Origin: Clostridia bacterium
GTDB lineage: Bacteria; Bacillota; Clostridia; TANB77; CAG-508
Length of the DNA stretch: 64,000 nt
NCBI GenBank assembly: GCA_017626365.1
Contig: JAGAIV010000001.1
Coordinates: 31,429-95,428, forward strand
Direction: 5' to 3'
Shown here: positions 1 through 64,000 of the stretch, piece after piece
Numbering within the stretch: position 1 is the stretch's first letter
Layout of the letters: each line of letters starts with the position of its first letter
Program-made: the position numbers and the translations under genes
Notes under the pieces: generated by a model
The model's database searches: none
What the model was told of the DNA's origin: nothing
Seen by the model: only the letters and a program-made list of their open reading frames with translations

Positions 1-907
1 TTTCAAGTTCAGCACCTAGAGTTGCTTGTGTAAAGGTGATTGGAATTGTACAAAGTACGTTATAATCTTGACGAGTATAAATACTATGTCTTTTGATATG
101 TACTGTTATGTATAAATCTCCTTTTGGTCCACCTTTTTGTCCTGGTGCTCCTTCTCCTCTTAATACTACTGTTTGATTTTCATCAATTCCTGCTGGGATT
201 TTTACTTTAATTCTTGCTTGTTTTCGAACTGTTCCTTTTCCACGGCAGTTTTCACATGGTTCTTTTATTACTTTTCCTTCTCCATGACAAGTAGGACAGG
301 TTCTTGTAGTCTGCATTTGTCCAAGAATCGTCGTTTGCATTTGCTTAATTTGACCTGTTCCATGGCACATGGTACAAGTTTCTACTTTACTTCCTGGCTT
401 TGCTCCACTTCCATGGCAAGTATCACAAGTATCTTCACGACTGATACTAATTTCTTTTTCTACTCCTAGAAAAGATTCCTCAAAACTAATTTCCATATTG
501 TATCTTAAATCTGCACCTTTTATAGGTCCATTATTCTGTTTTGTAGAACCTCTTCCTCCAAAGCCTCCTCCAAAGAAAGAAGAAAAGATGTCTCCTAAAT
601 CTTCCATATCAAATCCATCAAAACCTGATGTAGAATATGAATAATATCCTCCACCTGGTCCGCCACCACCAAAACCTTGTGGTCCGTCTGGTCCAAATTG
701 GTCATACATTCTTCTTTTTTGAGGATCTGATAGAGTCTCGTAAGCTTCATTTACTTCTTTGAATTTTGCTTCTGCTTCTTTTTTATTATCCGGGTTTGCA
801 TCAGGGTGATATTTTTTAGCAAGTTTACGATATGCTCTTTTTAACTCATCATCACTTACATTTTTATCAACACCTAATACCTCATAATAATCTCTTTTTT
901 CAGCCAT
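1..907 (-). CDS. dnaJ: Chaperone DnaJ (C-terminus cut by window edge)
   Basis: Reverse translation from ATG 907..905 gives [42 protein letters not shown] (J domain with HPD). This is followed by a G/F-rich linker and CxxCxGxG zinc-finger repeats ([16 protein letters not shown]). It lies downstream of dnaK. It is absent from the ORF track because it runs off the window. Confidence 0.93.
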
Positions 908-947
908 TTTGTTCCTCCAAATTGAATCTCATATTCAAGATATGATT

Positions 948-968
948 GGGCGGAAATGGATTCCGCCC
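948..968 (-). other. GC-rich intercistronic stem-loop between dnaK and dnaJ
   Basis: GGGCGGAA-atgga-TTCCGCCC, an 8-bp stem about 10 nt after the dnaK stop. No U-tract follows, so it is probably a processing or attenuating hairpin rather than a full terminator. Confidence 0.4.
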
Positions 969-978
969 CCTACAATTC

Positions 979-2856
<1,878 letters not shown>

Positions 2857-2914
2857 TTATTTTTTGATTTTTCTTTCTTTTGTATAATTTATTTAAAAAA
2901 ATTTAATAACAATA

Positions 2915-3400
2915 TTAGTTTGCTACAACGACCATTGAATGGCGTATTACTTTATTTCCTATTTTATATCCTTTTCTAAATTCCTCTTTAATTTCTTTTT
3001 CTCCTAAAGTTTCATCTTGTACACTACTTACTGCTTCATGAAGTTCAGGGTCAAAAGTTTCTCCTACTGTTTTAATCTCTTCAACTCCTAAGTTAGATAA
3101 AGTATCTATCAGTTGTTTATGTACCATTTCGACTCCTTGTTTATAACTTTCATCATCTGTTGGTGCAGAAACTGCTTTTTCTAGGTTATCTACTACTGGC
3201 AAGATAGATGTCACAATATCGGATATTAGTGAATGATATAATGTTTCTCTTTCTTTTGAACTTCTTTTTTTGAAGTTATCAAATTCTGCCATCAAACGTT
3301 TATATCTATCTGTCATTTCTTCTAATTCTTGTTTTGTAGCATCTGTATTTACTACCTCTTCTTGCTCTTTTTCTAGTACTTCTTCTTTGTTCTCTTCCAT
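2915..3400 (-). CDS. grpE: Nucleotide exchange factor GrpE
   Basis: 161 aa with an acidic N-terminus, a coiled coil and a GrpE-like C-terminus (FDPELHEAV ... GYKIGNKVIRHSMVVV). Position in the hrcA-grpE-dnaK-dnaJ operon supports the call. Confidence 0.93.
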   Translation of the reverse strand: MEENKEEVLEKEQEEVVNTDATKQELEEMTDRYKRLMAEFDNFKKRSSKERETLYHSLISDIVTSILPVVDNLEKAVSAPTDDESYKQGVEMVHKQLIDTLSNLGVEEIKTVGETFDPELHEAVSSVQDETLGEKEIKEEFRKGYKIGNKVIRHSMVVVAN

Positions 3401-3563
3401 ATTATTCTCCTTTCTTATTGTATCGAAAAAATCTCTTTCTATCTTGACTCTATATAAGATTTTTCTGTATACATCAAGGTTAATTTACCTATATTCGTGC
3501 TATTGCAAAGCAATCTGTATATGTAGACATCGGAAGCTTTGCTTTCACTAATGTCCAATTTTC

Positions 3564-4575
3564 TTATAAGTCTTTTTCTTTCATTTTTTTACTAATATAT
3601 TTCATAACAGAAATTACTTTTGAATAGTCCATTCGTTTTGGTCCAATAATTCCAATTGTTCCTAAATCTTTATCTCCAACAGAATGTTTAAATGTAACAA
3701 TACTAAAATCTTTTAGTTGTTCATTTTCGTTTTCATCTCCTATGTAGACATTGATATCTTTGGCTATCCCTGAATTTAGCATATCTAGCATTAATTCCTT
3801 TTCATCTAGAATATTAACAAAGTTTTTAGCAATCTCTAAACTTTTAAACTCTGGTAAATCAAAAGATTTATTTGCTCCTTCTAAATATAGTTTGTTTTCT
3901 TCTTCCACTACTTTATTAATTTGCTCAATAATTGGTTTAATAACTTCAACACTATAATTGATTTCAGATAAAATGTATTCTTCCATTGGTTTATCAATTT
4001 TGCTAAGTGGTTTTCCTTTTAACTTACTATTAAATAAATTGTTTAATGTTTCTACTTGACTTTGGCTAATATCTTCATCATATTTAATAATCGTTTCTTT
4101 TACCAATCCGCTATCCGTTATAATTACTACCATTAACATTCTAGAACCCAATAGAACAAATTTGATTTCTTCTATGATTTGCATATTGGATTTTGGTCCG
4201 AATCGCAACGGTTGTGTAATGAGTAATTTCTGACAAAGTTGTTGTTGCAATTTTGGTTAAATCTTCAATTTCATTTACTTTTGCTGATAGTTTGTTTTGA
4301 ATATACTTAATTTCTTCTAGTGAAATATCCTCATCATTTACCAACTCGTCTACATAGAATCGGTAACCTTTTTCCGACGGTACACGTCCTGCTGATGTAT
4401 GAGGTTTATCTAAATAGCCATTTGATTCTAATTCTGCAAGTTCATTTCGAACTGTCGCACTACTATAATTTAGTCCATACTTTTTTACAAGTGTTGCTGA
4501 ACTAACTGGCTCTGCTGTATTAATATATTCATCAATTACTGCTTGTAAAATTTCCTTTTTTCTTTTATCTAACAC
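3564..4575 (-). pseudogene. hrcA: Heat-inducible repressor HrcA with a disrupted reading frame (1-nt indel near 4198-4203)
   Basis: Two overlapping ORFs (4141..4662 and 3564..4250) together give a complete HrcA. The N-terminal part from GTG 4575 reads (M)LDKRKKEILQAVIDEYINTAEPVSSATL ... LSEITHYTTVAI. The C-terminal part reads GPKSNMQIIEEIKFVLLGSRMLMVVIITDSGLVKE... The frames join at gtt gcg att [c] gga cca aaa. An RBS AAAGAGGTG precedes the GTG. Confidence 0.85.
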
Positions 4576-4589
4576 ATTCTTCACCTCTT

Positions 4590-4616
4590 TTAGCACTTCG
4601 TGTGTTTGATTGCTAA
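4590..4616 (-). promoter_or_regulatory. CIRCE operator (HrcA binding site) upstream of hrcA
   Basis: On the minus strand: TTAGCAATC-N9-AAGTGCTAA. Compare the consensus TTAGCACTC-N9-GAGTGCTAA. It ends 14 nt upstream of the hrcA GTG. Confidence 0.85.
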
Positions 4617-4697
4617 TTTCTTTGTATATATTATATCCAAAATTAGCAATTGTCAACCCCAATTGCTAATTTTTTTTGTGAATTTTTTGTGAATAAT

Positions 4698-4724
4698 AAA
4701 AACTCGGAGAAACTTCCTCCGAGT
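4698..4724 (-). terminator. Rho-independent terminator after the small membrane protein gene
   Basis: CTCGGAG-aaacttc-CTCCGAG stem immediately after the stop at 4725, followed by a T-run on the minus strand. Confidence 0.7.
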
Positions 4725-4940
4725 CTAAAATCTAGGGCTTGGAAAGTTAAGACTTCCCACAGCTGCTGCTACAACTGTTAGCCCTATCAAGACACCTCCC
4801 GTTATCGTGTCAATCATGACAAATGTCATTCCTGACACGATAACCAATGCAAGAATTGCACAAAAGATTGAAACTCTTCCAATCTTTATGGCTCTTCTCA
4901 GAGAGCGTCTCCGCCTAATCTTTTGAATACAAGCTAGCAT
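4725..4940 (-). CDS. Small hydrophobic membrane protein (71 aa), unknown function
   Basis: RBS AAAGGAG lies 6 nt before ATG 4940. The protein has a basic N-terminus (IRRRRSLRR) and two predicted TM segments. GC content is clearly above the local background. Confidence 0.5.
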   Translation of the reverse strand: MLACIQKIRRRRSLRRAIKIGRVSIFCAILALVIVSGMTFVMIDTITGGVLIGLTVVAAAVGSLNFPSPRF

Positions 4941-5073
4941 AGCTTTCTCCTTTCTACAACAATGGTTACCCATTACATCTATATTATAACATTTTTACAT
5001 AATTTTTTCAATTTTATACATAAAAAGGGCGTTATTGATATTTCTTACCAATAGCGCCATACATTTTATTAAT

Positions 5074-5700
5074 TTATTTTATTCCAAAAATTCTATCTCC
5101 TGCATCCCCAAGTCCTGGTACAATGTAACCAATTTCATTTAAATGGTCATCTATTTTTGCACAATAGATTTGTACATCTGGATATGCTTCTTCTACTCTT
5201 TTAATTCCTTCTGGCGCAGCAATTAAGCACAAGAATTTAATTTTCTTCACGCCGTCTTCTTTCATCATTTTGATTGCATCTACTGCAGAACCTCCTGTTG
5301 CAAGCATTGGGTCTACTAGTATTACTTCTCTATCTTTTATATCTTTTGGAACCTTATAATAGTATCTTACTGGTTCTAGAGTTTCTTCATTACGATATAA
5401 TCCAATAACTCCAATTTTTGCATTTGGAATAATTTTTGTAATTCCATTGCTCATTCCAAGTCCTGCTCTTAATATTGGAACAAATGTATATCTGTCTTCA
5501 TTTATTTTTTTTGCTACTGTTTTTCCCATTGGAGTTTCTACTTCTACTTCATCAGTTTCGGCATCTCTCATAGCCTCATAGCATAATAGCATTGCGATTT
5601 CTTCCGCAAGCTCTCTAAATTCCTTTGTTCCTGTTTTTTTATCTCTTAAAATTGCTACTTTGTGTTCAATTAATGGATGTTTTACTTCAATTGCGTTCAT
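5074..5700 (-). CDS. upp: Uracil phosphoribosyltransferase
   Basis: 208 aa. Starts [23 protein letters not shown], has the PRPP-binding [13 protein letters not shown] and a C-terminal [15 protein letters not shown]. Confidence 0.97.
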
Positions 5701-5748
5701 TTTCTTTCCTTCTTTCTTTAGGCGAGCAATGCTCCCCCTTACTAATTA

Positions 5749-7107
5749 TTATACTTTTGCTTTTACTTTTTCTTCTTTTTTTGTTTTCTTTTCTTTTTTC
5801 TCTTTTTTATTGTTATCTTCTGTCTCTTCTTTTTCTTCTGGTAAGAATAAGTTAATTAAAATTCCAACAATAGCTGCTAAGCTCATTCCAGAAATTGTTA
5901 CAGATACATCTCCGCTAACAATTGAAATAGCTGCTCCTCCAAGTCCAAGTACAAGCATAGTAGAAGCTACAATAACATTTTTTGTTTTTCCAAAATCGAT
6001 TTGGTTTTGAATTAGTACTTTTAATCCGTTAACTGCAATAAATCCATAAAGAAGTAAACTGATTCCTCCAAGTACTGCGTTTGGAATGGTTGAAACTAAT
6101 GCTGTGAATTTTCCTAAAAATCCTAAACAAATTGCAAAAATAGCTGCAAGTCCAATCACCCAAACAGATGCAATTTTAGTCATTCCTACAACAGATGTAT
6201 TTTCTCCATAAGTAGTGTTTGCTGGTCCTCCTAATAGACCTGCTACGAATGTTGCAACACCGTCTCCTAATAATGTTTTATCTAATCCTGGTTCTTTTAA
6301 TAAATCTTTTCCAATAATGTTGCTAAGTGATGTATGGTCTCCAATATGTTCTGCCATAGTTACTAATGCAATTGGTGCAATTGTTAATACTGCTGTAAAG
6401 TTTGGTGTATAACTTACAAATGGAATAACAAATTGAGGCATACTAAAGAATGCGGCTTCTGCTACTGGTGTAAAATCAACTAATCCTACACATACTGCTG
6501 CAATATATCCTGTTACAATTCCTACTAAGAAAGGAATGATTTTTAAGAAACCTTTTCCTCTTACTGCTACAATCGCTGTAACTAAAAATGAAACTAATGC
6601 TACAAATACTGCTTTCCATTCAACTTCACTACCAGAAATAAGTCCAATTTGTGAAATAGCAGTTGGTGCAAGTCCTAACCCTATAATCATAATCATTGGT
6701 CCAATAACAATTGGTGGTAATATTTTATCTAGCCATCCTTTTCCTGTAAATCTAATAATAGTTGCAAATATTACATAGATAAGACCTACTACCATAATTC
6801 CTGTCATTGCTCCTGATAGTCCACCTTTTAAATATGCTGCTGCAAGCGGTGCAATAAATGCAAAAGAACTTCCTAAATATACTGGTGATTTTCCTCTTGT
6901 GCATAAAATATAAAGTAAAGTTCCTATACCAGATGTTACTAATGCTACTGGTATGGTAAGTACTGTTTCTCCTGCTTGTGCGTTTACTAAAATAGGTACC
7001 AATATGGTTGCACCAAACATGGCAAATACGTGTTGAAGTGCTAGTACAATCCATTTGGCAATTGGTGGCTTTTCATTAACATCTAAAACCATTTTACTTT
7101 TTTCCAT
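5749..7107 (-). CDS. Uracil/xanthine permease (NCS2 family) with a Lys/Glu-rich C-terminal tail
   Basis: 452 aa polytopic membrane protein with NCS2 motifs (QHVFAMFGATILVP, EHIGD, NTTYGENTSV). Sits directly upstream of upp. The tail reads EEKEETEDNNKKEKKEKKTKKEEKVKAKV. Confidence 0.9.
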   Translation of the reverse strand: MEKSKMVLDVNEKPPIAKWIVLALQHVFAMFGATILVPILVNAQAGETVLTIPVALVTSGIGTLLYILCTRGKSPVYLGSSFAFIAPLAAAYLKGGLSGAMTGIMVVGLIYVIFATIIRFTGKGWLDKILPPIVIGPMIMIIGLGLAPTAISQIGLISGSEVEWKAVFVALVSFLVTAIVAVRGKGFLKIIPFLVGIVTGYIAAVCVGLVDFTPVAEAAFFSMPQFVIPFVSYTPNFTAVLTIAPIALVTMAEHIGDHTSLSNIIGKDLLKEPGLDKTLLGDGVATFVAGLLGGPANTTYGENTSVVGMTKIASVWVIGLAAIFAICLGFLGKFTALVSTIPNAVLGGISLLLYGFIAVNGLKVLIQNQIDFGKTKNVIVASTMLVLGLGGAAISIVSGDVSVTISGMSLAAIVGILINLFLPEEKEETEDNNKKEKKEKKTKKEEKVKAKV

Positions 7108-7153
7108 AAGATTCTCCTCCTAATATTTTCTTTTGGGTAGCACATGTATACGC

Positions 7154-7186
7154 AAAAAATCACTAAAAACAATGTTTTAGTGATTT
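7154..7186 (-). terminator. Rho-independent terminator in the permease leader
   Basis: On the minus strand: AAATCACTAAAAC-att-GTTTTTAGTGATTTTTTGCG (stem of about 11 bp plus T6). It overlaps the stop of the 38-aa ORF and lies about 50 nt before the permease start. Confidence 0.7.
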
Positions 7187-7293
7187 AATAACATACCATA
7201 TATAATAGAAATACTTGTAGCAAACACAAAAACTAGCAAAGAAACTTTGCTATCGATAATAGTATCTTTTGTTTTTTCTACAAAATCTTTCAT
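7177..7293 (-). CDS. Possible 38-aa leader or small membrane peptide
   Basis: MKDFVEKTKDTIIDSKVSLLVFVFATSISIIYGMLLNH. A weak RBS (AGGGTG) precedes it, with a candidate promoter TTGCAT-N17-TAATAT upstream. Below the ORF-track size cut-off. Confidence 0.3.
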   Translation of the reverse strand: MKDFVEKTKDTIIDSKVSLLVFVFATSISIIYGMLLNH

Positions 7294-7348
7294 TTTTCTA
7301 CACCCTAGAAAATATTACTATAATTTTTATAGAAATGCAAGTGTTTTT

Positions 7349-8209
7349 TCAAATTTCTATTCCTTGATTTTTTTCTTTCAAGAACATATTGCAAATTTGG
7401 TTCACTTCTGTTTCTAACCTATGCTTGTATCGGTCATTTATAGCATCTGTTTTTAATGTTGTGATTGTATCATATTCTGGGTAATGTTCTTCAATATATT
7501 CTTTCATTTCTTTACTCATTGGGCCTTTTATGGCAAGTTTGATATCAATTCCTGAAATCTGTCTTGCTCTTAAAAATTTACGATAAACGTTTCTTATTTC
7601 ATGAATTTCTCGGTCATCTGTTATTCCCTTTTTATTTCTGTCGATTGCTCTTGCATATTTAGAATCTAAAAATAAGGAATAATACTCAAAACGATTTTCT
7701 TTTTCTAACTCATTTAAATAACACAATACATTAAATACTTCTCCTGCCCAAGCACTTTTTTGATTTAATTGATTTAAATATTGTTCACCTGAATATAAAT
7801 GATATTTTTCTTGTACTTCATCTGAATATCCATGTGTTGTAAAGAAAATTCCTGAAAAATCCTCATATTTAACACAAGAAATAGCGCCATTTTTTTCTGT
7901 TTCTGAAATCTTTTGATTAAACATTTTATTTACACTAATGGAATCAATATTTATGCTATCATAGAAATATTTTCTATGCTTTGGATCATCATGAAGTGAA
8001 GTAAATCTTTCAAGTTGCACAATTAATTCTAAAATTGATTGTTTATCTAATTCATAACCATCTTTTCTAGTTTCAAACCCCATTTTTCTATGTGTGTCTG
8101 CAAGCATTTTTGTTCCACCCGCAATAATCCACTTTAAAACCTCATCCTTGTTTTCCAAACCATAAAAGAAATATTTTTCAAACCATTCCTTTTTTAATTC
8201 TCTTTGCAA
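7349..8209 (-). CDS. Hypothetical protein (286 aa), no recognisable family
   Basis: Long uninterrupted ORF with a TTG start preceded by GAGGAG. I recognise no motif. Confidence 0.55.
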   Translation of the reverse strand: MQRELKKEWFEKYFFYGLENKDEVLKWIIAGGTKMLADTHRKMGFETRKDGYELDKQSILELIVQLERFTSLHDDPKHRKYFYDSINIDSISVNKMFNQKISETEKNGAISCVKYEDFSGIFFTTHGYSDEVQEKYHLYSGEQYLNQLNQKSAWAGEVFNVLCYLNELEKENRFEYYSLFLDSKYARAIDRNKKGITDDREIHEIRNVYRKFLRARQISGIDIKLAIKGPMSKEMKEYIEEHYPEYDTITTLKTDAINDRYKHRLETEVNQICNMFLKEKNQGIEI

Positions 8210-8335
8210 TTTTGTTCACTCCTCGTGTGATGCTTATTACTAAGTTTTTCTACATTATATCGAATGATAATATTTTTTTCAAGGATAATAAGTAAAAAGT
8301 GAATAGTTCATTGTGACTTGCTAAGTCCGCACATT

Positions 8336-8409
<74 letters not shown>

Positions 8410-8461
8410 ATATTTTTATTACATATTTTATTATACATGATAATGGTTATTTTTTCAAGAG

Positions 8462-8505
8462 AAAAAACATTGACTTTATATCATATAAATGTCAATGTTT
8501 TTTCT
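8462..8505 (-). terminator. Terminator after the PHP phosphatase gene
   Basis: AACATTGAC ... GTCAATGTT stem flanked by A and T runs. Confidence 0.6.
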
Positions 8506-8520
8506 TTTTTCACCTTTCTT

Positions 8521-9330
8521 CTATAATTTTATAAATTTCGGTTTTCTATTTTCGAATATTGCATAATTTTCATATCCAATCTTCTTAAGTATGCTACTTG
8601 CTTGTTCAAAATTTGAACAAACATCTTCTACTTTATGTGCATCAGAACCTATTGTTATTATTCTTCCCCCTAATTGATAATATCTTGTCAGTATTTCTAT
8701 ATTAGGATGTGGCATATTAAGTCCATATCGATATCCAGAAGTGTTAACTTCAATTCCTTTTTCTTTTTTAATTATATTTGCAAGTATTTCATCTAAAATA
8801 TCTTGATAATCACTATATTGTATCGTTTTTTCTTGATATCCGCCATAGCGGACAATATAATCGATATGACCATAAACATCAAATTCGTCATACAATTTGA
8901 TATTTTCCAATACTTCTTTAAAGTACTTCATATATGCTTCTTTTTGAGTTAAGCCATCAAAGAACGTTGGGTCTTTCGAAATGTCTTTTTTACATGTTAT
9001 ATGAGAAGATCCTATTATAAAATCAAAATTATACTGTTTTACCATATTATGAATAGTTTCTTTAATATCTGGTTGCAATCCTATCTCTATTCCTAATTTC
9101 AAGCTAATTTTGTCTTTGTATTTGTCCTTATATTGATTAAAATTTTCTACATAATTTTTTACGTCAATTGTATTTAATTTGTTATTTTCTAATCCATCAT
9201 ATATATCGTAATGTTCTGTAAAGCATATTTCTTTTAATCCTATATTAATCGCATTTTTTATATGTTCCTCCATAGTAGAAATTCCATCATGTGAAAATGT
9301 TGTATGCAAATGATAATCTGTATATATCAT
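8521..9330 (-). CDS. PHP-family histidinol-phosphatase-like phosphoesterase
   Basis: Start MIYTDYHLHTTFSHDG (PHP metal-binding HxH) with RBS AAGGAGG. HisJ-like length of about 269 aa. The ORF-track N-terminal extension is rejected. Confidence 0.8.
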   Translation of the reverse strand: MIYTDYHLHTTFSHDGISTMEEHIKNAINIGLKEICFTEHYDIYDGLENNKLNTIDVKNYVENFNQYKDKYKDKISLKLGIEIGLQPDIKETIHNMVKQYNFDFIIGSSHITCKKDISKDPTFFDGLTQKEAYMKYFKEVLENIKLYDEFDVYGHIDYIVRYGGYQEKTIQYSDYQDILDEILANIIKKEKGIEVNTSGYRYGLNMPHPNIEILTRYYQLGGRIITIGSDAHKVEDVCSNFEQASSILKKIGYENYAIFENRKPKFIKL

Positions 9331-9372
9331 AAGATCTTTCCTCCTTACATAAAATGCATTTCTAAATAAAAA

Positions 9373-9459
9373 TGAATAGTTAATACTGAATAATATAAAA
9401 TATGCTCTTTGCACTTAATTAAAACTATTCACTATTAACTATTCACCATTCATTATTCA
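9373..9459. repeat. Inverted arrays of TGAATAG-type heptamers
   Basis: Plus strand 9373..9393 reads TGAATAG TTAATAC TGAATAA. Plus strand 9425..9459 reads CTATTCA CTATTAA CTATTCA CCATTCA TTATTCA, five exact 7-nt periods. The two arms are 19/21 complementary. A GCGACTTTTTAAAGTCGC hairpin follows at 9461..9479, then the tRNA-Gly 3' end. Confidence 0.8.
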
Positions 9460-9484
9460 CTGCGACTTTTTAAAGTCGCACATT

Positions 9485-9558
<74 letters not shown>

Positions 9559-9576
9559 ATTTCTATGATAGTACTT

Positions 9577-9605
9577 ATTATATCGACTATCATAGATTTT
9601 GTCAA
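9577..9605 (-). promoter_or_regulatory. Consensus sigma-A-type promoter for tRNA-Gly
   Basis: Minus strand TTGACA-N17-TATAAT, ending about 18 nt upstream of the tRNA 5' end. Confidence 0.6.
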
Positions 9606-9646
9606 TATTTTTTTGAAATTTATATCAATTTTTTAATTAAACAATA

Positions 9647-10744
9647 TTACTCTTGCTCAAATATTGTTTTAAATACTCCTTTACTAATCAATTCCGCAAA
9701 AATCTCTTTCAAAACAATTAGTATAATTGGTCCTATCATTAAACCTAATACACCAAATATTTTAAATCCGGTATACATAGCAATTAATGTAAATATTGGA
9801 TGTAGACCCATTTGATGGCTAATCATTTTTGGTTCTACTAGATTTTTAATAATTGCCCAAAGAATCCAAAGAATTCCTACTCCTATTGCTGCTGGAATAT
9901 TACCTACTAATACTAAATACGCTACCCAAGGTATCATGACTGTCCCTGCGCCAAAAATTGGTAATATATCCACAAATCCGATAAAAATTGCCATAATAAT
10001 TGGATATTCTATTTGTATACCACAAAGATCCATAAGTGTTAATCCTATTAGTACTAGAATGAAACAAATTCCCGATAATTTTGCTTCTGCTTTTATGTAA
10101 TTTACAACAACACTAAATGTTGTTTTTAAATATGTTTTCAAAGTATCTAACCATTTACTTGGTATATGTTTCTTACAGGTCTGGATAATATAGTCCCTAT
10201 CAAAACAAATAAATATCACAGCTAATATAGTAATAAATCCATAAGTAAACCAAGATGGAATTGCAGTTATAGTGTTTATTACTCCTGTAAAGAAAGTTCC
10301 AAGAAATGTCTTTACTCCTTCTAATAATCCTCCATAAGATTTTTCTGCAATCTGCATTACTTCTTCTGGAATTTCAATTCTACCTTCTTGAATATCACTT
10401 AAAAAATCCATTCCAAAATTGTATGCATCTGTTATATATACATTTAGATTTTCTACTAGTTTAATAGATTCCGTTATAATGTTAGATACTAATATACTTA
10501 TTAATATAATTATAATACTTACTATTAAAACTAGAGCAACTATACTTGATAGTTTCCTCTTCCATTTTAGTTTTTTCATAAATAATTTAATAAGAGGTTC
10601 TGCAATGCTTGCAATAATTAATGCTATTATAAATGGCATATAAAATATTGCTGTTTTATATAGAGCATAAATTCCTATCAAAATAATGGCAAACAGCAAG
10701 AACTTTGATGCCATTTTCAAATAATAATCCTTTTTTTCTTCCAT
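9647..10744 (-). CDS. AI-2E family transporter (PerM/YtvI-like integral membrane protein)
   Basis: About 365 aa, 7-8 TM helices, with a family-like conserved C-terminal half (ILPIFGAGTVMIPW ... LHPIFTLIAMYTG). ATG 10744 is preceded by GGAG. Confidence 0.7.
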   Translation of the reverse strand: MEEKKDYYLKMASKFLLFAIILIGIYALYKTAIFYMPFIIALIIASIAEPLIKLFMKKLKWKRKLSSIVALVLIVSIIIILISILVSNIITESIKLVENLNVYITDAYNFGMDFLSDIQEGRIEIPEEVMQIAEKSYGGLLEGVKTFLGTFFTGVINTITAIPSWFTYGFITILAVIFICFDRDYIIQTCKKHIPSKWLDTLKTYLKTTFSVVVNYIKAEAKLSGICFILVLIGLTLMDLCGIQIEYPIIMAIFIGFVDILPIFGAGTVMIPWVAYLVLVGNIPAAIGVGILWILWAIIKNLVEPKMISHQMGLHPIFTLIAMYTGFKIFGVLGLMIGPIILIVLKEIFAELISKGVFKTIFEQE

Positions 10745-10833
10745 ATATTTCTCCAATTCATTTTGTAATTAATATTATCCCGTAAAGTAATGCCCTCTTA
10801 CCTAAGGAACTGTCGGCAAAACCTACTGGGGTT

Positions 10834-21343: not shown

Positions 21344-23530
21344 CTATTTCAATGTTGGATATCCTTCATTCTTTCCATCCGTATTTTGTTGCCATATATC
21401 TGAATTAGCTGTTACTAGTTCATTCAATTTCGTTAACATACCTTCCTTTGTTTCTACCATTTCTACTTGCCCTTGGGCATCTTCTATGCATCCTATACCT
21501 CTTGTATAAGTATCATTTAAATAGTAGTTGTTTTCTAAGGTATTACTACTACTATCAGTATATCCTAATATAGCTCCTATATCACCTGTTTTCTCTGTTT
21601 TTATTTTTCCTAGATTATAAGCCTTCTTTATTGTAACACTATTATCTGTAATATATCCTACAATTCCTCCTAAGTAATTATTATTTGTAATTGAAGTAAT
21701 ATCTCCCGTATTATATACATTCTCTATTAAATTTGTTTTATTTATATATCCTACAATTCCTCCTAAATAACTACTTCCTTCTATATCTCCAGTATTATAA
21801 CAATTAACTATATTCGTCACATCTCCACTTCTTCCTGCAATACCTCCGATATAATTACCTTTTCCTAAAACATCTCCAACATTATAACATTGTTCTATAT
21901 TCGCTTTCTTGCTATAATAAATTCCTCCAGCAATTCCTCCTAAATAACCTCCAGAATTAGAGCAAGTTTTAATTTGTCCTAAATTATAGCAATGTTGAAT
22001 TAATATTGCATCATTACTACTATTTGGATAGTAATATCCTACAATTCCTCCTAAATTTCCTGTTCCTTCTATATTTCCGATATTGTAAGAATTCGCAATT
22101 GTTAAGGTTTTGCAATCTTCACTATATTTTCCAATTATGCCACCTATTTCAGAAGATTTTAACTTCATATCTTTTAAATTAGAACTATTATCTATTTGCA
22201 TTGTAGAGATACTATAAGCTTGTCCTATGATTCCTCCTATTTTTCCTCCATCGTTTTCAATTTTAAATTCACTATTGTTTTTACAGCTTTCGATAACAAT
22301 TGTGTTACATTTTTCTGCTTTTCCTATGATTCCTCCTATTTCTGAAATTCTTTCTCCAGTGATTGTACCATTTGTTTCACAATTTTTGATTTCTACTGTA
22401 TCAGTTTGATATATACATGCTATTAACTCGCTTATGTAGTAACCTCCTGCTACTATGTTGCTATTAGTAGTTGTATCACTTATTTGAATTTTTCCCTGTA
22501 TAGGGTATGTATAGTTGTGAGCTCCCAATATTGGTGCAACATAACCTGGATAAGATGTTATATTTCCCGTTACATGACAATTACTTACTACAACATCTCC
22601 TGCTCCTTTATTTCCAATAAGAATTGCTGTTCCATAGGTATTTTTATCATTTATTATTTCTGCATTTGCTAAAGTAAGATTGGTAATAGTAACATTGTCA
22701 CCTGTTCCGATAAATCCAACCTTTACATTACTATTATCATTTTTAATATACAAATTTGATATGGTATGGTTGTTTCCATCTATATTTCCTTTGAACGAAT
22801 AATCTGTACCATTATAATAATTTCCAATAGGTCTAAATCCTGCTCCACCTGTCATTTCTTCTATTAACGTTTTTGCTTCTCCATCATCATTTACATCGCC
22901 ATAATCTGTTCTTGTAGCATCTACATATGAGTTCACAGATGCAAAATTTAAATCATTTTGTATTTTAAAATATTTTCCTTCGTAAGTTTCATATGTTTCT
23001 AGTTGTGTACCTGCTTTTACTTCTGAATATTTTGGTGATACCTTATTTGATAGTGAAACTAAATCTTCTATACTCTGTATTAAGTATGGATTTTCTAAAG
23101 TTCCATCTCCTTCCCATTCTCCTGGTGTATCATCATTTACTCTTGGTGCTGCATCTTGAACTGTTCCATCTGCATATACCTCATATTGCCTTTTGCTATC
23201 TGGATAGGTTACAATATATAGTTTTTCACTACTTTTCTTCGCTGTTATTCCATCTATTCCAGAATTATCTTTCATTGCTTTTTCTAATGTTGCTTCATCT
23301 GGTATTATCATACTTCCACCATTTTGGATTTGAATGTCCTTTAATGCTAATCCTAATATTTCTTTCTCATGTGCTATGTCATATTCAATTCCTGCTTCTT
23401 CTCCTCTTACCATTATTCCATTTTGTCCTAATGCTAAGTTTATTACAATTCCTGCTAATATTAGTAATACAATAATTGTAATAATTAATGCAATTAGTGT
23501 AATACCGTTATTTCTTTGTTTTCCTTTCAT
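21344..23530 (-). CDS. Prepilin-leader protein with a GLUG-like (GGIxG) beta-helix repeat region, 728 aa (family member A)
   Basis: N-terminus MKGKQRNNG|ITLIALIITIIVLLILAGIVINLALGQNGIM. About 12 repeats of the type CYNxGxIxGxxxxGGIVGY. C-terminus ends ...W..N...NEGYPTLK. RBS GAAGGAGG. Confidence 0.75.
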   Translation of the reverse strand: MKGKQRNNGITLIALIITIIVLLILAGIVINLALGQNGIMVRGEEAGIEYDIAHEKEILGLALKDIQIQNGGSMIIPDEATLEKAMKDNSGIDGITAKKSSEKLYIVTYPDSKRQYEVYADGTVQDAAPRVNDDTPGEWEGDGTLENPYLIQSIEDLVSLSNKVSPKYSEVKAGTQLETYETYEGKYFKIQNDLNFASVNSYVDATRTDYGDVNDDGEAKTLIEEMTGGAGFRPIGNYYNGTDYSFKGNIDGNNHTISNLYIKNDNSNVKVGFIGTGDNVTITNLTLANAEIINDKNTYGTAILIGNKGAGDVVVSNCHVTGNITSYPGYVAPILGAHNYTYPIQGKIQISDTTTNSNIVAGGYYISELIACIYQTDTVEIKNCETNGTITGERISEIGGIIGKAEKCNTIVIESCKNNSEFKIENDGGKIGGIIGQAYSISTMQIDNSSNLKDMKLKSSEIGGIIGKYSEDCKTLTIANSYNIGNIEGTGNLGGIVGYYYPNSSNDAILIQHCYNLGQIKTCSNSGGYLGGIAGGIYYSKKANIEQCYNVGDVLGKGNYIGGIAGRSGDVTNIVNCYNTGDIEGSSYLGGIVGYINKTNLIENVYNTGDITSITNNNYLGGIVGYITDNSVTIKKAYNLGKIKTEKTGDIGAILGYTDSSSNTLENNYYLNDTYTRGIGCIEDAQGQVEMVETKEGMLTKLNELVTANSDIWQQNTDGKNEGYPTLK

Positions 23531-23576
23531 TGTTTCCTCCTTCGTAAATTTTAGTAATATTTTACCTTATGTTATT

Positions 23577-23605
23577 ATTTTATATTAGCAAATATTACAT
23601 GTCAA
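23577..23605 (-). promoter_or_regulatory. Promoter of family member A
   Basis: Minus strand TTGACA-N17-TAAAAT, about 45 nt upstream of the start. Confidence 0.5.
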
Positions 23606-23650
23606 CTTTTTATTGAAATTGTTGTTACCTTTTATTTTTCAATTTAAAAA

Positions 23651-23680
23651 GCAAGGGGTACAGATAATGTCCCCCCTGCT
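23651..23680 (-). terminator. Terminator after the 115-aa ORF
   Basis: Minus strand GGGGGGAC-attatct-GTACCCC, then TTGCTTTTT. Confidence 0.55.
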
Positions 23681-23685
23681 AGAGC

Positions 23686-24033
23686 TTATGGCCAACTGTA
23701 CTGATTCATTACATCTTCCAGTTGTTTCAGTCTGCGTTTACACTCTTTCTGGTAATCCAAGAGATTTTGCATTTTTTTATTTTTTTCACAATCTAATAAT
23801 CTCTTGCCATATGAGAAAAAGTCTTCGTCCCCTTCTATGTGTGAAAGGATTTTTTTAAAGTTGGTAACATCTGCTTTTAAGATGTCTTTTAACCATACTT
23901 TAATGTCTTCAGAATCTTTTCTGGGAAGTAATTTTTCCTCAATACTGCTTTTGTATAGAACTTCATTGATACGTCCTTCTCTTATCCGAACCTCCATTGA
24001 AGTTCCATCCTGTAACTTCGTTACAATATCCAT
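23686..24033 (-). CDS. Hypothetical protein (115 aa)
   Basis: ORF bounded by a terminator, somewhat GC-richer than its surroundings. No recognised motif. Confidence 0.45.
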   Translation of the reverse strand: MDIVTKLQDGTSMEVRIREGRINEVLYKSSIEEKLLPRKDSEDIKVWLKDILKADVTNFKKILSHIEGDEDFFSYGKRLLDCEKNKKMQNLLDYQKECKRRLKQLEDVMNQYSWP

Positions 24034-24180
24034 ATCTTGCTCCTTTCTGCTTTACTTCTTCGAGTATCGATATTATTATACTCTAATTTTATGTAAAATT
24101 CAAGAATGTATGCCACTTTTTGCATGATTCTTCCTTATTTGTGGCATACTTTAAAAAAGAATTTTTTAGAGGTTGAATGT

Positions 24181-26802
24181 ATGAATACAAATTTAAAATT
24201 AGATGAAATTAATTTCGAAGAAAATTATGGGCTAGAAACTATTTTAGAGCCTAGCGAATTTTTATTAAAGATGAATTGTTTTAAAAATGGATTAACGAGC
24301 GAATTTGCTAAAGGCTTACTTCAAAAAGATGGACCTAATGAATTAAGGCAGGCTCGTCCTAAAAGATGGTATCATTACTTTTTCGAAAGCTTATTTAGTC
24401 CTTTTAATATTATTTTATTACTTATTAGTCTTGTTCTAATTTATACAGATATTATTTTATCGACAGAAGCTAATTATGCCAATATTATTGTTATTTTAGT
24501 GTTAGTAAGTGCTAGTACTATCTTAGAATTTACACAGGAATACCGTTCCAATAAAGCAGCAGCTAAACTTCGAAGTCTTGTTGCTGCTACTAGCACTGTA
24601 TTACGTGATGAGAAAAAAATACAGCTTCCCATGAAAGAGCTTGTAAAAGGCGATGTGGTTATTCTATCTGCTGGGGATATGATTCCCGCTGACCTTCGTA
24701 TTATTGAAGAAAAAGATTTACATGTTGGACAATCTACTCTTACTGGTGAATCGGAAGCGGTTCGAAAACTTTCTAATTCCAAATTAAAATCTACACAAGA
24801 TATCAAAACAGTAAGTGATTTAGACACTATTTGTTTTATGGGCACCAATGTCATTAGTGGTAGTGCAAAAGGTGTTGTTATTAAAACTGCAAATGATACG
24901 TATTTAGGAAAAATTGCTAAAAATTTAGAAACTGGAAAACCAAAAACAGCTTTTCAAAAAGGTATTGAAAATATTAGCAAATTATTAATTCGTTTTATGC
25001 TGGTTATGATTCCTATTACTTTTTTAGTAAACGTATGGAAACATGATATTTTACTTGCCTTTACTTTCTCTGTTGCCATTGCCATCGGAATAACGCCTCT
25101 TTTACTTCCTGTTATTCTTTCTTCTTCTCTTGCTAAAGGTGCCATTCGAATGTCTAAAAAGAAAACCATTGTAAAAAAAATGGATTCCATTCAAAGTTTT
25201 GGTGCTATGAATATTCTTTGTACCGATAAAACTGGAACTTTAACAAAGGATGAGATTGTCCTTCAAAAATATTTAGATATTCATGGAAACGAAAATTATG
25301 GTGTTTTAAAACATGCTTATTTAAATGCCTATTTTCAAACTGGTTTAAAAGGAAATATTGACACTGCTATTATCGATAAGGCAAATGAAATGAATTTATC
25401 GGGTATACCAAAGAAATATACCAAAATCGATGAAATCCCTTTTGATTTTTCAAGACGTCGCTTATCGGTTGTAGTATCAGATGGAGAAAAAAGGCAACTC
25501 ATTACAAAAGGCGCTGTTGAAGAAATTCTATCGATTTGCACTTTCGTATATGAAAACGGAAATATTTCAGAAATTACCCCTGAAATAAAAGATAACATTA
25601 GAAACTTTACAAAAAAATTAAATTCTGACGGTTTACGTGTCATTGCAGTATGTCAAAAAAATGATATTTCGGATATTACGAATTTTAGCATAAAAGATGA
25701 AACTAAAATGGTATTAATGGGATTTATCGGTTTTCTAGACCCACCAAAAGAAACAGCAAAAGAAGCAATTGAACGTTTAAACAAAAAAGGCATACGTGTT
25801 ATTGTACTAACTGGTGATAATTTGGAAGTAACAAGATGCATCTGCAATCAAGTTGGAATTCATTCTTCCAGAATCGTTTCTGGTAATCAAGTTTCTCGCT
25901 TATCGGATATAGCACTTCTTCGTTTACTTTATGATACGAATATTTTTGTAAAGCTTAGTCCAATTGAAAAAGCAAGAATCGTAAGGTTATTAAAAGAAGC
26001 TGGAAGTGTGGTTGGTTATATGGGTGACGGAATTAATGATAGCCCCTCTCTTACCAATGCAGATGTTGGAATTAGTGTTGATACCGCTGTTGATATTGCC
26101 AAAGAAACTTCAGATATCATTTTATTAGAAAAAGATTTAAATATTTTATTAGATGGGGCCATTGAAGGTAGAAAAACCTTTGCCAATCTTTTAAAATACA
26201 TTAAAATGGCTGTAAGTTTTAACTTTGGAGAAGTTCTCTCTGTACTAATTGCAAGTGTATTTCTTCCGTTTTTACCAATTACCCCCATCCAATTACTCGT
26301 ACAAAGTTTACTTTACGACTTTGGTCAATTATCCCTTCCTTTTGATAACGTAGACTCCGAATATGTTACAAAACCAAGAAAATGGAATTTAAAAGACTTA
26401 CGAAATTTTATGTTTTTCATGGGTCCCACAAGCTCTATCTTTGATTTAATGGTATTTGCTTCTTTATGGTTTGGTTTTGGCTTAAGAACCTCTGATAGTG
26501 CCCTTTTCCAAACCATTTGGTTTAGTTATGGTGTTGTTTCCAATTTAATCGGTCTACACATCATAAGGACCGCTAAAACTCCATTTGTCAAAAGCAATGC
26601 TTCACTTCCTGTATATGCAACCTCCATTACTCTAAGCATCATCGCGTTAATCGTACCTTTTACGATTTTAGGTAGTTGGATTGGACTTGTTCCATTTGCA
26701 CCAATTTATTTAGTCGTCATCATAGGATTTCCAATTCTATACTGTTTTATTGCAAGTGTAGTTAAGAAACTGTATATTAGGAAGTATGGCGAGTGGATAT
26801 AG
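24181..26802 (+). CDS. mgtA: Magnesium-transporting P-type ATPase (MgtA/MgtB type)
   Basis: Motifs: DKTGTLT, TGES, TGDN, GDGINDSP, with a 10-TM layout. ATG 24181 follows AGAGG. Confidence 0.9.
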   Translation: MNTNLKLDEINFEENYGLETILEPSEFLLKMNCFKNGLTSEFAKGLLQKDGPNELRQARPKRWYHYFFESLFSPFNIILLLISLVLIYTDIILSTEANYANIIVILVLVSASTILEFTQEYRSNKAAAKLRSLVAATSTVLRDEKKIQLPMKELVKGDVVILSAGDMIPADLRIIEEKDLHVGQSTLTGESEAVRKLSNSKLKSTQDIKTVSDLDTICFMGTNVISGSAKGVVIKTANDTYLGKIAKNLETGKPKTAFQKGIENISKLLIRFMLVMIPITFLVNVWKHDILLAFTFSVAIAIGITPLLLPVILSSSLAKGAIRMSKKKTIVKKMDSIQSFGAMNILCTDKTGTLTKDEIVLQKYLDIHGNENYGVLKHAYLNAYFQTGLKGNIDTAIIDKANEMNLSGIPKKYTKIDEIPFDFSRRRLSVVVSDGEKRQLITKGAVEEILSICTFVYENGNISEITPEIKDNIRNFTKKLNSDGLRVIAVCQKNDISDITNFSIKDETKMVLMGFIGFLDPPKETAKEAIERLNKKGIRVIVLTGDNLEVTRCICNQVGIHSSRIVSGNQVSRLSDIALLRLLYDTNIFVKLSPIEKARIVRLLKEAGSVVGYMGDGINDSPSLTNADVGISVDTAVDIAKETSDIILLEKDLNILLDGAIEGRKTFANLLKYIKMAVSFNFGEVLSVLIASVFLPFLPITPIQLLVQSLLYDFGQLSLPFDNVDSEYVTKPRKWNLKDLRNFMFFMGPTSSIFDLMVFASLWFGFGLRTSDSALFQTIWFSYGVVSNLIGLHIIRTAKTPFVKSNASLPVYATSITLSIIALIVPFTILGSWIGLVPFAPIYLVVIIGFPILYCFIASVVKKLYIRKYGEWI

Positions 26803-26898
26803 ACTAGTTCACATAAAATTGATTTATTGCAATATATGTGTTATAATAGAATTGTAACTTAAAACCAAAGAGTTTTGCATTTAACGGAGGATATCATC

Positions 26899-27090
26899 AT
26901 GAAAAAACCTATTATTTTTGTAGCTGGTAGTAGTGTCTTGCTTAATTTAAGTTTCGAAGAGCAATCTGAATTGCTGGAAACTATTGAAGCTACTTCTGGA
27001 TATGAAGAAATCAGTGATGGAGTTTTTTTAATCTCTGATAACAGCTTAATTAAGCATCTACAAAACGTTAAAGCAGGAGCATCTCTATGA
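26899..27090 (+). CDS. Small hypothetical protein (63 aa)
   Basis: RBS ACGGAGGA lies 8 nt before the ATG. The terminator overlaps the stop codon. Confidence 0.5.
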   Translation: MKKPIIFVAGSSVLLNLSFEEQSELLETIEATSGYEEISDGVFLISDNSLIKHLQNVKAGASL

Positions 27091-27120
27091 TGCACCTGCT
27101 TTATTATATTTTTTATTTTT
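27072..27120 (+). terminator. Rho-independent terminator
   Basis: AGCAGGAGCA-tctctatga-TGCACCTGCT, followed by TTTATTATATTTTTTATTTTT. Confidence 0.75.
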
Positions 27121-27157
27121 CACAACAATTCTTATACTTCTTACCACTTCCACATGG
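27121..27157. repeat. 37-bp exact duplicate of the secA 3' end (orphan SEC-C motif remnant)
   Basis: CACAACAATTCTTATACTTCTTACCACTTCCACATGG is identical to 28334..28370. On the minus strand it would encode only [12 protein letters not shown], with an in-frame stop just upstream. Confidence 0.9.
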
Positions 27158-27264
27158 GCTTGCAGTTTACCTCATTCTACTACACTTTAAAGCATTTTTA
27201 TGCTTATAATCGCACATTTTTGCACTGATTTTCACTACAATACACTTTGTCTTGCTAGCAGAAT

Positions 27265-27283
27265 GTATCTAAATTTGTATCTA
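27265..27283. repeat. Inverted-repeat arm (GTATCTA-N5-GTATCTA)
   Basis: GTATCTAAATTTGTATCTA. The reverse complement matches 28225..28242 except for one missing T. Confidence 0.75.
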
Positions 27284-27301
27284 TTTTATAGATGAAAAAC
27301 T

Positions 27302-28111
27302 TTATTTTGAGACTTTTTTAATTGCTAATTTTGACAATAAATCTGATAAATTTCTAAATTCTTTTGTAACTTGTATTTGTTCTTCAATATATTCTCCATC
27401 ACTCCAATATGTTTTTAACCCATATGACTCAATTCCATAAGCTGAAGAGTCACTTGTTATCAATCTGTATTCATCATCAATAATTTCTAATGCAGTGCAG
27501 TTTGACATTGACAAACTAAATGTATCTCTTGTCTTTAATAATTCTTTAACTGATTCATATCTTCCTGGAGCATCACAATGAGGAACGAATAATCCATCTA
27601 CAAAACCTAAACAATCCATAGCAATTAATGGTTGATCTGGACCGTATTTGATTTGCAATGAATCACTTGAACATTCTTTAAACCAACAATTTGCTCCTGC
27701 AGATACCCCACACATTACTTTTCCATTTTCCCAAGCAGTTCTTAATATTTTATCAAAGCCTGTTTCTTTCCACAGTTTTATCATATCTAGTGTATTGCCT
27801 CCACCCTCATATATGATATCTGACCATTCAACTTTCTTTTGTACTTCGTCTAAATTATTTAATTCACTACTTTTAATATCTCTACATTCACAGCCATACA
27901 TTTTCTCATAAATATTTCTCATAGTATTGAAATAAAAATCTTGCCCCTCTAACGGAACAGAATGTCCTATAAATAGAAAATGTGGTTGTTCTTTACCTGT
28001 TAATCTTATAATTTCTTGGTCCATTGGACCTGTTTCATAAGGATCATATGTTCCATCAGAACATAATCTTCCATTTTTTCCTCCACCTATTGCTACTATT
28101 TTTCTTGACAT
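27302..28111 (-). CDS. Peptidase S51 (dipeptidase E-like, type 1 glutamine amidotransferase-like fold)
   Basis: 269 aa. Starts MSRKIVAIGGG, contains YEGGGNT and the nucleophile elbow GVSAGAN. Confidence 0.7.
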   Translation of the reverse strand: MSRKIVAIGGGKNGRLCSDGTYDPYETGPMDQEIIRLTGKEQPHFLFIGHSVPLEGQDFYFNTMRNIYEKMYGCECRDIKSSELNNLDEVQKKVEWSDIIYEGGGNTLDMIKLWKETGFDKILRTAWENGKVMCGVSAGANCWFKECSSDSLQIKYGPDQPLIAMDCLGFVDGLFVPHCDAPGRYESVKELLKTRDTFSLSMSNCTALEIIDDEYRLITSDSSAYGIESYGLKTYWSDGEYIEEQIQVTKEFRNLSDLLSKLAIKKVSK

Positions 28112-28224
28112 ATTATCATCTTCTTTATCAATTATATTACAAAATGCCTACTACGCATGGGACATTGGTCACTTTTCTTAAAATCGCTTTGTTTTTCAAT
28201 GTTTTTTGTGCATTATTTTTATTT

Positions 28225-28242
28225 TAGATACAAATTAGATAC
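28225..28242. repeat. Inverted-repeat arm (TAGATAC-N4-TAGATAC)
   Basis: TAGATACAAATTAGATAC, partner of 27265..27283. The two arms bracket the S51 gene. Confidence 0.75.
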
Positions 28243-28298
28243 ACTTAGAACGTATCCAAAATTGTATTTAATTTATATCTTCTAAATTTTTGTATTAG

Positions 28299-28323
28299 AA
28301 AAGCCCTTATTTTACGGGCTTTA
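28299..28323 (-). terminator. secA terminator
   Basis: AAGCCC-ttattttac-GGGCTT hairpin directly after the secA stop. The U-tract is weak. Confidence 0.55.
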
Positions 28324-28325
28324 TT

Positions 28326-31052
28326 TTACTTTCCACAACAATTCTTATACTTCTTACCACTTCCACATGGACATGGGTCATTTCTTCCTACTTTTGGTCC
28401 TTCATTTTTTACTGTCACATGAGTTTGTTCTGCTCCACCATTTACATCATTTATATTTTCTAAAGAAGCATTGGTAATTCTTGCTGTTTCTGCTCTTCTT
28501 ATTTCAGTTTGTTTTTGAATGTTTAATAAAATTCTTACTACGTCATGTTGAATGTCGTAAACCATTTGATCAAACATTTCGGTTCCTTCAATACGGTATT
28601 GAACAACTGGATCTTTTTGTCCATATGCACGAAGTCCAATTCCATCTTTTAATTCGTCCATAGCGTCAATATGGTCCATCCATTTTTGGTCTACTACTTT
28701 TAGCATAACAACTCGCTCTAGTTCTCTTAAGTCTGCTTCTCCAATTTCTTGTTCTTTTTCTTCATAACGAGCGAATGCTTTTTGTTTCAATTCTTCTAGT
28801 AGTTTTTGCTCATCGAACTTTTTATCTTGCAAGCATTCAATATTTTCTAGTCCAAATTCTGTTCTAATTTCTTCTTTTAGCGCTTCTTTATTCACAACTT
28901 CTTCCATCGAATAAGAAGTTACCAGACTCTCAGCTAATTCTTCAATCATATGCATGATGTTTTCTTTTAAATTTTGTCCATCTAATACTTGTTTTCTTTG
29001 TGAGTAGATAATTTCTCTTTGTGTATTCATAACATCATCATATTGAAGTACATGTTTACGAATACTAAAGTTTCTTCCTTCAACACGTTTTTGTGCTTTT
29101 TCAACAGCACCTGAAATAATTTTAGATTCGATTGGCATATCTTCATCTGCTCCAAGTGTGTTATATACACTAGTAATCATATCTCCACCAAAGATTTTCA
29201 TTAAATCATCATCAAGACCGATATAAAATTTAGATTCACCAACATCTCCTTGACGTCCACTACGTCCACGAAGCTGATTATCAATTCTTCTAGATTCATG
29301 TCTTTCTGTACCAATAATTTTTAATCCACCAGCTTCAATTACTTTTTCTTTTTCTTCTTTAATCTCGTCATCATATTTTTTTACTAAACTTCTAAATTTC
29401 TCTCTTGAATCTAAAACATCTTTATCTTCTGTTTCATTAAATGCCATTGCCTCTTCTATTTGCTCATCGGTATATTTTAATCGTTTCATTTCTTCTCTTG
29501 CCAAGTATTCACTATTTCCTCCAAGCATAATATCAGTACCACGTCCTGCCATGTTTGTTGCAATAGTAACAGCTCCCAATTTACCAGCTTGAGCAATAAT
29601 TGCAGCTTCTTGTTCATGGTATTTTGCATTTAATACATTATGTTTGATTCCTTCTTGTTTTAAAATTTTACTTAGCTTTTCTGATTTTTCAATTGATACA
29701 GTACCAACTAAAACTGGCTGTCCTATCCTATGACTTTCTTTTACGCTTTGTACAATTGCTCTATATTTTGCAGCTTCATTTTTATAAATAACATCATTTT
29801 CATCTTTACGAATCATTGGCTTATTCGTTGGTATTGATATAACGTCTAAGTTATAGATTTCTCTAAATTCTGATTCTTCTGTCATAGCAGTACCTGTCAT
29901 ACCTGCTAATTTTTCATACATTCTAAAGTAGTTTTGGAAGGTAATAGTTGCCAATGTCTTAGATTCATCTGCAATTTTAACTCCTTCTTTTGCTTCAATT
30001 GCTTGGTGAAGACCATTATTGTATCTTCTTCCATACATAATTCTTCCTGTAAATTCATCAACAATTAGAACTTCTCCATCTTTTACCATATAATCAATAT
30101 CACGTTTCATAACACCATGAGCACGTAATGCTTGGTTTACATGGTGAACAATTTCGGAATTATCTAAATCGTTGAAGTTATCAATACGGAAGAATTCCTC
30201 TGCCTTTTTAATTCCTTTTGCAGTAAGAGATGCTGATTTTGCTTTTAAATCTACAATATAATCATAGTTTTCATTATCTTGTGCTTGTTCTTCATCTTTC
30301 ACATCTTCTTCTACAATGACTTTTGCATTTAAACGTTTTACAAAATCATTTGCCTTTTTATAAAGTTCAGAAGATTGATTTGCACGACCAGAAATAATTA
30401 ATGGAGTACGTGCTTCATCAATTAAAATACTATCAATCTCATCCACAATAGCAAAGTGTAAATCTCTTTGAACTGCTTGGTTTTTATAAATTACCATATT
30501 ATCTCTTAAGTAATCAAATCCAAATTCATTGTTTGTTCCATAGGTTACATCACAAGCATATGCGCTTCTTTTTTCATCTGGTTCCATTCCAGAAATAGCA
30601 AGTCCTACAGTTAAACCTAAGAATTTATATACTTTCCCCATCCATTCGCTATCACGTTTTGCAAGGTAATCATTAACTGTAATAACATGTACACCTTTTC
30701 CTGTTAATGCATTTAAATATACAGGAAGAGTTGCAACTAAAGTTTTTCCTTCACCTGTCTTCATTTCCGCAATTCTACCTTGATGCAAGATAATTCCACC
30801 AATTAATTGCACGTCAAAATGTCTCATGCCTAATACTCTTTTAGAAGCTTCTCTTACAACAGCAAAAGCCTCTGGTAATATATCGTCTAATGTTTTTCCA
30901 TTCTCTAATTCTTTTTTAAATTCGGTCGTTTTTGCTCTTAATTCTTCATCAGATAACTTAGAAATTTCTTCTTCTAATCCATTTATCTTCTTCACAATTG
31001 GCATTACTCTTTTTACTTCTTTTTCACTATATGACTTAAATAGTCCCATCAA
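28326..31052 (-). CDS. secA: Preprotein translocase ATPase SecA
   Basis: 908 aa with DEAD-like motor motifs ([26 protein letters not shown]) and the C-terminal zinc-binding [15 protein letters not shown]. Confidence 0.98.
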
Positions 31053-31343
31053 TCTTGCCTCCTAAAAAATAAAATAATTCTTTTGTACTATATCACTAAT
31101 TAAAACTTTACGCAAGGAATTTGGAAGAATTAATAGATTTTTTGTTGCGTTTAAAATGAAATTCCCATTGATACTATAAAAATTTAAGCACAAAAAAGAT
31201 AGTAATTTGTAATGTACTGAACACAATATCATCGTAGGCACCTTTCGTAGCACCGCGGTCACGGTGAGCCTTTGAATAAGTACCATCATAGTAGTAAGAA
31301 TAATTGCCTCCACATAGCGTGTAAGGATAGTTCTCATCATAGC

Positions 31344-31376
31344 AAAAAGCAGACTTCTTCATTCATAATCTGCTTT
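31344..31376 (-). terminator. Terminator after the Rpn-family gene
   Basis: Minus strand AAGCAGA-ttatgaatgaagaag-TCTGCTT followed by TTTTGC. Confidence 0.5.
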
Positions 31377-31399
31377 CAATTTATTAATCTTACAATATT

Positions 31400-32446
31400 T
31401 TAATTTACATTATGAATCTCTTGTTTTGTTAATCCAGTTATTTTTTCTATCAACTCAATTGGCAAATTATTCTTCTTCATTTCTTTAACCATTTTTCTTA
31501 AATTTTGTTTAGTTCCTTTGCTAATTCCTTCTTGTACTCCAATAGCTCTTTCTTTGTCTATTATTCTACTTAATGAACTTAACATGGTTACTTCACTTCC
31601 TTTCATTTCTTCTATTATTTTTTTTACCTTTTCTTTGCCTATCTTTTCTCGTAAACTCGTTTGTATGATTGTCGTTAATCTTTTTCTATCTTCTTCATCT
31701 TTCGTCCTTTCTATTACTTCTTTTAGCACTTCTATAAACTCTTCTCCTGCTTCCGTTTTCTCTAATAAAAATATTTTATCTATTAAGTGCTCACTTTTTA
31801 ATAAATCTTCTTTTTTATATTCGTTTATATCAATTAAATTATATTTTGATAAATCTACTTTACGAAATCTTTCGTCTTTTGTTTCATTTATCTTTAGACT
31901 TACTTTCCATTTATCTCTTCCTGTATATATCACAATCGGTATTACTACTGGTATTTCATATCCTTTTGTTTTTATTTTCTTTATATCGATTGCACTTTTC
32001 TTTACCTCTAGTCCATATTCTTGTATTCTGAATGGCATACTATAATCTACTTTTGTTTGTTGCTCTATTAAAAAGAATATGTTTTTATCTCTTATTTTAT
32101 ATACTACATCTGCTTCTCTATTTTCTAGCCTAGCTGTCACATAACTACTGTTGTATTTTTCTAATTCTTCTGGTTTTACTCCGTTTTCTTCTTCTACATT
32201 TAATATTTGATTAATAATATATGCTGCATCGTTTTTATTACTTATTATATTTCTGTATGTTTTATCATGTTTATGATTTATCTTTTTTTCTCTTATTACT
32301 ACATATTCTTCTTCATCTTCTCGTAATACAAATATACCTTTTTCTTCATCATATATATACTTAACTATATCTTCCCTACTAAGTATATAATAATAAATAT
32401 CTGTCTCTTTGTCAATATCTTCTTTAAAATTATTCTTGTCTTCTAT
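31400..32446 (-). CDS. Rpn-family recombination-promoting nuclease / putative transposase (PD-(D/E)XK); start codon unresolved
   Basis: Family-like motifs: HKHDKTYRNIISNK, EADVVYKIRDKNIFFLIEQQTKVDYSMPFRIQEY, IPVVIPIVIYTG. The frame is open from 32467, but there is no ATG, GTG or TTG upstream of the GTG at 32140, which lies inside the conserved region. GGAGGAG sits 8 nt before an ATA codon at 32446. Confidence 0.65.
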   Translation of the reverse strand: MEDKNNFKEDIDKETDIYYYILSREDIVKYIYDEEKGIFVLREDEEEYVVIREKKINHKHDKTYRNIISNKNDAAYIINQILNVEEENGVKPEELEKYNSSYVTARLENREADVVYKIRDKNIFFLIEQQTKVDYSMPFRIQEYGLEVKKSAIDIKKIKTKGYEIPVVIPIVIYTGRDKWKVSLKINETKDERFRKVDLSKYNLIDINEYKKEDLLKSEHLIDKIFLLEKTEAGEEFIEVLKEVIERTKDEEDRKRLTTIIQTSLREKIGKEKVKKIIEEMKGSEVTMLSSLSRIIDKERAIGVQEGISKGTKQNLRKMVKEMKKNNLPIELIEKITGLTKQEIHNVN

Positions 32447-32658
32447 TTTTCTCTCCTCCGTTTCTTTTTATTTTCTTTGCTCTTTGGAATTTTATTTTAG
32501 ATTAAAATTCTTTTGATATAAATTTTTATTAGAAAAGCACGAGATGTGCTAACAGAATAATCTTGTTATATCACATCTCGTACTTACATGTAAATATATT
32601 TTTGTAAAAATTATACAATTTTTCTTAAGGTTGCATTTTGTCATAAAAATGAACCCTC

Positions 32659-33754
32659 TGTAAATTGTCAAGCAAAAATTAACAAAAATTCTCATATTAA
32701 ATTGAGCAATTATTCTCAAATAAAATGTATATATGGAGTACTGGAATTATCCAGCACTCTTTTTGTTTACAGCTAAATATTTAGTACGATAAGATTCTCC
32801 GACAATTTTAACAACATATGCTTGGTCTAATAATCTATCCAGAATAACACTAGCTAAAATATTATCATTAAAAACATCACCCCAAGCTCCAAATGGCATA
32901 TTTGTTGTAATTATTGTACTTTTCTTACCATATCTTTTAGAAATTAACTGAAAGAAGAGACAAGCTCTAACAAGAAAGCCAGAGTCTTTAGCAAATTGAA
33001 CAAATTTTTCATTAATTACTACATTAGAGAAATCTGATTTAGCATGGTCAACAACAGTTTTCATATTATCAAAAAGAATTTCATCAGTAGTTCCACCAAA
33101 GAATTCAAATGCAGAAGTTAAACATTCAAACAAAGTAGATTGAGTTCTATCAAAAGTTAATTTCACAAATTTCATTCTAGAGTAACCTAGAGTCATTAGG
33201 AATATATTAATCATGTATGGAGCATTACTGCTATCAACAAGTTCGAGTTTTTCTTTCCAATCAACTTGAGCTTGATAACCAGGAGTAGTTTCAAAACGAA
33301 TTGTAACTTTAACTTTTTGTTCTTGTTTAAAGGAAGCAACATATCTAGCAACAGAAGAATAGCCACCAGTATAGCCATATTTATCTTTAAGTAACAAGTA
33401 TATTGACATAGCAGAACAAGCATATTTTTCTACTTTTATTTCAATAATATCTTTAAATTCATCAAGCTTAGATGTGTAAATTCTTTTTTTACTGGTAGAT
33501 AATTCATTTACTTTTTTAATTTAGAATTAATGGTTTGTCTAGAACAATTCATTCTTCTGGCAAGTTCGGATTTATTCAACAAATTCACCCCCATTCCATA
33601 TTTCAATAATTCATTTTCAATGTCTTTTCTCATAACACCACTCCTTTCAAAGAAAAGATAGGTTAATTATACCTAAAAAAGACATAGAAAAAACTAGTCA
33701 AATTTGCTCAATTTTACTTGAGAATTTTTGACTAGTTTTATTATACAATTTACA
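32659..33754 (-). mobile_element. Internally deleted IS21-family element (about 1.1 kb remnant)
   Basis: The termini start with TGTAAATTGT on both ends in inverted orientation. Subterminal repeats TTGCTCAATTT..TGAGAATTTTTG occur on both sides. The element contains an istA-istB fusion ORF. Confidence 0.75.
32747..33633 (-). pseudogene. IS21 transposase IstA (frameshifted) fused by deletion to the IstB C-terminus
   Basis: The HTH part is MRKDIENELLKYGMGVNLLNKSELARRMNCSRQTINSKLKK followed by a stop. The shifted frame continues VNELSTSKKRIYTSKLDEFKD...GYTGGYSSVARYV...QAQVDWKE...LGYSRMKF...FAKDSGF. It then switches abruptly to IstB-like LFFQLISKRYGKKSTIITTNMPFGAWGDVFNDNILASVILDRLL. Confidence 0.8.
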
Positions 33755-33770
33755 CCTGCCATCTTATATC

Positions 33771-35162
33771 TTACTCTGTGATTTGTCCATACTCTAATGG
33801 TATTCCCGAATAACTATTTGGTAATGTCGTCGTCCAATTTTCCTCGCTACCACTTGAAGAAATGGACAAATCATCCACTGTAACTCCAGACTGTAGATAA
33901 ACTACAGGGCGCACAGCATACCATTGCGCAAGGGAATGGCCGCGCGAAATGAACAAGGCAGAGCCGGCGCCAGCACTGCCTTCAACGACAGCCCCTGGAC
34001 CGAAATTGCAATAATCAGAGCCGTTCATGTAGACACCAGAAGACGCAAGCCAGTAAGATTTTCCGTTTGACCCACTTTCTGTTCCCTTAAATAATACATC
34101 ATATAGTTTGCTAGATTGATCAACTATACTAGAATCTGTGTACATATACCCAAATGCTGTCACATCTACGCTATCTCCTGATTTCTTATTTGTTAAAGAA
34201 CTATATTTTGATGGATATTTTGCTTTCAAGTAATTTTCTGGTGCATAGTCATTTGTTTTATATGTATAACTTTGTCCAAAGTTCCCTTGATATGCTGTTA
34301 ATGCGGTTTTCGATTCATCTGCAGTTTTATATATTTTATTAGAATTCTTATCTAATGTTAACCCTAATGCTACATTTATATCTTCTATTCTCATACTCTT
34401 TGTAGCAGTAGCATATCTTCCCGCATAAATTGCACATACTTTATCTAATATATTATTAGACACTAATTCATCGTTAGTATTATACCAACCTTCTGCTTTG
34501 TCTAGATATAGATATGGATCTTTTTTCCAATCATCTGTTGCTGATGAATCCATTTCTTTTTTAATAGGGCTTCCTGTAGTTATTACTAGTTGTGTTTCAT
34601 CTTTATTTAATCCTAAAACTCTCCATGTTGTATTTGTATTAACTTTATAAGTTTGCGCTCCACCATCAAATCCTGTTTCTTCTGATGTTAAACTTGCTGT
34701 TGCATTAGAGTTATTCAATGTTGAATTATAATTTGTTATATAGTCTCCTACATTTATTTCTCCATCTTTAAAAGCCTGTACTAATGTTTTTGCATTAGAT
34801 ATAGAGCCAAGAACACTAAAATCTATTGTTATTCCACCTATTGTTATTACATCATTTTCTTCTAATGTTGCAACTTCGCTATCTGTCAACTTTCCATCTG
34901 CATGTAATTGAGCAATTACTTCCGCTCTAGTTTGTTTTGTTCCTCCAATATAATCTACACCAGTATTATTTGCTACTGCCAATGTTACAGTTTCTTGTAC
35001 TTCTCCTCCTCTTGTTGCATCTTTGGCTTGAACTGCTTTATTAAGAATTCCATTATCTCCAGATAGCATAGAAATAGATATTCCTACCAATATCAAAAGC
35101 ACTATAATCGTAATAACTAATGCAATTAAGGTAATACCTTTGTTTTGTTTTAATTCTCTCAT
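33771..35162 (-). CDS. Prepilin-leader protein with a non-GLUG C-terminal module, 463 aa (family member B)
   Basis: N-terminus MRELKQNKG|ITLIALVITIIVLLILVGISISMLSGDNGILNKA. The C-terminus KSYWLASSG...NFGPGAVV...AVRPVVYL resembles the YWLRS...GVRP module seen on many Firmicute surface proteins. Confidence 0.7.
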   Translation of the reverse strand: MRELKQNKGITLIALVITIIVLLILVGISISMLSGDNGILNKAVQAKDATRGGEVQETVTLAVANNTGVDYIGGTKQTRAEVIAQLHADGKLTDSEVATLEENDVITIGGITIDFSVLGSISNAKTLVQAFKDGEINVGDYITNYNSTLNNSNATASLTSEETGFDGGAQTYKVNTNTTWRVLGLNKDETQLVITTGSPIKKEMDSSATDDWKKDPYLYLDKAEGWYNTNDELVSNNILDKVCAIYAGRYATATKSMRIEDINVALGLTLDKNSNKIYKTADESKTALTAYQGNFGQSYTYKTNDYAPENYLKAKYPSKYSSLTNKKSGDSVDVTAFGYMYTDSSIVDQSSKLYDVLFKGTESGSNGKSYWLASSGVYMNGSDYCNFGPGAVVEGSAGAGSALFISRGHSLAQWYAVRPVVYLQSGVTVDDLSISSSGSEENWTTTLPNSYSGIPLEYGQITE

Positions 35163-35312
35163 TTTTCTTTTGCTCTCTTCACGTATTTTTTCCTTTTTAT
35201 TATTTTCTTTTTTTCATAAATATGTACATTTCTTCTGTTTTTATTTAAATAACAACAGATTTGTTATTTAAATCTTATTTCGTTTTCAATGTATATATTT
35301 ACTTATGTTATT

Positions 35313-35342
35313 ATATTATCTCTACATGTATTACTTTGTCAA
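35313..35342 (-). promoter_or_regulatory. Promoter of family member B
   Basis: Minus strand TTGACA-N18-TAATAT, about 150 nt upstream of the start. Confidence 0.4.
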
Positions 35343-35381
35343 GGTTTGTTCCACTTTTTTCTGTTTTTTCTTAACAACTAA

Positions 35382-35412
35382 AACAGAGAGATTACTTGTA
35401 ATCTCTCTGTTT
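35382..35412 (-). terminator. Terminator after family member C
   Basis: AACAGAGAGATTAC-ttg-GTAATCTCTCTGTT (14-bp perfect stem), followed by TTTAG on the minus strand. Confidence 0.75.
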
Positions 35413-35478
35413 CAATTCGTAAAATAACCTCTTCGTCATTCTTACTCTATAATTTATTTTTACAAAAATATCTTTCTT

Positions 35479-38400
35479 TTATATATTATTTAGTGTAACT
35501 TCTGTATTTGTGCAGTTTTCTATTACATCATTTTCCTTAGTTCCTTCAAATCCACTTACATAATATGAATTTTTACCTTGTATGTAATTGATATTCGTTG
35601 ATGCATTTATTGTTGAATCTTCTACTTGGCATCCTGTAATTTTACTTGCTTTCCAAGCTGTTGCATTTTTAGTTGCACTTTCCCAACTGTTTGAATTATA
35701 TATTTTTCTTCTGTAGGTAATTGTTGACTCTCCTAAAATTCCTCCAAATCCTTGAATTCCACCAACACAATCTCTACCTGTTATTATAGATTGATTAGTT
35801 ACTGTACAACCCGTGATTTTAGTAGATGCTGCTCCACTAATACCTCCTACATAGTCTACTCCTTTTACTTGTGTATTTGAAACAATACATCCATTTATGT
35901 TTGTTGCCTCTTCATTGTCTATTATATTAAATCCATTTCCAATTATACCACCTACTGATTTAGCATCTGCTCCCTCTAGAGTCACTTTTGAATTCTCAAC
36001 TTTACACCCATTAATTATAAATGTTGCATTGCTACTTACTTCGCAGTTTTCTCCTAAGATTCCACCTACTGATTTATCTTTACCTTTAATTTCACTGTCT
36101 ATAACATTACAGTTTTCGATTTTATAATTACCATATGATGAAACGTTTCCTCCAGTAATTCCTCCTACACCGTAATTTTCAATAGTTATAGTAGTTCCTA
36201 TAAGATTACATTCTACTATTTCCTTACAATCTCCAGCTCCTACCATTCCACCTGCAAATTGTCCTGTACTTGTTATAATTGAATTTTTTACCGTCGTTCC
36301 TTCTATTCCATATGAACATGCTACTCCTAACACTCCTGCATTGTTACTTGCTTTTGATGCAATTTGTAACTCATCTATTTCACAGTCTTTAACTTTTCCA
36401 TATCCTAGTCCCATAATTCCACCATTATTAGCGCCTTCTGCTATAATATTTAGTTTTTTAACATTACAACCTTCTACTAAAAGTGAATTTACTACAGAAT
36501 TTCCTACAATTCCTCCTGAGCTTGTACCTGCTGCTGTAATTGTTACATTTTCTACATTGCATCCTGTAATCTTTTCTCCATTAGTAATATCTCCTGCTAT
36601 TCCTCCACATCCTTGATATACACTAGTTATGTTTGTATTTTTTACTATAGAATTTGTTATTGTTGCGCTAGACACACCTATATGACCTACCATTCCTCCT
36701 ACTCTAGCATAACATGATTCTGAATTATTGATAAACGATGCTATTTCTAAATTTTTAATTTCACAATTATCAATCGTGCATTCGTCTATACTTGCTCCAT
36801 AGTATGTATTTATGCATGAAGATACTCCACCTGCACTACCATTTATTGATGTTATATGTGAATTTTTTACAATACATTTAGAAATATTTAAATTTCCATT
36901 TGCTCCCAATTCACAAATACCTCCAGCATTATATTTTCCTTCTATATCACAATTATCTACTGTACATCCTAAAATTGTATATCCATCACTTCCATTAAAA
37001 TATCCTATACATCCACTCGCTTGAAAACTATCTGATTTAATTTCTGTATCTTTTACAATACAGCCTTCTATTTTGAAAACTTTACAATTGTAACTATAAA
37101 AATCTGAGCATCCAGCTAATCCAGAAGCACAACCGTTTGTCATTGACGTATAGTAGGTTCCTTCATATTTATTTTTTATATTTGTATAAATTTTACATTT
37201 ATTAACTGTACAACTTATAATATTAGAACCACCTAATTCTCCTGCAATTCCTCCTGCATTTGTTTGTCCACTCCTATAGTTGCCAGTCATTCCTACCCCT
37301 TTTGATATTATTGTTGTATTTTCTACTGAACAATTCTTGATATCTTTAGCATCTGCATTCAAATTTGATCCTAGATTTCCACCAAGAATACCTCCTGCAT
37401 TAGACATTGATTCGTTGCAAGCAATTATATAACTATCTTTGACATCACAACTATCTATAATTAATTCATTATTATATGCTGCACTTCCAACAATTCCACC
37501 TCTACAGCATGTTCCATTACTTCCAGTTGATGAAATTGTATCTGGCAATGTAATTTCAGCTGGTTCATAATTTGATACTTTACAATTTACTACTTTTACT
37601 TTTTTATATTTTGCAAATCCTAATATTCCACCATCTGCTCTTGACTTAGTTTTTTTCAAATTTGTAGTTATACAATCTGAGATAATACTTTCTTCTTCAT
37701 TATTACCGCTACTTGATCCTCCTAGACATCCTACTATTCCTCCACTGTTTTTTGCCATTGGTAATTCTATATTATCAACACTACAGCCTAGAACTTCTAT
37801 TTTAACATTTTCCGAAGCCGATCCCAGTATTCCTGCTGCAGAACAAGTTGAACTATAATTATCAAAACTCGTCATTGAATTATTTAATTCTATATTATTG
37901 GCTTTACATTTTTCTATTTTTACTGTTCCACCCCATGAAGTTCCAACTATCCCTGCAATATCTTCTCTATCTCCATTTAATGTAATTTTACTATCTATTG
38001 CTACACATTCAGAAATATTTGAATTTCCCATAATAACTGCAACTATTCCTGCTGTATTACTGTAACTAGATACTCTTACATTATCTACTTTCAATTTAGT
38101 TAAATTGCTTGGTTCTTCTGTATTATATATCCATCCAACAATTCCTCCTGCAGGTCCTGATTGAGTTCTTCCATTACTTGTAGCTGTTGACTCTTCAACT
38201 ATACAATTCTCTATTGTGCTTTGTGCCATATCTCCTACAAGTATTCCTAGGTTAGTTCCATAACCATTTGAGTTAATATATCCTGTAACATTTGCATTCG
38301 TTACCCCTAAATTATAAATTTTAGCATTAACAATTCTATCAAATATTCCTGTTGGTGTTCCTATTTTTGATGATGAAGCATCATCATAATTCTTGAAAAT

Positions 38401-39249
38401 ATCTTTTGAATAGTAATAATAGTCATCTGTTACATTTTGACTATTTATTTTTATATTTTTAAGGTAATGTCCATTACCATTAAAAGTTCCTGTAAATCCT
38501 TTTATCATATCTACCTGTTCGTTATTAAAATCTAGGTCTACCATTAATTTATATTTGCTATCTTTATTCATGTTGTATGTTCCGACTTTAATATTTTCCA
38601 AATTGTAAATATCATAATTTTGTTCTTCAGTTGCTATTTTTGTATAATTTTCCTTTGTATATATTGGAATCCAATCTCCTATTTCATCATCTGGTTTAGG
38701 TAATTCTGGTCCTATTTTATCTTCATCATCTCTACCGTTACCAGCTTTATATATGTGGAATTCTTTTTTGAATATAATTTCCCCTATAACTTTGAATGCA
38801 GTTCCTGTTTTCAAATCATATAAATATCCATTTTCTTCTCCTGAAACTTTTTCTAAAACATAATATAGTTCTGGGATTTTACCTTCAGCGTTTTTCATAC
38901 TTTCATATTTTTGATTAATTTGTTCTTGTGTATATCCTGAATTAATGTTACCTTCTCTAACTTCTACTATATCTTTTTTTAGTCCGTCAGAAATTCTTTC
39001 TCCTCCATATTCTTCTGCAAAAACTTTATCTTTTCTTAAGATGATACTTCCATTATCATCAGGTTCTTTTGCAAGTTCCACTTGTTCTTCAATTGAAGTT
39101 AGTTTAGTAACAAAAGCTCCCCATCTTGCCCTATCAATAATACCATCTTCACCTAATGCCAAATTGATAGATATAGCCGCTAATATTAATAGTACTATTA
39201 TTGTAATAACTAATGCAATTAAGGTGATTCCTTGATTTTTTCTTTCCAT
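35479..39249 (-). CDS. Giant prepilin-leader protein with about 25 Cys-laddered GGIxG beta-helix repeats, 1256 aa (family member C)
   Basis: N-terminus MERKNQG|ITLIALVITIIVLLILAAISINLALGEDGIIDRA. Repeats of roughly 25-35 aa, each with xxC and (A/G)GGI(V/L/A)G (for example IENC..., AGGIVGW, IEKC, AGGILGS, GGIAGE, GGIVGN). Confidence 0.75.
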   Translation of the reverse strand: MERKNQGITLIALVITIIVLLILAAISINLALGEDGIIDRARWGAFVTKLTSIEEQVELAKEPDDNGSIILRKDKVFAEEYGGERISDGLKKDIVEVREGNINSGYTQEQINQKYESMKNAEGKIPELYYVLEKVSGEENGYLYDLKTGTAFKVIGEIIFKKEFHIYKAGNGRDDEDKIGPELPKPDDEIGDWIPIYTKENYTKIATEEQNYDIYNLENIKVGTYNMNKDSKYKLMVDLDFNNEQVDMIKGFTGTFNGNGHYLKNIKINSQNVTDDYYYYSKDIFKNYDDASSSKIGTPTGIFDRIVNAKIYNLGVTNANVTGYINSNGYGTNLGILVGDMAQSTIENCIVEESTATSNGRTQSGPAGGIVGWIYNTEEPSNLTKLKVDNVRVSSYSNTAGIVAVIMGNSNISECVAIDSKITLNGDREDIAGIVGTSWGGTVKIEKCKANNIELNNSMTSFDNYSSTCSAAGILGSASENVKIEVLGCSVDNIELPMAKNSGGIVGCLGGSSSGNNEEESIISDCITTNLKKTKSRADGGILGFAKYKKVKVVNCKVSNYEPAEITLPDTISSTGSNGTCCRGGIVGSAAYNNELIIDSCDVKDSYIIACNESMSNAGGILGGNLGSNLNADAKDIKNCSVENTTIISKGVGMTGNYRSGQTNAGGIAGELGGSNIISCTVNKCKIYTNIKNKYEGTYYTSMTNGCASGLAGCSDFYSYNCKVFKIEGCIVKDTEIKSDSFQASGCIGYFNGSDGYTILGCTVDNCDIEGKYNAGGICELGANGNLNISKCIVKNSHITSINGSAGGVSSCINTYYGASIDECTIDNCEIKNLEIASFINNSESCYARVGGMVGHIGVSSATITNSIVKNTNITSVYQGCGGIAGDITNGEKITGCNVENVTITAAGTSSGGIVGNSVVNSLLVEGCNVKKLNIIAEGANNGGIMGLGYGKVKDCEIDELQIASKASNNAGVLGVACSYGIEGTTVKNSIITSTGQFAGGMVGAGDCKEIVECNLIGTTITIENYGVGGITGGNVSSYGNYKIENCNVIDSEIKGKDKSVGGILGENCEVSSNATFIINGCKVENSKVTLEGADAKSVGGIIGNGFNIIDNEEATNINGCIVSNTQVKGVDYVGGISGAASTKITGCTVTNQSIITGRDCVGGIQGFGGILGESTITYRRKIYNSNSWESATKNATAWKASKITGCQVEDSTINASTNINYIQGKNSYYVSGFEGTKENDVIENCTNTEVTLNNI

Positions 39250-39279
39250 CTTTTTTCTCCTTTTACAATATTTAAAAGT

Positions 39280-39308
39280 ATTATATCTATCTGTATTTAT
39301 ATTGTCAA
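39280..39308 (-). promoter_or_regulatory. Promoter of family member C
   Basis: Minus strand TTGACA-N17-TATAAT (perfect consensus), about 30 nt upstream of the start. Confidence 0.6.
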
Positions 39309-39438
39309 CAAATGTAAAAACATTTAATATTACATTTGCATTACAAGTATTATATTTATATTACATTTTGTTAATTATTTATTTACATTTATTTAATCAT
39401 TGTATATAATCAAACAAATTACTTTATGGAGGTATTAT

Positions 39439-41046
39439 ATGAAAGATAACTTTTTAAAAAATAGCTTATATATATTATCTATTTTGATATTTACATTATA
39501 TATTTTATATAGAATATTTTTTACTCTTACCTTTAAATTGGGTATTGTATGTTTCATCTTTTCATTATTACTTCTAACCATCGAAGTTTGGGATTATTTT
39601 GATTGTACAATCTTCTTTTTAAACATATTAATCCCAAGGAAAAAAAAATATGTAAAACCTTCTATTGATAAAAATTCATTTCCTAATGTTGATATTTTTA
39701 TTGCTACTTACAACGAAAGTGAAGATATTTTATCAAATACAATTACTAAATGTTTAAATTTAAATTATCCTAATAACAATTTAATTCATATATATGTTTG
39801 TGATGACGGAAATAGAGATAATATTAAGCATTTAACACAAAAATTAAATGTGAATTACATTTCTAGAACATCTAGAAAAGATTTTAAAGCTGGAAATTAT
39901 AATAATGCTTTATCAAAAACCTCTTCTCCTTATATTGTTACCTTAGATGCTGATATGGCTCCAGAACCTAACTTTTTATTAGAAGTAATCCCTTACTTCT
40001 TTTTAAATAAAAATATTGGTTTTGTGCAACTACCTCAAAGTTTTACTAATCCAGACATATTCCAACATAGGTTTAATTTAGGAGATTCTATTCCTTTTGA
40101 GCAAGACTATTTTTACAATTTTATCAATCTAAAGAAAAATACTTTTAATAGTTCTATATATTGTGGTACTAATGCTGTTTTATCTAGAGAGGCTCTTTAT
40201 AAATCTAATAACTTTGCTACAAATAGTATAACAGAAGATATTGCTACTGGATTAAATATGGAAATTCAAGGTTATACTGGTATTGCTCTAGATAAAACTT
40301 TAGTATATGGTAAAACAGTTCTTGATTATGATAGTTTTATAAAGCAACGTACACGTTGGGCTAGAGGTTCAATTCAAATTTTAAAAAGTACTAATATTTT
40401 ATTTAATAAAATTTTATCAATTAGACAAAAATTTGATTATTTATCTTGTATATCATATTGGTTCTTTGGAATTAAAAAAATAATATATTTAATAGCTCCT
40501 TTACTATTTTGTGTATTCAACATAATTACACTTGATTGTAATTGGTATATATTCTTTACATTATGGCTATTAAGTTGTCTTCTAAGAAAGTATGTAGTTG
40601 ATATTTCTTCAACACATTCTCACTCTTCTACATGGAATAAAATTCATGAAATAATATTATTCCCTATTTTAGCAAAAGAAGTCATTTTTGAATTATTCGG
40701 ATTTAACAATGTAGGTTTTGAAGTTTCTTCCAAAAATGAAAATTTAAAGAATTCTATTTCTAGTAATACTTCAAAAGTTTTCTTCACTCATTTATTCTTT
40801 TTGCTATTAAACACCATAGGTCTTTCAACTTGTATATTTAAGTTTATTTTATTTGATTTTAATATTGCTTTTATATTTTCAATGTTCTTTATATTATCAA
40901 ATATTTTCTATTTACTAATAGCTATAGTATTTGATATTAGTAACAGAAATGATGTTACTAATAATTTTATTCCTAATAAAGTTAGTAAATATTCTATAAA
41001 ATCAATATTTAATATTTTTACAAATGTTTTATGGAGGGAAAAATGA
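39439..41046 (+). CDS. Processive GT2 beta-glycan synthase, cellulose synthase (BcsA)-like, no PilZ domain
   Basis: Motifs in order: VDIFIATYNES, VCDDG, KAGNYNNAL, TLDADM, VQLPQSF, CGTNAVLSREAL, TEDIATG, QRTRWARG (QxxRW). TM helices lie on both sides. The C-terminus is hydrophobic with no RxxxR/DxSxxG PilZ signature. Confidence 0.85.
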   Translation: MKDNFLKNSLYILSILIFTLYILYRIFFTLTFKLGIVCFIFSLLLLTIEVWDYFDCTIFFLNILIPRKKKYVKPSIDKNSFPNVDIFIATYNESEDILSNTITKCLNLNYPNNNLIHIYVCDDGNRDNIKHLTQKLNVNYISRTSRKDFKAGNYNNALSKTSSPYIVTLDADMAPEPNFLLEVIPYFFLNKNIGFVQLPQSFTNPDIFQHRFNLGDSIPFEQDYFYNFINLKKNTFNSSIYCGTNAVLSREALYKSNNFATNSITEDIATGLNMEIQGYTGIALDKTLVYGKTVLDYDSFIKQRTRWARGSIQILKSTNILFNKILSIRQKFDYLSCISYWFFGIKKIIYLIAPLLFCVFNIITLDCNWYIFFTLWLLSCLLRKYVVDISSTHSHSSTWNKIHEIILFPILAKEVIFELFGFNNVGFEVSSKNENLKNSISSNTSKVFFTHLFFLLLNTIGLSTCIFKFILFDFNIAFIFSMFFILSNIFYLLIAIVFDISNRNDVTNNFIPNKVSKYSIKSIFNIFTNVLWREK

Positions 41047-42062
41047 AAATTAGAAAAACTTTTATATTAATAATTTTATTAACTCTTTTGGTATTTTTAA
41101 GTAGTTTTCTTATCAACATATGTATATACGAAAATTCCAAAAATCCTTTTCCATCTTTTAATGGTCAGTTACATGTAAAGGGTTCCAAAATTTACAATCA
41201 ATATAATAAAATTTTCCAATTACAAGGTTTAAGTAGTCATGGCTTACAATGGTATAGTAATATTATTAATTATGATAATTTAAAATATCTACGTGATAAT
41301 TGGGGAATTAATGTTTTTAGATTAGCTCTATACACCGAAGAAAACGGATATATTTCTAACCCTTCTTTAAAAGATAAATTATTAGAATTATCAAATATAA
41401 TTATAGACTTAGACATGTATGTAATTATAGATTGGCATATTTTATCTGATGGAGATCCTATGACTCACATAGATAAAGCAAAAGACTTTTTTAATGAAAT
41501 TTCTTCTAAATATAGTGATTGTCCTAATATAATTTACGAAATATGTAATGAACCAAATAATGTGACTTGGGAAAATTCTATAAAACCTTATGCAAATGAA
41601 ATTATTCCTATTATACGCAAAAACAGTCCTAACTCATTAATTATTGTTGGTACTCCTAATTGGTCAACAGATATAGATAAAATTATAGATTCTCCATTAG
41701 ACTATGAAAATATTTTATATGCCTTTCACTTTTATGCTGGAACGCATAAAACTGCTGCTAGAAATAAACTTCAAGATGCATTAGATGCAAATTTACCTGT
41801 TATTGTTTCTGAATGGGGTACTACAAATTTAACAGGTGATAATGAAGTTTCCTTAGATTCTTCTACTGAATGGTTAAATTTTCTTAATCAAAATGATATA
41901 AGTTGGATAAATTGGTCATTTTCAAATAAAGATGAAGATTCTGCTATTTTAAATCCCGTTGATATAAAGTCTCCTTCAGAAATAGATTCTAATTTAACAG
42001 CTTCAGGAAAATTCGTAAAAGAACATATTTCTCTTAAAGCTAAATATAAAAAAACAAAATAA
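41043..42062 (+). CDS. Secreted or anchored GH5 endoglucanase (cellulase)
   Basis: N-terminal TM or signal sequence, IYEICNEPN (acid/base Glu) and VSEWG (nucleophile Glu). The start overlaps the GT2 stop (ATGA). Confidence 0.85.
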   Translation: MKIRKTFILIILLTLLVFLSSFLINICIYENSKNPFPSFNGQLHVKGSKIYNQYNKIFQLQGLSSHGLQWYSNIINYDNLKYLRDNWGINVFRLALYTEENGYISNPSLKDKLLELSNIIIDLDMYVIIDWHILSDGDPMTHIDKAKDFFNEISSKYSDCPNIIYEICNEPNNVTWENSIKPYANEIIPIIRKNSPNSLIIVGTPNWSTDIDKIIDSPLDYENILYAFHFYAGTHKTAARNKLQDALDANLPVIVSEWGTTNLTGDNEVSLDSSTEWLNFLNQNDISWINWSFSNKDEDSAILNPVDIKSPSEIDSNLTASGKFVKEHISLKAKYKKTK

Positions 42063-42143
42063 ATTCCGCATTTACTATTAAACAGATTTTTATTGATAAC
42101 TGGAATAAGTTTCCCATAAGGGACTAAAAAAAGTCCCATAGAA

Positions 42144-42174
42144 AAATGAGTGAAGAAATTTCACTCATTTTTTG
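42144..42174 (+). terminator. Terminator after the GT2-GH5 operon
   Basis: AATGAGTGA-agaaat-TCACTCATT followed by TTTTTG. Confidence 0.75.
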
Positions 42175-42249
42175 TATAATAAGAAAGTCATATTTTTTCT
42201 CTTTTCGCATAACCTTTAGTAACATTTCTATATTGAAAAGAGGGATTTT

Positions 42250-42786
42250 ATGTTTGTTTGTAATTTGAAATTAGATCATAAATTAATCTTTAAAATTGTG
42301 TTTATTCTCTTGTTTATTGTTGTACTTGTTCTTGCTGGATTTAGTTTTTATAAGGTATTTTATACTCAACGTGTAAACGATTCGATTCCCGTTCCCGATG
42401 TTTCTAATATTACTGCTAACAATTATACAAATGTGTTGAAATCAGTTCACGATAACTTAAATGAGCATATTGGTCAAAAGATTCATTTTGTTGGGTATGT
42501 ATACAGAGTATATGATTTTAGCCAAACTCAATTTGTGTTAGCAAGAAATATGGTAGTTAGTTCCGATAATCAAACTTTAGTAGTAGGATTTCTATGCAAT
42601 TATAAAAATGCTTCTCAATTTTCAGATGGAACTTGGGTAGAAATTACAGGAGAAATTACAAAAGGAGATTATCATGGCGATATTCCAGTCATTGAAATTA
42701 AAGAAATAAAGTCTTGTGATAAACCGCAAGATGAGTATGTATATCCACCAGATGATATGTACATTCCAACAAGTGCATTATTTTAA
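42250..42786 (+). CDS. Membrane-anchored protein, possibly DUF1980/TIGR03943-like
   Basis: N-terminal TM helix. The segment GQKIHFVGYVYRV...FVLARNMVV...GTWVEITGEI resembles the C-terminal domain of that family but lacks the usual Cys pair. Confidence 0.3.
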   Translation: MFVCNLKLDHKLIFKIVFILLFIVVLVLAGFSFYKVFYTQRVNDSIPVPDVSNITANNYTNVLKSVHDNLNEHIGQKIHFVGYVYRVYDFSQTQFVLARNMVVSSDNQTLVVGFLCNYKNASQFSDGTWVEITGEITKGDYHGDIPVIEIKEIKSCDKPQDEYVYPPDDMYIPTSALF

Positions 42787-42936
42787 TTTTAAGAGGACGA
42801 TTTCTGTATCGTTCTCTTATCTTTTATTGAATTTACTATTTTTTTATAAATTTCCTTTTCTTTTTTTGTATTTTATGGTAGAATGTGTGTCAGAAAACAA
42901 AAGATTATGTTTTATTATCGTTTTTGGAGGGATAAT

Positions 42937-43188
42937 ATGGAATTTAAAAAATGTGAACGTTGTGGATGTTTTTATTTATCAGAAACTGCAGTATGTGAAA
43001 ATTGTATGCCAAAAGATAATTTTGAATTATCAAAATTAAGAAACTATTTTGATAATGAAAATTATTCCAATACTATTGACCATATTGCTGTAGACACTGG
43101 TATTTCTGTTAAAAATTTAAATCGCTATTTAGAAAATGAAGAATTTTCAAAAATATATAATAAGCTAAATATTAGTAATAATTTATAA
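42937..43188 (+). CDS. Small zinc-ribbon protein (YvyF/TIGR03826-like)
   Basis: MEFKKCERCGCFYLSETAVCENCMPKD, followed by a helix-turn-helix-like IAVDTGISVKNLNRYL. RBS GGAGG lies 6 nt before the ATG. Confidence 0.4.
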   Translation: MEFKKCERCGCFYLSETAVCENCMPKDNFELSKLRNYFDNENYSNTIDHIAVDTGISVKNLNRYLENEEFSKIYNKLNISNNL

Positions 43189-43247
43189 GATATGTTTGGG
43201 ACAGATTTCATATCTGTTCTTTTTAATTACAAGGAAGGAATGAGATT

Positions 43248-44471
43248 ATGTTAGAATCAAAATCAATTTACGATGTTTTAAAAGAAAGAGATTTAATCAA
43301 ACAAATTACATTTGAAGATGAATTTAAAAAATTAGCCGAAGAAGAAAAATTTTCTGTATATTTAGGAATTGACCCTACTGCTGATAGTATTCATATTGGT
43401 CATTTTATTCCCCTTATGATGATGTCATATTTTCAAAAATGTGGCCATCGCCCTATTATTTTGATTGGTGGTGGAACTGCATTTATTGGTGACCCAAGTG
43501 GAAAAACCGATATGAGAAAAATGCTTACTAAAGAAGAAATTTCAAAAAATGTTGATAATATTATCAAACAAGTAAGCAAATTTGTTTCTTTTGAAGGAGA
43601 AAATGCTGCTATTATTATGAATAATGGTGATTGGATTTTAGATTTAAACTATATGGAATTTATTCGTACCTATGGTATTTATTTTAATGTTAACCGTATG
43701 CTTGATGCAGAATGTTTTAAACAACGTATGGAAAAAGGTCTTACCTTTTTCGAATTAAACTACATGTTAATGCAAAGTTATGATTTCTTACATTTGTTTG
43801 AAGAAAAAGGATGCAAAGTTGAAATTGGTGGAGATGATCAATGGTCCAACATGCTTGCAGGTGTTGATTTAATTCGTAAAATTCATCAGAATGGAAGCTT
43901 TTGTGTTACTTGCCCACTTTTATTAAATGCAGAAGGTAAAAAAATGGGAAAAACCGTTAGTGGTGCTTTATGGTTAGATGCTTCTAAAACTTCTCCATAT
44001 GAATTTTATCAATACTGGAGAAATATTGGAGATAGCGAAGTTTATGATGTATTAAGAATGCTTACCTATTTACCAATGGAAGAAGTAAAAAGACTTGCTT
44101 CTTTACCTGGTGAACAAATTAATGAAGCCAAAAAAGTCGCTGCTTTTGAAATTACAAAATTAATTCATGGTGAGGAAGAAGCTCTAAAAGCCCAAGAAGC
44201 TTCAAAAGCATTATTTGAAGGAACCGGTTCTTTGGAAAATATGCCTACTGTAAAAGTAGATAGTACAAATATTTCAGTTGTAGATGCTATTATTTTAACA
44301 GGTATTGCTCCATCAAAAGGTCAAGCAAGAACTTTAATTTCTCAAGGTGGTATTAGTTTAAATGATATAAAAATAGAAGATACAACTTATATGTTGTCTG
44401 ATGACGATTTTAAAGAAGGTTATGCTATTTTGAAAAAAGGAAAAAAGGTATTTTATAAATTAGAGAAATAA
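43248..44471 (+). CDS. tyrS: Tyrosine--tRNA ligase
   Basis: 407 aa with HIGH (SIHIGH), KMGKT, and a C-terminal S4-like domain. Confidence 0.96.
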   Translation: MLESKSIYDVLKERDLIKQITFEDEFKKLAEEEKFSVYLGIDPTADSIHIGHFIPLMMMSYFQKCGHRPIILIGGGTAFIGDPSGKTDMRKMLTKEEISKNVDNIIKQVSKFVSFEGENAAIIMNNGDWILDLNYMEFIRTYGIYFNVNRMLDAECFKQRMEKGLTFFELNYMLMQSYDFLHLFEEKGCKVEIGGDDQWSNMLAGVDLIRKIHQNGSFCVTCPLLLNAEGKKMGKTVSGALWLDASKTSPYEFYQYWRNIGDSEVYDVLRMLTYLPMEEVKRLASLPGEQINEAKKVAAFEITKLIHGEEEALKAQEASKALFEGTGSLENMPTVKVDSTNISVVDAIILTGIAPSKGQARTLISQGGISLNDIKIEDTTYMLSDDDFKEGYAILKKGKKVFYKLEK

Positions 44472-44478
44472 AAATTTA

Positions 44479-44515
44479 TAAAGCCAATTGATTCTAAAAC
44501 AAATCAGTTGGCTTT
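44479..44515. terminator. Bidirectional terminator between tyrS and the LysM gene
   Basis: AAAGCCAATTGATT-ctaaaac-AAATCAGTTGGCTTT. Confidence 0.7.
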
Positions 44516-44526
44516 ATGTTTATAAC

Positions 44527-45072
44527 CTATTTTACCCTAATTATGTCTTCCGCATAAATTAAATTCGGATCTTTTATCTTAGGGTTAAGAAACTGGAGAT
44601 TTTCAATGTCAGTGTAAAAGTATTTAGATATTTCACAAAGACAGTCTCCTACTCCTACAATGTAGTATACATCTGTTAGCACATGCCAGTCTATTTCAGG
44701 CAATTCTACATATGCATACCGAGCAAATGACTCTTCCGGATTTTTATAATCCGGATTTACTGACAGAAGATAGTCCTCTGTGATTTCCAAACGGTTTGCA
44801 ATCGACTCAATCGTTTCGTCCTCTTTTGTGACAATATAATAAGCTGTCACAACTTCTCTAGGATTACTCCCAACCATTTTTCCGTTTTTATACGTATAAT
44901 CCATTAAATCCGTATGAACTATCTGTATAAGCACATCGTTGTTTTGCTGTTCCTCCTGTTCAGCCAGTTCAACATCCGCCGGAGTTACTGTTGCCTCTAC
45001 CCGCATTGGATTCAAAGTAGCACATGTTGCTACTATCCCCACTGTCATTACCATTGCTACTAACTTTTTCAT
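44527..45072 (-). CDS. Secreted protein with two LysM-like domains
   Basis: Signal peptide MKKLVAMVMTVGIVATCATL. Two Y(Y)IV..GD/E..(S)IA...-type LysM segments. GC content is noticeably higher than that of neighbouring genes. Confidence 0.6.
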   Translation of the reverse strand: MKKLVAMVMTVGIVATCATLNPMRVEATVTPADVELAEQEEQQNNDVLIQIVHTDLMDYTYKNGKMVGSNPREVVTAYYIVTKEDETIESIANRLEITEDYLLSVNPDYKNPEESFARYAYVELPEIDWHVLTDVYYIVGVGDCLCEISKYFYTDIENLQFLNPKIKDPNLIYAEDIIRVK

Positions 45073-45194
45073 ATTTTTTTCTCCTTTAGGTTATTTTTTT
45101 ATTGGTTTTTCGTAATTGCAAAATCACACAATTACTTTATGCCCAATATTACATATCATTATAGCACATTTGTGTTAATAATTCAATTGTTAGG

Positions 45195-46091
45195 TTATTC
45201 ACTAAAATCAAAATCCGGCACATATTCTTCCTCATGTTCTCCTAACTCTTGCATATATCCATTTTCCAAATCCAAAGAATACAAATATTCTTCTACTTGT
45301 TTGTATTCTTTTTTCGTCAACTTTCTATTAATCAGCTCATCTTCTTTTGCTTTATAAGTTGGAAAATATTGTGCCATTACACTTATATAAGTATCTTTCG
45401 GCATATTTTCTTTTACCCATTTTAAAATATGCTTTGTATTTAAAATATGATTTGGTAGCACCAAGTGACGAATAATCACACCTTTTTTAATAATCCCTTC
45501 TTCATTAAAAACTGGACATCCTACTTGGTCATACATTTCTTTTATTGCCTCTGTCGCTATTTCAAAATAGTTATCTACCCCAGAATATTTTTTAGCTAAC
45601 TCATTACTATAATACTTTAGATCTGGTAAATAAACATCAACATATCCCTTTAATAATTGTATTGTTTCTGTGTTTTCATATCCATTTGTATTATATATAA
45701 CAGGAATTGTTAGCCCATTTTTCTTTGCTATATCCAATGCTCCTATAATTTGATACACATATGACGTTGGTGTCACCAAATTAATATTATTTGCTCCTTT
45801 TTCTTGTTGTTTTAGAAAAATCTCTGCTAAGTGCTCGATTGTAATTTCTTTTCCTTTTTGAAGTTGACTAATCTCATAATTTTGGCAATATTTACATTTT
45901 AAATTACAATTCGTAAAAAATACCGTACCAGAGCCATTTTTTCCACTAATACACGGTTCCTCATAATAATGTAATGATGCAAGAGCAATACGCAATTTAT
46001 CATCACAGCCACATCTTCCTTTTTTACCTTCTAATCGATTAACTCCACATTTAAATGGACACAACCTACATTCTTTCAAATTTTCTATCAT
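45195..46091 (-). CDS. Radical SAM protein (PflX-type, pyruvate formate-lyase activase-like)
   Basis: CNLKCKYCQNYEIS (CxxxCxxC) plus an N-terminal Cys cluster CRLCPFKCGV. 298 aa. Confidence 0.75.
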   Translation of the reverse strand: MIENLKECRLCPFKCGVNRLEGKKGRCGCDDKLRIALASLHYYEEPCISGKNGSGTVFFTNCNLKCKYCQNYEISQLQKGKEITIEHLAEIFLKQQEKGANNINLVTPTSYVYQIIGALDIAKKNGLTIPVIYNTNGYENTETIQLLKGYVDVYLPDLKYYSNELAKKYSGVDNYFEIATEAIKEMYDQVGCPVFNEEGIIKKGVIIRHLVLPNHILNTKHILKWVKENMPKDTYISVMAQYFPTYKAKEDELINRKLTKKEYKQVEEYLYSLDLENGYMQELGEHEEEYVPDFDFSE

Positions 46092-46166
46092 AATTTTTCC
46101 CTCTAATTTTTATTACTTATATTATACCATAAAACTTAAAATAAGATTAAAAAATAGGAACTATTT

Positions 46167-46466
46167 CTAGTCCCTATTTTCCTCGGCCTTAAAAATATAA
46201 ATCCGATATTTCTTTACCGCAATCACAAATTCAGATTTCCGGTTTGCTCCAATCAAACTCAAAATATTATTAGGCAGACAAATTCTATTTTTGTTATCAA
46301 TATTTCTAACGCAAATACAAAATTCTTCTTCGCATTTTTCTATATGATTCAAATAGATTTTCTTTTCTGCCTCATCCCAAAATATTCCCACAGTCCCAGA
46401 AATTTTGAGTAAATCTGTTAGCTCTTTTGGAATTAGTAACCGGTTCTGACTTCCTATTTTTGCCAT
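46167..46466 (-). CDS. Tandem AbrB/SpoVT-like (MraZ-like) small DNA-binding protein
   Basis: Two swapped-hairpin-like half motifs: NRLLIPKELTDLL and NRICLPNNILSLI. Confidence 0.4.
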   Translation of the reverse strand: MAKIGSQNRLLIPKELTDLLKISGTVGIFWDEAEKKIYLNHIEKCEEEFCICVRNIDNKNRICLPNNILSLIGANRKSEFVIAVKKYRIYIFKAEENRD

Positions 46467-46506
46467 TTATTTATCTCCTTTATTGGTTTTATGTAAATAT
46501 TATATA

Positions 46507-46770
46507 CTATTTTTCTTCTTTTTGCAAACTTTTATTTAAATCATTTCTAATAATTCCTACAACACTAGAACCTAAGATAATAAATTCTGTAATCATTCCT
46601 GTATATGCCCCTACAATTAAATCATAAATAATCCACATAACACAAATAGCTGCTTCTCCCACTCTCATCCATTTTGGATTCTCTTGCCAAGAAACAATTG
46701 TCCATATTACTACTGCTACAATTGGTATAATGCTCACTATACTTTCGTAAGTAAAAATTCCAGCTATCAT
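46507..46770 (-). CDS. Small membrane protein, YgjV-like; probable N-terminal frameshift
   Basis: The frame stays open upstream to 46830 without a start codon. A well-placed RBS (AAGAGG) and an ATG at 46826 are out of frame by one base across the T4/A4 run at 46819..46822. Confidence 0.45.
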   Translation of the reverse strand: MIAGIFTYESIVSIIPIVAVVIWTIVSWQENPKWMRVGEAAICVMWIIYDLIVGAYTGMITEFIILGSSVVGIIRNDLNKSLQKEEK

Positions 46771-46914
46771 TATTCCAACAATAACTGGAACTAAAATATA
46801 TTTTGCATAAATTTCTAATTTTCCATACTTCTACCTCTTATTATATTTTATGAATTTGATTGGAAATTATACGAAGAAAGCAAGGTGAATTTCACCTTAC
46901 TTTCCTTTTTACAA

Positions 46915-47304
46915 TTATTCTTCGAAACAATTAACTGGTGCCTTTTTTTCTTCTCTTATAAGCATTATATCAAATACAATAAACCCTATAAATGAGACAC
47001 CAAACACTACAGTTACTATAATTTTATAACTATCCATTAAAGTACCAAATAAACTTAAAATAAATGTTATTATTGTTGTCGTCATACAGATTCCTGTTGC
47101 TGCTGTTATAAGCCATGATCTCATATTTTTCTTATGAATCATTTCTTCAATTGCTGTTGTAGTAAGAACTATTCCGGCGAAATATGCTAAAGAAAAATAA
47201 ATTATTCCTCCTGTAGGATAATCTATTATATCCCTTATAGCTATCTGAATAGCAACTACAATAATTGCACTAATTATTAAGCACCAAATTTTGCTCCGTC
47301 TCAT
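46915..47304 (-). CDS. Hypothetical 4-TM membrane protein (129 aa)
   Basis: Hydrophobic ORF followed by a palindromic hairpin AAGGTGAATTTCACCTT. Confidence 0.5.
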   Translation of the reverse strand: MRRSKIWCLIISAIIVVAIQIAIRDIIDYPTGGIIYFSLAYFAGIVLTTTAIEEMIHKKNMRSWLITAATGICMTTTIITFILSLFGTLMDSYKIIVTVVFGVSFIGFIVFDIMLIREEKKAPVNCFEE

Positions 47305-47419
47305 ATTGTACCTCTCTTTCTACCTAAAAATTATTTTATTGGTTTCTCTATAAAAATGCTTTCTATCATTTTTATATGTGAATCATACCACATTTCTATA
47401 TAATTTTCAATATATTCTC

Positions 47420-47800
47420 TTATTTCACTCTATATATTTCATACTTATCGCATAAGTTTAACGTGGTTCTATTACTTATTACTTCTTTTGGTATTAAATA
47501 CATATCAATGTTATCTGTAACTATAAATAGATAATCGATATCAGTATCTACTAACGTTTTATATGTTGTCCCTTTTGTACCTCCGCAACTTTTTAATGCA
47601 ACTTGATAATTTCCATATTTTGTTTTACAACTTGTTGCTTTTACTTGTACTCCATAATAATGATTTTCTTTTTCAATTACTAAATCATAATCTTGTGTAT
47701 CATTCAATGGAATAGATACTACATACCCATTTGTACTAAAATATGCAATTGCAATTCCTAATGCGGAATTTCCTTTTTCTTTATTGGTAATAAAATTCAT
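47420..47800 (-). CDS. PD-(D/E)XK endonuclease of the group I intron-associated type (PDDEXK_5-like)
   Basis: 126 aa. KGNSALGIAIAYFSTNGYVVSIPLNDTQDYDLVIEKENHYYGVQVKAT carries the D...(D/E)xK core (DYDLVIE...VQVK). The rest, ...DIDYLFIV..DMYLIP, is family-like. Confidence 0.7.
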   Translation of the reverse strand: MNFITNKEKGNSALGIAIAYFSTNGYVVSIPLNDTQDYDLVIEKENHYYGVQVKATSCKTKYGNYQVALKSCGGTKGTTYKTLVDTDIDYLFIVTDNIDMYLIPKEVISNRTTLNLCDKYEIYRVK

Positions 47801-47850
47801 AGATAAAAAACTCCTTAGAATAAAAATAGGTTATTGAAATAAGTGCAAAA

Positions 47851-47942
47851 TGAAAAGTGAATAGTGAAAAGTACAAACTTGCCTATTAGATTTTTACTTG
47901 GACTAAGCTACATACTCTTAACTATTCACTTTTCATCATTCA
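47851..47942. repeat. Inverted TGAAAAG/TGAATAG heptamer arrays
   Basis: Plus strand 47851..47871 reads TGAAAAG TGAATAG TGAAAAG. Plus strand 47915..47942 reads CTCTTAA CTATTCA CTTTTCA TCATTCA. There is a 14-nt perfect inverted repeat (47851..47864 with 47922..47935). A GCGACT-gcta-AGTCGC hairpin follows at 47944..47959, then the tRNA-Tyr 3' end. Confidence 0.8.
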
Positions 47943-47965
47943 ACGCGACTGCTAAGTCGCACTTA

Positions 47966-48270
47966 TGGTGGACAGGGAAGGATTCGAACCTTCGTACTCG
48001 TATGAGAACAGATTTCTTACTACTATAGTTTTCACTACCAATTTCTTGTTTGTAGTCTGGACTTTCTCTTTATCTTTTTAAGATACCAGGTATAAAGTCT
48101 CTACACTCGGAAATTTCTTTCCTAGCTCGGGATTATCATCAGCTTAAACTGTTAAGACTTCCCCGAATTAGCCCGGTTTTCACCACAAAATCACTTTTGT
48201 GGGCTGCAATTTCTGCTTTTATAAAGCAAAGCATACAGTCTGCCGCCTTTAGCCACTCGGCCACCTGTCC
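47966..48270 (-). tRNA. tRNA-Tyr(GUA) interrupted by a group I intron
   Basis: The 5' part is GGACAGGTGGCCGAGTGGCTAAAGGCGGCAGACTGT. The 3' part is AAATCTGTTCTCATACGAGTACGAAGGTTCGAATCCTTCCCTGTCCACCA. Joined, they form a class II tRNA with loop CTGTAAA, a long variable arm, and paired acceptor GGACAGG/CCTGTCC. Confidence 0.88.
48016..48234 (-). ncRNA. Group I intron (small, IC3-like, ORF-less), about 219 nt
   Basis: Inserted after U35 of the anticodon and ends in G. Core strings CUAAUUCGGGGAAGUCUUAAC and CCGAGUGUAGAGACUUUAUACC resemble the Azoarcus tRNA-Ile intron (UCAAAUUCGGCGAAACCUAAGC and GAAGGUGUAGAGACUAGACGG). A candidate guide sequence UUGCAG could pair with exon CUGU, giving U-G at the splice site. 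Exact junctions are inferred. Confidence 0.75.
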
Positions 48271-48338
48271 ATATTCAATTTTTAAATGGTTGTGTTAGAA
48301 TTTTAGTTCTTACAAACCATTATATGCATTAGCATAAA

Positions 48339-48415
48339 TGGTGCGCCCTCAAGGATTCGAACCTTGGACCCACCGGTTATGAGCCGGTTGCTCTGACCAA
48401 CTGAGCTAAGGGCGC
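48339..48415 (-). tRNA. tRNA with CAU anticodon (elongator Met, or Ile2 if lysidine-modified)
   Basis: GCGCCCTTAGCTCAGTTGGTCAGAGCAACCGGCTCATAACCGGTGGGTCCAAGGTTCGAATCCTTGAGGGCGCACCA. G1-C72 and no GGG/CCC anticodon stem, so it is not an initiator. Confidence 0.85.
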
Positions 48416-48422
48416 ATGTCAG

Positions 48423-48496
<74 letters not shown>

Positions 48497-48517
48497 ATTT
48501 TCTACCGACATTAATAA

Positions 48518-48546
48518 ATTATAAGGGTTATTATATTGTTTGTCAA
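48518..48546 (-). promoter_or_regulatory. Consensus promoter for the tRNA-Gly/Met/Tyr cluster
   Basis: Minus strand TTGACA-N17-TATAAT, about 21 nt upstream of tRNA-Gly. Confidence 0.6.
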
Positions 48547-48652
48547 GACCTTTTTCAAAAAAATTTTTTACTCTTTTTTTCGATAATAATTTACTTTTTG
48601 CTAAGAATAATATAGAATACTTATATAAAATATAGAAAAAGGAAGAATTATC

Positions 48653-49108
48653 ATGCAATCATATATTTCAAATAATGAAATAGATACAATGAATCTTGCA
48701 AAAAAAATAGCAAGCAAGTTAAATACTGGTGATGTTGTTGTTTTATCTGGTGATTTAGGTTCTGGAAAAACAAAATTCACAGAAGGTTTTTTATCTTACT
48801 TTGGTCTTGAAAATGAAATTTCTAGCCCTACTTTTACTATTGTAAATGAGTATACCAAAGATAATATTAATATCTATCATTTTGACGTTTATCGTTTAAA
48901 TTCAAGTGATGAATTTTATGCAATCGGTGGCGAGCAATATTTTGAAAATGGTATTTGTATTATTGAATGGGGCGAGCAAATTCAAGATGTACTCCCTAAA
49001 GAATATTTACATATTACCTTTGAACGAGACTTGGAAAATGATTCGAAACGAATCCTATATCTCCAACCACATGGAAAATTTTTCGAAAAATTAATTGAAG
49101 CTCTATAA
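48653..49108 (+). CDS. tsaE: tRNA t6A37 biosynthesis ATPase TsaE
   Basis: 151 aa with P-loop GDLGSGKTKFTEG, SPTFTIVNEY and HFDVYRL. Confidence 0.92.
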   Translation: MQSYISNNEIDTMNLAKKIASKLNTGDVVVLSGDLGSGKTKFTEGFLSYFGLENEISSPTFTIVNEYTKDNINIYHFDVYRLNSSDEFYAIGGEQYFENGICIIEWGEQIQDVLPKEYLHITFERDLENDSKRILYLQPHGKFFEKLIEAL

Positions 49109-49154
49109 AAGGCCCCTTTACTTAATGGGGCTGTCGCGAAGCGACTGGGGTTCT
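49109..49154 (-). repeat. GC-rich double-hairpin repeat, copy A
   Basis: Minus strand AGAACCCCAGTCGCTTCGCGACAGCCCCATTAAGTAAAGGGGCCTT. It starts directly after the tsaE stop. Confidence 0.75.
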
Positions 49155-49170
49155 AAAGGAGTAATGATAT

Positions 49171-49860
49171 ATGAAAATTTTAAGTATAAATACATCTTCT
49201 AACATATGCGCTGCAGCTATTTTAGAAGATACCACTTTAATAAAAGAAATCACAATTAACGATGCTAACACTCACAGCGTTAAATTAATGCCATTAATTG
49301 ATGAATTATTTAAATCTACCAATTTATCCGTTCAAGACATTGATTTATTTGCTTGTGATAAAGGACCAGGCTCCTTTACAGGTATTCGTATTGGTATATC
49401 TACAATAAAAGCCTTTTGTGATGTAACAAATAAACCAAGTATTGGAATTAGCTCCCTTACTTCTCTTGCTTATTTATCGAATTACAATGGACTAATCTGT
49501 TCTTTAATTGATGCTAAAAACGATAATGTATATTATGGATTATTTGAACATAAAAATGGCACTTATACTCAAATTGGTGAGTTTTTAGTAGATACTATTT
49601 TTAATATTACAGAAATATTAAAAGTTTGTAACAAACCTGTCTTTTTTGTTGGAAATGGTAGCAGGATTTATAAAGATATGTTAGAATCTAATTTGAAAGA
49701 AAATGCGATTATTGAAGATGATGAAAAATATTGTAATTTAAGTGCATATTGTACTGGAATTGCTGCTTTTGACGCCTTTAAATCAAATCAAAACACTCCT
49801 CTTTCCCCACTTTATTTAAAAAAATCAAATGCGGAAAGAGAATTGGAGGAAAAAAAGTGA
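49171..49860 (+). CDS. tsaB: tRNA t6A37 biosynthesis protein TsaB
   Basis: 229 aa. Starts MKILSINTSS, contains GPGSFTGIRIG. Confidence 0.9.
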   Translation: MKILSINTSSNICAAAILEDTTLIKEITINDANTHSVKLMPLIDELFKSTNLSVQDIDLFACDKGPGSFTGIRIGISTIKAFCDVTNKPSIGISSLTSLAYLSNYNGLICSLIDAKNDNVYYGLFEHKNGTYTQIGEFLVDTIFNITEILKVCNKPVFFVGNGSRIYKDMLESNLKENAIIEDDEKYCNLSAYCTGIAAFDAFKSNQNTPLSPLYLKKSNAERELEEKK

Positions 49861-50294
49861 ATATAACAATTCGCTCTATGTCTATTTCAGATTTAGAACA
49901 AATAAAAGATACTCTTACCATCGATTTCGATGATTTTTGGAATTATAATGTCTTTAAACAGGAATTAGAAAATCCAAACTCAGAATACTTTGTTGCTCTG
50001 CAAGATGAAAACATCGTTGGTTTTGCTGGAATTTGGACTGCCATTGATGACATTCATATTACGAATATTGTAACTAAAAAAGATATGAGAAACTTAGGAA
50101 TTGGAACAAAATTATTAGAACATTTAATAAATGTATCAAAGGAGAAAAATTTATCTTCTCTTACTTTAGAAGTAAATGAAAAAAATGAACCTGCTATTAA
50201 ATTATATGAAAAACATCATTTTCAAAAAATTGGACAAAGGAAGAATTATTATAAACAAAATGAGAATGCTATTATTATGACATACTATTTTTAA
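49857..50294 (+). CDS. rimI: Ribosomal-protein-alanine N-acetyltransferase (GNAT)
   Basis: 145 aa with GNAT motif A RNLGIGTKLLEH. Sits in the operon position after tsaB with a 4-nt overlap. Confidence 0.85.
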   Translation: MNITIRSMSISDLEQIKDTLTIDFDDFWNYNVFKQELENPNSEYFVALQDENIVGFAGIWTAIDDIHITNIVTKKDMRNLGIGTKLLEHLINVSKEKNLSSLTLEVNEKNEPAIKLYEKHHFQKIGQRKNYYKQNENAIIMTYYF

Positions 50295-50313
50295 TAATAA
50301 AGGAGAAAAACGA

Positions 50314-52695
50314 ATGAAAAAAAATGAACTAAACTACAAACAATTAAAAGATTATTGCGACCCAAGTGTTTTCAAATTTAATGATACTTCTGAAATTGAA
50401 TCTATTCATACTGGAATCGGTCAAGACAGAGGAATTAAAGCTTTAGAGTTTGGAATTAGTGTAGATGTAAAAGGATATAACCTATACCTTGAAGGTCCAG
50501 ATGGTGTCGGAAAAACAATGTATACGAAAAACTATTTAAACCATATTTCCAAAAAAGAAAAAACTCCTTCTGATTGGTGCTATATTTATAATTTTGATAA
50601 TCCAAATGAACCTATTGCCGTTTCTTTAAATGCTGGTCAAGGAAAAGAATTTAAAGAAGATATGGATGGGTTTATTAAAGATATTAAAGCAGATATTAAT
50701 AAAACTTTTAGTAATGAAGATTTTGAAAAAGAAAAAGCTCTAATCAAACAAGAATTTGAACAAAAACGTTCTTCTCTTTTAGAAAAGTTAAATGAACAAT
50801 CTATGAAATATGGTTTCCAAGTAAAAACTGCTCAAAATGGAATTTATATGATGCCAGTTATTGACGGAAAAACCATCGAAGAAGAAGAATTTGAAAAATT
50901 AGATGAAAATGTAAAAAAAGAATTTGAAAGTAAATCAGGTATTGTACAAGAGCAGATTTTAGCTGCTATTGCTGAAATTAAAGCAATCGAAAAAGCTTCT
51001 GATAAAAAAATTGAAGAATGGCAATCTAATGTTGCCCTACTTACTATTAATACACATATTAATTATATTAAATCAAAATATAAGAGAAACAAAAAAATTA
51101 ATAAATTTTTAGATAATGTAAAAAAGGATATTTTAAAGAATGTTCCTTTATTTATAGAACAACCAGCATCCGCTCAACCTCAACAATTAGCTGGTCCTCG
51201 CCAAGAACCGAAACAACCTTGGTTAAATTATAGAGTTAACTTATTTATTGATAATAGTGAATTAGAAGGTTCTCCTGTTATAATGGATTCTAACTATTCA
51301 TATCATAACTTATTTGGAAAGCTAGAATATGAGAACTATTATGGTGCATTAAAAACAGATTATACTATGTTACAACCAGGTCTTTTACACAAGGCAAATG
51401 GTGGTTACATTATGCTGCAAGCAAAAGACTTGCTTTCTAATTCATTATGCTATGAGGCATTAAAGAAAGCTCTTCGTATAAAAGAATTAAATATTGAAAA
51501 TGCTGTTGACCAACGTAGTTCTATGGTTATGGTATCTTTAAAACCAGAACCTATTCCACTTGATTTAAAAGTAATTTTAATTGGAAGTTCCAATATTTAT
51601 CATACTCTACTTGCTATGGATTCTGATTTTAAAAAATTATTTAAAGTAAAAGTAGAATTTGAAGATGATGCTCCAAAAAATGAAGAAAATGAACTAAAAC
51701 TTGCTCGTTTTATTCATGGTTTCTGTGAACAAGAGGATTTACCACCTCTTGATGCAGGTGCTGTTGCAAAAATGGTAGAATACTCTTCAAAACTTGCTAA
51801 TAGTAAGAAAAAATTATCGACCAGATTTAATGATTTATCTGAAATTGTCGCAGAAGCATGTACTTGGGCAAAATTATCCAAAACGAAAGTAGTAAATGCA
51901 GATTTAATCGATAAGACATTAACAGAACGTATTGACCGTGTCAAAAAATATGATGAACGCTATACCGAAATGATTCGTGAAAATACTTTATTAATTAGTA
52001 CTTATGGATTTAAAGTTGGACAAATTAATGGTTTAACCGTTATGACCATTGGAGATTACTCTTTTGGAAAACCTTCAAAAATTACGGTAAATACTTATAC
52101 TGGAAAATCTGGTATTATTAACATTGAACGTGAAGTTGAAATGTCTGGTTCTTCCCATTCAAAAGGTGTATACATCTTAAGTGGATACTTAGGAGAAATG
52201 TTTGCACAAGATTTTCCTCTATCACTTACTGCAAGTATTTGTTTTGAACAGTTATATAACGGAGTGGATGGCGATAGTGCTTCAAGTACTGAATTATATG
52301 CCCTACTTTCTAGCTTATCCAATGTACCAATCAATCAATCGATTGCCGTTACCGGTTCTGTAAACCAAAAAGGTGAAATTCAACCAATTGGTGGAGTGAA
52401 TGAAAAAATAGAAGGATTCTATCAAATTTGTAAAATGAGAGGTTTAGACGGATCACATGGTGTTATGATTCCAGTACAAAATATCGATAACCTTAGCTTA
52501 TCGGATGAAATTGTAAATGCAGTAAAGAAAGGTACTTTCCATATTTATTCGGTTTCTTCTATTGAAGAGGGAATTGAAGTATTAACAGGAGTTCCTGCCG
52601 GAAAGAAAGATAAAAATGGACATTTTCCTGCTGGAACCGTAAATGCATTAGTTTATGAAAAGTTAAAAAAATATGCAGAAGTAAGTAGTAAATAG
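50314..52695 (+). CDS. Lon-like protease (AAA+-like module with a long helical insertion plus an S16 protease domain; LonC / lon_rel type)
   Basis: 793 aa. P-loop GPDGVGKT, a charged coiled-coil insertion of about 150 aa, and a C-terminal Lon protease domain with DGDSASSTE (Ser) and GGVNEKIEGF (Lys). Confidence 0.8.
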   Translation: MKKNELNYKQLKDYCDPSVFKFNDTSEIESIHTGIGQDRGIKALEFGISVDVKGYNLYLEGPDGVGKTMYTKNYLNHISKKEKTPSDWCYIYNFDNPNEPIAVSLNAGQGKEFKEDMDGFIKDIKADINKTFSNEDFEKEKALIKQEFEQKRSSLLEKLNEQSMKYGFQVKTAQNGIYMMPVIDGKTIEEEEFEKLDENVKKEFESKSGIVQEQILAAIAEIKAIEKASDKKIEEWQSNVALLTINTHINYIKSKYKRNKKINKFLDNVKKDILKNVPLFIEQPASAQPQQLAGPRQEPKQPWLNYRVNLFIDNSELEGSPVIMDSNYSYHNLFGKLEYENYYGALKTDYTMLQPGLLHKANGGYIMLQAKDLLSNSLCYEALKKALRIKELNIENAVDQRSSMVMVSLKPEPIPLDLKVILIGSSNIYHTLLAMDSDFKKLFKVKVEFEDDAPKNEENELKLARFIHGFCEQEDLPPLDAGAVAKMVEYSSKLANSKKKLSTRFNDLSEIVAEACTWAKLSKTKVVNADLIDKTLTERIDRVKKYDERYTEMIRENTLLISTYGFKVGQINGLTVMTIGDYSFGKPSKITVNTYTGKSGIINIEREVEMSGSSHSKGVYILSGYLGEMFAQDFPLSLTASICFEQLYNGVDGDSASSTELYALLSSLSNVPINQSIAVTGSVNQKGEIQPIGGVNEKIEGFYQICKMRGLDGSHGVMIPVQNIDNLSLSDEIVNAVKKGTFHIYSVSSIEEGIEVLTGVPAGKKDKNGHFPAGTVNALVYEKLKKYAEVSSK

Positions 52696-52743
52696 AACCC
52701 CCGGTCAGCTTCGCTGACCGGCCCCTTAGGTAAAGGGGCCTTT
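52694..52743 (+). repeat. GC-rich double-hairpin repeat, copy B
   Basis: AGAACCCCCGGTCAGCTTCGCTGACCGGCCCCTTAGGTAAAGGGGCCTTT. It overlaps the lon-like stop codon. Confidence 0.75.
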
Positions 52744-52797
52744 ACTCTACGGATTTTGGGTTAGAATTAGTGTTAGTGGTATTTATGAAAAGTAGAG

Positions 52798-52851
52798 AAA
52801 AGCCTCCTTTATTTAAGGGAGGTGGCTCGCGCTAGCGAGACGGAGGGTTCT
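52798..52851 (-). repeat. GC-rich double-hairpin repeat, copy C (diverged)
   Basis: Minus strand AGAACCCTCCGTCTCGCTAGCGCGAGCCACCTCCCTTAAATAAAGGAGGCTTT. Convergent with copy B. Confidence 0.65.
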
Positions 52852-52855
52852 TATA

Positions 52856-52888
52856 CAAAAAAATGGCAAACATTAAAGTTCGCCATTT
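52856..52888 (-). terminator. rplS terminator
   Basis: Minus strand AATGGCGAAC-tttaat-GTTTGCCATT followed by TTTTTT. Confidence 0.8.
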
Positions 52889-52896
52889 TTTATTTA

Positions 52897-53493
52897 TTAT
52901 TCCTCTGTTTTTGTTTCTTCTTCAGCTGGTGCTTCTTCTACTATTTCAACAGTTTCTTCTTTTACAGTATCAACAACTTCTTCAGCTACAACTTCTTGAG
53001 TTTCTACTGCTGGAGCTTCTTCTGGAGCTACGGTTGTTTCTTCAACAGCAGCTTCAGTAGCAACTGGTTCTACAACTTCTGCTACTTCTTCAGCAACTGG
53101 AACTTCTGCCATTTCTTCTTTTAAAGTAATTTCCTTGTTTTCGATTCTTGCACCTAATTTTTCTTTTGTCTTAGATGCTTTACCTACTCTGTCTCTTAAG
53201 TAGAATAATTTAGCTCTTCTTGCTTTACCTACTCTTACTAATTCCACTTTTTCAACTAATGGTGAATGAACTAAGAATGTTTTTTCAACACCTACACCAT
53301 AAGAAATTCTTCTTACTGTAAATGTTTCATTTAATCCTCCACCTTGTTTTTTAATAATAATTCCTTCAAATACTTGAATTCTTTCTCTGTTTCCTTCTTT
53401 AATTCTTACATGAACTCTTACAGTATTTCCAACATCTAATACTGGAACTTTATTTTTTAATTGTTCATGTTCAATTGATTTTATAATATCCAT
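52897..53493 (-). CDS. rplS: Ribosomal protein L19 with an acidic C-terminal extension of about 80 aa
   Basis: The N-terminal roughly 115 aa are canonical L19 ([34 protein letters not shown]...[14 protein letters not shown]). The extension reads ...[55 protein letters not shown]... Confidence 0.93.
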
Positions 53494-53515
53494 TTGAAAA
53501 CTTTCCTCCTTCTTT

Positions 53516-54238
53516 CTAATTTTTATTTTCTTTCAAATTTTCGATATATTGTTTTTCTTCATTCGTTAAGGTTAGTTTTTCTAGTAAATCTGGTCTTTTA
53601 TTATAGGTTATTTCGAGTGATTTCTTTTTTCTCCAATCTTCAATTTTTTCATGATGACCGGAAAGTAAAATTTCTGGTACTTGTCTGTTATAAAAGATTT
53701 CTGGTCTTGTGTATTGTGGATATTCTAAAAGTCCTGTCGAAAAAGATTCTTCTTGTATGGAATCTTTATTTAGAACTCCTTCTACATATCTTGATACACT
53801 ATCAATTAAAACCATGGCAGGAAGTTCCCCTCCTGTTAAAACATAGTCACCAATTGAAATTTCTTCTGGAGCAATTTCATCAATTACTCTTTGGTCGATT
53901 CCCTCATAATGCCCACATAAAAGAACAATGTGTTTTTCTTTACTTAAATTTTTAACTTTTTCTTGGTCTAATGTTTTTCCTTGTGGAGTTAAATAGATTA
54001 CTTTTGATTCTTTTGTTGCAACTGATTTATAAGCATCATATACAACATCTGCTCTCATTACCATTCCTGCGCCACCACCATATGGTGTATCATCTACTTT
54101 TTTATGTTTGTCTTTCGAAAAATCTCTTATATTGGTAATGTTTATTTTAATATAATTATTTTTCGAAGCTCTTCCAATAATACTGGCCGTCAGTGGTGTA
54201 AACATTTCTGGAAATAATGTTAAAACATCAAATTTCAT
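53516..54238 (-). CDS. trmD: tRNA (guanine37-N1)-methyltransferase
   Basis: 240 aa. Starts [13 protein letters not shown], contains [11 protein letters not shown] and [18 protein letters not shown]. Confidence 0.96.
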
Positions 54239-54247
54239 AACTACTCC

Positions 54248-54754
54248 CTATATAAGCCCATCTAATAAGTGAACCGTTATTTTTTTATTTTCAATATCCA
54301 CTTGTTTTATAACTTGGCTAATTGCTGGTAATAATACTTGTTTTCCTTCTTCATTTTTTACAACATAAATATCATTGCTACCTGTAGGATATACATCTGT
54401 TATTCTACCTAATATTTCACCTTCATCTGTTACAACTTCACAGTCCAACAAATCCACAATGAAATATGTATCTTCCGGCAGTTCTACCGCATTTTTACGG
54501 TCTATTTTTAAATAACAGTTTCTATATTTTTCGGCAACATTGATATCATCGATTCCTTTTAGTTTTAGTAATACAGTATTTTTACTATATTTTACTTCTT
54601 CTATCTCAAATGTTTCTAATCCATTTTTCGTTTGAAGGTAAACTTCATCTAAATCTTCAAATCGATTTATGTTGTCTGTAAAAGGAACTACTTTTACAAA
54701 TCCTTTAATTCCATAAGTATTTACTATTTGACCAATCTCCATTAACTGTTTCAT
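54248..54754 (-). CDS. rimM: 16S rRNA processing protein RimM
   Basis: 168 aa with a RimM-like N-terminal barrel (IGQIVNTYGIKGFVKV) and a PRC barrel. Confidence 0.9.
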   Translation of the reverse strand: MKQLMEIGQIVNTYGIKGFVKVVPFTDNINRFEDLDEVYLQTKNGLETFEIEEVKYSKNTVLLKLKGIDDINVAEKYRNCYLKIDRKNAVELPEDTYFIVDLLDCEVVTDEGEILGRITDVYPTGSNDIYVVKNEEGKQVLLPAISQVIKQVDIENKKITVHLLDGLI

Positions 54755-54757
54755 TAA

Positions 54758-54991
54758 CTAATCCTCTACAAATTCAATATTTACTTTTTTATTTTCTTTT
54801 GTAGCGATTGCTTTTGCAACAGTTCTAATTGCTTTTGCAATTCTACCTTGTTTTCCAATTACTTTACCCATATCAGAATCTGCAACTTTTACACTAAATG
54901 TAATTACATCTTCTTTTTCATTTTCAGTAATTGTAACTTGGTCTGGATTTGCAACTAAATTTTTAATCATAATTTCAAGCATTTCTTTCAT
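54758..54991 (-). CDS. KH-domain RNA-binding protein (YlqC/UPF0109)
   Basis: MKEMLEIMIKNLV... with GKVIGKQGRIAKAIRTV. Conserved position between rpsP and rimM. Confidence 0.88.
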   Translation of the reverse strand: MKEMLEIMIKNLVANPDQVTITENEKEDVITFSVKVADSDMGKVIGKQGRIAKAIRTVAKAIATKENKKVNIEFVED

Positions 54992-55004
54992 ATACTTGCT
55001 CCTC

Positions 55005-55238
55005 CTAGTTTGCTTTTTCAATTAAAGCTTTTACTGTATCTGTTGGTTTTGCACCATTTTTAATCCATGTTGCAACTTTTTCTTTATCAAGTACGATTGT
55101 AGATGGCTCTGTCATTGGGTTATATGTACCAATTTGTTCAATGATTTTTCCATCTCTTGCTCTTCTTGAATCAGCTACTACAATGTGATAGAATGGAGCT
55201 TTTTTAGCACCTACTCTTTGTAATCTTATTTTTACCAT
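55005..55238 (-). CDS. rpsP: Ribosomal protein S16
   Basis: [52 protein letters not shown]. Confidence 0.96.
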
Positions 55239-55302
55239 TTTGTTTTTCACCTCCTGAAATATGAATTAATTTATTTAAATTTAAAAATTTAATGACATAT
55301 TT

Positions 55303-56661
55303 TTACATTTTAAAATTCTTTAGGTCTTTTAAATCTTCTGGATTGATTCCTTTTAACATATTTTTCATGCTTTTGTCGTTTTTCATTTTTTTCATCATTT
55401 TTTGTGTCATTTCAAAAGAATTCATGAATTTGTTAACTTCTTGTACAGTAACACCTGCACCAGTAGCAATTCTTTTTCTTCTTGAACCATTTAATAGTTT
55501 TGGATTTCTTTTTTCTTTTTTGGTCATAGAGCAGATAATTGCTTCTATTTTTACAAATTCTTTATCATCTATTTTGACATCTTTTAAAGCATTCATTCCT
55601 GGTATCATTTTTAATATAGAAGAAAATGAACCCATTTTTTTCATTTGCCTTAGTTGTGTTAAATAGTCATCTAAATCAAATTCTTGCTTTCTTAATTTTT
55701 GTTCTAGTTTTAAGGCTTCTTCTTCATCAAATGCTTCTTCTGCTTTTTCGATAATAGAAAGAACATCTCCCATTCCTAAAATTCTAGAAGCCATTCTTTC
55801 TGGATAAAATACTTCAATATCGCTTAATTTTTCACCAGTTGCCGCAAATTTAATTGGTCGTCCTGTTACCTTTTTTACAGATAGTGCTGCACCACCACGG
55901 GTATCACCATCTAGCTTTGTTAAGATAACTCCATCAATTCCAATTTCTTCATTAAATGAAGTGGCTACATTTACAGCATCTTGACCAGTCATTGCATCTA
56001 CTACTAATAAGATTTCGTATGGTTTTAAGTTTAATTTTAGATTTTTTAGTTCTTGCATAAGTTCTTCATCTATATGTAAACGACCTGCTGTATCTATAAT
56101 TACAACATCATTTAATTTAGAAATTGCAATATTCATGGCTTGTTTTGCAATATGAACAACATCTTTAGATTCTTCATTTGCAAAAACAGGAATGTTTAAT
56201 TGCTTTCCAACAACTTGCAATTGTTTAATAGCTGCTGGTCGATACACATCACAAGCTACCAATAATGGATTTTTTCCTTGTTTTCTTAAAAGATTTGCTA
56301 ATTTTCCTGCTGTTGTTGTTTTACCAGAACCTTGAAGACCTACTAGCATAATAACAGTTGGTGGATTTGGATTAAAATTAATTTTACTTTCTGTTCCACC
56401 TAATAATTCTACCAATTCATCTTTTACAATTTTAACAACTTGTTGTCCTGGTGTTAACGATTTTAATACATCTTGCCCTAAAGCTTTTTCATTAATATCT
56501 GCAATAAAATCTTTTACAATTTTATAGTTAACATCAGCCTCTAGCAAAGCAAGTTTTACTTCTCTTAGCATTTCTTTTAAATCGCTTTCAGTAATTCTCG
56601 CTTTTCCTTTTAACTTCCTTGTAATTTCTTGTAATCTTGAAGATAATCCCTCAAAAGCCAT
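55303..56661 (-). CDS. ffh: Signal recognition particle protein Ffh (SRP54)
   Basis: 452 aa with the NG domain (GLQGSGKTTTAGKLA, DTAGRL) and an M domain rich in Met. Confidence 0.97.
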   Translation of the reverse strand: MAFEGLSSRLQEITRKLKGKARITESDLKEMLREVKLALLEADVNYKIVKDFIADINEKALGQDVLKSLTPGQQVVKIVKDELVELLGGTESKINFNPNPPTVIMLVGLQGSGKTTTAGKLANLLRKQGKNPLLVACDVYRPAAIKQLQVVGKQLNIPVFANEESKDVVHIAKQAMNIAISKLNDVVIIDTAGRLHIDEELMQELKNLKLNLKPYEILLVVDAMTGQDAVNVATSFNEEIGIDGVILTKLDGDTRGGAALSVKKVTGRPIKFAATGEKLSDIEVFYPERMASRILGMGDVLSIIEKAEEAFDEEEALKLEQKLRKQEFDLDDYLTQLRQMKKMGSFSSILKMIPGMNALKDVKIDDKEFVKIEAIICSMTKKEKRNPKLLNGSRRKRIATGAGVTVQEVNKFMNSFEMTQKMMKKMKNDKSMKNMLKGINPEDLKDLKNFKM

Positions 56662-56679
56662 ATCTTCCTCCTCGTATCC

Positions 56680-57027
56680 TTATACTAAACAATTTAATTC
56701 TTTTTTCACATTTTCCAAAATACTAGCAATTTTTTTATCAGAGAATTTTGTTTCGATTTTCGTTAGTTCTAACAGTATTTTTTCGATTTGTTGTTCTTGA
56801 CTTAATGTTCTTTTCATAATTCCTAGCTTTTCTTCGTATTCGAAAAGTTTTGCTTCCCCCTTCATGATATTATCTCGTACAGCTTGCCTTGTAATACTAT
56901 AATTTTCCGCAATTTCCGATAAGGAATAATCATTATTATAGTAATCATCTAATACATTAAATTGCTTTTCGGTTAGCAGCTTTCCATAGATTTGGCAAAG
57001 CATACTGACTTTTACATTTTTCTCCAT
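56680..57027 (-). CDS. ylxM: YlxM/p13-like putative DNA-binding protein (UPF0122)
   Basis: 115 aa. LTEKQFNVLDDYYNNDYSLSEIAENYSITRQAVRDNI. Immediately upstream of ffh. Confidence 0.88.
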   Translation of the reverse strand: MEKNVKVSMLCQIYGKLLTEKQFNVLDDYYNNDYSLSEIAENYSITRQAVRDNIMKGEAKLFEYEEKLGIMKRTLSQEQQIEKILLELTKIETKFSDKKIASILENVKKELNCLV

Positions 57028-57124
57028 ACTATTACCTCTTTTTTGTAATGCTAATATACTTTACACTATTTTTTATGATTTGTCAATACTTTAAGCATAT
57101 TTTTATACTTTTTTAACAAATTAT

Positions 57125-57159
57125 AAAAAGATTACAACCATAAGGTTGTAATCTTTTTA
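57125..57159. terminator. Terminator after family member D
   Basis: AAAAAGATTACAACC-ataa-GGTTGTAATCTTTTT. Confidence 0.8.
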
Positions 57160-57163
57160 AATT

Positions 57164-64000: not shown

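Follow-up and report, generated by a model that had tools for sequence, protein, structure and literature searches.

A group I intron interrupting a tRNA-Tyr gene in gut Clostridia and an adjoining endonuclease gene: a probable two-part homing element

Group I introns of subgroup IC3 occupy the anticodon loops of several bacterial and organellar tRNA genes, including cyanobacterial and plastid tRNA-Leu(UAA), cyanobacterial tRNA-fMet, tRNA-Ile(CAU) of Azoarcus, tRNA-Arg(CCU) of Agrobacterium, and tRNA-Leu of Burkholderia. These introns measure about 200-250 nt, fold into helices P1-P9 without P5abc, and keep both a U.G wobble and a terminal G; the absence of P5(a-d) is a described property of IC3 introns (PMC11835236). 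Among bacterial tRNAs, reviews name Leu, fMet, Ile, and Arg as the only hosts of group I introns, in cyanobacteria and alpha/beta-proteobacteria. The tRNA-fMet intron of Synechocystis encodes I-Ssp6803I, a PD-(D/E)XK endonuclease of about 150 aa (family PF11645) with a D...QxK motif, whose close homologs were described in a 2012 review as "generally encoded in cyanobacteria".

Two further systems provide points of comparison. In collaborative homing, known from phage protein-coding genes, an ORF-less intron is accompanied by an endonuclease gene of HNH or Endo VII-like type that adjoins the interrupted gene; intact endonucleases occur only with intron-bearing alleles, and the cassette is inserted separately from the intron. 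Gut jumbo (Jug) phages, in turn, combine ORF-less introns of about 206 nt with stand-alone PDDEXK_5 genes, the introns residing in protein-coding genes of Bacteroides phages (PMC12880540).

The locus described here lies on the minus strand of a 64-kb window, the whole stretch of DNA analysed, from an uncultured, low-GC gut Clostridia bacterium. A tRNA-Tyr(GUA) gene (48270..47966) carries in its anticodon an ORF-less insert of 219 nt (48234..48016). The 5' exon (48235..48270, 36 nt, ending in ...GCAGACUGU) supplies the acceptor 5' strand, the D arm, the anticodon-stem 5' strand, and C32, U33, G34, and U35. The 3' exon (47966..48015, 50 nt, AAAUCUGU...CCA) supplies A36, A37, A38, the anticodon-stem 3' strand, a long variable arm, the T arm, the acceptor 3' strand, and ACCA. 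With introns allowed, ARAGORN reports tRNA-Tyr(gta) i(37,219), and the exons, once ligated, form a clean 86-nt tRNA-Tyr with a long variable arm and an encoded CCA; in default mode the program does not call the split gene, and it calls no further tRNA-Tyr gene in the 64-kb window. The insert starts with AUGC, ends in ...GUAAG, and is preceded by a U. From the window alone, the insertion site is ambiguous by one base; it was fixed at U35/A36 because the introns of ten related species begin with G (GACUGU|GGUC...). The original prediction, made from the letters of the window, had placed a tRNA-Tyr(GUA) gene at 47966-48270, with a spacer of about 219 nt between U35 and A36 that follows a U and ends in G, and with no other tRNA-Tyr gene in the window, and each of these points agrees with the results.

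This gene is the last of a tRNA operon on the minus strand, in which tRNA-Gly(UCC) (48423..48496) comes first and tRNA-Met(CAU) (48339..48415) lies directly upstream of tRNA-Tyr. The proximity of tRNA-Met to tRNA-Tyr is kept in most related loci, with or without the intron. A candidate sigma-70-type promoter, recognized by its consensus match (TTGACA-17-TATAAT, 12/12 matches; 48518..48546, minus strand), precedes the operon. In the 165-nt spacer past the CCA end, a hairpin without a subsequent U-run (GCGACU-UAGC-AGUCGC; 47945..47960, minus strand) can be read from the sequence, and a terminator scan of the locus found none.

The closest described introns differ from this one in host, site, and lineage. 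No bacterial tRNA-Tyr group I intron was found in searches of the published literature, and tRNA-Tyr is unlisted as a host in the reviews and tRNA databases consulted, as the original prediction had suspected in suggesting that the insertion site may be unusual. The Clostridial intron enters tRNA-Tyr(GUA) after the second anticodon base (35/36), and its carriers are uncultured gut Clostridia (Bacillota) rather than cyanobacteria or proteobacteria. It also differs in its score against the general model for such introns: the match of the insert to Rfam Intron_gpI (RF00028) spans the full length of the model (1-253) at 44.5 bits and E 6.4e-10, below the gathering score of 50, so that the insert is missing from a gathering-threshold scan. 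This cut-off is a curated score and no biological criterion. None of 15 related tRNA-Tyr introns reaches the gathering score, and three related tRNA-Asn introns score above it, at 55-72 bits. At E <= 1e-3, the Rfam model did not detect the introns of two related loci (L006 and L009), so that alignment and covariation were needed to establish family membership. Other Rfam matches near the locus ("Plastid-ycf2", "Plastid-psbl-rps4", and tmRNA) were rejected as antisense or partial tRNA look-alikes.

The insert contains no same-strand ORF of at least 50 aa, and its fold has a z-score of -4.2. A search for the core pattern matched a single place in the window and nothing in 100 shuffles. Both core motifs that had been noticed earlier as IC3-like were located on the minus strand, AAUUCGGGGAAGUCUUAAC at 48169..48151 and GAGUGUAGAGACU at 48108..48096, and the strings AAUU-P4-GAA, UAAUCC, and AGACU...AGUC are common to the intron and the Rfam consensus. 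The original prediction of a small ORF-less group I intron, for which an Intron_gpI scan had been proposed as one check, is therefore borne out by a full-length covariance-model match, albeit one below the gathering score, and by the covariation described below.

Our comparative analysis found the same split tRNA-Tyr gene in 68 GTDB species representatives, nearly all of them uncultured animal-gut Clostridia, with introns of 214-250 nt. Genomes were scanned for the core pattern together with the tRNA-Tyr exon GACTGT; the exon was added because the P4 pattern (AATTCGGGGAAG...TAATCCCGAG) is too broad, the core strings of the window intron recurring in at least 120 IMG/VR phage contigs across many different host genes. 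When a model of P1-P9 plus cloverleaf was applied to 71 aligned pre-tRNAs, the model was 98.2% paired and 50 of its 94 pairs showed compensatory double changes. Models slid along the same alignment gave 11-17 double-change pairs and about 40% pairing, and none of 500 shuffles attained the observed values. Covariation extends to the acceptor and D stems of the 5' exon, to the variable, T, and acceptor stems of the 3' exon, and, within the intron, to P2, P3, P5, P5a, P6, P8, and two P9 hairpins.

All of the intron helices can be placed on the minus strand of the window. P1, enclosing a variable and covarying P1a hairpin (48204..48238), pairs exon C32-U35 and the first intron bases with the internal guide UUGCAG (48209..48204). 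The 5' splice site is marked by a U35 (48235). G wobble that is kept in 71/71 sequences, as in the known IC3 introns. P2 (48183..48202) shows double changes in 8/8 pairs and always carries a GNRA tetraloop, GUGA here and GUGA, GUAA, GAAA, GCAA, or GGAA across the alignment. The catalytic core (48071..48176) comprises the P3 5' strand, J3/4, P4, P5/P5a, P6/P6a, J6/7, the P7 5' strand, the P3 3' strand, and P8; covarying pairs number 3/5 in P3, 3/3 in P5a, 5/7 in P6, and 3/6 in P8, and the P5 pair takes four Watson-Crick types. P4 is fully paired and, in part as a condition of the search pattern, invariant, and so gives no covariation signal.

The P7 3' strand AGUCC (48059..48063) pairs with GAGACU (48101..48096, with a bulged A), forming the P3/P7 pseudoknot; this pairing, presumed to be the guanosine-binding site, fits the Rfam consensus AGACU...AGUC and is fully paired and invariant in 71/71 sequences, hence without covariation signal. 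A three-way P9 domain follows (48019..48056), composed of P9, a variable P9a hairpin, and a P9b hairpin (48038..48025) whose GAAA loop is invariant. Double changes affect 3/3 pairs of P9a and 4/5 of P9b, and P9 itself never varies, so it offers no such signal. This three-way junction with its invariant GAAA hairpin sets the Clostridial intron apart from the known IC3 introns. The terminal G of the intron, omega-G (48016..48016), lies directly before the 3' exon AAAUCUG, and 71/71 homologs read ...G|AAAUCUG. Overall, an AT-rich composition and weak peripheral helices characterize the intron.

On these comparative data, the group I nature of the insert is settled and the ribozyme part of our interpretation is secure; comparison across the 71 sequences shows how the intron folds, that the splice-site rules hold, and that ribozyme and exons alike are under selection. 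The label "IC3-like" is drawn from architecture and host site, Rfam having one model for all group I introns: the features present are a compact length of 219 nt, an anticodon-loop location, a single P5-P5a hairpin without P5abc, GNRA at L2, and GAAA at L9b. As for the chemistry, which we infer from the fold, the precursor of a presumably housekeeping tRNA-Tyr(GUA) would fold into P1-P9, and an external guanosine would attack after U35, held in the P1 U.G wobble. The freed 5' exon would then attack after the terminal G of the intron to yield the 86-nt tRNA-Tyr.

Downstream of the split gene, on the same strand, lies a second component. A free-standing ORF of 126 aa (47420..47800, minus strand) begins 165 nt past the CCA end of tRNA-Tyr and encodes a predicted PD-(D/E)XK homing endonuclease of the I-Ssp6803I family. 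The protein matches Pfam PF11645 at 61.5 bits and E 1e-16, against a gathering cut-off of 26.1, and its best and only PDB sequence match is 2OST (I-Ssp6803I; E about 1e-4, 26-27% identity). With an AlphaFold query model of moderate confidence (pLDDT 63), which served only to back the sequence match, the four top Foldseek hits were 2OST chains (E 4e-4 to 3e-3), with Hjc resolvases ranking next. A YDL...VQVK block aligns with 2OST, and a PLNDTQDYDL...QxK block is invariant among orthologs. NCBIfam has no match for this ORF or the next one, and a 76%-identical homolog is named "group I intron-associated PD-(D/E)XK endonuclease" by NCBI. Family, D...QxK motif, and association with a group I intron of a tRNA anticodon loop are common to I-Ssp6803I and the Clostridial protein, which differs in being shorter and in being encoded outside the intron. 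The 126-aa ORF and the commonness of the element in gut Clostridia were both absent from the original prediction.

Endonuclease copies were found in 33 of these species, invariably free-standing downstream of the tRNA (33/33 bacterial loci) and never inside the intron. In most of them, the gene begins 58-130 nt after the CCA end, and the genes beyond differ. Intact reading frames are present in 31/33 copies, with a median dN/dS of 0.23; on this evidence, the endonuclease is under purifying selection in 31/61 intron-bearing loci.

The distribution of the two components links them. The intronless alleles used for comparison matched the ligated exons at 84 or more of 86 positions, 20 of them at every position, and 31 had room downstream for an endonuclease gene. 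An intact endonuclease accompanies 31/61 intron-bearing loci and 0/31 of these near-identical intronless ones (Fisher p = 9e-8, uncorrected for phylogeny). Only one intronless allele, L272, has a copy next to it, and that copy is shortened to 65 aa. Between genomes with 98-99% identical flanks, the intron is present or absent to the exact nucleotide, so that empty sites exist in relatives, and the endonuclease cassette forms an indel of its own, about 440 nt long. Clean cassette indels were seen in other genome pairs; a boundary sought between the window and its closest relative (L199) was not clean, the downstream region of L199 simply differing (DinD-like and TspO-like ORFs). The reconstructed target has weak dyad symmetry, 5-7 of 11 matches, which is uninformative.

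Taken with the layout of the locus and with two phage homologs, one inside a tRNA intron (L111) and one in a cassette that splits a tRNA-Tyr gene (L207), this distribution makes it probable that the predicted self-splicing tRNA-Tyr intron and the free-standing endonuclease form a two-part, or collaborative, homing element, of which the homing part is what we infer from the distribution. The endonuclease would most likely cut intronless tRNA-Tyr DNA in the anticodon-arm region, and the resident intron, by splitting the target site, would protect the host gene. If the cut allele were then repaired with an intron-bearing copy as template, the intron would spread, and the endonuclease cassette with it by co-conversion. 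Several features of known collaborative homing recur here: the ORF-less intron beside an adjoining nuclease gene, the separate insertions, and the confinement of intact nucleases to intron-bearing alleles. The setting differs, being a tRNA gene of a bacterial chromosome rather than a phage protein-coding gene, as does the nuclease, of PD-(D/E)XK rather than HNH or Endo VII-like type. Jug phages resemble the Clostridia in gut habitat, in small ORF-less introns, and in stand-alone genes of the same nuclease family, and differ in the kind of host gene.

It is also conceivable, if unlikely, that the intron is real and self-splicing while the endonuclease downstream plays no part in its homing. The gene could be an independent homing gene that targets a different site near tRNA genes by intronless homing, as T4 SegB does in a tRNA cluster, or a domesticated nuclease with another cellular role. 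SegB-type endonucleases are known with tRNA arrays (PMC13096335), and phage homologs of the Clostridial protein in tRNA clusters adjoin various unsplit tRNAs, including Ser and Tyr; in contigs L214 and L215, they lie beside intact tRNA-Tyr genes with different anticodon stems, and therefore some family members tolerate adjacency to an unsplit tRNA-Tyr. The separate cassette indel and the lack of an endonuclease in about half of the intron-bearing species also suit this reading. Against it stand the restriction of intact copies to intron-bearing alleles and the shortening of the one copy beside an intronless allele. Moreover, the closest relative to have been characterised is reported to cleave the anticodon region of a tRNA, at an intron insertion site (PMC3384342), and in phage contig L207 the cassette of a homolog splits tRNA-Tyr exactly in the anticodon loop (CUGUA|AAUC).

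A distinctly improbable variant would keep both components together and give them another function, that of a system for defence or exclusion. Encoded on the chromosome, the endonuclease would cut the intronless tRNA-Tyr of incoming DNA, including that of phages, which often bring their own tRNA-Tyr, and the intron would immunise the essential gene of the host, being kept because it licenses a nuclease useful to that host. If true, this would explain why lineages that stably carry the intron keep the endonuclease under purifying selection.

The intron could in principle require a protein helper in vivo, such as the tyrosyl-tRNA synthetase (TyrRS) encoded 3.5 kb away (43248..44471), although this is very unlikely. 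The AT-richness of the intron and its weak peripheral helices would accord with such a need, and in fungal mitochondria a TyrRS, CYT-18, is well established as an aid to group I splicing (PMC4275181). The Clostridial TyrRS, however, is an ordinary 407-aa bacterial enzyme with standard domains only. Protein-free self-splicing is a property of small IC3 tRNA introns like the one in Azoarcus. As a general idea the TyrRS cofactor was rejected, since linkage is confined to the closest relatives and gut loci L006-L012 have other neighbours.

Scarcely credible is a disabled tRNA-Tyr pseudogene, holding only a remnant that is decaying or no longer catalytic, with tRNA-Tyr supplied by another copy: the Rfam score under the cut-off and a second-copy search covering the 64-kb window leave it some room, but exon and ribozyme pairing is kept through many compensatory changes in 68 species, the intron core is invariant, the unsplit gene of relatives occupies the same tRNA-Met, tRNA-Tyr position, and a consensus promoter lies upstream.

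The locus extends bacterial tRNA group I introns to a new isoacceptor, insertion position, phylum, and habitat. If the homing reading holds, the clade displays stages of the cycle side by side in bacterial chromosomes, namely the empty site, the intron only, the intron with an intact endonuclease, and an intronless allele next to a decayed endonuclease, making it a ready system for studying how ORF-less introns and free-standing endonucleases join. If the split gene is the sole tRNA-Tyr, ribozyme activity would be essential to these bacteria. As reagents, they may offer a very small, AT-rich ribozyme family and a likely new tRNA-gene-specific endonuclease specificity. For annotation, tRNAscan-SE is not designed for group I introns (PMC8450103), and default ARAGORN and the Rfam cut-off both miss the one described here, so at least 68 gut Clostridia species will seem to have no tRNA-Tyr, distorting MAG quality scores and genetic-code inferences.

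Related elements extend to phages. Among the phage contigs matching the pattern, only L026 has a tRNA-Tyr split at the identical site, the other five matches being in protein-coding genes, and in phage L111 an endonuclease homolog lies inside a tRNA intron.

The tRNA-Tyr gene of the window is read from the minus strand as two exons (5' exon, 48270..48235, GGACAGGUGGCCGAGUGGCUAAAGGCGGCAGACUGU; 3' exon, 48015..47966, AAAUCUGUUCUCAUACGAGUACGAAGGUUCGAAUCCUUCCCUGUCCACCA) separated by exactly 219 nt, the original prediction having placed the halves about 219 nt apart. Joined, they form an 86-nt tRNA-Tyr(GUA) whose variable arm is long and whose CCA end is genomically encoded. ARAGORN missed this gene in default mode and called it, as tRNA-Tyr(gta) i(37,219), when introns were allowed; it called no second tRNA-Tyr gene within the 64-kb window, as had been noted from the sequence. 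The features described for the insert were also recovered: it follows a U, ends in G, and contains both core strings cited for it (48169..48151 and 48108..48096). tRNA-Gly(UCC) and tRNA-Met(CAU) share the minus strand with tRNA-Tyr, and a perfect TTGACA-17-TATAAT promoter (48546..48518, minus strand) stands upstream of all three, in a window of about 30% GC. tRNA-Gly(UCC) occurs three times on the minus strand within 64 kb (8336-8409, 9485-9558, and 48423-48496), the last two copies matching over 71 nt in Rfam alignments. Sub-threshold Rfam matches to 'Plastid-ycf2' and 'Plastid-psbl-rps4' (48341-48415, 48425-48496, and 47969-48016, plus strand) are antisense artefacts of tRNAs, not plastid elements.

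The insert is almost certainly a group I intron, as predicted. Rfam at its curated threshold gave no match there; in a sensitive scan, 48238..48035 matched Intron_gpI over its full length (model 1-253) at 44.5 bits (E 6.4e-10), below the gathering score of 50. The insert RNA folds better than 200 of 200 shuffles (z = -4.2). Its identity was decided by comparative evidence. A GTDB scan with one genome per species, using the tRNA-Tyr exon end and both P4 strands as query, yielded 73 loci; in 68 of these, an intron of 214-250 nt interrupts tRNA-Tyr(GUA) at the identical position. For 71 distinct aligned pre-tRNAs, an explicit structure model was drawn on the window sequence, comprising P1 (with U35.G at the splice site), a P1a hairpin, P2, P3, P4, P5/P5a, P6/P6a, P7 with a bulged A, P8, a three-way P9 domain, and the tRNA cloverleaf.

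This model leaves 98.2% of alignment cells paired, with compensatory double changes in 50 of its 94 pairs. Sliding the partners by 1-3 columns reduced these values to about 40% of cells and 11-17 pairs, and none of 500 shuffles matched the observed pairing and double changes. Covariation reaches P2 (8/8 pairs), P3, P5, P5a, P6, P8, P9a, and P9b; P4, P7, and P9 do not vary, the invariance of P4 being in part imposed by the search pattern. All 71 sequences have the U.G wobble at the 5' splice site and the terminal G, and in every one L2 is a GNRA tetraloop and L9b is GAAA. The insertion point, U35/A36 as proposed, is set unambiguously by ten species whose intron starts in G. The tRNA stems covary as well (acceptor 5/7 pairs, D 3/3, variable arm 2/3, T 3/5), which indicates that the exons are selected as a working tRNA and that accurate splicing is required. 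The alignment shows a conserved, covarying group I fold with canonical splice-site features and with both exons and ribozyme under selection, and the intron very likely splices functionally.

The 68 hosts, 'Clostridium sp. CAG:508, CAG:567 and CAG:575' among them, are nearly all uncultured Clostridia from the guts of humans, goats, sheep, rabbits, and other animals. The nearest species representative of the window is L199, an uncultured Clostridia MAG at about 85% nucleotide identity. A tyrosyl-tRNA synthetase gene (43248-44471, plus strand) lies 3.5 kb from the split gene and recalls the fungal TyrRS that helps group I splicing; this linkage is found in the closest relatives only, and the proximity is probably coincidental. 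One of the gut Clostridia MAGs with a split tRNA-Tyr, L157, carries an OLE (ornate large extremophilic) RNA (39-576, minus strand; 289 bits). The region directly downstream of tRNA-Tyr is variable: L199 has DinD-like and TspO-like ORFs (2128-2910 and 1557-2033, minus strand), and the window (46915-47800) has an endonuclease gene and a 129-aa membrane-like ORF without a family match.

This endonuclease gene, overlooked in the original prediction, is a 126-aa ORF (47800..47420, minus strand) that starts 165 nt past the CCA end, matches Pfam PF11645 at 61.5 bits, and conserves the catalytic block YDL...VQVK. By single sequence, by profile, and by fold, the last with a query model of only moderate confidence, its sole significant PDB relative is 2OST, which is I-Ssp6803I, the homing endonuclease of the Synechocystis tRNA-fMet group I intron. 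I-Ssp6803I is a tetramer recognising a 23-bp pseudo-palindromic target, and its close homologs are generally cyanobacterial (PMC3384342). The protein family of the window's enzyme comprises at least 1,905 clusters, and one close homolog is annotated at NCBI as 'group I intron-associated PD-(D/E)XK endonuclease'.

The endonuclease is intact, under selection, of a tRNA-intron homing family, and restricted to intron-bearing alleles. Homologs retrieved by protein identity lie on human-gut contigs whose neighbouring genes differ widely, yet in the same module, ordered tRNA-Met, split tRNA-Tyr, about 70 nt, and endonuclease. Among the 68 intron-bearing species, the gene lies downstream on the same strand in 33, is absent despite sufficient room in about 28, and is not judgeable in 7. 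Of the 33 copies, 31 are intact (median pairwise dN/dS 0.23) and one is a 28-aa remnant. A search of metagenome contigs with the spliced-junction sequence found unsplit tRNA-Tyr alleles to be common (at least 120 loci). Forty-two match the ligated exons of intron-bearing species at 84/86 positions or more, 20 of them fully, and most share the tRNA-Met neighbour. An intact endonuclease accompanied none of the 31 unsplit alleles with at least 600 nt downstream, versus 31 of 61 loci with the intron (Fisher p = 9e-8, without phylogenetic correction). Only in L272 does an endonuclease gene follow an unsplit tRNA-Tyr, and there it is shortened to 65 aa. Between L190 and L272, whose flanks are 98-99% identical, the intron is present or absent to the exact nucleotide, and between L202 and L139 the endonuclease cassette is an indel of about 440 nt starting 26 nt past the CCA end; intron and cassette are therefore two separate insertions.

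These elements probably form a homing partnership of the kind described for phages as collaborative homing (PMC3984707). Self-splicing initiated by guanosine would produce mature tRNA-Tyr, and the endonuclease would cleave the DNA of unsplit tRNA-Tyr genes around the anticodon arm; the resident gene would be shielded by its intron. Repair could then spread the intron together with the cassette, the latter by co-conversion over about 120-220 bp. In the phage contigs L214 and L215, endonuclease homologs adjoin tRNA-Tyr genes that are unsplit and differ in their anticodon stems, a caution that not every family member need cut every tRNA-Tyr gene.

Each component of the module is of an already-known kind. 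The hosts named in reviews and tRNA resources are Leu, fMet, Ile, and Arg tRNAs of cyanobacteria and alpha/beta-proteobacteria, and the openly accessible full-text literature searched contained no bacterial tRNA-Tyr group I intron, which bears out the suspicion of an unusual host; a 2025 intron database may include such introns without discussion. What is new is tRNA-Tyr as host with the 35/36 position, the Clostridia lineage and gut habitat for bacterial tRNA group I introns, a free-standing PD-(D/E)XK partner adjoining a bacterial tRNA gene, and the range of homing-cycle stages visible.

More than 120 IMG/VR contigs contain the core strings of the intron, in protein-coding genes and in many phage tRNA genes. 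Phage tRNA group I introns of about 185-300 nt with this core (L019, L031, L033, L037, L038, L041, L060, L065, L076, L078, L082, L084, L092, L105, L110, L116, L118, L121, L122, L125, L130, L132) interrupt Arg(TCT), Arg(CCG), Leu(TAA), Gln(CTG), Thr(CGT), and Met(CAT) genes. A 2014 review knew phage group I introns in protein-coding genes only, so this class may be under-described. The 99-kb contig L026 (IMGVR_UViG_3300014047_000002) carries a tRNA-Tyr(GTA) (7958-8250, minus strand) split at U35/A36; its 208-nt group I intron is more divergent, with junctions ...CCAGACTGT/AAGA...TTTG/AAATCTGG... Group I introns of 195-262 nt, above the Rfam gathering score (55-72 bits), split tRNA-Asn(GTT) in one Gammaproteobacteria and two Patescibacteria MAGs (L145 2948-3215, L166 4548-4840, and L194 1199-1533), a host likewise not found in the literature searched.

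Relatives of the endonuclease take other arrangements in phages. In L111 (~8500-7820, minus strand), a tRNA group I intron encodes a 48%-identical homolog; the 5' tRNA half, probably of tRNA-Phe(GAA), ends ...TGGTCTTGAA, and an in-frame TAG within the ORF could reflect a recoded phage or a pseudogene. In L206-L218, PDDEXK_5 homologs (45-59% identical) stand free in tRNA clusters from 1501 onward, often about 40 nt ahead of tRNA-Ser(GCT), resembling T4 SegB, a known associate of tRNA arrays. In L207 (IMGVR_UViG_3300020201_000012, 1329-1920), a tRNA-Tyr gene is broken precisely at its anticodon loop by a 507-nt cassette that has no ribozyme. Inside the cassette are another complete tRNA-Tyr, different in its anticodon stem, and an ORF for a PDDEXK_5 endonuclease; the stop codon of this ORF overlaps the CTGTAA of the displaced 3' half. 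The arrangement resembles a scar left by homing or repair.
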